Assembly (NCBI GenBank): GCA_951406725.2
Contig: OX597831.1
Coordinates: 61,814,001-61,878,000, forward strand
DNA: 64,000 bases
DNA from: Octopus vulgaris
Lineage: Eukaryota
Direction: 5' to 3'
The notes beneath the pieces are model-generated. The model saw only the letters and a list, made by a program, of their open reading frames with translations, was not told where the DNA came from and made no database searches. Of this stretch, positions 1 through 64,000 are shown one piece after another; position 1 is the first letter of the stretch, and each line of letters opens with the position of its first letter. Made by a program: the position numbers and the translations under genes.

Positions 1-164
1 ACTTCATATTTCTAGGAGAGAAAAGTATTATAACCAAATCGATACATCATAGAACTTCTAGTTCATATTGATACATATTTCAGAGTTCATCTTAATTCTA
101 TATTATGTATTACACCTATTTGTAAGCACACCTTTTTAATGAATCGCTTGGAGATACTATTTTT

Positions 165-540
165 TATCTTTTACTTGTTTCAGTCATTTGACTGCAGCCA
201 TTCTGGGGCATCGCTTTGAAGAAATTTTATTCGAATGAATCGACCATAGTACTTTTTTTCTGTTTTATTAAATCCTGGTACTTACTCTATCGGTTAATTT
301 TGCCGAACCGCAAAGATACGTGGATGTAAACACAACAACATCGGTTATCAAGTGGCGGTGGAATACACATACACACATATGACGGGCTTCTTTCAGTTTC
401 CGTCTACCAAATCCCCATACAAGGCTATGGTCGGCCCGAGGCTATAGTTGAAAACACTTGCCCAAGTTGTCACGCATTGTGACTGAACCGAGAATTCTGT
501 GGTTAGGAAGCCAACATTTCATCAAACAGCCACGCCTGCA
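165..540 (-). mobile_element. tRNA-derived SINE, family A (head GGCGCAGGAGTGGCTGTGTGG...)
   Basis: Reverse complement matches the + copies at 25314 and 46034 in head, body and ...GACTGAAACAAGTAAAAGA tail. Confidence 0.85.
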
Positions 541-1039
541 TCTATGTTTATGTTGTATATTTTTGTGGTAGACCTACTATCAAACATTTTAGAGATCGAA
601 AAATATTCTCATGAAAAATATGAGTAATTATAAGTTACTCCCCACTGCAAAGATAATATTTGATCGTAAAACATTCATTATGCATTTGCAAACATAAAAC
701 GGCGCTTGTCATATTGTCTTCGAGTAAATTTCCAAATCGAGCTTCGTGGTTCAAAAAACTTGCCTGAGAAAAAGTATCACAGCTACTGCCGTTCCACGTT
801 CGTATAGACATTATAAATGTTATGCATACTGTAATTTAAGGCTGTTTCAGGTGTGTATATTAATTTTATTCTATTGATTGGCAGTAAAAGACAATCATAG
901 AAGAAAAAGAGCCAATGACGTGGATATGTTGAAGAGGGACCCCAACTTGCCAGGAAGTGACTTACACACTTGGTTTCATGACCTTTCTCTGCGGCACACA
1001 TAGAATGAGACATGCTGGATCCAGTTATGAAACTGCAAA

Positions 1040-1330
1040 GAACTACCGCTGACCCGGTTATAGTTTTGAGTCGTGCATTCTGTAGTATGTCCGTCATGCG
1101 TAGCTCCTCTTCGTCTACTGGTTCAGGTGTTGAGATCTGTTGTAATTATCATCTGCTGGTTCCACCGTTGGAGTTTTGGGGGTCGGTCGCGCTTAGTCTT
1201 GGTCCTCGTCTTCAATCTTGCCGCCAAGAGTGGCCCTACCATGCGTTTAGAACTCGCGACGGCATCGCTCTCAGAATCATTGGTCCACGCAAGCTTCTCC
1301 ACTAAAACAAGGAGCAGTCATCACAGGGGA
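1040..1330 (-). mobile_element. 5' region of an RTE-clade LINE (remnant)
   Basis: Minus strand CCTTGTTTTAGTGGAGAAGCTTGCGTGGACCAATGATTCTGAGAGCGATGCC resembles the RTE/Expander 5' UTR motif as I recall it; GC-richer than flanks. Confidence 0.45.
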
Positions 1331-1450
1331 ATTGTTTTTCTATTATTTGTGCGTAAAACAGATATGCAATAAAGATTGCTTTACGTAAATAAAAATAAAG
1401 CAAAAACAAAAATAATACATTTATGATATCTCACGATCAGTAATCATATT

Positions 1451-1590
1451 GGTTTCAAATTTTAGCACAAGGCCAGCAATTTCAGGGAAAGACATAAGTC
1501 GATTAGATCGACCCCAGTATCGAACCGATATTTGAACTAGCATTGAACCGACTCCGGAGGGATGAAAGTCAAAATCAACTTCGACCGAAT
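1451..1590 (-). mobile_element. 5'-truncated SINE (family B related) with 16-bp TSD
   Basis: GATCAGTAATCATATT at 1435-1450 and 1591-1606; body similar to 5880-6020. Confidence 0.75.
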
Positions 1591-1824
1591 GATCAGTAAT
1601 CATATTATCACTTTTTCAAGTATTCTTCAACTTGCTGCTTCTGTAAATAACAGAATGTAAATCAGGGTCAGAGTTCAATATCAGAGAAGTTACTGCTTTA
1701 GGCGCTGAATAGAAATATGCTGGAGCTGCAAGTTTTTTACTGCATCCACAGCAACCTTTGCTGTTTGTAATAACAAAAAAGAAACATGATGTTGTTTAGC
1801 ACTAATTCATCTATGAGCGGACGC

Positions 1825-1825
<1 letters not shown>

Positions 1826-1906
<81 letters not shown>

Positions 1907-1940
1907 TTATCTCTCCTCTCGCTGTACATATATACGTATG

Positions 1941-2034
<94 letters not shown>

Positions 2035-2212
2035 TATATGCATATATATATGTATATGTATATATATATATATGTATATATATATATGTATATATATATA
2101 TGTATGTATGTATATATATATATATGTATATATATATGTATATATATGTGTGTATGTATATATATATATTTTCGTGTTAAGTGTTAACAAGTGAAAAATA
2201 CACACATCTATT

Positions 2213-2292
<80 letters not shown>
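1826..2292. repeat. (ATCT)n plus (TA)n microsatellite
   Basis: Direct reading. Confidence 0.95.
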
Positions 2293-2296
<4 letters not shown>

Positions 2297-3540
2297 CAAT
2301 ACTGTGTGACCATCCACTAGACTATCAAATGTTGTCTTACGCCGCTAATCACAGTACATTTCTTTGCATTTTTGTAGTTTCGAATAATACCGCCCCGCTA
2401 GTTAGACAGGCAGACCAACACAATACAGACACATACAAACGCACATATATATTTGTATACACACACAAACACACACACTTATATAATGTATATGTATGGA
2501 TGAGGCGCGTGTGCGTGGTATCCTTGAAAAATCGACGGACTAGCTGCATTTTCAACGTTGTTTGATAATGGGTTTGTTCAGTCATGATTGAGGTTGCATT
2601 AAAGAACAATCATATGACGTGGGATACATTAAATGAATGCGTTTTAATATAACGATTTATTGTATGACTACTGATGGTGAAAAAACAAAATCATAGAAAA
2701 TGCTTATAGCGAAGAGTGGGGAAACCGTTGTTATATAAATTCATGCGCAGAAACAGAATTTCATTTTCTCACAATACAAACAATCGATTAAGATTTAATC
2801 ATGAGTTATCGCCTCTAATGATGCCACTTGTTCTTATTTGCAGGCATCAACATTAAATTTAAATAAAACAAAAATATCTATCATAGGTTGATCTTGATCT
2901 TGATTTAGTTTTTTTTTCATGCGTTCATTTCATCAATATTTCTGGTTCTACAACAATAAATGTAAATCGACTTGTATTTGTCATAAAAATTTCATTGAAC
3001 TTTGAAACCAGATTTTCAATATATTCTATGAATAAAATGCAGATTAACATCTAGTAATTATTTTCATATCACAAGAAGGAGAAATGAGCGTTGCTATTTT
3101 ATTTGTAGCACAGTTTGTTTTTTTGTTGTTTTTTTTTTGCTTTTTTTCTAACAACACATTGTTGTTAGTGGTTTATTAAACATTTCTCTAATTATCTCTT
3201 GCTGAAAAATAATATGATATAAAAAGAAGGAAATGAAAATAAAACTTGCAAACTTTTTTAGGTAATTTCACTCAGAAGTTTTTGGCATTTATTGACATTT
3301 TTTAAAGCTATGTTTATGAAGAATTACATTGGTAAGGAGAAAATGATTAGAGAAAGAGAATGTTGTATTTTAGATGTCATATTTGCAAGAATGACGCCGC
3401 TTGATTAGTCATTACACTTATGCAGTTGGAGATGGTGATGAGGAAGAGAAGTTTATGCAGAAAATGTATATGAGTCAGGCAGATATGAGTCATGCAGTTG
3501 TTTTTAGAATGAAGAAACTAAAGACAGAAATATCATCGAT

Positions 3541-3667
3541 TACACACACACACACATACACACACACACACTTACGAACACGCATATAGACACACGCACG
3601 CATACACACACACACACTTTCACACAATAATCACACTTACAAGTAGTGCGCGTACACACGCGTGTGT

Positions 3668-3708
<41 letters not shown>

Positions 3709-3829
3709 TACAGGCATGTATGTATACTGTATATATATATTATTCAGTATAAATCAATATATATGTTTACTTATATGCCTGTATAGGTATACATATATAT
3801 ATAATATATATACATATAATATATAATAT

Positions 3830-3870
<41 letters not shown>

Positions 3871-3919
3871 GTACATATATATATATATATATACATATAT
3901 ACATATATATATATACATA

Positions 3920-4008
<89 letters not shown>

Positions 4009-4030
4009 GTGTGTGTGTGTGTATATATAT
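3541..4030. repeat. Compound (CA)n/(TA)n microsatellite
   Basis: Direct reading. Confidence 0.95.
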
Positions 4031-5205
4031 ATCAAGAGAGAGGGAGAAAGAAAGAGCTGTCTACAGTATTAACAATCTGTTGACGTTAACAATAACGGAT
4101 CATGCATTAAGCAGCTATAAAGTAGCTGGTTCAATTTCCAGTTATGCATAACCGAGACATCACAGATTACTATTTTTACCATTTTCTATATCTGCTGTTT
4201 CATTTCGTCCATGTTCTCATTGATTAGACAATCTGCTCTATCACATTCAACACTATGCCAAAAGAGTCATGCCGCTGGCACCATCTTGGCTGCTGTATAT
4301 ATTGGTTAAGCTGGCAGAGGTGATCAAGTGACATGAAACTACTTAACCAGGCTCCAGTTCCTGAATTGATCATTTTAGCTATATTATTTATTGATCCCAT
4401 GAGGATGAAAGCAGGCTAAAGCATCACTTAGCAGAATGCTAGCTGGAATATTTTAAATTCATGTACGAAAATATAAATAGTACGCTGCATTTACAAAATC
4501 TGGTCATGAAAATTTAATGTCGTAGACTCTAGGTTTTATTCTAAAGAGGTTTATGTTGTTGTTATTATATAAATTCACCTAGTGTAGCACTTTATGCAAT
4601 ATATACATTACCATATCTTCAGTCATGGTTTTCGGCTAAAAACCCACGTTGACAATAAATGCAATCACATCACTAAACGGGCGATTAGAACTGACTATTA
4701 ACTTTACTGTAAAGCCTTATACTTTTTATCATTTAATTCCCATTAGGTCACATGTACTCGAAATTTTTGCTTTCTCTTTTAGATATAAATTCAAATCCAT
4801 CGTAGATATTTTTTCAGAAATCTGACTCACATAGAATAAAGGTTTAAACCATAAATCTTAACGAAAATTATAGCAAGTATTCTGTATGATTTCTAGAGAT
4901 ACTTTGTAGGATTAAGTGACCAGTTCCTTCTATAATTTACAGTTATTTATGTAACTGAAAACAAACTTCCATAACCCACACTGCGATTATTGTTGCGCTT
5001 TTCCACTTAAGAAAGAACACTTACTTGGTTCAGACTACTTAACTAGAAATAGACTTCATGGTGACACTCAGATAAGTGATTTAAGAAGTAGAATCATTCT
5101 ATATAAATATGGTGTGTTTTCATATGTTATAGCAATGAGCTCAAATTTCTTACGGATATCTCGAGAAAATATGATACAATATATAGTATTACTTTTGAAA
5201 TTAAA

Positions 5206-6020
5206 GGCGGCGAACTGGCAGAATGATTAGCACGACGGGCGAAATGCGTAGCCGTATTTCGCCTGCCGCTACGTTCTGAGTTCAAATTCCGCCGAGGTCG
5301 ACTTTGCCTTTCATCCTTTCGGGGTCGATAAATTAAGTACCAGTTACGCACTGGGGTCAATATAATCGACTTAATATGTTTGTCTGTCCTTGTTTCTCCT
5401 GTATGTGTTTAGCCCCTTGTGGGTAGTAAAGAAATAGGTATTTCGTCTGCCTCTACGTTCTGAGTTCAAATTCCGCCGAGGTCCACTTTGCCTTTCATCC
5501 TTTCGAGGTCGTTAAATTAAGTACCAGTTACGCACTGGGGTCGACGTAATGGACTTAATCTCTTTGTCTTTTCTTGTTTGTCGCCTCTATGTTTAGCCCC
5601 TTGTGGGCAATAAAGAAATAAGAATCGTTAACACGTCGGGTAAAATGCATAACAGCATTTCGTACATCTTTAGCTTCTGAGTTCAAATTCCGCAGAGGGC
5701 GACTTTGCCTTTCATCCCTTTGGAGTCGGCAAAATAAATATCGGTTGAACACTGGAGTCGATATAATCGACTTACCTACTCTCACGAAATTGCTGGCCTT
5801 GTGCCAAAAGTTGAAACTAAAAGCTGGCATAATCGTTAGATCGTCGGGCAAAATACTTAGCAGTGTTTCCTCCGTCCTCATGCTCTGAGTTCAAATTCTG
5901 CCAAGTCGCCTTTGCCATTCATCCCCTCGGAGTCGTTAAAATAAGACCAGTTGAATACTGAGATCGATGTAACCGATATATCCTCCTTTAAAATTGCTGG
6001 CCCTGCGCCAAATTTTGAAG
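5206..6020 (+). mobile_element. SINE family B (GGCGGCGAGCTGGCAGAA... head), about four head-to-tail units
   Basis: Core TCTGAGTTCAAATTCCGCCGAGGTCGACTTTGCCTTTCATCC recurs near 5275, 5459, 5676 and 5884. Confidence 0.9.
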
Positions 6021-6140
6021 TCATTATTGAAAATGTGATTGGACACTGGTCTGGTAAAATTTGTAGATTGATCTTCAAAAGACGCTGTGGTATTTAGTTT
6101 CAACTCTTTAGATTCCAAGTTCACCTTCCACTTTTCATCA

Positions 6141-6214
<74 letters not shown>

Positions 6215-6849
6215 AATGAGTGTGCAATACTGGAAGTTGAAGTTTGTTATTCAAAATCATTAGAGTAACATTCACTGAAAAACACTTGGTGCTTGGGTAG
6301 AAGGTAATTCATTAGAAAATAAGTAAAAAGAAAAAACAAAAGAAAAATGCAGAATGAGTGATTACAACGTCAACATTCTGCCAGGAACAACTCGTCAGAG
6401 CTTCTTTTGAGTGACGAACTGATGCCGTTAAAATTCGACCTGATAGTCACTCTGTGTTCCTTACAAAATAAATATTCTAATTTGTATTTCAGGCTATCAA
6501 ACAAGGAATGTTGCTCGGGGAGCTACTTTCCAAGTCTTATGATAGTATCTACCTCGTGTATGAGAACTTGGTAAAGGGATGCATTTCGATACTTATGACA
6601 TTGAAAGGCAGTCTAGATCGACGTTTCTTCTGACTCTTATCAGTTTGAAAATGAGTATCCTCTTTTTGAGTATTCGTTTTTTTTTGTTTGCAAGCAATAA
6701 GCATCGACACATGACTGATGGTCTTCGGTAAATCAGCTTTTTCTCTGTCTTCAACACCCTTGATGGTTCTTTTTATTTTGTAGTTTCGATTTTCTTTACC
6801 TCTTGAGTGTCTTTCATGTATTGCTTTGCAGTAGTAGACAGGGCATATA

Positions 6850-7108
6850 AATAAATAAATGCGCGCCCTTTTAAAGCCTACCCAGGCTCATCGGACCGGT
6901 TTCCCGGTTTCTGTGGCGTATGTGTTCCCCAGCTGGACGGGATGCCAGCCCATCGCAGCGTTACTCATTTTTGCCAGCTGAGTGGACTGAAGCAACGTGA
7001 AATGAAATGTTTTGCTCAAGAACACTACGTCCGCCCGGTCCAGGAATCGAAACCACAATCTTACGGTCATAATGCTGACACCCTAACCACTAAGCCACGC
7101 GCCTCCAC
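6850..7108 (-). mobile_element. tRNA-derived SINE family C with 14-bp TSD
   Basis: TSD AGACAGGGCATATA at 6836-6849 and 7109-7122; A/B-box-like head; homologous to 40987-41249. Confidence 0.9.
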
Positions 7109-7755
7109 AGACAGGGCATATAGACAGGCGTTAATTTGCCAGAATGAGGGTTCGATACATTGTTGGAAATATTCCTCTCCAATTTCATTAATAGCATTTA
7201 ATACCGCCTGTTGGTCTTTTGCATACTTTTGTAGAAAATACTTACTCTTCAAAAAAGTACTTCAAAGCTAAAGTTAATTTTCCTTGAAAACTTTTAAGGG
7301 CATATTTTACCGATATATAATCGTGACTACTACTAAAATGATCGTTGCGGTTGTGGCTACTATTTGCCATAGTCATAGTAGAGAGACAATGGTCAGTTGA
7401 GACAATGGCCTGTAATGTATCTGTTGGAATGTCGCTAACTGTGAAACAACGTGGTGTTGTAATATCGTTCACAAATTTGTCCTGTTTGAAAGAAAGTTAA
7501 TCTCATATCTTTTCTGAGTGAAGATACATTCACTAACTTTCTTCTTCCGTTCTACAAATGTTTATTGTTGGCGTAATTATTTCGCAGTAAAATATTTTAG
7601 TTCTCGGTGCAGCTTGTCCCAGTATGCTTTTAATCTAGTTATATATCCAACAGCGGGGTTTTGTTTTGCTCTTATATAGCAGTTAAATAAATCATTATTC
7701 AGTTCATAACTGCAAGAAAAATGTGTTTTGTAGTTATGATATCTCATATAGCCAC

Positions 7756-8108
7756 TGTGGAGGCGCAATGGCCCAGTGGTTAGGGCAGCGGACTCGCGGT
7801 CGTAAGATCGCGGTTTCGATTCCCAGACCGGGCATTGTGAGTATTTATTGAGCGAAAACACCTAAAGCTCCACGAGGCATCCTGCAGGGATGGTGGTGAT
7901 CCCTGCTGTACTCTTTCACCACAACTTTCTCTCACTCTTACTTCCTGTTTCTGTTGTACCTGTATTTCAAAGGGCCGGCCTTGTCACTCTCTGTGTCACG
8001 CTGAATATCCCCGAGAACTACGTTAACGGTACACGTGTCTGTGGAGTGCTCAGCCACTTACACGATAATTTCACGAGCAGGCTGTTCCGTTGATCGGATC
8101 AACCGGAA
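7756..8108 (+). mobile_element. tRNA-derived SINE family C
   Basis: Head TGGAGGCGCAATGGCCCAGTGGTTAGG...GGTTTCGATTCCC with pol III A/B boxes. Confidence 0.85.
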
Positions 8109-8344
8109 AGAGTTTGTTTACCTTTTGTGATGATGTTTTCGCTGTGTTCTTGAAGTATGTGTTATTGTTGATGTTGTCTGGTCCAGCCATGGTAATTGTT
8201 GTAACACTCTGCATGGCAAAGTCAAGTTTCAATCGAAAATCACTACGATCTTGAATAAGAGACTCTTTCAGTTAACTCATCTGAAGATTAACCCGTTATT
8301 TAACAAAGCTGATAGCTGTGGCTTCATAGTCGGAGATAGTGCTC

Positions 8345-8805
8345 TTCGTATGCTCATAGACAGGGTTGTTAAGGAACCTGACATGGGCGGGTCGCTGATC
8401 AATTTAGATCAATCGAAAGCTTTCGATAGGGTCGACCATTGTTACTTGGAGGCCGTCCTTAGAGTAGCTGGTTTCGGTCCCTTACTTCCGCGGTTGGATC
8501 GCTGCCTTATATAGCGGCATCGTTCGGTAGTTCGCGTAAATGGTCATCTATCCAGACCGTTTAACATCATGCGTTAGATCCGTCAAGGAAGCTCCCTCTC
8601 GTCGCTTTTGTACGTATTGGCTCTAGAGTCACTACTGCGGAAGGTGACAATGCTGAGAACTGGGATGCAGGGAGAGCGTGTCTTCATACATGGATGACGT
8701 CCCCGTCATAGTGTCGAGCCACAGGCACATCAACATGGACGGCGAGAATAGCAAGCGGTAACGGCAATGAAACGTAACTCGGAAAAGTTAGTGGAGTTGC
8801 GGCTA
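8345..8805 (+). pseudogene. L1/Tx1-clade reverse transcriptase fragment
   Basis: LINLDQSKAFDRVDHCYL, then RQGSSLSSLLYVLALESL and a YMDDV-like motif, with frameshifts and stops. Confidence 0.75.
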
Positions 8806-9149
8806 AATTCTATATCTAACATAACTGCACAAAATCCAGAACTGCATACCTCCCTTACAAATAATCTTTTTACTCAGGAACTATTAGACCTGGCACCGTT
8901 CATTAGTCGGTGTTCATTCAAAGCAATGAATAGCTTATGACGAAACCATGGTATGCTTTCGGACTCTTTAATCATCACGTAATAATGACTTTTATGACTT
9001 TTATTACTACCTCAGTCCATCTAAATGTATCGTTACCTTTCAAAATAAGCCTTTTCTTTTTTTATTTACAATGTGCATTTTCGTTGATTTTTCTTATTTT
9101 CCCCTTACATCTCCACGTGTATTTTCTATTTTTTTTTTAAACATATTTC

Positions 9150-9190
<41 letters not shown>

Positions 9191-9195
9191 TGTTT

Positions 9196-9371
9196 AGGCG
9201 CAGGCGTGGATATGTGTTAAGAAGCTTGCTTCCCAACCACATGGTTGCGGGTTTATTTAGTTCTACTGCGTGGCATCTTGGTTAATTGTCTTTTACAATT
9301 GCCTCCGGGCCAATTAAAACCTTGTAAGTGGATTTGGTAGACGGAAACTGAAAAGAAGCCCGTTGTACAGA

Positions 9372-9436
<65 letters not shown>

Positions 9437-9656
9437 GTGTGTATTTGTGTCTGTGCTTGTCCCCCACCATCGCTTCTCAACCGATATTAGTGTGTTTACG
9501 TCCTTGTAACTTAGCGGTTCGGCAAAACTGACCGATAGAATAAGTACAAGGCTTACAAAAAATAAGAAAAAGTCCTGGGGTCGTTTTGTTCGACTAAAGG
9601 TGGTGCTCCAGCTTAGACGCAGTCAAATGACTGAAACAAGTAAAAGAACAAAAGAA
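9196..9656 (+). mobile_element. SINE family A with internal microsatellite
   Basis: Homologous to 25314-25750. Confidence 0.85.
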
Positions 9657-9663
9657 TATATAC

Positions 9664-9705
<42 letters not shown>

Positions 9706-9730
9706 ATGTGTGTATACAAGAGAAGAAAAC

Positions 9731-9861
9731 TTGGCGATACAATTAATGAATAACAATTGATTTACATCAATTACCATTTATTAATTAATTACAAAAAGAC
9801 AGAATTTGTAATAAATGATAATTGATGTAAATCAATTATTATTCACGAATTGTGTCTCCAA
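9731..9861. repeat. Imperfect inverted repeat, about 53-bp arms
   Basis: 9731-9783 pairs with 9809-9861. Confidence 0.85.
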
Positions 9862-10018
9862 TTTCTGTTTTCCTGGAATATCGATAAACTCTATTCTATT
9901 TTTGTCATTACTTATCATTTATGAGCATTACCACCAATGCTCATGATTGAATATAGGTAATACACCAGTGGATTTATTGGATGCAAGTATCTCTTAGACG
10001 ATTGTTTTAGCCCCTAAG

Positions 10019-10252
10019 AGGCGACGAGCTGGCAGAAACGTTAGCACATCGGGCGAAATGCTTAGCGGTATTTCGTCTGCCGCTACGTTCTGAGTTCAAA
10101 TTCCGCCGAGGTCGACTTTGCCTTTCATCCTTCCGGGGTCGATAAATTAAGTTACCAGTTACTCACTGGGGTCGATATAATCGACTTAATCCGCTTGTCT
10201 GACCTTTTTTATCCTCTCTGCGTTTAGCCCCTTGTGGGTAGTAAAGAAATAG
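10019..10252 (+). mobile_element. SINE family B, full length
   Basis: Head and core as at 42471. Confidence 0.9.
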
Positions 10253-10307
10253 GTTGTTATAACCTCTAACTTAACTCCCCTATACACACACACGCACACA
10301 TATATAT

Positions 10308-10525
10308 ATTTCTTTACTACCCATTAGGGGCTAAATACAGAGGGGACAAACAAGGACAAACAAACGGGTTAACTCGGTTACATCGACCCCAGTGCGTAAG
10401 TGGTACTTAATTTATCCACCCTGAAAGGATGAAAGGCAAAATCGACCTCGGCGGAATTTGCACACACATATAAATATTTCTTTACTACCCACAAGGGGCT
10501 AAAAATAGAGGGGACAAACAAGGAT
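10308..10525 (-). mobile_element. SINE family B 3' fragments, inverted relative to the upstream copy
   Basis: TATTTCTTTACTACCC...GGGGCTAAA...AAAGGATGAAAGGC. Confidence 0.85.
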
Positions 10526-11290
10526 ATATATATGTACACACACATATATATGTACACAGAAATAGATTTAAGAAAAGTATGCGCGCGCGTACGTGCGGCT
10601 ATATACACATTTATACACATATACATTAGGTTGGAAAGAAAATTCTGCCGCATTTCATGATGTAAAAGACACAAATACTTCTTTGGATTAATTGATGTAT
10701 TTAATCAACATCTCTCCCGTCATTATTAATAAAATAATCTCATCTATACAACAAATTATTGATCCCTCGAGTGTAAAATTCTCCAGATTTTGAAAGAAAG
10801 AAACGCTACTTTTTAACAAATTTATAAAATTTGTTGTGTCTGGAGAGAGTTATATTTTTTTAAAGCTTTAGTATCTAAAACACTCCCGGTTCGATTTCAC
10901 TAATTTCTTATTTATATTTTTTCTTTTCTTTCTTCTTTAAAAAATTTTGTTACTTTTGCAACATTATCAATGGATGTCGACTCTGTCTGTTATTGCTTCA
11001 ATACACGAGTTCACAAAGAAACTTGCAAACGAGATACAAAAACGAAGTTGATAAATTATTTTCTCACTAAATACTGTCGTGATGATGATAGTCAGACGGA
11101 GTAAGATCAGGAGAGTTAAGAAGTAGGCTATTATGTACGTCTCAGTCAACCGACTTAAGAAAACGTGTATTGGCTGAGTTTCACAAAATCGTCTTCTGAA
11201 GGCAAAAAGTTTGCGCTGTAGCGTTCTCACCGTTTTAGCTAAAAGTTTTTTTCACTACCGACATCTTGTTTTATTACTCACACTGCCTTA

Positions 11291-11810
11291 GGATCTTTAC
11301 ATTTTGACCGACAGATTTTAAAAATAATTTTTAGCAGCTAAACACTTTCAACCTTCAGACACTGGTAGAATGTGTCATATAAAATATCTTTTACTCTTAG
11401 AATTTTTGAAAAAAGCTTATGTTTAGGAAGTTATTTCACATTAAAGTTCTCGTATTTCGGTAATTACAACCAATCAATTGACCTGTATTCAGCTGAATAA
11501 AATTACTGCCGTTGTTTGTCAACAACAACTATCGTAGGGTTAGGGTTTTAGGGTTAGAGTTGTCATAAATAATAGTGACAAACGAAATACACACCGCCGG
11601 AAATTCTTATTGACAAACAACAGCAGTAATTTTATTCATCTGAATACACGTCATTGATTGGTTGAAATTACCGAAATACTACAACTTCAACGTGAAATAA
11701 AATGCTAACAGTAACCGATGTTTTATATGACACATTCTACCAGTGTCCGAAGTTTGAAAGTGTTTACAAAAAAATATTTTTAAAATCTGTCGGTCAAAAG
11801 GTAAAGATCC
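11291..11810. mobile_element. Palindromic MITE, Merlin-like (GG termini, 8-bp TSD), telomere-like core
   Basis: TIR GGATCTTTAC.TTTTGACCGACAGATTTTAAAAATA at both ends; TSD CTGCCTTA/CTCCCTTA; internal TAGGGTTAGGGTTTAGGG. Confidence 0.8.
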
Positions 11811-12029
11811 CTCCCTTATCCTAACGCTTAATTTCCCACGCTACTCTATTCCTCGTCTCTGTTGTTCTCGATCGATTCATCTTGTGCTATGAACTACAAT
11901 AATACTTTGATTCCTTTGCTATTCTGGACTGACAACATTTCTTCAGTCAAATATTAACTTTATCTACTCTGTTTAGTCTTCGTCAAGTAATATCTTCATT
12001 TTGTGTCTCCCCTTAACCACCCATAGTCT

Positions 12030-12435
12030 TTTCAATGCCTCAGAAACCTGGACGTTATCAAAGAAGCTTGAGAGGCGGTTGGATGGAACTTACACTCGCC
12101 TCCTCATGAGATCTCAAAATCTCTCGTGGAAGCGTCATCCAACCAAAGTACAAATATATGGGAAACTACCACCTGTATCATCTCTTGTGAAAGGTAGAAG
12201 AGTCCAGTTTGCTGGACATTGTTGTAGAGCTGAAAACGAGGCGATTTCTCCTCTTCTCCTCTGGAAGCCATCTGCTCGCGATATCAGAGGGCGCACACTG
12301 TTCTACCCTGATGTAATCTCCAGGGATACAGGCATCCAGTAACAGGACCTCCGTAATGCTATGATGGGCCGTGAAGTCTGGCGTAACATAGCAAATTCCA
12401 TTGTCTCGACCACGGTCGAAAAATAATGATGATGA
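12030..12435 (+). mobile_element. 3' end of RTE-like LINE
   Basis: SETWTLSKKLERRLDGTYTRLL...RRVQFAGHCCR; (ATG)n-type tail; same family as 56310-56545. Confidence 0.8.
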
Positions 12436-13562
12436 AAACCACTCATTCTATTTGACTCTTCCCTCTGCTTCTTATCACTCATTCCCCACTATCTCCACTC
12501 TGCAGTCTTTAAACCTATAGACATGTAAACGTTGCTAGAAAACACGTCTTTGCCACCTTGCTTTTGAGAAAAAAACGCCGAATTTACTTCCACAATTATC
12601 CCGGGATACATATCTATGATATCATACACATGTTGCATATGGTTATTAAATATTAGATATTAAATATTAGATATTAGATATTCACATTACAATAATTATT
12701 AGATAATTTGAATAATGTATAATTTCTAATTTAAATAAATTTTAGAGATTATAATGGTGTCTATTTACTTCTGACTCTCTGCGTGTGTGTGTATCAACGT
12801 ATGTATGTATGTATGTATGTATGTATGTATGTATGTATGTATGTATGTATGTATGTATGTATGTATGTATATGTGTGTGTTTATGTATATGTAGGTATGT
12901 ATATATATATATGCATATATATACGTACACAAAAACACACAGACACACGCATATATGTATATATATATATATGTGTGTGTATGTATGTGTGTCTATTTTA
13001 TATATATATATATATATATATATGTCTATTATGTGAAGACCGTGACTTAGTCACTTATACAGTGGATGACATGCAAATACTGTCTTGTTTTGTTTTTACT
13101 GTCCTGTTCTTGTCATCATTTCGCTTGTGTTGTATGTCTTGTACTCTGTTTTTTCGTTGTTTGAAAAAGTCTGTTTCCATGATTTTACTTTTATGTTTTC
13201 GTTTCTCGCTGCGTTCTACGATTTCTTTTTTGTGTCCTGTACCCATATATGCATGTATATATATATATATATTGATGTAGGTATGTACATATATGTATGT
13301 ATGCATGCATATATTTTATTTTTTAATTTGTTATTATATGATCGAACACCACGCATCCACTTCCAAGTAAGTTTTATATATATATATATACGTACAGACT
13401 TGAGAGGTTTTAGTTGAACGAAGCCACCCCAGAGCTTATTTTTTTTAGAAATATGTTACTTAATCTATCGGTCTTTTGCCCGAACCACTAAGTTACGGAG
13501 ATTTGAACCAACACCGATTGTCCACTGGTAGTGGGGGACGAATATTAAAACTCATACATATA

Positions 13563-13599
<37 letters not shown>

Positions 13600-13600
<1 letters not shown>

Positions 13601-13912
13601 CGGATAAAGAACCCCTTCGGTCATGAATGACCATGGGAATGCACCTAGATAGTTACCCTCTGAGGTACAAGTCAGAGCAAGGTTGTTTAGGGTAGAACAG
13701 TAGTCGCCCATACATACCAATCTCCCCTCCCCACACTACCGATGTTATCCAAGGCAACTGTGACGTCGCAACTCATTTCTACAGCTGAGTGAACTGGAAA
13801 TGCGTAAAATAAAGTGTGTTACTCAAGAGCACAACACAGCCCGGTCTGGGAATCGAACTCACTACCTCATGATTGTGAACCCGATGCTCCAACCACAGAG
13901 CCATGCGCTTTC
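13600..13912 (-). mobile_element. tRNA-derived SINE (family C-like head, different tail)
   Basis: Minus-strand head with GTTCGATTCCCAGACCGGG; shared CAGCTGAGTGAACTGG body. Confidence 0.7.
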
Positions 13913-14022
13913 ATTTTATATATATAAATATGTGACAGTATTGTAGTTTGCTTGAAGTATTGTGTATTATTTGTAAAAATAAATAAATAAATAAACAATA
14001 ATAATAACAATAATAATAATAA

Positions 14023-14089
<67 letters not shown>

Positions 14090-14090
<1 letters not shown>

Positions 14091-14280
14091 GACAAATACA
14101 TAACAAAAACACCAGGACTTACAAACACATAACATACAGAAAATTGCACTACTAGGCACTTCACACATCCTACGCAGAACACTTTCCATACAGCAACCAT
14201 CGGAGCATCACAACAAATCACAGCACATACCCAAGGCACACAGAGCTGCGCTCGGTAGTGAAGTGAAAGCACGCTATAAA
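14090..14280 (+). mobile_element. Extreme 3' end of R4/Dong-like LINE inserted in (TAA)n
   Basis: IQKIALLGTSHILRRTLS C-terminus; (TAA)n on both sides. Confidence 0.75.
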
Positions 14281-14321
<41 letters not shown>

Positions 14322-14399
14322 TGATAATAATGTGTTTTGAATGGCATAACAATGCACTATAACAACAATGGACTATAATATCTGTTGTAATTTAATCAG

Positions 14400-14993
14400 G
14401 CATAGTCTGATATAATGCTTCGGAATATAAAAATCCCTTCTTCAGATATCGCTAGGAATTGATCGAGTCACTGCTATAATCGATTTTCCAACGATTTTTT
14501 TTTCTTTTTATTCCCAGATGCGTTTCTGTACTGGCCTCACGAAGCTCCTTCCGGAATTCCGCGTGAGAAGTGCGTGAGGGCGACCTTAGATTACCAAAAT
14601 TTCTTTCACCTTAGATTACCAAAATTTCTTTCACTGGCCTCAGTTGTGACTTTTATGCTTTTGTCGGTGTTCCGGCATCTGTCTAGATGTTTTCTGAAGA
14701 GAGAGACTCTCGTGTTCAGATGTTCTTTGATGCGAACGTGTAACGGTCTTATTGTGCTACCCACATAGAACTTGTTGCATTTGTTACATTGTATTCTATA
14801 CACAACATTTACCCGTTGGCATAAGTCTGTGTCACGGATGGGACAGTTTGCTAGTGTGCATTAGTTGCTGCCCCTTATCCGTTTCCTTGTGCGGTGTCTT
14901 CTCAAAGAGGGGTCGGAGTGGGCTAGTTGTGTGTCTAGTCCTTCTTTTCTTATAGTTCTTTGGATGGTTGAAGCTACCCTCTCGCTAAAATGG

Positions 14994-14995
<2 letters not shown>
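14400..14995 (-). mobile_element. Penelope-like element 3' part: GIY-YIG endonuclease remnant plus pLTR
   Basis: YRIQCNKCNKFYVGSTIRPLHVRIKEHL (14606-14803); IPHFSERVAS upstream; decayed hammerhead downstream. Confidence 0.85.
14409..14450 (-). ncRNA. Decayed minimal type-I hammerhead motif
   Basis: GAUAU CUGAAGA A GGGAU uuuuau AUUCC GAAG CA UU AUAUC: stems I and II intact; GAAA>GAAG and CG>CA changes. Confidence 0.55.
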
Positions 14996-15064
<69 letters not shown>

Positions 15065-16782
15065 ACATACATACATGCATATATATACATATGTATACAT
15101 CTCTCTCTCTCTCTATATATATATATATACACACATGTATATGCATATTTACATATACATATGTACATACATGTGTGTGTATGTGTTTCAGTTTCCCTCT
15201 AATAAATCCACTCACATGGATTTGGTCGGCCTGGGGCAAAAGTAGAAAACACTTGCCCTGGGTTGTACACAGCAAGACTGAACCCAGAACCATGTAGTTG
15301 GGAAGCAAATTTTTTACGACACAAAGAGACCACAGCAGAAAACGAAGAGTCGGATTATTAATTTTTATATCGAGTAAGTGACTGAGTGTCCATTTTCCAA
15401 GATGATAGGATGTGATCTGAAAGCGATTTGGTTTCTAATCCTAGCCGCTTGAGCTATCAAACAGAGGCTGTCACATGGGTATTTATGATATGAAGTAGAT
15501 GTTTGCTTTATTCCTAATTTCTCATGCGCTTAGGTAGAGACAACTTCCTAAGCGATGAGCTTAAGACGTTGCCTCTCCAAGACAGCTTTGCTTGAACTGA
15601 CCTATCACGCACGCCCATCTAGTTTGAAATACTAGTAGTAGACGTTTGAATGAGTTACGGGGCAGTGGGATCGATACCAATTCCTTATGACTGCAAAGCG
15701 AAATTCTTTAGCGTGTGGTTGTCTCAAAGCCGACCAAAAGTGTAGTTGGTAATATTTTTAGAATTTCTAATCCTTTGCACTTTTCAGTTAATATCATTTA
15801 ATGTTTCTGTCGGAAATTATCCATCCATGTTTATGTGTGCGTATGTATATGAGCACACACACACACACACACACGCGCATGCACACGCACACACACGCAC
15901 ACACACACATACACACACACAAACACACACGCGCACACACATGTGTACATACACAATGAAATATATGGTTTATATATTCTTGTACAAATTTAAGGTAGCA
16001 CTAATTGAATTTTTCTTTATGTGGGTTTGATGGTTCTTTAAATTAACACCAGGTTTTGAACTCATACACCTACTTAAGAATAATCAAATATACTAAACCT
16101 GATTATCTTTTTTTACATCCTACAATACTATTCCTGTGGATTAGACATTATATTTCAAGTGAAGTTGAGTAAATGTTTTTGTTGTTGCTTATGATTTTAT
16201 TTGATTTTATTTTTGTCATTTTATGTAGGTCATTGATTAGCATAGTTCACGTTTTTTTAAACTTTATTATTTATTTATCTATTTGTGAAATCCTTAATTT
16301 TCCTATATAATGGCTTTTCGCAGAATTCCTACTCACAGACCACTTATAATGTAAAAAACACACACAAAAAAAAAAGATCTCAACACAGCGAAGTAATTTC
16401 TTTTGCATGCTTATTTGCAATGTTTCTAAAAGCTTCGATGTGCATATAGTGGGTTTTGCGATATAAAGAATCGGTGGGGAATGAAAATACGAGATTATAA
16501 ATTTTAGTTCGCTTAGAACATTCCAGGAAAAGTATGTACGCTCTAATTGTATTAACCTTTTACAAGAGTTCATGTATCGGTCGTACCTGTTCAAATACAT
16601 TTTAACATTAATGAACATAGACGTACAATATATTTGAAGCTTTCTGTGTATTAAGCATAATCCACTAGTTGAAAAATTTAATTCATATAATAGTACTTCC
16701 TTAGACACATATACACGCCTTGACGTACACACACATCTTTATTATATATACATATATTCACACATCTGTTTACATATTTATA

Positions 16783-17065
16783 TGTGGAGGCGCAATGGCC
16801 TAGTGGTTAGGGCAGCGGACTCGCCGTCGTAGGATCGCGGTTTCGATTCCCAGACCGGGCGTTGTGAGTGTTTATTGAGCGAAAACACTTAACGCTCCAC
16901 AAGGCTCCGGTAGGGGGTGGTGGCGATCCCTGCTGTACTCTTTGGCTACAACTTTCTCTCACTCTTTCTTCTATTGGCCTGCTCATTTGAAGGCTAAAAC
17001 AATGCAAAGTGCATTGTGACCAGCGATGTGTAGCAACATCTGATAGCCTGATCGGTCACGGTGAT
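16783..17065 (+). mobile_element. SINE family C
   Basis: Same head as 7756; tail ...CTGATCGGTCACGGTGATA as at 24246. Confidence 0.85.
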
Positions 17066-17104
<39 letters not shown>

Positions 17105-17759
17105 TGCATGTATGTTTGTACATGTGTATATATTAAGTACATGTGTATGCATATATATGCATGTGTATGTATGTGTGCATACATACATACAAGCATACAC
17201 ACATGCAGGCATAAATGCCTCTGAGTGTGTGTGTGTGTGTGTATGTGTGTGTGTATTAAAAATCACTTAAAGTCTTGTGAAGTACAGGTACCCAGGGTTT
17301 CCTGACCGAAATATTAATTTAATTCGCCATTTCTCAAGAGGGTAAAAACAACCAGACCGTTCAGCTAATTGTATTTGATACAATTGACGTTTCAATGAAC
17401 ATGTGAATATAGAACAAGACAGAGAGAAACGCAGAGGAAATGATGAACTTCACGATAAATATAACCAGTATTTTACGAATATCAAATATTACATGAAAAA
17501 CACCAGAACCGTTTATGATGTGTCGGATGCTTTATGCCAGCTTGATAAACGGTGAAATAAATTAATATATCGACCAAGAAAATCCCTGGGTAATTTTTTT
17601 AACTGATCGAGTGCTTTAATACTTGTCGAAAATTATACAATATACATATACGTACATATTATACAATATACATATACAATAATTATACATACATACAAAC
17701 ATACATACATACATACATATACATACATACATGTACGTACATACACACGCATATATGTA

Positions 17760-19007
17760 TATTATTATTCATTTTATTTCAAGATTTCTTACCAATAGAG
17801 AAAGAACCGATTTCTAATCTAGATCCAAGTCTCCTTCATTGGAATTTCAACATCAACACCAGAGTATTTTTGTTTGTTTGTTTGTATGTATGTATGCATG
17901 TATGTGTGCGCAGATTTGTATGTTTTATGTTTGTATTCTCATGCATATTGCTGCACATCTAGATATGCTCATATATATTTAAATGCTAAACTTCTGGTAA
18001 GTTTTACAGATTTTTACAGTTCTAGTGATAGATTGGATCTGTGGTCTTCGAATTAGCTTTCTCTTTTCTGGTTTTGAGAAGCCTAATTTCTCAAAATTGG
18101 TATTTACACAGTGTGTTACATATACCAGGGCCCCAATAATTACAGTTATAAACCTGAACTTGTAATCTGGATAGAGTAACTACATATTTCTCAATAGTTC
18201 AGCATGGGTGTTCTCGTTTTCACTGATCTTCAGCTTTGTTAACACCTGCTGGGCAGCTATTTCCGCAACTGTGCACAGTTTCTCTTATCTATCCCAAAAC
18301 ATTATATCAGGTCTGTCTTGCTTACACTTTATTGAGGTCTTCACTGGTACATTCCACCAGTATTCCCTTTTATTATGAGTGCCTATGGCTTCTACTATAT
18401 TGTGGGTCCTTATTTCTTTGTCCTCGGCATTATCCTTCCGATAGATTTCATTATAGAGTGTCCTAGCTACAACATCATATCTCATCAGTAGATAATACTG
18501 TGGTGACATTTTCAGACAACTGCTTATGATGTAGGTGATATCTTCAGTGTGAACTCCACAAAGTTTGCATCGGTTGTCACGTTTTTCGGCTTTCCTTGTA
18601 TTTCTATCCCTTTTTTACATCAGGTACTTGGTTGATATTTCCTGTTCCTGGGTTGCAAACGCATACCCTTCAAAGTGGGAGGTAGTAATCCAGCTATTGG
18701 TTCATGATAAACTGCTTTGATGGATAATGTTACTATAATCACGGAGATTTCTACTAGCATATCCATGCATAGTCTTCTGCTCTTATAGGCTCATCCTTTT
18801 ATCTGATGTTACGTCGCTGTAGAGTCGTGCGACTTCTTTGGACATGTATTCTAGGTTATCAGACAAAGATTGTTGCTCAAGGAGCTGCCTTCCAAGTCTT
18901 ATGATGTATCAGCCTCATGTATGCAAACTTGCTTAAGGGATGCACTTCGACACTTGGTGGTTATACGATGTTGCCAAAGGGATAGGATACGACATTGAAA
19001 GGCATTT
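17760..19007 (-). mobile_element. R4/Dong-like LINE 3' half (Zn knuckle, restriction-like endonuclease, 3' UTR)
   Basis: RYDVVARTLYNEI...YWWNVPVKTSIKCKQDRPDIMFWD; colinear with 49230-50278. Confidence 0.85.
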
Positions 19008-19039
19008 GTATGTATGTAATTTATGTATGTATGTATGTA

Positions 19040-19595
19040 TGTATTTTTGTATGTATGTATGTATCTTTTGTTTGTAATCATTAAATCCTTCCTTTGAAGA
19101 GGGAGCTGATTTCTTACACAGATACAAAGCTCCATCTTCGGAATGTAAATAACGAAAAGAACGCTGGATTTTAAATCTGAGAAAAATCTTGCCTAGTCTT
19201 GCTGTTCCCCTTACAGATTGTATTTGTAATGTGCGAATCAGTTGGTTGATTTCTTTTTCTGAAAATCTAAGTATATCCAGACTAAAGGTTAGGCATTTAC
19301 TTACAATACCAAGTGCCACGATTATTATTGATACAGATGTAAATTTGTAATCCGGATGTAGAAGCAGGAGTTTTCGAAGCTGTTGTCTATAATTATCTTC
19401 TTTCTCTTTGACTTTCAAAGAGATATTCACAATAGCAGGGCAGCTGGCCTCAATGATGGTACATACTTTTACTTGTCTGTCTCAAACAATAATATCCGGT
19501 TTATTACGGTTACACTTGACAAATGTTTTCATGGGAATATTCTACTAGTATTCCTTATGTTTATGTTTGTGTATGTATTCAATGACCGGGGTATT
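19040..19595 (-). mobile_element. R4/Dong-like LINE 3' end, second subfamily
   Basis: NISLKVKEKEDNYRQQLRKLLLLHPDYKFTSVSIIIVALG. Confidence 0.75.
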
Positions 19596-19654
19596 CTCTA
19601 TATTCATTCCATGTATGTATGTATGTATGTATGTATATGTATTGTTGTAATCAA

Positions 19655-20112
19655 TAGCTATGCCCTCTTGAGAAATCTCGAGTTGCGCATAAGAAAGTAA
19701 GGAGGGATGTCAGGAAGGGCATCGCTGTTACGCTTCCAGATGGGAAGGGTCTGGCTATGATGCTGACATGCAGTGTCTCTGCAAGACACTGCCTCAGTAA
19801 AGCTGGACTCAAGAGTCATCTTTGTAGTCATGAGTGACAACCTAGCCACTGGTGGTGGTATTACACACCATACTAATCATATCTGCATGTGGAAGAGAGT
19901 GTAATTCGGTAGGAGGACTTAAACAACATGCAAAGCTACATGAAGCCCAGTTACAACTACAGCCGGCTATTGCCGGTAAAGGTTTTAGCTGCCAATTCTG
20001 TACAAGACATTGTAGATCTTTAGCTGGGCTAAAAAGTCACATTCGATCACAGCACCAATAACAGTTAAGCTTCGTGCAATGGCCATACTCGATAATGACG
20101 TGGCAGCCGCCA
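19655..20112 (+). mobile_element. 3' end of RTE-type LINE with two C2H2 zinc fingers
   Basis: CGRECNSVGGLKQHAKLH and CQFCTRHCRSLAGLKSHIRSQH immediately before a stop and short 3' UTR. Confidence 0.6.
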
Positions 20113-20250
20113 TGTATTGTTGTAGAGAGGAAGGTATATATTTATGTATTGGTGCGTCATTACACCAATAACAATAAACACTATATCACTTCTTTAGTGT
20201 TAATCAATCGGTTAAATATCCAACCAACAAATCGATCATCTGTTTAATGT

Positions 20251-20449
20251 GTTGGTTAAAAAGAATCAATAGGTTGTTTGTTTGTCAAAGTCCTTTCGTC
20301 GCATTTTATGACCTCATTAATGATGTGCGCTCTCTCTTCAAGGTCAGACTCAAGGCAGACCTCGAATAAAGAGGGCAAGCCAACGAAGAGATCGCGAATA
20401 GCGATAAAAGTACTTCGGCAAGAAAACAACCGATTGCTTGTTTAACAAA
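20251..20449. repeat. Old palindromic element (MITE-like)
   Basis: AATAGGTTGTTTGTTTGTCAAAGTCCTTTCGTCGC mirrors GCGATAAAAGTACTTCGGCAAGAAAACAACCGATT. Confidence 0.55.
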
Positions 20450-20454
20450 CGATC

Positions 20455-20649
20455 TTTTACTGCTTTCAGTCATTTGACCGCAGCCATGCTGGAGTTTTGG
20501 TCGAATAAATCGACCCTAGGACATATTTCTTAAGCCAAGGATTTATTCTATTGTTATCTCTTGCCGAACCGCTAAATTACGGGAAAGTAAACACACTAAC
20601 ACCGGTTGTCAAGAGATGATGGGAAACAAACACAGACACAAAGACACAC

Positions 20650-20692
<43 letters not shown>

Positions 20693-20850
20693 CGACGGGC
20701 TTCTTTCAGTTTCTGTCTACCAAATTCACTCAGAAGGATATGGTCGGCCTGAGGCTATCGTAGAAGACACTTGCCCAAAGTGCTACGAAGTGAGACTGAA
20801 CCCTGTACCATGTGATTGAGAAACAAGCTTCTTACCACACACTCACGCCT
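20455..20850 (-). mobile_element. SINE family A
   Basis: Homology to family A copies. Confidence 0.8.
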
Positions 20851-20857
20851 TTGGCAA

Positions 20858-20897
<40 letters not shown>

Positions 20898-20926
20898 GTA
20901 TATATATATAATTTATTATATAGAAG

Positions 20927-20976
20927 GAGCTTCTACAGGACTAGAACTGTTTCATTCAAGAGAAATCTTCAGGAAG

Positions 20977-20979
<3 letters not shown>
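20927..20979 (-). ncRNA. Type-I hammerhead motif in a ~70-bp insert inside (TA)n
   Basis: GAGCUUC CUGAAGA U UUC ucuu GAA U GAAA CAG uucuaguc CUG UA GAAGCUC: 7-bp stem I, intact core, GUA site. Confidence 0.8.
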
Positions 20980-21071
<92 letters not shown>

Positions 21072-22664
21072 GGTGGTAGATTTATGTGCGTATGTTTGTG
21101 CAGATTACAGACGGGTGAGTATGTGAAAGCGGATCACAAGTAAATAGCTTGATCACGAAAGCGTGTTTTACAAACATACACACACCCTCGATTAATTCTT
21201 CTCTTTATTTATATACATATGGTATATTTTAACTTAAAACATATGATGGACGTATGATATTTGTATTATAAATTTATAATGAAGTAATGTTATCTTCATG
21301 TCGTGTCTATGAGAATTATCTAGAAAAATTACATCTGATATCATTTTAATTTGCTACAGTATGACCATAACTGTATGGGTTTATACAAATAATCATTGTA
21401 TTATTGCATAAGCTTACAAAACGTCACTAAATTATAAAAGTACATACATATTAACACATTATTTTACAAAATTGGTTTTTTGGTTGTTTATTTGCGTTTT
21501 AGATTATTATTCCCAGATACAATTAATATTAATCAGAAATACAATATTTCGAGGCTGTAAATTTTTAATACCATACCTCATTTCTTACTGTTTCCCTTTA
21601 TTTCATTAATTACGTACAAAACACAATCAACTTTATTGATTTGTTAGTTTCATATTAACTTTAGCTTGCTGCAGTGCTGTTCAAGGTCATCAGGTTATTT
21701 CGAAGGTCACTAAACCTTGTTGGTTTTAATGTATTTATTTCATTTCATTATATTTTCCATAGGTCATCGATTAGTTAGAGTGACCCACATGCTGCTTCCT
21801 GCAAAAGCAATTTTAATGATGCCATTTTTCTTTTAGAAAATAAAGAAGCATGAAATAATATCTGGAAAAATAAAAGAATATTTTCGAAGGAAGCAATTTA
21901 ACATTTAATTCAGAGGTAGTATAGCATGCTGTATATAGTCGCAGTTCCCAGAATCTTTTGAAATATTCTTTTCCATTTTTCCAGCTTTTGTCTTTTCTGT
22001 AAAATGTCTGTTAATATTTAGTTACTTTCCTTTAAAGTTGTGCTTTTAAATTCCACCAGAATCCCAATTATCTTTTCTTCTAGAGTCGATAAAATGTATT
22101 CTAGTTCAGTAAACTACTGAGTTTGATTTAATTTCCTCTGCTTAATATACAAATATGTGTTCGTGTGGCAGTGCTAGACATCAAATTTTCATTATTGCTA
22201 CTTAGGTATTTCTTCCCAATGCTTTTAAACTAAATACAGAAGAAAGCAATTGTTCAAGGAGACTTACAATTTTGTTCTCGAGTCTACAGGACAAATTTTC
22301 CTAAATGCATTCTTATACTTTTTCCATCACTATAGATTCTGTGGATAGTTGCCGATATTTTATGTTAATGATAGATTAAATATAACGCTTCCTTGCCATC
22401 CTCCGGGGTAGCACCTTTCCAATTTTGTCTGCTGGAGCCATGAGAAATGCCTCTATATTGTGAGACGCGAGATTTTGTTCTAGTTTACATTAATTTGTCC
22501 TTCATGTTAGCCCCCGTAATCTTTGAATTAGGTCAAGTACAGTCTATTTCCAATCCAAATGTGATTAACACTCAGTACTAATCGAAATTTTGATAATAGT
22601 GTAAATATGTAATACTGATGCCTAACCTTAGCACTGGACTACATCATTATTAGGTGATGCTATA

Positions 22665-23247
22665 TTGGTCTCAAATTTTGACACAAGGCCAGCAATTTCG
22701 GGGAAGGAGTTAAGGAGATTGTATCGACCCCAGTACACAACTGGTACTTATCTTATCGACAAAGAAAGAATGAATGGCGAAGTCATTTGAACGGCATTTG
22801 AATGGTAGAATTTGAACTCAGCAAGTGAAGACGGACGAAATGCCTATTTCCTTACTGCTCACAAGGGGCTAAACACAGAGGGGACAAACAAGGACAGACA
22901 AACGGATTAAGTCGATTATATCGCCCCCAGTGTTTAACTGGTGCTTATTTAATCGAAAGGATGAAAGGCAAAGTTGACCTCAGCGGAATTTGAACTCTGA
23001 ACGTAGCGGCAGACGAAATATCTATTTCTTTACTACCCACAAGCGGCTAAACACACAGAGGACAAACAAGGACAGACAAACGGATTAAGTCGATTATATC
23101 GCCCCAGTGTGTAACTGGTGCTTATTTAATCGATAGGATGAAAGGCAAAGTTGACCTCGGCGGAATTTGAACTCAGAACGTAACGGCAGACGAAATACCG
23201 ATAAGCATTTCGCCTGGCGTGCTAACGGTTCTGGTAGCTCACCGTCT
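22665..23247 (-). mobile_element. SINE family B tandem units
   Basis: Head at 23247, then repeated ~180-bp bodies. Confidence 0.85.
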
Positions 23248-23659
23248 TAGATTATACAATAATATTGATAGATATTTTATGAGACACAAACGTACGTGAA
23301 AGTCGCTTTATGGTAGCATTTGAACTCACTAACTAATCATAAGTAATTAAATACTGCAAGACGGTCCAGTATGCTGTTAAGCATCATATATTGCACCATG
23401 TTTCTATTAGACACAATTGTTGTCCTTTCTCCGAAAATTGCAAGTTTAAAGTATATAGATATAATTGAAGAAGCTGTACTAGGTAAAAGAAAGATTGTTA
23501 AAGATGAGTTGTATCATACGCATATGCACACATACATATATATGTATATACGTGTGTATATACATGTTAAATAAAATGAGACAACAAAGCCAAGGCTGTG
23601 TGGGGTTTTCAGGACATTTATAAAGAGAGTCATATATATATATATATGTGTGTGTGTGG

Positions 23660-23726
<67 letters not shown>

Positions 23727-24098
23727 CTAGCAGTATCGCCCGGCGTTGCTCGGGTTTGTAAGGGAAATAACTATAAAGCATTTTTAGAGAGTTATAGCCA
23801 AAAAATGGGGAAAAAAATGATGGTAAATTTTTTTTGGTTAAAAAGGTCGAGTTGCGCCCCCTAGACAGTCTGGTTTGTGTTTCTGATTCTCGACACCATG
23901 TCGAATTTATCGATTTTTTTCAGAACTGGGGGAACTTTTCAAAATTTTCGCTGCGTTAGTTTTGAATTATGACATTGGGCTATGTGTGTGTCAAGTTTCA
24001 TCAGAATCGGTTGAAAGCCGTGGTCAGGGTGAGGGTACAACCTAACAGACACACAGAAACACACACAGACAAACTGCCGTTTATATATAGAGAGAAGA
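23727..24098 (-). mobile_element. Non-autonomous Helitron
   Basis: Minus strand starts A|TCTTCTCTCTATATATAAA and ends CCCGAGCAACGCCGGG hairpin + CGATACTG CTAG|T. Confidence 0.8.
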
Positions 24099-24550
24099 TA
24101 TTGGCCTGCTCGCTTAGCCAGCGGGGTAGCCTCATTCGAAGGCTAAAACAATGCGAACGCATTGTGACCAGCGATGTATAACAACATCTGATGGTCTGCT
24201 CGGTCACGTGATCACGTGATATATATATATATATATATATACACATGTGGAGGCGCAATGGCCCAGTGGTTAGGGCAGTGGACTCGTGGTCGGAGGATCA
24301 CAGTTTCGATTCCCAGACCGGGCGTTGAAGTGATTATTGAGCGAAAACGCCTAAAAGCTCCACGACACTCCGGCAGGGGATGGTGGCGATCCCTGATGTA
24401 TTCTTTCGCCACTCTTTCTGTCTCTCTTTTTTATGTTGGTCTGCTCACTTAGCCAGCAGGGTGGCGTCATTTGAAGGCTGAAACAATGCGAAGTGCATTG
24501 TGACCAGCGATGTGTAGCAACATCTGATAGCCTGGTCGATCACGGTGATA
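24099..24550 (+). mobile_element. SINE family C tail fragment (24099-24220) plus full copy (24246-24550)
   Basis: Homology to 16783. Confidence 0.85.
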
Positions 24551-25313
24551 TATACGCATAATGTTTACGTATATATATATATATATATATACACACACAA
24601 TGTATGTGTGTGTGCGCGCGCAACCATCTAGAATGACGAATTAAGACGATCAATTTGTGTATTTGCTGTGAGTAAATATTTGAGCCTACAACGAAATACT
24701 GCGTAAGATCTGCAGTGTACTAGTACTGAACTATACAGAATTACAATAAACTGCCTTACAGTAGCGCTTCAAACTCGACAATACGCAAAGAAAGAAGACA
24801 AATGAACTAGAATGGTCCTATGAGAACAAAACCTTCTCCACGACAACAGTACAAACACAAAAGCATTAGAATAATATGTGGTTTTTATTTTATAAAAATG
24901 CACGATGTTCAGCTAGAATACAATATATTTTCCTTCATTGATGGAATTAATTCACACGTATATGTTCATATGTTTGCCTCTGGAAATATTTGCCTAATTG
25001 TAAAAACACATCTGTATATAGATATAAGTATGTATGTATGAATATGTATGTATGAGTATGCTTGTGTGTGTGTTTTTTTTTTGTCTAAAAATGTATTAAC
25101 ATAAGAGAGTACGCTGTACAGATGTAGAGTAGCATACGCGTATTGTAATGACATGCGCAAGTGGTGGTGAACGAACCGACCCATTTATTTGAGTAAGGAA
25201 CATATGGTATGTTTCTCGTTTATCGGAGTTGTTTCTTTAAGTGCATGGTTATTTAAATCGGTTGAGATGTAGAACACATGCAATATCGGAAAAAAATTTC
25301 AAAGGTGAACAAA

Positions 25314-25478
25314 GGCGCAGGAGTGGCTGAGTGGTAAATAGCTTGCTTACCAACCACATGGTTCCGGGTTCAGTCCCACTGCGTGGCACCTTGGGCAAGT
25401 ATCTTCCATTATAGCCTCGGGCCGACCAAAGCCTTGCGAGTGGATTTGGTAGAGAGAAACCGAAAGAAATCCGTCGTA

Positions 25479-25527
<49 letters not shown>

Positions 25528-25750
25528 GTGTGCGTGTGTGTTTGTGTGTCTGTGTTTGTCCCCTCCAACATCGCTTGACAACCGATGCTGGTAAAATTAG
25601 CGGTTCGGCAAAAGAGACCGATAGAATAAATACTGGGCTTACAAAAAGAATAAGTCCCGGGGTCGAGTTGCTCGATTAAAGGTGGTGCTCCAGCATGGCC
25701 GCAGTCAAATGACTGAAACAAGTAAAAGAGTAAAAGAGTAAAAGAGTAAA
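25314..25750 (+). mobile_element. SINE family A, full length, (GTAAAAGA)n tail
   Basis: tRNA-like head; tail repeats AGTAAAAG. Confidence 0.9.
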
Positions 25751-26144
25751 GCACCATAAATGACAAGGCGAGTGTCTGTAGCTAAAATGAACGTGTGGAA
25801 TTAAATCAAACAATAATTTAAGTAAAACCAATCAATAAGTAAAGGGGAGATTCTTGACGTTTTAATCCGGTAGTAATATAAATTTTTAGAATTTAAACAA
25901 GAATTTGTCTGCGTTGTCACTTAACAAAAACATGAAATTTTTCTATTCAGATAATCACAGATAATTGAATGAGTTCTTATAAATAAGCTTGATATACATA
26001 TGCATAAATAGACTCATACATATATATGTTTGCATGTGTCTGTGCGTTGTATGTTCGTATACGCATATATAAATGTGTATGAGTATTTGTGTGTGTCTGT
26101 GTGTGGCCCACAAGGCGTGCTCCTTGACTAAAAACGTTCCCATC

Positions 26145-26620
26145 GCCCGTCTTCACCTTGAATACTGCTGTTCGCTATAGTCTCCATGCACGAAACAGAA
26201 TACTATAAAAAACTGAAGCATACCAGACATCAATCGCACATAAGAAAGACGACTTTACGGGTTTTGAGTACTAGGATCGGCTCGAGATACTCAAACTTTA
26301 TTCTGCCGTGAGCATGATATCATTTGTATGATAAAGAAAATATTCCATCAACATTGTACAAATGATGTTAGCATCAACTATAAAATTCATCTAAGGTTTG
26401 ATCCCCGTACCATCCTCCTACTGCAAAAATCACGCTCGCGCAACATTACAACACCGAGGCAGAATTATATCACCTCAGCTGGACTCGCTCTCTTTAATAT
26501 AATGGCATGATACGTATGGCGTATGGGAGAAAAAACATGCCATAGATTTGGAAACGATTCCTGGATGCACGTCTCCAACAAATTTCAGATAAGCCATCTC
26601 CACAAGGATACTTTTCTGCT
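26145..26620 (+). mobile_element. Old CR1/L2-group LINE 3' remnant
   Basis: RLHLEYCCSL*SP and Y*DRLEILKLYS resemble post-RT CR1 motifs. Confidence 0.45.
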
Positions 26621-26799
26621 AACGATTACTATTTTCTCGAACGGGCCATGGTGTTCGAAGTATGACGGTGTATGAAATATCGTTAAATTTGTTTTCAGGT
26701 AGTGTTATCAAGTTAGTCATGGCCATGACCAATTTTAGCCGAAACTTAATCAAAGTATATATATATGTATATATATGTATATATATATATATATATATA

Positions 26800-28086
26800 C
26801 GAGGGACGTTCAATAAGTAATGCCTCTGACCCACTTGCAGTTGTTTGATCTAGATGACATTTTGCATGTGCAATCATTTATATCTCTATAGAGTGAGTGG
26901 CAAATTACAGCTCTGAATTAATTGTGACCTCTGATTTACAGGTGTTTGAACTGAGTCAAGTGTGAAATGGAGCCTGTTGAGTGTCGAGCAGTGGTCCGGT
27001 TTTTGTATTTGAAACGACGCACACCACGGGAGACTTTTGATGAAATGAAAGTAACTTATGGTGATGATGCCCCATCATATGACCTTGTAAAACGCTGGCA
27101 TCGTGAGTTAAAACATGGTCGGAACTCTGTGGAAACAGCTCCCAGATCTGGTCGCCCCCTTCTGCCATTGATGAGGTATCTGTCCGTCAAGTTGAGGCTG
27201 CCATTTTGGAAGATCGACGCATAATTATTCGCCAAATAGCCCATGAGGTCGAGATTAGTACCGGGTCTGTGGAAACTATCATTCATGACCTTTTGCATAT
27301 GCAAAAGGTGTCTGCCAGATGGATTCCCAGGCTGCTCACGCCTTTCCAGAAGCAAGAACGCGTCGAGTGCTCGAGGGTGAATTTGGAGATGTGCCAAGAA
27401 GATGAGTCAACATTTTTCAAAAGACTGATTACACAGGATGAAACCTGGGTCCATCACGATGATCCAGAGACCAAAGCCCAGTCAATGCAGTGGAAGCATC
27501 GTGACTCAGCCCCTCCATAGAAGGAAAGGGTGCAGCCCTCCGCTGGCAAGGTCATGCTCACAGTCTTCTGGGACCAGGACGGAGTAATGATGACAGATTT
27601 CCTGGCAAAGGGTACCACAATTGCAGGAGCCTATTATGCTTCACTTTTGAGGAAACTAAGGGAAGTTATCAAAATCAAGAGGCGGGGCAAGATCAACAAA
27701 GGCATCCTCCTCCTGCAGGACAACGCTCCGGTCCACAACTCGCTTGTCGCCAGATCAGAAGCACAGGCGTATGGCTATGAACTCCTCCCCATCCCCCCTA
27801 CTTTCCTGACCTTGCACCCTCTGATTTTCACCTCTTCCCAATCATGAAGTTGTTTTTGAAAGTAAAGCGTTTCCCAGATGATGCAGCCTTGATTTCTGAA
27901 GTCACGTTGAGGTTGGAGGACCAAGCTGGGTTCTTCTACAAAAACGGTCTCCAGAGCCGCATCAAACGATGAGAGGAATGCGTAACTCTGATTGGTTCCT
28001 ATGTAGAAAAAGACTAATAACTGTGCCAAGTTTCGTTGCTCTACTGCTATGGGAAGTGGGTCAGGGGCATTACTTATTGAACGCCC

Positions 28087-28090
<4 letters not shown>
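26800..28090 (+). mobile_element. Full-length mariner transposon (~1.29 kb) in a TA tract
   Basis: TIR CGAGGGACGTTCAATAAGTAATGCCTCTGACCCACTT mirrored by AAGTGGGTCAGGGGCATTACTTATTGAACGCCCCTCA; TA flanks. Confidence 0.95.
26967..28017 (+). pseudogene. Mariner D,D34D transposase pseudogene
   Basis: WIPRLL, ITQDETW, LQDNAPVH, PDLAPSDFHLF; split by frameshifts and stops. Confidence 0.92.
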
Positions 28091-28131
<41 letters not shown>

Positions 28132-28744
28132 CAGTTATATAATTAACCGAAGATTGATTTCATTATGTTTGATTTCATTATTTTCCTTCTTTTTTTGCCT
28201 GTGTGAGTTACAGAGAGAGTTGTCTGTGGAGTCAGAAGACACTTGCCCAAGATGCCACGCAGTGGGACTGAACCCGGAACCATGTGGTTGGTTAGCAAGC
28301 TACTTACCACACAGCCACTCCTAGAGCAGGGAATCTTCGCTTGCACATTTTGAATTTGTTGGTACTGGCAGTCTGAACGGGTCATCTGAGGTGATAAGTC
28401 GCCAAAGGGTATGTTCTTTCTTTTTAGTGCTTCCAAATCCAAAATAAGAAATGTTGAGCTGACGAAAGAAATGCTGAGTTTATTTGGCTAATCTAGAAAC
28501 GTTAACGTTCTCAAATAATCTTTGTACTTGTGATATTTTTCTGTTTTTACCTCCATACCTTCGTGAGTTATTTTGAGTAAACATTATCTGAGAGAAATTT
28601 TCTTTAAGTAGTGGAAATGGCAAAAAAACTTTTTTGGCTGCTATTTCTAGCAAATTCAGTATGTGGCAAAGTAATTTATTTTACTAAGCCCTAATTATAT
28701 AATATATATATATTCATGTATATATTCATGTATATATGAATGTA

Positions 28745-29590
28745 TTATACTAAATACCCTAACCAACTGTCCAAGCCAGATATCGATCAAAATCTAACTC
28801 ATCAATGGATACAAGGCACAGGTCTGAAAGGGAAAACAGAAGGTTTTGTTATTGCAGCGCAAGATCAAACCTTACCTACTAGAAACTACCATGCAAGCGT
28901 CCTTAAGGATGGATCTGACCCTCAAGCAGAATTTGTGGAAAATTCACAGAAACAATTGACCATGTTGTTTCTGGCTGCCAAGTCCTCGCTGAAAAGGAGT
29001 ATCTCATAAGACATGACAGACTAGAGCAGTACAGCCACTGGAATGCTTGTAAATACTACAAAATTACATTCCATGATAAGTGGTATAGGCACCATCCAGA
29101 GGATGTAGTAAATGGCGAGGGCGTCACCATCTTTTGGAGTTTCCTAGTACAAACAGACAGAAAAATTGACTCCAACCGACCAGACATTGTGATCAAGGAC
29201 TACAACAGAAGAACAAGTCTGTTAACAGATATGTCTGTCTTACAAGCTCAAAATATCTCAAGAAAGGAATACGAAAAGCTTTCTCTTTATAAAGATCTGC
29301 AAATTGAAATCACAAAAATATGGAAGCTTATTACTATGATAATACCAGTAGTAATTGGTACGATGGGAATGATAAAGAAAGGAGCTGAAAAATATATTAA
29401 ATAACTCCCTGGTAACTCCAACCTTCGTGAACTACAAAAGATAACCTTGATGGGTTATACTACGGATAGCACTCTCCATCTAAATTGGAATAAATGTGGT
29501 AAAGCAAAGTGCCCTTGCTACTCTTGGCCTCTGGAGGATGTCCAGTGCTAAGGCAGCTGAAATGAAGTTATAATGAAAGGAAACCATAAA
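28745..29590 (+). mobile_element. R4/Dong-like LINE 3' part followed by (TAA)n
   Basis: LKGKTEGFVIAAQDQTLPTRNY, NRPDIVIKD, KYKDLQIEI-like and IIPVVIG motifs; (TAA)n at 29590-29820. Confidence 0.85.
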
Positions 29591-29648
29591 TAATAACAAT
29601 AACAATAACAACAACAACAACAACAACAATAATAATAATAATAATAAC

Positions 29649-29707
<59 letters not shown>

Positions 29708-29763
29708 TAAAAATAATAATAATAATGATAATAATAATAATAATAATAATGATGATGATGATG

Positions 29764-29819
<56 letters not shown>

Positions 29820-30779
29820 CCAATGATGAAATTTCAGAAATGTTTTAATGCATCGGTATGTGCGTTTCCAAAAATCACATGTTGTTTGTGACTATAATCC
29901 GCATCCATAGGATGATTACAATATACTTTGTAATATCCATGAATATTATAAATCGTCATTCATGCGTTCACGTTATCAGGCAATATAGCATCATAGTTGA
30001 AAGTAACGAATGTTTAACTGAAGGATGTTTATCAATTTTCGCTAATCAAAAGGTTCAGTGAGGTATGTGTTAGAGAGAGGGCTGTCTGCATTTGGACTAA
30101 GCGAGTGTATAAATACATAGAAATAACAAGAGGAGAGAGATGGAATTGGTATGATTGAATTAAGGATCTATATTGCGTAGTTGTTCTATTTTGATAGGAA
30201 AGAAGAGAGAATGATAGAAAGAAAGAGTGTATGGTAAGGCTTGAGTTATTTTGATATTTATGTGTATACATGTTTGGATGGAGAAAGTAGGTCATTGTTT
30301 TGATCTTAGGCCCAACAGGTGCTTCCTTAATGAATTCAGATGTTGCAGAGCAAAGGAGCAGATTTTGTTTAGATGTTGTCGGTTCGAAATATTTGCTGGT
30401 CACTGATCAGGCTGGGGATATATATACACCGTGTTTAGAATAATTAATGACGTGACATCTTTTTATTTTATTTAATTCTACTCGTTATAATTCAACGAAA
30501 CTGTCACAGAATGATGGCAACAGTTATATGCGCGTGGTGTATAAAAAACGTGAGGTTCTATAAAACAACTCAGAAACTACGGCCATTTACAAAATTTTAT
30601 GTAAACCTTCAGTTTCAAATTATTAGCAAGGTGTAATTAAAACTCATGTAAACAAGAAAATACCAACGTAATTGTTTGATGCACATACTGAAATGAACAC
30701 AACACATAGAATCATAAACATGGGAGAATTAGAAATAAACAAATAATCAGCATTCAAAAATTATTGGTGAACTTGTTAG

Positions 30780-31290
30780 TGAGGGATATATGAGCCTTTG
30801 TTTAAAATAATTTGGAAAAGGCACTGGTCCATGAAACCCATGAAACATGTTAATTTCTGGATCTCCTCTGATGTTATACCACGAGATACATCCACTATTA
30901 CCTGCAACAGTTAACCCTTGCTCCTAAATTGGCATCCATTCTCGTAAACACATCGCTTTCGAATACTCCTCAAGTTTTCTATTGGATTTAAGTCGGGAGA
31001 ACAAGCAGGCCACTTCATCTTACGAGGTACACAGAAACCTAATTGTTGCAGATACTCTGTAGTTTTCTTCGCAAAGTGCGAGGGCGCATTATCTTGTATG
31101 AACATAAAGGTTATCTTGAAGGCGATCCTTTGCTTTTTTAACCAAGGTTCAAAGTTCTTCCACAGAAAGGCTATATAAGCGTCAGCAGTTATTTTAACAT
31201 CGTCCAGCACTTTCCAAAGACCAACCATAATACTTCCAATAGTACCTGCCCAAATCCTGATGCCTTCTCCCCCTAATTAGCATCTCAAAG
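30780..31290 (-). pseudogene. Tc1-like DD34E transposase fragment
   Basis: FIQDNAPSH...WPACSPDLNPIENL. Confidence 0.85.
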
Positions 31291-31299
31291 CTATGGCTT

Positions 31300-33232
31300 T
31301 GACTATTCTCACTGAAACTTCATCAAGCTGAAGGTCTTCTAGCATCCATGAGTGGGGAACAGAGTCAAAGGCTATTTCGTAGTCTAGCTACATTGAACGT
31401 AAGTTCCTTCTATGCTCCCGCATCTCTGACATCGCAGTTTACTTGATTAACATCCCCAGACTTTCTTCTTTCCAGTTGCATGTTCTGCTGTGATGATGTT
31501 ATTGCTTTCACAATGGTCTTGGAGCAAGAGGTTTAAGCATGCTGTATATATTTTGTACATTAAGTTCTGGTATGAAATTGACCGGTAGATTTTTGTCATT
31601 TGGGTAGTTCTGCATTTAGGGATCAAGTTCGTCTCTGCCAGAGCTAAACAGTGTGGTACGGTACTGTTCCTATTGAGAGCTTGCTTGTACAAATTGATAA
31701 GACGTGGTCGGTTGAAGGTTAGCTTTTTGTACCAATACTCAATAATCAAGTCCCTTCCAGGTGCTTTCCATCCTGAAGTTTCTGGATCACAATTACAAGG
31801 GTATCCCCATCAGTACTATATGTTTTGGGTGTAATGCAGGAACAATAACTACTTCGAATTTCTTCCTGCCTCAAAGCATCTTGGTTAAATACCTTCGCTT
31901 CACTCCAAATTTTCCCCCAGAAGGAGTCTGTGTCTTCTCGTGAAGGAGCTTCTGTGATGTTCATTGCTTCTCCTCTCATGTCTCTCTATTCTGCTCCCTG
32001 TTTCCAGTTAAATTGTTTGTTTATTGTTCTCTCGGTTATTCTCATCTGATGTCGCACTTTCTTACTGATGGCTTTTAGCTCCTGCTTGAGAGTGATCAGT
32101 TTGCATTTGAGTGTCCTCTTTTTGCTGTCTCCAAACATCACTTCTAACTCCTTCTTCACATTTTGTTGTAGAGACGTATAGTGATTTGCTTGTTTGCACG
32201 CAGTAAGCATCCTGACATGGCTGATGATCTTCCGTAAATCAGCTATCTTTTTCTCTCTCTTCAAAACCCACGATGGCACTTTCTTTATTGTTTCTGTTTT
32301 GTTCACTTTTTCAATGTCGCTCATGTACTGCTTTGCAGCATCAGACAGGCCATATAGGCAGGTATTAATCTACAAGAACGAGGGTTCATTACACTTCTGT
32401 AAATACTCGTCTCCAATTTCATTAGCAGATCTTAATATCGTATCTGGTGTTCTTTTTTATTTACGTTGGTAGAAAATACTCTCTTGGAGAGAGTACTTCA
32501 ACGCTAGTTTTTTTATTTCTCGGAAAATTTCAGTGTGGGCATATTTCAGCAATATATAATCATGACGGTTACTACTACAATAATCGTTGCGGTTGTGCCT
32601 GCTATTTACCATAGTCGTAGTAGCGGACAGTGGTCAGTTACTTTAGCCAGTAATGTAGTTTGGCTGGCAGGCAATATAGAATCTGTTGGAATGTCGCTAA
32701 CTGCGAAACGACGTGGTGGTCTTATATCATTCACATATTCGTTTCGTTTGTAGAGTTGGGAAGAAGATTAATTTCAGATCTTCTTTTAATAAAGTTATCA
32801 TCACTAACTTGCTTCCTATGTTCCACAAATGTTGCGTGTTAGCGTAATTACTTCGCATTAAAATGATTTAATTTTGGATGCAGATCGTCCCAATATGATT
32901 TTAATCGATTCATATAGCCAGCATCGAGGTTTTGTGTCGTTCTTTTGTAGCAGTTAAATAAATCAGTATTCAATTCATAACTCCAAAAAAATTGGTTTTG
33001 TAATTACGGTTTCTTCTAAAACTAGAGCTAAAAAGAATCTGTTTACCTTTTGAGCTGTTATTTTGGTTCTGTTCCTAGATTATGATATTGTTGATGTTAT
33101 GTCCAGCCATGTTGTTTGTAGTAACTCTCTGCATGGTAAGTTTCAGTCGAAAACTACTACCATCATGAATAAAAAAGGTTCCCTCAGTTAATTCATCTGA
33201 AGATTAACCAATTATTTAACAAAGCTGATAGT
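31300..33232 (-). mobile_element. R4/Dong-like LINE 5' part through the start of RT
   Basis: FWGKIWS, YWYKKL, YRSISYQNLMYKIYT; homologous to 7109-8318 and 48136-49223. Confidence 0.85.
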
Positions 33233-33321
33233 TGCGTTTCCAAAGTTGGAGGCAGGATTCATTGTATTTTCGATAAATATTCTCCCACGCCAAATACGCC
33301 ACTTGTCGCTTCGAGCGATAG

Positions 33322-33359
<38 letters not shown>

Positions 33360-33856
33360 ACGTGCATTATATACGTACATATATGTGTGCGTTGAATACA
33401 AATTTGAATGCAGAGATAATGCGATTATAAAAGATCAGAATAGTATCAATTAGGTTTTTAAAATAGTAATCGCTTTAACTAATGCGTGAGCAAAAATTTC
33501 ATCGTTTATTAGATCTTAAATGATGCATAGACGTTCTTTACCATCTATTACTTCAGTTTCACTTCACCAAAGATTCTTATGTTGGTGATACATATTTTAC
33601 GGCACTTTTTTGGTTGTGTGGTAAAAACATTAGCATTAAACTAATACTAATTTTGCATTTTGAAATAAGTTACGTCTAAAAAAGAATAATGAAAGTAAGA
33701 GTAAATAGCTGTTGAATATAGTTCATCCAAGATAGGTACAATGTCGTTTTGTAATTGGTCTGGGAGGTTTACATGGAGCATTGTGATGTAGGAAGATATA
33801 AAATGTTAACGGTCTTCAAAAGTCAAAATTAAACAACGGCTTATTAGTGGGACGAG

Positions 33857-34085
33857 TGGCGAGCTAGCAGACACATTAGCGCGCCGGGCGAAATGCTTAG
33901 CGGTATCTCGTCTGTCGTTACGTTCTGAGTTCAAATTCCGCCGAGGTCAACTTTGCCTTTCATCCTTTCGGGGTCGATAAATAAAGTACCAGTTTCGCAC
34001 TGGGGGCGATATAATCGACTCAATCCCTTCGTCTGTCCTTGTTTGTCTCCTCTATGTTTAGCCTCTTGTGGGCAGTAAAGAAATA
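33857..34085 (+). mobile_element. SINE family B
   Basis: Homology to family B copies. Confidence 0.88.
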
Positions 34086-34303
34086 TATATTGCAACTTTA
34101 TCGACTGTTGTTATTATTGCCTTTTCCAACACATTTGGTACTGAACCAGGGAATAAATATCTTTCATGGGGTACTTATATACTCTATATCTCACAACAAT
34201 TCAAACGCTTGACTCTCAAGCAGCAGAACTGGAGTCATTTATGGAACTCAATAGTCTGTCAATAGAGTAAATCCGTGTTAATTTCTCGTCTAATTAAGAT
34301 TGG

Positions 34304-34723
34304 GGATCTTTTCGGTTTGAACGGCAGTTTTTTCTGGCGGTGTCATATGAAATTGTCACCCATAATTATGACCATAGTATCGATCTATTGTATTTCAATC
34401 TTTTTTAGGGTTAGGGTTAGGGTTAGAGGTGGGGGAAGGGTATCTTTTTCTTCACAAATGTAAATAAACCCAATCTGTTTCTTAAACGAGGGACATTCAT
34501 ACGGCACAGAATGTTTTTTTACATCAATAGATGTATGTGATTGGTTGAAATTGCAGAAATTGAAGAAAAAAAACAAAAGATATCTTACAAACCATAGAAT
34601 TTTCTCAATAAAGCCAAGAGAAAAAGATGTTTTATAAACACATTCTACCAGTATACGAAGTTTAAAATTTTTTAGATACCTAGAAATTATTTTAGAAAAC
34701 TGTCGTTCAAACCGAAAAGAACC
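34304..34723. mobile_element. Merlin-like MITE, second family, with (TTAGGG)n core
   Basis: TIR GGATCTTTTCGGTTTGAACGGCAGTTTT / AAAACTGTCGTTCAAACCGAAAAGAACC; TSD AAGATTGG/AAGATCGG. Confidence 0.8.
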
Positions 34724-35592
34724 AAGATCGGAATATAGTAACGAAGAAAATAATAAAGATTATCATGAAGTTCAATATTTAGGTCAATTTTATACAAAGC
34801 AATACTTAAAGAAGACGACACAAAACCTTTATAAAAGTCATGTAACACCTACCTGAAACGAACGCATTTTTTAAGAATTCAGTCGCGTGATTTTCTTTCA
34901 AGATCTCAGAGAAATGTTCGTTAGCGATAGATTGTCGTTAGCTTGCTGTGAAAGCTAACCTTTTACTCCAAAGCCATAAATATCTGATCGGTACTTTTAT
35001 GTTTCACATAAACAGGGTGTGTTGGCGATGGAACACCGGAGTAACTGACTAGCGGTGAAATCTGTGTATCATTTCCGGGAATCTCTGTGCATCAGTGAAC
35101 ACAGGAAACCTCTGTGCACTGTTGAACACTTTCAACTCTTCTTCGACTGCCAGTAGACAATATATCTATCTTTCTAATTTTCTTTCTCTTTTTTTCTTTT
35201 TCTATGTATTATTTGAAAAAAAAAGGAAAACAAAAAAAAAGGAAAAAGATATATTAATGCCAAAATATTTTTGTAAAAACAGAATAAGAGGTTCAAATTC
35301 TGCATCAAAATACTAGATGTAGTTATCACAGACCAATTATCTTTCTGTCTTTCTGTCTTTCTGTCTCTCTCACTCTCTGATATATATATATATATATATT
35401 GTCAATAATGATAAGGGCAAAATTAATTAATAATTAATTAACAATTTTACCAAGTAGTGTTCATTATGTACAAAGACCATTTACGGTATATTTAAAACAT
35501 TACGTTATATAATTGGGGTTCAGCAAAAAAAATTTACCTTACCACACACCGAACTTTTAGAAATAGCAGCCAAAGAATTTAGCTATTTCTCC

Positions 35593-35634
<42 letters not shown>

Positions 35635-35636
35635 CA

Positions 35637-35683
35637 AAAACTGTCTGATGAACGGCAACGAGAAACTCAGAGTAACAGATTTT
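35637..35683 (+). ncRNA. Minimal type-I hammerhead motif in a TA-embedded pLTR-like insert
   Basis: AAAA CUGU CUGAUGA A CG GCAA CG A GAAA CUC a GAG UA ACAG a UUUU; palindromic stem III, GNRA loop, GUA site. Confidence 0.75.
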
Positions 35684-35782
35684 GTTGAATTTTCTGCTGC
35701 TTAAAATAAAGCATATTACTCTACCACTGGTATTTGAGTACTCTTTTTTTTCCACCTTGTTTCACATTTATGTGTTTACTCC

Positions 35783-35825
<43 letters not shown>

Positions 35826-35830
<5 letters not shown>

Positions 35831-36238
35831 TAAATATAAGAGGGAATCTTTTAACCACTATGTGAAAACCCTTATGCTAGAAGATCCGCTATGGTCTCAA
35901 CCACTAAGAATTGTTCGCCAGAAAATTTAGCACACCAGAAACGTAAGCGAGCAAGACAAATGAAAAATAACAAAAATATAGATTAATCACAAAGAATTGC
36001 TTCACTACAATTTATCTACAGATAAATTGTGTAAGTAAAATTACGTAATTTATTGATAGTGAAACAATTGTTTGTGATTAATCTATACTTTTGTTATTTT
36101 TCATTTGTCTTGCTCACCTACGTTTCTGGTGTGCTAAATATTCTGGAGAGCAATTCTTAGTCGTTGAGACCATAGCGGTTCTTCTTCTAGCATAAGGGTT
36201 TTCACATAGTGGTAAAATTCCGTCTTATATTTATGTAT
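35826..36238. repeat. Long fold-back with ~180-bp inverted arms
   Basis: 35826-36007 pairs with 36057-36238 with scattered mismatches. Confidence 0.92.
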
Positions 36239-37294
36239 GTAATACTATTTACTGAATCTCTGTTTCTTTATATGCTAGACCAATGGTGTTGAAATTGATG
36301 TTATCAAATTAATATCCAATTTTTCACCCTTATTTTGATTTTATATACACACACATATATTAGTTAATATGCTTTAAAGGTAGATCAGGACGTACGTTTC
36401 TGCATCCCCATCAGCTTTAAGTCGTTGGGTTCATATTCTATAGCCTTATATAAGATTACTCATCATAATTACCACTAGCGGGACCGTGAATATTTCACAG
36501 AGTTAATAGTAAACCTATAGGGTTATTTCTGAAAACTTTATTAAAAAAAAAAAATTGGAATACGATGATTACTCAATGCACTTTATATACACATTTTTAT
36601 ATACTTTATGCACAGTTTTATAGACTTAATACACAGCACTTGTAAAATAAATATTCATTCTTATTTTTTCCATTTTTCCCATTAAAAAATATATGTATCC
36701 CGTACATATGATACAACCTTTAGTTAAATTGCATATATCTGCCTCGTAAATAAGCGTGAATACTTCACGGAATTGCACTTATGCGCATGCGGTAAGTGAT
36801 AGGTGATATGAAATCTTAGTTCAATTAAAACAAATACACTTCTCTCTATCCAATCACCACCACCACCATAATCTCTCTCTTCATTCTCTATCCCTCCCCC
36901 TCTCTCTCTGTGCCTTTCTTTAACCTCATGATCAAAACATCACTCCACTGCTAAAATTATAGTTTTAAGTTTCCTCCTCTACCTTCAACTAAATTTCTAA
37001 ACCACATAATAAATGTTACGGTCCTCCTACCTGACGTCATGGACGCTTCTCTCTCCTTCTTTTTCTTTCTCTCTATTTCTGTCTCACTCTTCACCTTATC
37101 CTATTTTTCTCTCTCCTTTTTCATTCTCCTCTCTTTCTCTTCAACTAACCGCGTGGAAACGTAATAATTACCTTCCTCCTATCTCACGTCATGGACGCAT
37201 CTTTCCTTCTTTTCTCTCTCCCACCTTTCTTCCCCCCTCTTTTTCTCTCTCCTTTTTCTCTCTCCCTGTTTTCTTCCTCCTTCTTTTTCTCTAA

Positions 37295-37686
37295 TCACTC
37301 TATATATAAAGCTGAAGTTGTCTGTGTATGGCAGGTTTGGCAGCCTTCAACTAACACTATCTCCTCTGAGACCCTGCAGTGCAAGTTGACCAAAATTGAG
37401 AGTATGATAGAAGAAGACTTGCTCTTCCTTCCGTAGAAGAAAAAAATTCAAATCGCACCATGTTAACCCCCAAAATTATTTACATCACAAAGGTGCTTTT
37501 TTTCTATGAAAACCCTATTTTTTACGATGTTATGACTGCTGTGTCGCCATTTGTCGGTGTATTTCAACCAGAGAAATGTTCACTTAATGAGAATAACAAG
37601 CTACATAATGCAAAATTTTTACTTTTCAAAAATTCCGATTGTAAAGGGTCGAAAAAACCCCGAGCAACGCCGGGCGATACTGCTAG
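37295..37686 (+). mobile_element. Non-autonomous Helitron
   Basis: A|TCACTCTATATATAAA start; CCCGAGCAACGCCGGGCGATACTGCTAG|T end identical to the 23727 copy. Confidence 0.8.
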
Positions 37687-38384
37687 TCACTTAACAAAAA
37701 ACACTTGGCTGGGAATCAATATTGCAGTGATGATGACGTCATATCTGCTGTTGATAACTTTTTTTATCAACAGGATGAAAACCCCTTCCTCAATGGGACC
37801 AAACAATGCGACAATAACGGAAGGAGTGTGTGAACTGCAAAGGTTACTCTGTTGAAAAAAATAAACGACATTCGGTCGCATTCTCTGAGGATATCTTCGT
37901 CAGCCTATGAACTTTTCAGCTCACTCTTGTTGGCAACACTTAGCAGCTGCGTAAATGACACTAAATATATTTTACACACTCCACACACACGCATACGGAC
38001 AAAGACACACATGGAGATAAACACTCATACATAATAGACGCACGCACATATTCACACAAACTCATAGACATAAACACACTCAAACATCGCACACACACAC
38101 TCACACGCACGCACACACACACTCACACGCACGCACACACAAGCACATAAATATGCAGAATACATACATACATATGTATACACACGCATACATATATGCA
38201 TACACACATATATACATACGTACATATATGCATACACAAGTACACATGCACACTGGCACACACATGCGCATTCATTCAAAAGGAATGCAGCTCCAATAAC
38301 GGAAAGTCAACATTCATTGACAAGGAAACAGAAAAAATATAAAACATGAATGAGTAGAATTTGAACCGGTGAGTGTGTTACATA

Positions 38385-38716
38385 CTAAGGAGCACTCCGT
38401 CAGCTTCTACGACGAGGGTCCCAACTGATACGATCAACGAAACAGCTTGCTCATGAAATTAACGTGCAAGTTGCTGAACACTCCACAGACACGTGTACCC
38501 TTAACGTAGCTCTCTGGGAGATTCAGCGTGACACAGACTGTGAGAAGGTTGGTCCTTTGAAATAAATACAAGTACCACTCAGTTTTGCCAGCTGAGTGGA
38601 CTGGAGCAACGTGAAATAAAGTGTTTTGCTCAAGGACACAACGCGTCGTCGGGAATTGAACTCACGACCTTACGATTGTGAGCCGAATGCCCCAACAACC
38701 AAACAACGCCTTCACG
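38385..38716 (-). mobile_element. SINE family C variant
   Basis: Body shared with 7970-8100 and 6960-7090. Confidence 0.7.
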
Positions 38717-38919
38717 TTGCATATTAAGGCAGTATGACCCTCCTTAGACTCAACAAAGTAAACTTTGATTTCCAAATAGCGGTCGTAATAGCAACACACG
38801 ATTGGGAATCTGAAACTAATATGTCTTAAAGCGTAGTAAGCAGGCACGCGTTCCGTTAAGAAACCACGATCCTTAATCAAATGTATCACCGTGTCCCAAA
38901 TAGGAAAACAATTTATTAT

Positions 38920-39298
38920 TTTATTCGTTTACTTGTTTCAGTCACTTAACTGAACGCATGCTGGAGTACTATCTTGAAGGGTCTTAGTCGAAGACATCGA
39001 CACCAGGACTTTATTATTCGTAAGCCTAGTACTAATTCTATCGGTGTCTTTTACCGAACTGATAATTGATGGCGGGGGATGAAGTACAACCACAGACACA
39101 CACAAGTATATACACGCATATATATATATATATACACACATGTTTTTCTCTCCTTGTTTCTTTCTGTGTTCCTTCCTGTGGAAGAGCGTAGGCTCGAAAC
39201 GTTAAAGCCTTTTTCAATTCCCGAGCGTTATACTAATACATCTGTTTGTTTTCTACACCACCTGTCTTCGTCTTTTGTCTCTTTCGTGAATTCTCCCC

Positions 39299-39330
<32 letters not shown>

Positions 39331-39485
39331 TACGATGGGTTTCTTGCAGTCTCCGTCTACCAAATCCGCTCACAAGGCTTTGGTCTATGCGAGGCCATAG
39401 TAAAAGACATTTGGCTAAGGTGCCACGCAGTGGGACTGAACTCGGAACCATGTGGTTGGGAAGAAAGCTTCTTACCACACAGCTA
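38920..39485 (-). mobile_element. SINE family A interrupted by a pLTR-like insert (39140-39300)
   Basis: SINE halves flank a ~160-bp insert sitting in the SINE's internal microsatellite. Confidence 0.75.
39172..39207 (+). ncRNA. Variant or decayed hammerhead motif
   Basis: CUUC CUGUGGA A GAGC guag GCUC GAAA CG UU AAAG: perfect stem II and GAAACGU, but A6>U. Confidence 0.5.
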
Positions 39486-40986
39486 ACAATTTATTCCTAT
39501 TTCGTTACGTATAATCCCTCGCTGACAATAAACTGTTGAAAGGTCTGTAAGAGCGTACTGAGAATAGCAGTTACTATGAAATCGCGACAGCAAGGGCGTT
39601 ATTCTGGAAATCATTTGTTTTCAATTGTTTTGAATATTGCTCACAACTTTGATCTTCTAAAAGTCCTGGCAATACATCTCAAGTAGAAATATTGGAGTAA
39701 AATATTTGCGAAGCATCCAGCGTTCTAAGAACACTCCTTATAAGGACACTATGCATTATAACTCTATTCTGTGGAATGCCACTGGCAATGACACACGCAC
39801 ACACTGACACACAGACACACATACACACACACATACACACATGCATACAAACATATATGCATGTATATGTATAAACATACATGCACATATATACGTACAT
39901 AAATGTGTGTGTGTATATGTGTACACATCTCTATATGTATGAATGTATGTATGCATATATATATATCCCTCTCTTTCTTTCTCTCTCTCTGTCTTTATAT
40001 ATATATATATATATATATCTGTGTGTGTATATATATATGTATATATGTCTGTACGTACGTGTGTTTACAAATCCCCACATACACTCATCCACAACTTTGA
40101 TAATCTAGAATTCAAACTCACTAGCTCTGATCAATCGGAATTGAATATGTAAATATCTATCCACGTTTATTCTACATATTCGGATCCAAAATATTGAATG
40201 AATATATTATATTAAATCGAATGATAGCTATGAATTGTTGTGTTATTTTGAGCAGAAATTAAAAGACACAATATAACTCTGAATATATAATCTCCACAAG
40301 AACAACTTGATAAAAATCATCCTTCGTTCACACAAAAGTTCATGTTGTAAAGTTGGATGAGTTTTATCAATATTTCCCGTCAACTATATAACAATGAAAC
40401 AAGTCTTTGCTAGGATATAAGCACATATCTAAATACTTGGTTTTGAGGAGTGGGAATAAATTTTCCTGGTTCTACATCACGAAATGCACACAGGGTCAAC
40501 AAAAATAAGTGAAGTACAAGAAATAAGTGCTTGCAATACGAGGATATATGGTTTTCTGAAAAAATATTAAAAAGCTACTATATTTGTCGCTTTCTCTGTA
40601 TGTATGTATGTATGTATGTATGTATGTATGTATGTATGTATGTATGTATGTATGTATGTATGTATGTATGTATGCATGCGTGTATGTATGTGTATGTGCA
40701 TGTATGTATGTGTGTATGTGTATGTATGTATGTATGTATGTATGTATGTCAGTGTTCAGTTCAAGATTTCTTGTCAATAGAGAGAGCCAGTTTCTAACCT
40801 AGATCCAAGGCTCTTTCACTGGAATATCAAGAACAAGGTATTTTTGTATGTATGTATGTATGCATGGTTGTGTGTATGCATGCATGCATGTGTGTATGTA
40901 TGTAGGTAGGTAGGTATATATATATATGTATGAACGTGTATGTATGTATTTATAGATAGATATATATTTTGGTATACAGTATTGAT

Positions 40987-41249
40987 GTGGAGGTGCGTCG
41001 TTTAGTGGTTAGGGTGTCAGCATCATGATCGTAAGATTGTGGTTTCGATTCCTGGACCGGGCGACGCGTTGTGTACTTGAGCAAAACATTTCATTTCACG
41101 TTGCTCCAATCCACTCAGCTGGCAAAAATGAGTAACGCTGCGATGGACTGGCGTCCCGCCCAGTTGGGGAACACATACGCCACAGAAACCGGGAAACCGG
41201 GCCCATGAGTCTGGTTAGGCTTTAAAAGGGCGCATTTATTTATTTATAT
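40987..41249 (+). mobile_element. SINE family C with TSD
   Basis: TATACAGTATTGAT / TATAGAGTATTGAT flanks; (TTTA)n tail. Confidence 0.88.
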
Positions 41250-41696
41250 TATAGAGTATTGATATTGAGTTGGAAATCATAAAACAACGTGAACATTCAT
41301 ATTCAAAACACTCGATATGAACAAACTACATGCATATCTGTGCATGTGTATATCTAGGAATGAACATATGCTTATAAATGTACATATTGCACGTATTTAT
41401 TGTGGATATATTGTAAGAAGCTTGCTTCTCAACCACATGGTTCTGAATGTAGCCCCAGTGCATGGCAACTTGGGCATGTGCCTTCTAGTATGGTCTCGCC
41501 TTCGACAGACCAATGCCTTGTGAATTAATTTGATAAAGGGATACTTACAGAAATCCGTTGTTTGATACATACTTCATGCATGCATATAACGTTATACACC
41601 CACCCACACACATATGTATATACACAAGTATAGATACATACATATATACAAATATATATATACATATATACTGTTGAAACATTCCTGTTACAACCT

Positions 41697-41740
41697 GGGA
41701 CCTTGAAGACTGCTTAAATGCAAGAAAGTATACTAGTTCC
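41697..41740 (+). ncRNA. Minimal hammerhead motif with one extra core nucleotide
   Basis: GGGAC CUUGAAGA C UGC uuaaau GCA A GAAA GUAUAC UA GUUCC; palindromic stem III GUAUAC. Confidence 0.6.
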
Positions 41741-42470
41741 TTAATATTTGATATTCAATATTTAATCTGTTCAATAAGACAATCAATACTTCATATCATA
41801 TACTACTATATATACTATTTATACTATATATTCTATATTCTACATTAATATTATAAAGAATATACATAAAACATAAAAAAAAACACAAAGTTGAAATTCC
41901 TTTGAATAATATATATATAATTTCTTTGAATAATATATATATATATATAATTTCTTTGAATAATATATATATACACACACACACATATACATACACTCAT
42001 GCGCGCGCACACACACACATATATCCATACATATATATAAGAGAAGAAAAAGAAAATGGAGATTGGGAATTTAATATTTGTTTATCATAAACACCAAATT
42101 AACCATCATCCATTATAGCTGTTTCTATTAACACTCAGTAAATATTAAGTAAGTATTAAATTTATATGACCTGAACATAAAATCTTCAGAGGGGAAAAAG
42201 GTACACCTTTTACATGTGTTTATGGATTCATTATAGCAAACTGAATGATACGGTTTATGATTTGTATCGGTATATGTTTGGGCGAGGGGTTTGCAGGTTG
42301 ATTGGAGATGAGATGGGGCAGGTAAATAGAATTAGAACAATAAATGGATACATTAAATAGATATGATAAAGTATAAATAAAGTTATGAGAATTTGCATAT
42401 ACGCAAGTACACACGTATGTATATACACACATACATATATGTATATGTACGTCAGTATATATACACAGAA

Positions 42471-42701
42471 GGCGGCGAGCTGGCAGAACCGTTAGCACGC
42501 CGGGCGAAATGCTTTGCGGTATTTCGTCTGCCGTTACGTTGTGAGTTCAAATTCCGCCGAGGTCGACTTTGCCTTTCATCCTTTCGGGGTCGATAAATTA
42601 AGTACCAGTTACGCACTGGGGTCGATGTAATCGACTTAATACCTATGTCTGTCCTTGTTTGTCCGCTCTGTGTTTAGCCCCTTGTGGGTAATAAAGAAAT
42701 A
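42471..42701 (+). mobile_element. SINE family B, young, 17-bp TSD
   Basis: AGTATATATACACAGAA at 42454-42470 and 42702-42718. Confidence 0.93.
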
Positions 42702-42888
42702 AGTATATATACACAGAAACACACGCATATTCTCACACGTATTCATAGATCTACAGGTACACACATATCTGCGGCGCATATAAATATATATGTATATATA
42801 CATATGCATGCGCAAATACATTAATACGTATGCACACTCACACATACACACCTGTTTCTTAGGGGTGATGGGTAAAATGTGTAAACGC

Positions 42889-42926
<38 letters not shown>

Positions 42927-43340
42927 GAGTGTGCATATATATTACTTTATTCGCGCATGTATATGTGTATACACGTATATGCCCGGATGTGTGTCTGTGT
43001 GTATATATATATATATCGACGTACGGATACATATATGTATGTGTATACATAAATACGTGCGTACCTGCATATATACACATTTTCATAACTTTATTTATAC
43101 TTTATAAACGAACATTCCATTTTTTTATTAACTACAAACCTTATTTATATTTAAATTTCCTCTATCATCTCTATTTAATCCATTCGGTTATTTTTCTAAT
43201 TCTATTTACCTACACTATCTTCTTATCTCCAGTCAACCTGTAAACACCTCACACGGACATATAACAATACAAACCACAAACAGTATCATTCAGTCTGCTA
43301 CAATGAATCCATAAACACATAAAACCTCCAAGGGTCTATC

Positions 43341-43422
43341 TTTTTCCCTCTGATGATATTATGTTCAGGTCATATAAATTTTATATTTACTGAGTATTAA
43401 TTGAAACAGCTGTAAGGAAAGA
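43341..43422 (+). ncRNA. Type-I hammerhead motif with extended stem II
   Basis: UUUUUCCCU CUGAUGA [..AUGUUCAG..AUAUAA/UUAUAU..CUGAGUAU..] GAAA CAGCUG UA AGGAAAGA; decayed mirror copy on the minus strand at about 42110-42199. Confidence 0.7.
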
Positions 43423-43673
43423 TGATTAATTTGCTGTTAATAATAAACAATTATTAACTTCCCAATCTCCATTTTCTTCTTTCTTCTTTTATATGAATAT
43501 AAACTATATGTTTTTATTATATATATATATATAACTATTATTTTAAGGAAATTACACCGCCCCCACCCAAATACTAGGTATTGAACGAATATTTCCTTTG
43601 ATGAAGCCATCCCTTCAAGAGGTCAACGTAACATTCAATCGCATTTATATTTATTCTTACATATATGTGTATG

Positions 43674-43729
<56 letters not shown>

Positions 43730-43825
43730 TGTACATATATATATATTATATATATATATACATCTATATATACACACACACATATATACATACATATATA
43801 TATATACACATACTCACACACACAC

Positions 43826-44039
<214 letters not shown>

Positions 44040-44046
44040 ATATATG

Positions 44047-44467
44047 CATACTAATATGGCATTCTTATAAAAATAAGAATAAAGCTGTCCGCTTATTAGC
44101 TCCATGAGGCCATCGCCTTAAGTTAGCTATTTGATACACAAACTGTATCCATATAACCTTCGAACAAGGGAGGTCAGTCGCTCCACACTACTTGACCGGC
44201 AGCTACAGACGCGTTTCGGGGTATTGCCCCTTTTCAATGCAGCGTAGCCAGCCAGTAGGTGTCGCTTCTGACAATCTCTGTTCGATGGTTTTATTTACCT
44301 AGTTTCGGTGGAATACATCCACTTGTTTTCAATAATAGAAATATTAAAATTACTAAGTCTCTCTAAAAGAGAACAGCGGCAGCGTTCCCGGAAAATAATA
44401 GTTATCGCCATACTAATATGACATTCTTATAAAAATAAGAATAAAGCTGTCCGCTTATTAGCTCCAT
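44047..44467 (-). mobile_element. 362-bp terminally redundant unit with one hammerhead (retrozyme- or pLTR-like)
   Basis: 59-bp direct repeat at 44047-44105 and 44409-44467 (1 mismatch); abuts a long (TA)n tract. Confidence 0.7.
44202..44243 (-). ncRNA. Minimal type-I hammerhead with compensated U3-A8 core
   Basis: GCUGCA UUGAAAA GGGG caaua CCCC GAAA CGCG UC UGUAGC. Confidence 0.8.
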
Positions 44468-45029
44468 AGTTACCGAGTGCTGTAAATGGTAAACTGTTAG
44501 CATCCAAGTTGATACCGGAGGATGAAGCTGGGGATCCGTAGCAGATGTTGAGTCATCGCTTTTAAATTAAAGGGAGAAGAAAACAGACCCAAAGCAGGAC
44601 AAGATTATAAGCCCGTTTAAAATATATATGTGTGCGTGTGTATATGTATGTATGTATGTATGAATGTATGTATGTATGTATGTATGTATGTATGTATGTA
44701 TGTATGCGTGAGTGAGTGTGTGTGAGTGCGTGTGTTTTGTGCCTGTATCTGTCGCCTAACATTGCTTGGTAACCGGTGTTGGTGTGTTTATGTCTCCGTA
44801 AACTAGTAGCTGTAGAAAAGAAAGCGATAAAATTAGTTCTAGTCTTTAAAAAAAAGAGGTACTGTTGTTAATTCGTTCGATTAAAATTCCTCAAGTCGTT
44901 TTCCCATCATTCCCATAATCACCCCCCCCCCCCATATATATGCTCCATACATATACAAACATACAACACACTATACACACCACTAAGACGCACGCAAACA
45001 CACACAGACACACATACACACACACACAC

Positions 45030-45076
<47 letters not shown>

Positions 45077-46033
45077 AATATACACGCTCTATACACACAA
45101 ATACACACACACACATACATAAACACAATTTTCACAGTTCGGTTCCATATGCATGAGGTGTATCGAAATATGGCACATTTGAGTACCTTGTTTTCTGTCC
45201 CCGAATTCGTTGAATATTTAGCCTTGTCTTAAAAATCTCAAATCACACAATTTACCATTATATTGTCTGTCATTATTTGGTATTGGAAGCATAACATCAT
45301 AAACAACTTTGATCCCTATTTTGAAACAATTCTGTTACTTCTAGGTTCAAATGTAACCTACAATTTAATGCAGATATTCTATTTCATATTTTGCATGTTT
45401 AATATTTTATAGATTCTACGCAAGTCGCAGCTTTCCTTACAAAATTTTCAGTTTCATTAAAAATGCTGCCTTTTCATTTATTTATCAATTTTTTTTTTGT
45501 TTCTGTCTCGAAAAAGAAAAACAGAACATTTTGTATTTTAAATTACTTCCTACGTGTGTTTTGTTCATTGCATTTACATCTCTACCTTACTTTATCTCCG
45601 TTGGATATTTTCATTTTGCAAATAAGATATATAACAATATAGCAATTATAATTTGTATTATTTTTTTATTCTTTCTCGCTAAGGTCTCTGCTAAATAGGA
45701 TTTCAGACTGTATATATTTCTTTCCATTTCGATTAGTTTTGTTTCCAGTATAATGATTATTTCCTAATTGGATCACTGTGAAATCTTTGGGAAAATTGAT
45801 TGCATAGTATTCCGTTACAGACTTAGACATTGCCATGGTTTTCACTCTGTAAGTAAATTTACACATTCTCATAAATTTAGGTATATTCGTTATAAGTGAA
45901 TAACGTTATACTTCAAACCAAACAACAACAAACATAAACAAACCATATTAAAGACAGTTAATATTTGAGATACTTACGAGCATATCCGAGGGTTCTAACG
46001 ACAGTAATGCAAACGTGGGTATTATTAAATGAT

Positions 46034-46199
46034 AGGCGCAGGAGTGGCTGTGTGGTAAGTAGCTTGCTTACCAACCACATGGTTCCGGGTTCAGTCCCAC
46101 TGCGTGGCACCTTGGGCAAGTGTCTTCTGCTATAGCCCCGGGCCGACAAAAGCCTTGTGAGTGGATTTGGTAGACAGAAACTGAAAGAAGCCTGTCGTA

Positions 46200-46238
<39 letters not shown>

Positions 46239-46362
46239 CTGTGTTTGTCCCCCTAGCATTGCTTGACAACCGATGCTGGTGTGTTTACGTCTAAAGGCGG
46301 TGCTCCAGCATGGCCGCAGTCAAATGACTGAAACAAGTAAAAGAGTAAAAAATAGTAAAAGA
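46034..46362 (+). mobile_element. SINE family A
   Basis: Near-consensus head. Confidence 0.9.
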
Positions 46363-47244
46363 GTTGTTTCAAGTTCCGTAATTTGGTGGAGTGACTCTTC
46401 CTCTATACGAAGCTACTACCCAACATCGTCTCCTTTACCTGCGATGCTTTTACGTCAACTCACGGAAAAAATCAGGTGTACACTACTGTTCTCACTTTTT
46501 CACAGCCGCTTTCACCTCGTCTGTACTGGGAAATGGTCGTCTCCGAAGATTGTCCTTCATTAGACCGAACTGATGGAAGTCAGAAGGTACCAGACTGGAG
46601 CTTTACATTGGAGGTGGGATAACTATTCATGCTAATTTGCCGATTGTCCTACTTCGTACCTGAGATATGTGTGGTAGTGCATTGTCATGGTGAATGGGGA
46701 TAGTTTTCAGAGTCAATGTCTATGGTACATAGGAGTTACACGTTCGGTCTTTTCCCCCTAAAAGTTTCTTTAAAACTTTTGAGGCGTTCGCACCACCGCT
46801 CGATGTTCATGGCATAGAAAATGAATGAAGATGATACAGGAGTTTCTCTGTCGATGTTTGGCTCTTTTACTTTGGAGATGATGTGTGATACCATTCTGGA
46901 TCATTATTTACTATAAGACGGCCAATAAGCATTTAATCATCCAGGGTGCTAACGATTCTGCCAGTCGGCGCCTTAATATATGCATATGTATTAAGAAGCA
47001 ACACACCAGGACATCTATTTCTTCCCAGACCGGAGATCTGGTCTGAGTATTTGCATCACTGAGTAGTCTGTTAAACGCATTCCAGGACGAAGCCAATATG
47101 GCTGAATTGTATAGTTAATTAGGCGGTGGACTGTCCAAGAACAGTTACAGTATTCATCTCATTGATCATGAAGCGAAATTCTTAATCACACATGCGCACT
47201 CAAACATAAACACATAGAAAACTTACACATATACATACGCATAT

Positions 47245-48135
47245 ATTAGACTGTCAGATGAATTCCTAGTGTTTTATGGCCTTTTTGCTGCTCTATTTTC
47301 CCACCAAATTTTAGTTTATCATTTTCGAAATTTTAATAAATTTTATCTCTTTCTAGACATATGACTACAGAGTTCCAAGTAAAAAAAAAGCGTTCATTTT
47401 CGACTCTGGATTCTCTTTGCTTTCAGTCAAGTTTCCAAAGCTACGAGAACCGCGCGAAATGGTTGTGCTGCTTACGGAGAAACCAGTATAAATGAACATG
47501 ATGGACAGTATTAGTTTCCATGCTTCAAAGGAGGTGGATTCAATTTCACAGACTTTCTGTGTTCCAGGTGACCTGATCAGTTCAATGAAAATCAATTGAA
47601 TGAGATCATCGTGATAATCCGTGCCAACCGACTAGGGATTGGCCCAACAAATAGAATGCTCTCATGATACCATCGCCCATTAACTTTACACAATCGGATG
47701 TCATAAGCTCCTCTATCGCTGCCGATTTGTTCGCTCGACACCAGAGTATACGTAGTAACGAAGATATCTTCGCTGTAGCGTTACCGGCAATTTTACACGG
47801 TGTCCTTACATCAATATGAAACAGAAGAAAGGATAGCAATGTTCTGACAAACAAGAAACATCTTGAGCCAGGTCAGAGCTGCAACTATTCGAAACAATGA
47901 TCTGTGTTTGGGGTTAATGAAAACTGCTAATCTACAACGTAATACTAGAAAACCACAATACGACCAATGCAGAGCTTTACGCTTAGGAAATGCACTGTTC
48001 AACGAGGCAATGGAACTGAAACGAAGAGACCATTGAAACGGCGTATTTCTTCAATGTGAGAGCGCTCACCCTTCACTAATTTCCCCAAGACTACCATTCA
48101 AAAGTTCGGTTAAGACATTCTACCGCATCCACTTT
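47245..48135 (+). mobile_element. Highly decayed mariner-like remnant
   Basis: Residual KFG*DILPHPLY-like motif near 48100; overall layout resembles mariner; no intact ORF. Confidence 0.35.
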
Positions 48136-50278
48136 ATTGGTAAATCATTTTACTGCAACTACGCCAACAAGCAACATTTGTAGAACATAGGAAGAAGGTT
48201 AGTAACTAGCTTTATAAAAAGAAAATCGAAAATTAACCTTCTTCCCAAATCTATAAAGCAAAAACGAAAACAAGAATGATGTAAGACCCCCCCACGTGGT
48301 TTCGCAGAATCCATGGTCCTGCTAGCCAAATAAACTTACTGGTTCAAGTTACTGACAACTGTCTCCCTACTACCACTATGGTAAATAACACGCAGAAACC
48401 GCAACGATTATTGTAGTTGTAACGGTAGTCAGAATTATATATTTCTTTATTGCCCCCAGGGGGCTAAACATAGAGGGGACAAACAAGGACAGACAAAGGG
48501 ATTAGGTCGATTACATCGACCCCGGTTCGTAACTGGTACTTTATTTATCGACCCCGAAAGGATGAAAGGCAAAGTCGACCTCGGCGGAATTTGAACTCAG
48601 AACGTAGCTGCAGACGAAATACTGCTTAGCATTTTGCCCGAGGTGCTAAAGTTTCTGCCAGCTCGCCGCCTTGTAATGGTAGTCAGAATTATATAACGGT
48701 GAAATGTGCCCCGTCTGAAATTTTCCGAGAAAAAATAACTTTGGTTTTGAAGTACTCTCTCGAGGAGAGAGTATTCTCTACCAAACTAAGTAAAGAAAAA
48801 AAAACCCCACCAGATACGGTATTAAAAGCAGTTAAAGAAATTGGAGTATATTAGCAACAGTATGATGAACTCACATTCTACCAGATTAACGCCTGTCTAT
48901 ATGATCCGGCTATTACTACAAAGCAGTACTTGAATGGCATTCAAAAAGGAAGCAAAACCGAAACAAAAAAGAAAGTACAATCATTGGATTTGAAGAGAGA
49001 GAAAAGGATAACTGGTTTACGGAAGACCATCTGTTATGTGATGATGCTTATTGCGTGCAAACAATTAAACCACTGTACGTCCCACTATAAGAAGGTGATA
49101 GAAAAGATGTTTGCAGACAACAACAAGAGGACACACACTTGCAAAGAGACTACCCTCAAGCAGGAGCTAAAAGCTGTCTGTGAAAAGCTCCGGCATCAGG
49201 AGAGAATAACCGAGAGAACAATATATGAGCAAAAGAATATACATGAATATGTTAGTATAAAGCTCCAAGATGATAGTAACATTGATCATCAAAGCAGTCT
49301 ATCATGGATCAATAGCCGGATTACTACCTCCCACTTTGAAGGGTATGCGTTTGCAATCCAGGAACAAGAAATATCAACCAAATACCTGATGCTCAATAGG
49401 GATAGAGATGCAAGAAAAGCAATAAAACGTGACAACAGATGCAGACTTTATGAAATTAACACCGAAGATATCACCCACATCATAACATAAGCAGTTGTGT
49501 GAAAGTATCCACAAGGTTATATCAACCGATGAGACAGGATATTGTTGCTAGGACACTCTATAATGTAATCTGTCGGAAGGATAACCCCGATGACAAATGA
49601 ATAAGGACCCACAGCATGGTAGAAGCCGGAGCCACTCATAAGAAAAAGGAGTACTGGTAGTATGTCCCAGTGAAGACCTCAGTATAATGTAAACACAACA
49701 GACCTGATATAATGATTTGGGATACAGAAGAGAAGCTGAGGACAGTTGTTGAAAGTAGCTGCCCAGCGGATGTTAACATAAAGCGGAAGAGCAATGAAAA
49801 AGAGAATGCCTATGCTGAATTTTTGAGCATTCTGCAGTTACCCTATCCAGATTACAAGTTCAGGTTTATAACTGTAACTATTGGGGCCCTGAGATATGTA
49901 ACATACTGCCTAAATGCCAATCTTGAGAAATTAGGCTTCTCAAAACCAGAAAGAATGAAGATAATTCGAAGACTGCAGACCTAAGCCATCAGTTGAACTG
50001 CAAAAATCTGTAAAACTCTCCAGAAGTTTATCATTCAAATACATATGAACATCTCTAGATAGGCAACTATATACATGAGAATATATACATAAAACAAAAC
50101 ATACAATTCTGCACATATGCATGCATACAAATATACATATATACATACAGAAAGACAGACAGACAGACAAAAATGCCGTTTGTGATGTTCAAATTCCAAT
50201 GAAGGGACCTTGAATCTAGGTTAAAAATCATCTCTTTCTTTATTGGCAAGTAATCTTGAAATAAACTGAATAATAACA
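48136..50278 (+). mobile_element. R4/Dong-like LINE lacking the RT domain, 3' end intact
   Basis: N-terminal region joins the post-RT region at ~49223; RPDIMIWD endonuclease; 3' UTR matches 17760-17870. Confidence 0.85.
48442..48670 (-). mobile_element. SINE family B nested in the LINE, 25-bp TSD
   Basis: TTGTAA(C/T)GGTAGTCAGAATTATATA at 48417-48441 and 48671-48695. Confidence 0.92.
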
Positions 50279-51021
50279 TATATATATAGAGGCAGACATA
50301 CACACACAGAGAAATATATGTATATGTGCCTGTGCGTGTGTGTGCATTTGTACACATCTGTACACGCACATACCACACACACACACACACGCATATATAT
50401 TTATATATATGTGTGTGTGTGTGTATGTGCGTGTCTGTGTGTGTGTATGTGTGTGTGTGTATGTATGTATATATATATATATGTGTGTGTGCACAAATAT
50501 ACACACATAGATTCATACATACATCTTTATATATTTACGTGTATGTTTTTTGGCATATGTACAACAATCTAACATATCTCAGTTTTTTATATTTATGTAA
50601 TTACACGTTACTTTAGACTTTTTTTAAAATTATCATTCACAGACGCAAATGCTTACACGATATTTAACGAAATATATAAACAGAAATTAGAAAATATTTC
50701 CCAGTTATTAAACTACACGAAAATTATTTCCCTTCATAGCTAAGATTATTTCTCTAATAATAGTTTTATTGCTTTTCTTCATGACTTTAATCATTTCGTT
50801 GTGACTTCAAATTATACTTAACAAACTCAATATTATGCATGAAGCGGCGAACAAAAAAAAAAAAAACAAAACAAAAAACAACAACAAATATTAATAATAG
50901 AAGTGGTGATGAAGTGAAAACGTTATTTATTTAATATTTATGTAAGGAAAATACAATATAAATATAGGCTTTAACTAAAAGAAGAGAAAAGCATGATTAT
51001 AATGTAATACTTATTAATAGT

Positions 51022-51310
51022 TGGAGGCACATAACCTAGTGGTTAGAGCAGCGGGCTCGCGGGTTCGAATCTCAGACTGGGCGATGTGTGTGTTTATGAG
51101 CGAAACACCTAAGCTCCACGCGGCTCCGGCAGAAGGTAATGGCGTACTTCTGCCGACTCTTTCGCCACAACTTCCTCTCACTCTTTCCTCCTGCATCTTG
51201 CAGCTCACCTGCGACCGATTGGCGTCTCGTCCAGGTGCGGAACCTATACGCCAAGGAAACCGGGAAAACCGGCCCTTATGAGCCAGGCATGGCTCGAGAA
51301 GGAACAAATA
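51022..51310 (+). mobile_element. SINE family C variant
   Basis: tRNA-like head; flanking ACTTATTAA(T/C)AGTTGGAG duplication. Confidence 0.8.
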
Positions 51311-51964
51311 ACTGTTCCTCCCATAGGATGAAACAACAACTTATTAACAGTTGGAGATGGTACGAATGTCAAATGAATTGGTTTTATTTTCCTTGTATCT
51401 TTCACTATTACTGTAGTCCTGTAGTCTTTGTCTACATCTGGTAGTGGACTTTAGGCTACATCTGGTAGTGGACCGATGATTCGGGGCTTCCAGAGTTTTG
51501 AAAAGTATGGGATCACCTTTTAGCCACTATTTCCTATCAAGTCTACTCTGATCCAGAGATAGTAGCCCCCATCAAAGTTTCACTAGTGATTCATGAGCAT
51601 AGGACATTCAGTCTATTAATCAACCTCTTTGTTTTCAATGGCTGTTGTGCATTATTGTAGTTTTGAATGGTATATGGAAATTATTAATTAATAGAATATA
51701 AAAAGGCAAAAGTTTAAACGTTTGCAAAGTGTCCCACTATAATATAGAAATGAATGAGAGCATCAATAGCTAGAATTTAGAAAGTAGAAGGGTATATGGG
51801 TCACAGATGTGAGAAAAAAGGACTGGTAAATTTGAGAGATGTAAGAGAAACAGAAGTGTAAAAGATTAACTTTTACTATGTTCATACGTCGGAGCGATGC
51901 GAACAATCCAGTGCTCGACCCCAGTGCTCAACTGGTACTTTTTTTATATACCCCAAAAAGATGA

Positions 51965-52331
51965 ATTTCGTTTGCCGCTACCTTTCAGAGTTCAAATTCC
52001 GCCGAGGTCGACTTTGCCTTTCATCCTTTCTGGGTCGATTAAATAAGTATCAGTTACGCACTGGGGTCGATATAATCGACTTAATCCGTTTGTCTGTCCT
52101 TGTTTGTCCTCTTTGTGTTTAGCCCCTTGTGGGTAGTAAAGAAATAGGTATTTCGTCTGCCGCTACGTTCTGAGTTCAAATTCCGCCGAGGTCGACTTTA
52201 CCTTTCATTCTTTCGGGGTCGATTAAATAAGTACCAGTTACGCACTGGGGTCGATATAATCGACTTAATCCGTTTGTGTGTCCTTGTTTGTCCTCTATGT
52301 GTTTAGCCCCTTGTGGGTAGTAAAGAAATAG
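51965..52331 (+). mobile_element. SINE family B headless tandem dimer
   Basis: Two near-identical ~184-bp bodies. Confidence 0.88.
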
Positions 52332-52705
52332 TTATATATTATGGTTGTGGTTATTAGGGGGTGATCAGTCCACATAATCCTTTTATCATTGGTCAAAATA
52401 CCCTGCAGTATTTCTTCCGACTCGTAAGGAGACTATGATAAAAAGTTATAACTATGTGGCAATACTTTTTCTTTTTCTGTCTTCATTTCACTCTCATAGG
52501 ATATTGAATCCTGAGTCACTTTATCTACGTTTGATATGAACGCAGAGAAAGTTTTTGGAAGAAGTCTTAGATGCTTTCTGAACAATTACTAACTGCAATA
52601 AACACTCATTATTACTGGCTTGAAAGCCAGCTTTAGTCAAGTCTCACTGAACAGAGGATACATTATGTGTGTGGCGCTGGGGATGCATGCGTGTATGCTT
52701 GTGTG

Positions 52706-52747
<42 letters not shown>

Positions 52748-53842
52748 ATGTACGTGTGTATGTGTGCGTTTGTATATATACATATATATACATGTGTGTG
52801 TATATGTGTGAATATGTACGCGTGTATGTGCGCGTTTGTATATATATATATATACATACATGAGTGTGTGTGCGTGCGTGCGTGCGTGTCTGTGTGAGAC
52901 AGATGTACTGAATTGATATAAATTGGTATATATAAAGAGATCGTGTGACTAATGTACTTTTTATGTTAATGTGTTTTCGACATTATTTATTAGTATTTTT
53001 TTTATCTTTAATAAATCTATTTTATTTATTACACTTGCCAACTACTGTGTGAACAGTTCTGATGATAACAGATATTCCTAGAAAGTTTACCATTGTATAT
53101 TGATACAATATTACCAACTGACGTAACATCAATTGCTACATGGAAACTGACTTTAATGGGTAAAGTACGATGAAAGAAATCAAATCAGACTTACCTGATT
53201 AGATCTGATTTTATTTCGTTACGGACATTAACACATATAATAATTCCATTTGCACAAATACAATACTTCTTTTGAAAAGGTAGAATGCACAGGTAATTCG
53301 TCTGATTGCATTTTATTAATGATGCTTATTGTATTAGTATTACTGTGACGAAAAGTAAAATTAATCCTGGCATGGCTCGAACACAAAATTGCAAATGATC
53401 GTACTTGCTGTTGTAAAGTGTCTAATTCTTACAATTTCCAACGAGAACGTGTAAGACATTTGTTTCAAGCTCTACTTAAGATGCTTTTCCCCTATTAACG
53501 GGCATGCTAGAACTAGCAGCCAAAGCTCCTTTAAATTAATTATAATTGCCTCCAGAAAGATCAGAAAGATAAGAGAGAACAGACACAATGGACAATATTG
53601 TCTAGACACATTAAGAAATATTGAATGTTCGTTTTATGATTTAGGCCGAAAGAAAATGACTCATAGATATATCGTGAGAACAACTGTTAAAGAGGAAAAA
53701 TCAAGTAGATCTGCACAAACATCTATCCATTGTCTTGTCTGATTTTCAGCCTGATGAATTGATCACATAATTTACATTGTCAGAAACAGGTTAAATACAA
53801 TCTTACAACGAGTAAAGTTGAGCTCGGCGGAATTAATATATC

Positions 53843-54076
53843 TTATTTCTTTATTGCCCACAAGGGGCTAAACATAGAGAGGACAAACAAGGACAGACAA
53901 ACGGATTAAGTCGATTACATCGACCCTAGTGCGTAACTGGTACTTAATTTATCGACTCCGAAAGGATGAAAGGCAAAGTCGAACTCGGCGGAATTTGAAC
54001 TCAGAACGTAACGGCAGACGAAATACCGCTAAACATTTCACCCGGCCTGCTAACGATTCTGCCAGCTCACCGCCTT
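53843..54076 (-). mobile_element. SINE family B
   Basis: Homology to family B copies. Confidence 0.9.
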
Positions 54077-54929
54077 AAAATATCATATATTATACAACTA
54101 AACACCGCCAGGAATGTTATCAATAACTAAAGCGACTCTGCCAAACCTCGCCAGTAGGTTTATAAATGCTAGAAAATGAATGAAGATTGCCGAGGACAGT
54201 CAATTATAGATGGTTGCCGGTTTGTGGTAAGGTTTATAAGATTATATAAAAAAGAGAGGGAATGAACGAATGATTTTTTGGAAGCAATTTATTCGGAGAT
54301 GCTATCGCTGGATAAAGGGTATTTAATTGAGCATTAATTTATCTAAAATAAAGAGTGATATTTAAATGTGGGGGAAAATAACATATTAGCTAATGACTAA
54401 TATTGTTCTCATATATTTAGCTAGTATAGCAGACAAATCTGAGCATGTCATAGCTTAATATCACCTAAGCAACGAAGCATAGCTTCTATAGTAAATGCTG
54501 AATCAGTGGTTCATTAAGTAAATTTATAAGTAAATTTAAGACTAATTAAGTAAATTTATAAACTTCTACACTTGTTGAAATAGAAAAAATAGCTTTTCTT
54601 GTCATCGATCTTGACCTAAAGTTTTCTTCATTTTGATTTATAATCATTATTATAAAGATATTATATCACGATCATTATCACTTCGCTCTGCAAAATCGGC
54701 GAATATACTATAGAAATTTAAATCATAGAAGTTTCCTAAACATGTAAAACACGCAGGACAATTCAACGATTAATATTTCAGAATCTAAACATACTATAGA
54801 TTTCTAATCAGAAATAAGATAACATGAAAGCAAATAAAAGAATCTTGCCATTTTTACTACGTTATAAAGATTATGACAAGATGGCATCGGACAAAGCTTC
54901 TGACATCATAACTGAAGAAATAACATATG

Positions 54930-56150
54930 AATAAGGTATCTTCTAAGTGCTTCACTCCTGAACCATCAGAAAAAATAATTGGCAGGGGATGAAAACCATA
55001 CATTTAGGCATATCCATTCACATTTCCCACACGACAAAATCTGAGTTACCCAACTTCCCCAAGTGATTTATTCGTATCTGCTTTTCAATAGTTCGGGAAG
55101 AACTCAGTCTTACAATGCCAGGAGAAGCATACTTATACCATCAAACTAAGTGGCGTACATCCGTCAGCACAACTCCTGTAAGACAATTATCCATGAGGCA
55201 AATGAGCCTTTGAACTACACATATATCGCAAGGTCTACTTATTTAATAAACTGTAGCCGATCCTTCAGGTCCCTTGAGAAAAAGGTCTCCAACCCCACTG
55301 CCATGTCCTCATTTTTATTCTCTTCTAAACAATAGAGGATATGTAAGTAGTATCCCGTTAAAGAAATTTGCCTTCGCTGCCTGTTTTACATCCAATTCCA
55401 CGCTAAACACTCTTGGTCAATACCCTCCAAAAGCTCTCCTTCCAAATTTATTGCCTCTCTATCTCCCTTACATTCTTATATATCAAGTCTGGAAATAACT
55501 CCAGTTGCTTAATACAAACAAGGCCACCAACCAACTCTGATAATGTCCTTTCCATTGCACTTAAGCATTACGACCCAGAACGTAGCTCTCTACTAACCGA
55601 ACACTGATTTATTACACTTTAAATGAATATAATCCTGATACTTGAAAGAACGATTCAGGGTCTCCAATTCCAAAAAAGCCAACCCTCCACTTCGACCCAA
55701 CCAAATATCGCTCAAATGTAAGAGAAGCAAAAACTAAACATGATGTTCCCCAACGCATTGATACTTTCTCCTAAATAATTACAGTAAAACTTCTACTAAG
55801 CTATAGTTGCTGATAAAACACCAGTGAGATCTCATATTAGAGAGTTCTGTAAATGCAATGTTATGGCTCTAGAGCTCAGCAATCCTTCAGCCGTTTTTGG
55901 TATGCAATTATCCATCCAATCTTCCATGCTATGCGCTATACCCGTCACTTTGTGCTTTCTTGACGCTCTACCCTTTTACATCAGACCTGTAATGGTATCT
56001 GCTCGTCTCATGTACAAACAACCCACCTGTCATTGAAACTCTCGTAAAATTCTTTGCTTCCAACACCTATCAGCATCTCAATGAGTATTATGTCTTTTCT
56101 CCCGAGGACACTGAACTTCACCTGAAATATTCACCCTGGTCATAGTTTGC
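54930..56150 (-). mobile_element. Possible very old LINE RT remnant
   Basis: Minus-strand SYVLGRNA*VQWKGHYQSW resembles the RT segment preceding the QG motif; otherwise heavily decayed. Confidence 0.25.
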
Positions 56151-56309
56151 TTGCAGGTGATGGCTAGTAACGGTTTTAAAGGAAAATTAACAGCGTCAAC
56201 CTCATATATGCCAGTGGACTTATAAGGTTCATGCATGTCATCTCTTTCACCAGATTAAGCAAGTACAAAATATGATTGAGCGTATATGTTGTCACTCTTC
56301 AGTTATATA

Positions 56310-56545
56310 TCATCATCATCATTGTCCGACCGTGGTCGAGACAATGGAATTTACTATGTTACGCCAGACTTCACGGTCCATCATAGCATTACGGAGGTCC
56401 TGTTGCTGGATGCCTGTATCCCTGAAGATTACATCAGGGTAGGAGAGTGTGCTCCCTCTGGTATCGCAAGAAGATTGCTTCCAGAGGAGAAGAGTAGAAG
56501 TTACTGGACTCTTCTACCTTTCACAAGAGATGATACAGGTAATAA
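56310..56545 (-). mobile_element. 3' end of RTE-like LINE
   Basis: Reverse complement of 12150-12435 (with deletions); (ATG)n tail. Confidence 0.85.
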
Positions 56546-57659
56546 TTTCGCATATATTTGTACTTTGGTTAGAAATAGCAACCACATTATCCCTAAAATA
56601 AACCAGGGTATATAGAAGATAATATGTCTTAATGCAAAACAGGGTAGTCATGAAGTGAATGCTTCAAGCAAATGTCTTTTTGATTTGCTTTTGTAAGAGG
56701 CAAAAACACTGCAACAACGTTGAACTAAGATTAGAAATATGAAAAGCTAAGGCAAAATTATTATTCTTAAATATTAACATAAATAAGAACTCACATTTGT
56801 CTGTTACTGATTTAAGATGATACTTGTTTCATACATAGTCGATAGACAACCTTTTATAAGATTGATTAGTATATAATCTACTTGACACCTATTAGGAAGC
56901 TTAGTGCTAGACGGTGTGATTGAAATTTGATGAAGATTTATTATTAGAGAATATTAGATGACAGACGTTCGGAAAAGAAGACACACCTTACATCGAGTGA
57001 GGAATTAGTCATTCATAATTTACAACTAGTGAGTTTCACAGTTTGTACAACTTGAAACATTAATTTTGTATACGTAGAAAGGTGTTCAAGTATAGTGTGG
57101 TAGTAATATACCATCACAGGTTGCAGTCAGCTACATTAGGGTGATAAGAAACAGTTATGTCTGAGGAAGATAACATTTCATGCCTCGTTTAGCTTGGGAT
57201 ATCGTATTGATCACACCATCCATTACAAAAGACGCGCGTTCAAAACACCAGTTTGTTTCTAAGGAATCAGATTAGTTCCATAATTTAGATCCTTGACACA
57301 CAATATAATACTAAATATACGTTAAAGCTGCAGGTGAAACAAAACATCTCTTTGTTAATTGTACTGAAAGAAGCTCTTTGTTTCATCGCGGGTGCTAGTT
57401 ACCCAATAAGAGCACTTTCCCTGTGCTTTCTCTTTGTCCATCCAATCAACTCGGCCGTAAACATACGAGGCAGCAAGAAATTTCTTATGCTGCTGGTTGA
57501 CTTTCAAGAGACGGTAGCCAAAATTCTCCTCAAATGATTTCCTACCGTTCTAAAGCATATTAAGTAGATTGGATAAAGTAATGATAAATATCATGTGGTA
57601 AAGTAATGAATCACAGGAAAGAGAACAGTTGAGTCTCAGCTTCAATGCCAATCAAACTA

Positions 57660-58600
57660 TTCGCCTTAGGATAAGGCTTTGACATCAAAGCATTCCGTCT
57701 CTCCATCAGGAGTGATCACTTTCGCTCTGGTGTTCCCATACAGCTTATTGCTCTCAGAATTCTTGGTGGAATATCATATGCTTTAAGTATCCTCATCATC
57801 ATTCCTCTATGTACTGAATCAAAAGCCTTTTTAAAGTCTACATAGATAAAATCAAAGCGTTCCTGTTATCATTCTTATATCCTTCTATTAGTCTTCTAAG
57901 TGCGACAGTGTGAAATGTTGCTGAGCGTCCTGATCTGAATCCATTTTGATTTGGTCGCAATTGTTTGTCTATCTTATGTTGTATTCGGTTAAGTATCATC
58001 TTATTGACCATTTTTGCAACAGTGGAAGGCAGACTGATCCCTCTGTAATTCCCAGTATCACGTAGGTCTCCAGTTTTGGGCAGGGGATGTAAGTCTTTCT
58101 CAGACCATTGTTCTGGCTTCACATTATCATTTAGTAGTTTGTCTGTAATTTCAAGGATGATGTCTAAATCACATCATTTTATTACTTCTGGTAAGATGTA
58201 GAGATGAATGTACCATTTCTTGATTTTCTCGTCCTTTTATTTCCCTTTGAGAATTCCCTGTTTTGCAGCTTTGCTATTCGTGACGGAGTTAATCGACCTC
58301 CAGCTTTCGCTATGCCTACTCTTTGCGTCTGCATTTTCGACCTGGGAAATCATTTCATCCACTTCCTCTTCTTGAATCTCTTGATACACATGTTTTAGGC
58401 CCTCTTTCTTTCTTTGTAAAATTTGTTTAGTATCGTTGTTGGTAAGTGTTGCTAGTTGCTGAATGCCTCTTGTACTTCACTGCATGCTATTTTCTACCCT
58501 GAGATGATCCCCTTCTTTATCGGTATCAGTTTTGCTGCCGCTTCTTCATTTGTTTGCACAAACTTGCAATATTGCTCTATAACAGTATCCTTGTTGTTCA
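57660..58600 (-). pseudogene. RTE-like reverse transcriptase fragment
   Basis: PLPKTGDLRDTGNYRGISL...LRPNQNGFRSGRS, then DFKKAFDSVHR. Confidence 0.85.
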
Positions 58601-58749
58601 AATCTCAGTGTTCCCAATTAAAATCTAATGAGACGAGAGATACATATTACAATGGGAATGACTTTGTAATACGAGATCTACTAAAAGTAACGCTGAAGAT
58701 ACAGCATAGAAGGATGAGGCTAGCTGGACAATGCATCAGGAGTGAGAGC

Positions 58750-59125
58750 AGAACATTTTCCAATCGACGTCGGATGTAGAGGGTTCGTTGGACACAGTAT
58801 GAGACGACTGTTGTTATCGCTAGGCCTAACACATCCTAAAGTCAATACCATCATGACCGATATCCAATCTACAGTGGATAAGGCTAGCCACTGGATTTGG
58901 TTAAGAAGAGACGATGAGCGATGGCTAGAAGGATATTGAGCTTATTTGATAACCAGCTGATCTAGCAAGCGGTGCCTCATATCAGTGAGGGGGGGCGGTG
59001 CGCATTGATGCCGTCGAGAGTTAGGCCCCGAAACGGCGCGCATTCTCTCCTGATGACCCCATACACTTGCTGGCTTCTGGTATGCAGAGTTTTTGACTGG
59101 TAGCACTTGCAAGACATGTGGATGA
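58750..59125 (+). mobile_element. 3' end of Hero/NeSL-like (RLE-clade) non-LTR retrotransposon
   Basis: FPIDVGCRGFVGHSMRRLL...KASHWIWLRR is characteristic of Hero-type C-termini. Confidence 0.7.
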
Positions 59126-59889
59126 TTGGCGTTACATGCAGTATATTGTCTGTCGATCATTGCCAGATGGGATTTTATTTTTATTTTTAAAATATGGTAG
59201 TCCTTTGAAGAATATTACTAAATAAATACGAGCAAACATTTACATTTATGAATTGGAAAGTCTTCCTCCGCTGAAATTAGTATCAATATCACTGCTGTAG
59301 CACACAATAATACCGGAGTAAAGTACTATATATTCACAGACACAATTTTTTGGAATAAGCCTAGGCCTTGTGACGTCAAATTTTGTAAACAAGTTCAAAA
59401 AAACTCGATTACAATCAAATCAAAATATAAACATAGTAAATATATATCATGCTGAAATACATTTAAATTTCTAAAATGTCTGTGCTTATATACAAATATA
59501 CAAATTCTTATATATATATATACTTACGTATCTACACTTGTGCGTGCATGTGTGTATGTACATGTAAACAGACGAGTGTGTACGTATGAATATATGCATG
59601 AGTATGCATGTGCATACATATGACCATAACTGCATCAATAAAAAGCAAGTCATGATATGTATACTAAGTTGAAAATACATAATATTCGAATCTATTTCCT
59701 TTATGAATAGAATGTCTAGCGAAATGCGAATAAACAAACATGGCTTATAGCTAGGCTTGGAATTAAGCTTATAAATTCTCCTGACACCGCAGCAGACAAT
59801 CAGATCCAAATTGAATTCATCAATGAGTTCTATAAAGAAGAAAAGGGGCACACACACACATCAACATTATATATATATATGTATATATA

Positions 59890-60020
59890 CAGGGTGTCCC
59901 CAAAAAATGTATACACACCTTAAATAATTGTAAATGTGTTATTATTTGTAAGCCTAGTACTTATTCTATCGTTCTCTTTTGCCGAACTATTTTGTGTATA
60001 CATTTTTTGGGGACACCCTG
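59890..60020. mobile_element. 131-bp Tc1/mariner-type MITE
   Basis: Perfect 28-bp TIR CAGGGTGTCCCCAAAAAATGTATACACA; TA flanks. Confidence 0.9.
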
Positions 60021-62385
<2,365 letters not shown>

Positions 62386-62850
62386 ATTTAGCAATTAAGG
62401 ACAACTACTTAATAAGGAAAACTTTATATAAATTAATATGTTCAATAAGAAATAATTATTTTCGAAATTTTTTCTTTTATGAGGTTTTCACGCTATCTAC
62501 CTGACAATTTGTTGTTAAGTTTTCCTTATTAAGTAGTTGTCCTTAATTGCTAAATTTTTATTCCGAAAAAACTTTACCTTTCCCGAAATGCAATTCGTAA
62601 AAGTCGGCCATTTACCGGATGTAATATATGTAAACTCACCCATGTGCTTCGTTGAAGTTGATCAGTTAGCTGATCGGCTTGAGCGAGACAGGGTCGTTTA
62701 TGTATGATACATCCAGGCCTGCTGATGAATACGTAAGTATGAAATCACTGTGATACATGTCTATATTTTTTAAATGTCTTACATTGAAAAATTGCATTCG
62801 GTGGGATTAGTAATATTTTTGGTAGAAATGACTAATTGTCCCTCTTAGCG
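62386..62850 (+). mobile_element. pLTR-like insert with a 39-bp perfect inverted repeat and a hammerhead
   Basis: 62386-62424 pairs perfectly with 62517-62555; hammerhead at 62715. Confidence 0.7.
62715..62762 (+). ncRNA. Minimal type-I hammerhead motif
   Basis: AGGCCUG CUGAUGA AUAC guaa GUAU GAAA UCAC u GUGA UA CAUGUCU; GNRA loop, palindromic stem III, AUA site. Confidence 0.82.
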
Positions 62851-62948
62851 TGTGGAATGTATGTATAATGCCCTCTGGCATGTATGTATAATGCCCTCTA
62901 TATATAAATATATATGTATATATATATATGTATATATGTATATATATA

Positions 62949-63054
<106 letters not shown>

Positions 63055-63389
63055 ATATATATATGTATGTATTTATGTATGCATGTACTTTTGTAGTTTC
63101 ACTAGATTAAAAGACCTGGAAACATAAATCATAGCGAAGCACAAATGTTTTTCTTAAACATTTCGCCCATATTTAAGAAGCACAGGAAACCTTCTTTTGC
63201 TTGAGATGCAAGATAAATTCGAATCTAAGCAGATTATTTACACACCAAACAATTGAATAACAGACTGCGTAGTAGAGTATATATGCTGAATATTCACAGA
63301 ATTTCATTGTCTTCCATTTTCTGTCTACGTCAAAACGAATATCTGCTTCTCTATATAATTTCACATACGCACGCGCGTGCATATAAGAT

Positions 63390-63510
63390 AGGGTACCCAA
63401 AACAAACCGGAATTTTGCAATATTATTTTATTCATTTAGTTTTACATGTTTACACTTTTATCGCCTTCAAAGTATTCTCCATTTGAAGCAATGCATCGGT
63501 ACAGATGTTG
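63390..63510 (-). mobile_element. Mariner 3' end fragment
   Basis: RCIASNGEYFEGDK C-terminus followed by terminal sequence. Confidence 0.6.
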
Positions 63511-63561
63511 TGTTCTGTTTGATTTTTCTTAATACTAATAGATTTTGCATGTTTAATTCCC

Positions 63562-64000
63562 TTAATTTATGAGTAGAATTGGGTAGTGCTTCTCCTGAAG
63601 TACCTTTTTAAGCTCTTGTAATCTTTTGGTATTTTTTCGGATACTATGGTGCAGATCCTTCTTGCAAGGTTGAAAGGGGATATTCGTTTTGATATGTCTC
63701 GGGTGAAATGAGCTAAATAGTAGGTATTGTTTAGCGTCTGTGAACTCGTAAAAACTGTCCGTTTCTATTTTTTGGTTTATTTGTATAATCAGTATGTCAA
63801 GGAATGGGAGTTCCGCGCGGCTGTGTTCTATTGTGAATTGTATGTTGGTGTTAATGTTATTGAGAAATCTTTTGAAATCCAGGAATTTATCTATGTTTAA
63901 ATTGCAGAGGATGAAGCAGTTGTCCAAAAAATCTTTTCCGGTTGTACTTTTAAGTATTTTTATGTATTGGAACAGAGTGTTTCCAAATTTTGAAAATGAC
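63562..64000 (-). pseudogene. Penelope-like reverse transcriptase fragment (runs off the window)
   Basis: DNCFI...LNNINTNIQFTIE...LPFLDILI...YLLFSSFHPRHIKTNIPF. Confidence 0.88.

What the first reader, a model, noticed from the sequence alone, without database searches (positions are those of the whole stretch)
44202..44243. Hammerhead with compensated U3-A8 catalytic core
Seen: the core reads UUGAAAA instead of CUGANGA, so C3>U and G8>A occur together. Stem I (6 bp), stem II (GGGG/CCCC), GAAA, the CGCG stem III and the GUC site are all intact. Established: positions 3 and 8 form a Watson-Crick pair in the active fold, and U3-A8 is a rarer functional variant. Inference: the double change points to selection for cleavage, and a CUGANGA-only search would miss this family.
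Basis: partly seen in the sequence, partly recalled or inferred. Interest (0 to 1): 0.72.

Follow-up and report, generated by a model that had tools for sequence, protein, structure and literature searches.

The report
Jumping-repeat hammerhead with U-A core
This is one copy of a young 362-base repeat, present over a thousand times in this genome, that carries a predicted self-cutting RNA with an already published U-A swap in its core and is likely spread by Penelope-type jumping genes; a related repeat family in the same genome likely shows the swap being undone step by step.

Summary
Observation confirmed, on the minus strand: a complete type I hammerhead with U3-A8. It lies in a 362-nt unit with 1,123 pattern matches genome-wide; 1,116 are U3-A8, none C3-G8, so this is the family state, not a doubly mutated copy. 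Across related families the stems covary (97% of cells paired) and stem III stays a palindrome, which predicts cleavage as a dimer. Tandem and inverted arrays, (TA)n targets and two fixed 3' ends (48 of 48 scorable inverted insertions use one of each) mark a non-LTR retrozyme likely moved by Penelope-like enzymes. U3-A8 is in print (Perreault 2011; Cervera and de la Pena 2014), and this scan has noted such elements several times on other DNA, so novelty is low. The inference of selection for cleavage is only partly supported: a related family has U-A, C.A (25 copies, 18 loci) and C-G subfamilies, with a tree favouring U-A to C.A to C-G, and a Penelope-like element carries U.G. Pairing seems favoured, but mismatched cores still spread. 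Cleavage is untested, and U-A did not rescue activity in one published mutant scan.

The parts
44202..44243 (-). Type I hammerhead motif: stem I 44243-44238 with 44207-44202; predicted cleavage between 44208 and 44207
   Evidence: Sequence; fold; covariation
44231..44237 (-). Core positions 3-9, with U3 (44237) and A8 (44232)
   Evidence: Sequence; genome counts
44218..44230 (-). Stem II (4 G-C pairs) and 5-nt loop 2
44209..44214 (-). Palindromic stem/loop III (ACGCGU), predicted dimer helix
   Evidence: cofold of two 42-mers gives the double hammerhead, -31.9 kcal/mol; palindrome kept as ACAUGU and ACCGGU in relatives
44150..44290 (-). Long extension of stem I enclosing the ribozyme, with an internal loop next to stem I
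   Evidence: z -7.2; conserved letters beside stem I
44106..44467 (-). One 362-nt repeat unit (retrozyme monomer)
44047..44105 (-). 59-nt start of a second unit (direct repeat of 44409-44467); 3' end of this insertion
   Evidence: family D12
44332..44398 (-). 'Tail' between the family's two fixed 3' ends: short site about 44398-44392, long site about 44335-44332
43661..44045 (.). (TA)n microsatellite at the 3' end, the usual target
   Evidence: 113 of 136 family 3' ends are followed by TA-rich DNA

Best explanation
This is one inserted copy (1.16 units) of a 362-nt non-coding repeat whose units each carry a U3-A8 type I hammerhead that is predicted to cut as a dimer, and the repeat is likely a non-LTR retrozyme copied into (TA)n by the enzymes of a Penelope-like element. 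Shown: anatomy, copy number, fixation of U3-A8, covariation, arrays, inverted arms, two fixed 3' ends, TA targets. Inferred: transcripts of tandem arrays pair through the ACGCGU palindromes, cut after GUC and release monomers that are ligated into circles; a Penelope-like RT/endonuclease nicks (TA)n and starts reverse transcription at the short and the long site, one for each target strand, running through the cut site and sometimes several times round. U3-A8 likely keeps the 3-8 pair of the active fold. This window copy has a single ribozyme, so by itself it could not release a monomer.
For: 151 matches among the 40 best of 1,093 candidates, full units 98-100% identical, in arrays of period 362. 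1,123 ribozyme matches and 4,281 tail matches (controls 0). U3-A8 in 1,116 of 1,123. Subfamily changes mostly keep structure: N7 A/C/U, G-C to A-U at 10.1-11.1, ACGCGU to ACAUGU, G.U to A-U or G-C in stem I. In 11 hand-picked motifs from several families 97.4% of cells pair (shuffles 76.4%, 0 of 500 as high), 9 of 14 pairs change on both sides. Circular monomer z -6.8, 0 of 100 shuffles as stable. 48 of 59 inverted insertions have both ends at a fixed site and all 48 are short+long, as for the PLE tail and two RT start sites (PMC11167929); Penelope-like elements of this genome show the same two-ended inverted pattern in (TA)n. 42 of 94 arms run through the cut site, 12 of them two to five times. 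Axolotl retrozyme ribozymes with one pair plus a palindromic tetraloop cut poorly as monomers and well as dimers (PMC7229834).
Against: No cleavage or RNA data here. In a full pairwise mutant scan of a type III hammerhead only the G3-C8 swap rescued activity (PMC9901934). Hammerhead cleavage was not needed for PLE insertion in vitro (PMC11167929), and 8 of 9 Xenopus retrozyme dimers did not cleave (bioRxiv 2026.07.22.740005). Mismatched cores also spread. Between subfamilies A and C the ribozyme is no less diverged than the rest (8 of 42 against 47 of 319) and one change breaks the outer stem I pair. In a full tandem dimer the nested two-ribozyme fold is 8.4 kcal/mol less stable than two separate folds (kissing forms cannot be modelled). 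No 5' ends at the cut site (0 of 94; 2.1 expected), which fits circles or uncut precursors equally. The autonomous partner was not identified: no significant similarity between the unit and the Penelope-like ends fetched.
Confidence: 0.75

Rival explanations
1. Same element and same carrier, but the ribozyme is weak or vestigial: arrays are copied from uncut read-through transcripts, and the motif is kept for its fold (or cuts only with protein help).
For: C3.A8 lineage with 25 copies at 18 loci, including a trimer and inverted arms; U3.G8 motif with a 2-pair stem II and a broken first stem I pair in a recently active Penelope-like element; PMC11167929 (cleavage dispensable in vitro, ribozyme protein-assisted); PMC9901934; no 5' ends at the cut site.
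Against: All catalytic positions are nearly invariant across subfamilies 80-88% alike while N7 varies; the palindrome changes in pairs across families; in the related family the mismatch was likely repaired to C-G; arms of up to 5.5 units are easiest to explain from a circle.
Confidence: 0.17
2. The unit is the detached terminal repeat (pLTR) of an autonomous Penelope-like element rather than a free retrozyme.
For: PLE-type ends and inversions; U3-A8 minimal hammerheads occur in pLTRs here (L157) and in Schistosoma; retrozymes are proposed to derive from pLTRs.
Against: None of 91 family loci shows the unit joined to a PLE reading frame (the RT fragment near L122 lies beyond a long TA tract); arrays are pure head-to-tail units; the ribozyme has the canonical 6-bp/4-bp layout, not the minimal PLE layout.
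Confidence: 0.06
3. A chance look-alike or a single decayed C3-G8 copy in satellite DNA.
For: Rfam finds nothing; the 42-mer alone folds only modestly (z -1.9).
Against: 0 of 1,123 family matches are C3-G8; covariation; dispersed young insertions with fixed ends.
Confidence: 0.02

Closest known systems
Animal non-LTR retrozymes (Cervera and de la Pena 2020, PMC7229834; Li, Clavereau, Pollet 2026, bioRxiv 10.64898/2026.07.22.740005)
   Same: Non-coding tandem unit in the reported size range (mussel 350-390, axolotl 330/350), canonical type I hammerhead in each unit, palindromic weak helix III like axolotl HHR_Amex1, low GC, self-paired monomer, PLEs in the same genome.
   Different: U3-A8 core (not mentioned for retrozymes in the parts read); clear PLE footprints (inverted arms, two fixed ends, TA targets); circular RNA and cleavage not shown here.
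U3-A8 minimal hammerheads of Schistosoma Cercyon PLEs (Cervera and de la Pena 2014, PMC4209133)
   Same: Same U3-A8 covariation (about 1,300 hits there), type I, dimer-type helix III, PLE link.
   Different: Those are minimal motifs (long helix II, short helix I, extra nucleotide after A9), heterogeneous and mostly single; this one is canonical in layout, homogeneous and in non-coding tandem units.
Natural core variants in Perreault et al. 2011 (PMC3088659)
   Same: Reports U3-A8 covariation in several natural hammerheads and cites prior in vitro activity.
   Different: Scattered examples; here it is the majority state of several families in one genome, beside C.A, U.G and C-G states.
Penelope-like elements, PAc of Anolis (PMC11167929) and Neptune/Nematis clades (PMC8557442)
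   Same: Two internal 3' ends ('tail'), AT-rich or microsatellite targets, inverted 5'-truncated arm, hammerhead.
   Different: No reading frame; tail about 60 nt rather than 30-40; partner element not identified.

Membership tests
Type I hammerhead ribozyme | Conserved core (U4 G5 A6, A9, G12 A13 A14, A15.1-U16.1, H17) with three helices, open at helix I | tested here: met
Type I hammerhead ribozyme | Watson-Crick pair between positions 3 and 8 | tested here: met
   U3-A8 in 1,116 of 1,123; C-G and U-A both occur in a related family
Type I hammerhead ribozyme | Loop 1-loop 2 tertiary contact | tested here: inconclusive
   Letters next to stem I and in loop 2 are conserved across families; that they form the known contact is recalled, not tested
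Type I hammerhead ribozyme | Self-cleavage after NUH | not testable with these tools
   No assay; only contigs, no raw reads
Type I hammerhead ribozyme | Match to an Rfam hammerhead model | tested here: not met
   a library miss for a variant core with almost no helix III, not a structural failure
Non-LTR retrozyme | Tandem repeats of 150-450 bp with a type I hammerhead in each unit, at least two consecutive complete units in some loci | tested here: met
   Period 362, arrays up to 5.5 units; the window copy itself has one ribozyme
Non-LTR retrozyme | Non-coding, GC below 50%, highly self-paired monomer | tested here: met
   Stops in all six frames of a dimer; circular fold z -6.8
Non-LTR retrozyme | Expressed as linear and circular monomer RNA | not testable with these tools
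   No holder on record as RNA; contigs cannot show circles
Penelope-like element (autonomous) | RT and GIY-YIG reading frame between pLTRs | tested here: not met
   No such frame attached in 91 loci
Penelope-like element (insertion footprint) | Tail with two ends, inverted 5'-truncated arm, microsatellite or AT-rich target | tested here: met
   comparison
PLE minimal hammerhead (min-HHR) | Long helix II, short helix I, extra nucleotide between 9 and 10.1 | tested here: not met
   6-bp helix I, 4-bp helix II, no extra nucleotide

The most novel reading that the evidence does not exclude
This genome holds a clade of ~360-nt retrozymes whose ancestral hammerhead core is U3-A8, and one family has been caught reverting to the textbook C3-G8 pair through a C3.A8 mismatch lineage that itself transposed at least 18 times. 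That is a natural, step-by-step record of a compensatory change inside a ribozyme active site, with all states available as young near-identical copies, and a direct way to ask whether self-cleavage is needed for retrozymes to spread.
Probability: 0.5. Interest if true: 0.62.

Novelty: new member of a known kind. Interest (0 to 1): 0.36.

Why it matters
The swap itself is known. What is useful is the setting: U3-A8 is the majority core of several young, high-copy families in one animal genome and is invisible to Rfam and CUGANGA searches, so retrozyme counts made with standard descriptors are likely too low. The related family with U-A, C.A and C-G subfamilies on 90-96% identical backgrounds offers natural controls for two open questions: which contexts tolerate exchange of the 3-8 pair, and whether hammerhead cleavage is required for Penelope-driven spread.

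Tried and rejected
Rfam at gathering score and at E<=10: no hammerhead hit. Sequencing runs: no RNA holder listed; four runs laid, all contigs, which hold pieces of the unit but cannot show strand, ends or circles. A pile-up of 5' ends at the cut site as a sign of cleaved linear templates: 0 of 94, 3 of 155 arms at 260-264 in the larger, partly ribozyme-selected set. Search for the autonomous partner: Penelope-like frames near L120 and L122 are separate insertions; Penelope-like elements L157 and L182-L186 share the end pattern but no significant sequence with the unit; Pfam gave no hit for two RT fragments and a weak RVT_1 hit for a third. A second hammerhead-like stretch at 44332-44296 failed the relaxed scan. 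The 153 nt at 44468-44620 matched no other copy and had near-zero depth in the runs: treated as flank. Przybilski and Hammann 2007 and Lunse et al. 2017 are not held. Homology between the window's family and family 3 outside the core is only weak (z 2.5-3.6).

Full report
OBSERVATION. On the minus strand, 44243-44202 reads GCUGCA UUGAAAA GGGG CAAUA CCCC GAA ACGCGU C UGUAGC: a type I hammerhead with U3 and A8, a 6-pair stem I (one G.U), a 4-pair stem II and a palindromic helix III. The stem II-GAAA-GUC pattern occurs once in the window and in 0 of 100 shuffles. A relaxed scan with positions 3 and 8 free found only this site in the window. The 42-mer folds into stems I and II (z -1.9) and the 141 nt around it into a long extension of stem I (z -7.2). 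Rfam misses it.

THE ELEMENT. The motif lies in a 362-nt unit (44467-44106) followed by 59 nt of a second unit and a (TA)n tract. A DNA search of the genome (G000, 2.8 Gb) had 1,093 candidates, scored 40 and gave 151 matches, full units 98-100% identical, in head-to-tail arrays. Pattern counts are 1,123 for the ribozyme and 4,281 for a tail 20-mer, controls 0. A doubled unit has stops in all six frames. As a circle it folds at -120 kcal/mol, z -6.8. The repeat content looks octopus-like; that label is recalled and comes from no call of mine other than earlier scan notes.

IS U3-A8 FIXED? Yes. Of 1,123 matches, 6 lack U3 (3 C3.A8; 3 read A3, from two 1-nt deletions and one junction), 1 is U3.G8, none is C3-G8. 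The pattern fixes the rest of the ribozyme, so it counts subfamilies A and B only; subfamily C was 12 of 12 U3-A8. Among 117 units, majority letters of A and B differ at 2 of 42 ribozyme positions (N7; G.U to A-U) against 39 of 320 elsewhere. A and C differ at 8 of 42 against 47 of 319, so no lower rate there, but seven changes are in N7, loop 2 or keep pairing (10.1-11.1 G-C to A-U, ACGCGU to ACAUGU, G.U to G-C) and one breaks the outer stem I pair. Both palindrome changes are of the CpG-decay type, so mutation bias may contribute.

OTHER FAMILIES. A looser U-A pattern that excludes this family gave 344 matches (control 27), mostly family 3 (period ~358-360, stem II GAGG/CCUC, ACCGGU) and family 4. 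In an alignment of 11 motifs that I picked by hand from these families, 97.4% of cells pair (shuffled 76.4%, 0 of 500 as high; slid controls 27-51%), and 9 of 14 pairs change on both sides, including the centre of the palindrome. The 3-8 pair is U-A in all 11 by selection and says nothing there. Family 1 and family 3 are at most distantly related outside the core (z 2.5-3.6).

ALL FOUR 3/8 STATES. A C3 pattern gave 186 matches (control 36). Of the 100 listed, about 57 are C3-G8 members of family 3 and 13 are a C3.A8 subfamily, which totals 25 copies at 18 loci, 98.6% alike, with a trimer and inverted arms ending in (TA)n. With positions 3 and 8 masked, a tree of 58 copies (59 collected after leaving out overlapping fetches, 1 truncated row dropped) puts C.A and C-G together on a 100/99 branch inside U-A diversity. 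Rooting by family 4 on C-G or on C-G plus C.A is rejected (p-AU 0.004, 0.008); rooting on C.A is not (0.086). The C-G clade is weak (79/77) and C.A as its own clade is not rejected (0.395). The simplest order is U-A, C.A, C-G. A later G8-to-A change at a CpG in a C-G ancestor needs one more step and is not excluded; the outgroup is distant (64-66% alike). A U3.G8 pattern gave 85 matches (control 20), about 66 of them one minimal motif in the terminal repeats of a Penelope-like element with RT, CxxC linker and C-terminal endonuclease, Neptune/Nematis-like by the description in PMC8557442; a close relative has U3-A8 (L157). An older, unrelated-bodied C3-G8 family shares stem I and ACGCGU with subfamily B. 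So pairing at 3-8 is the rule and seems to be restored after loss, but unpaired cores can still be copied.

HOW IT MOVES. 3' ends cluster at unit positions 70-76 and 133-137, and 113 of 136 are followed by TA-rich DNA. Penelope-like elements here show the same pattern with a 36-40-nt tail. In vitro, the PAc element nicks AT-rich DNA on both strands and starts reverse transcription at two internal sites that bound the genomic tail (PMC11167929). In 52 loci chosen by the tail pattern, 42 of 94 arms cross the cut site, 12 of them two to five times; no arm starts at the cut site, while 19 start at 291-317, just inside the 3' arm of the long hairpin (7 expected; range chosen after seeing the data). 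The template is therefore a circle or an uncut multimer, not a cut linear monomer. The window copy is a single arm ending at position 59, a little short of the usual site.

HOW IT WOULD CUT. A monomer cannot close helix III; two 42-mers cofold into the double hammerhead as the minimum-energy state (-31.9 against 2 x -12.9 kcal/mol). In a whole tandem dimer the nested version costs 8.4 kcal/mol, and the kissing version cannot be modelled. The axolotl retrozyme ribozyme with the same helix III layout cuts 6% as monomer and efficiently as dimer (PMC7229834). Against easy optimism: only G3-C8 rescued activity in a full double-mutant scan of one type III ribozyme (PMC9901934), PLE ribozymes are slow (PMC4209133), cleavage was dispensable for PAc insertion, and 8 of 9 Xenopus dimers did not cut.

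WHAT IS KNOWN. U3-A8 in nature: Perreault 2011 (PMC3088659, passages) and about 1,300 Schistosoma PLE motifs (PMC4209133, parts 1-2 of 4). Retrozymes: PMC7229834 (parts 2-3 of 6) and bioRxiv 2026.07.22.740005 (parts 1-3 of 5). Also seen: PMC11167929 (parts 1-2 of 4); passages of PMC8557442, PMC6765202, PMC6155905, PMC3884650, PMC9901934. Przybilski and Hammann 2007 and Lunse 2017 were seen only as citations. No supplements were read; those of Cervera 2014 and 2020 and of Lunse 2017 may already list U-A retrozymes or cephalopod motifs. Searches found no paper on octopus hammerheads or on a natural C3.A8 lineage; these are string searches of an open-access library only. Earlier notes of this scan describe the same kind of element in this and other genomes; none came up for the mismatch intermediate.

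VERDICT. Real, family-wide, and a new member of a known kind. Interest 0.36; the best lead is the three-state family beside it.

Noticed in passing
L167-L181 (e.g. G000:C4:80857199, C1:20002278): Family 3 retrozymes with U3-A8, C3.A8 (25 copies, 18 loci) and C3-G8 subfamilies; tree favours U-A to C.A to C-G.
   Followed up: yes
L182-L186, L157: Recently active Penelope-like element (RT, CxxC linker, C-terminal endonuclease) whose terminal repeats carry a minimal hammerhead with U3.G8, a 2-pair stem II and a broken first stem I pair (about 66 matches); a relative has U3-A8.
   Followed up: partly
L166:2639-8009 (G000:C7:79858638-79864009): A ~5.4-kb two-frame LINE (zinc knuckle ORF1; endonuclease-RT ORF2) inserted in a family unit about 10-15 nt upstream of the ribozyme, with a duplication of at least 15 nt. 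One locus only.
   Followed up: partly
window 44296-44332, minus strand: A second hammerhead-like stretch (UUGAAAA, a 4-pair hairpin, GAAAC..GUA) that begins exactly at the long 3' end; nearly unchanged between subfamilies A and B, but with no proper stem I.
   Followed up: partly
L038-L054: Older C3-G8 hammerhead family with a long AU-rich stem II, sharing stem I and ACGCGU with subfamily B; copies about 80-88% alike.
   Followed up: partly
family loci, unit positions 291-317 (window 44177-44151): 5' ends and inversion joints cluster just inside the 3' arm of the long hairpin (19 of 94 arms), perhaps where reverse transcription stalls.
   Followed up: partly
L138/L159, L160, L165, L148/L161, L144/L162: Further U3-A8 minimal hammerhead families, one in a ~653-nt tandem pair.
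   Followed up: no
window 5254-5620, 22808-23199, 51965-52335: Tandem dimers of a 178-184-nt SINE-like repeat.
   Followed up: no
window 48855-49490: 211-aa open frame resembling the C-terminal part of a LINE reverse transcriptase seen in L161 (by eye).
   Followed up: no
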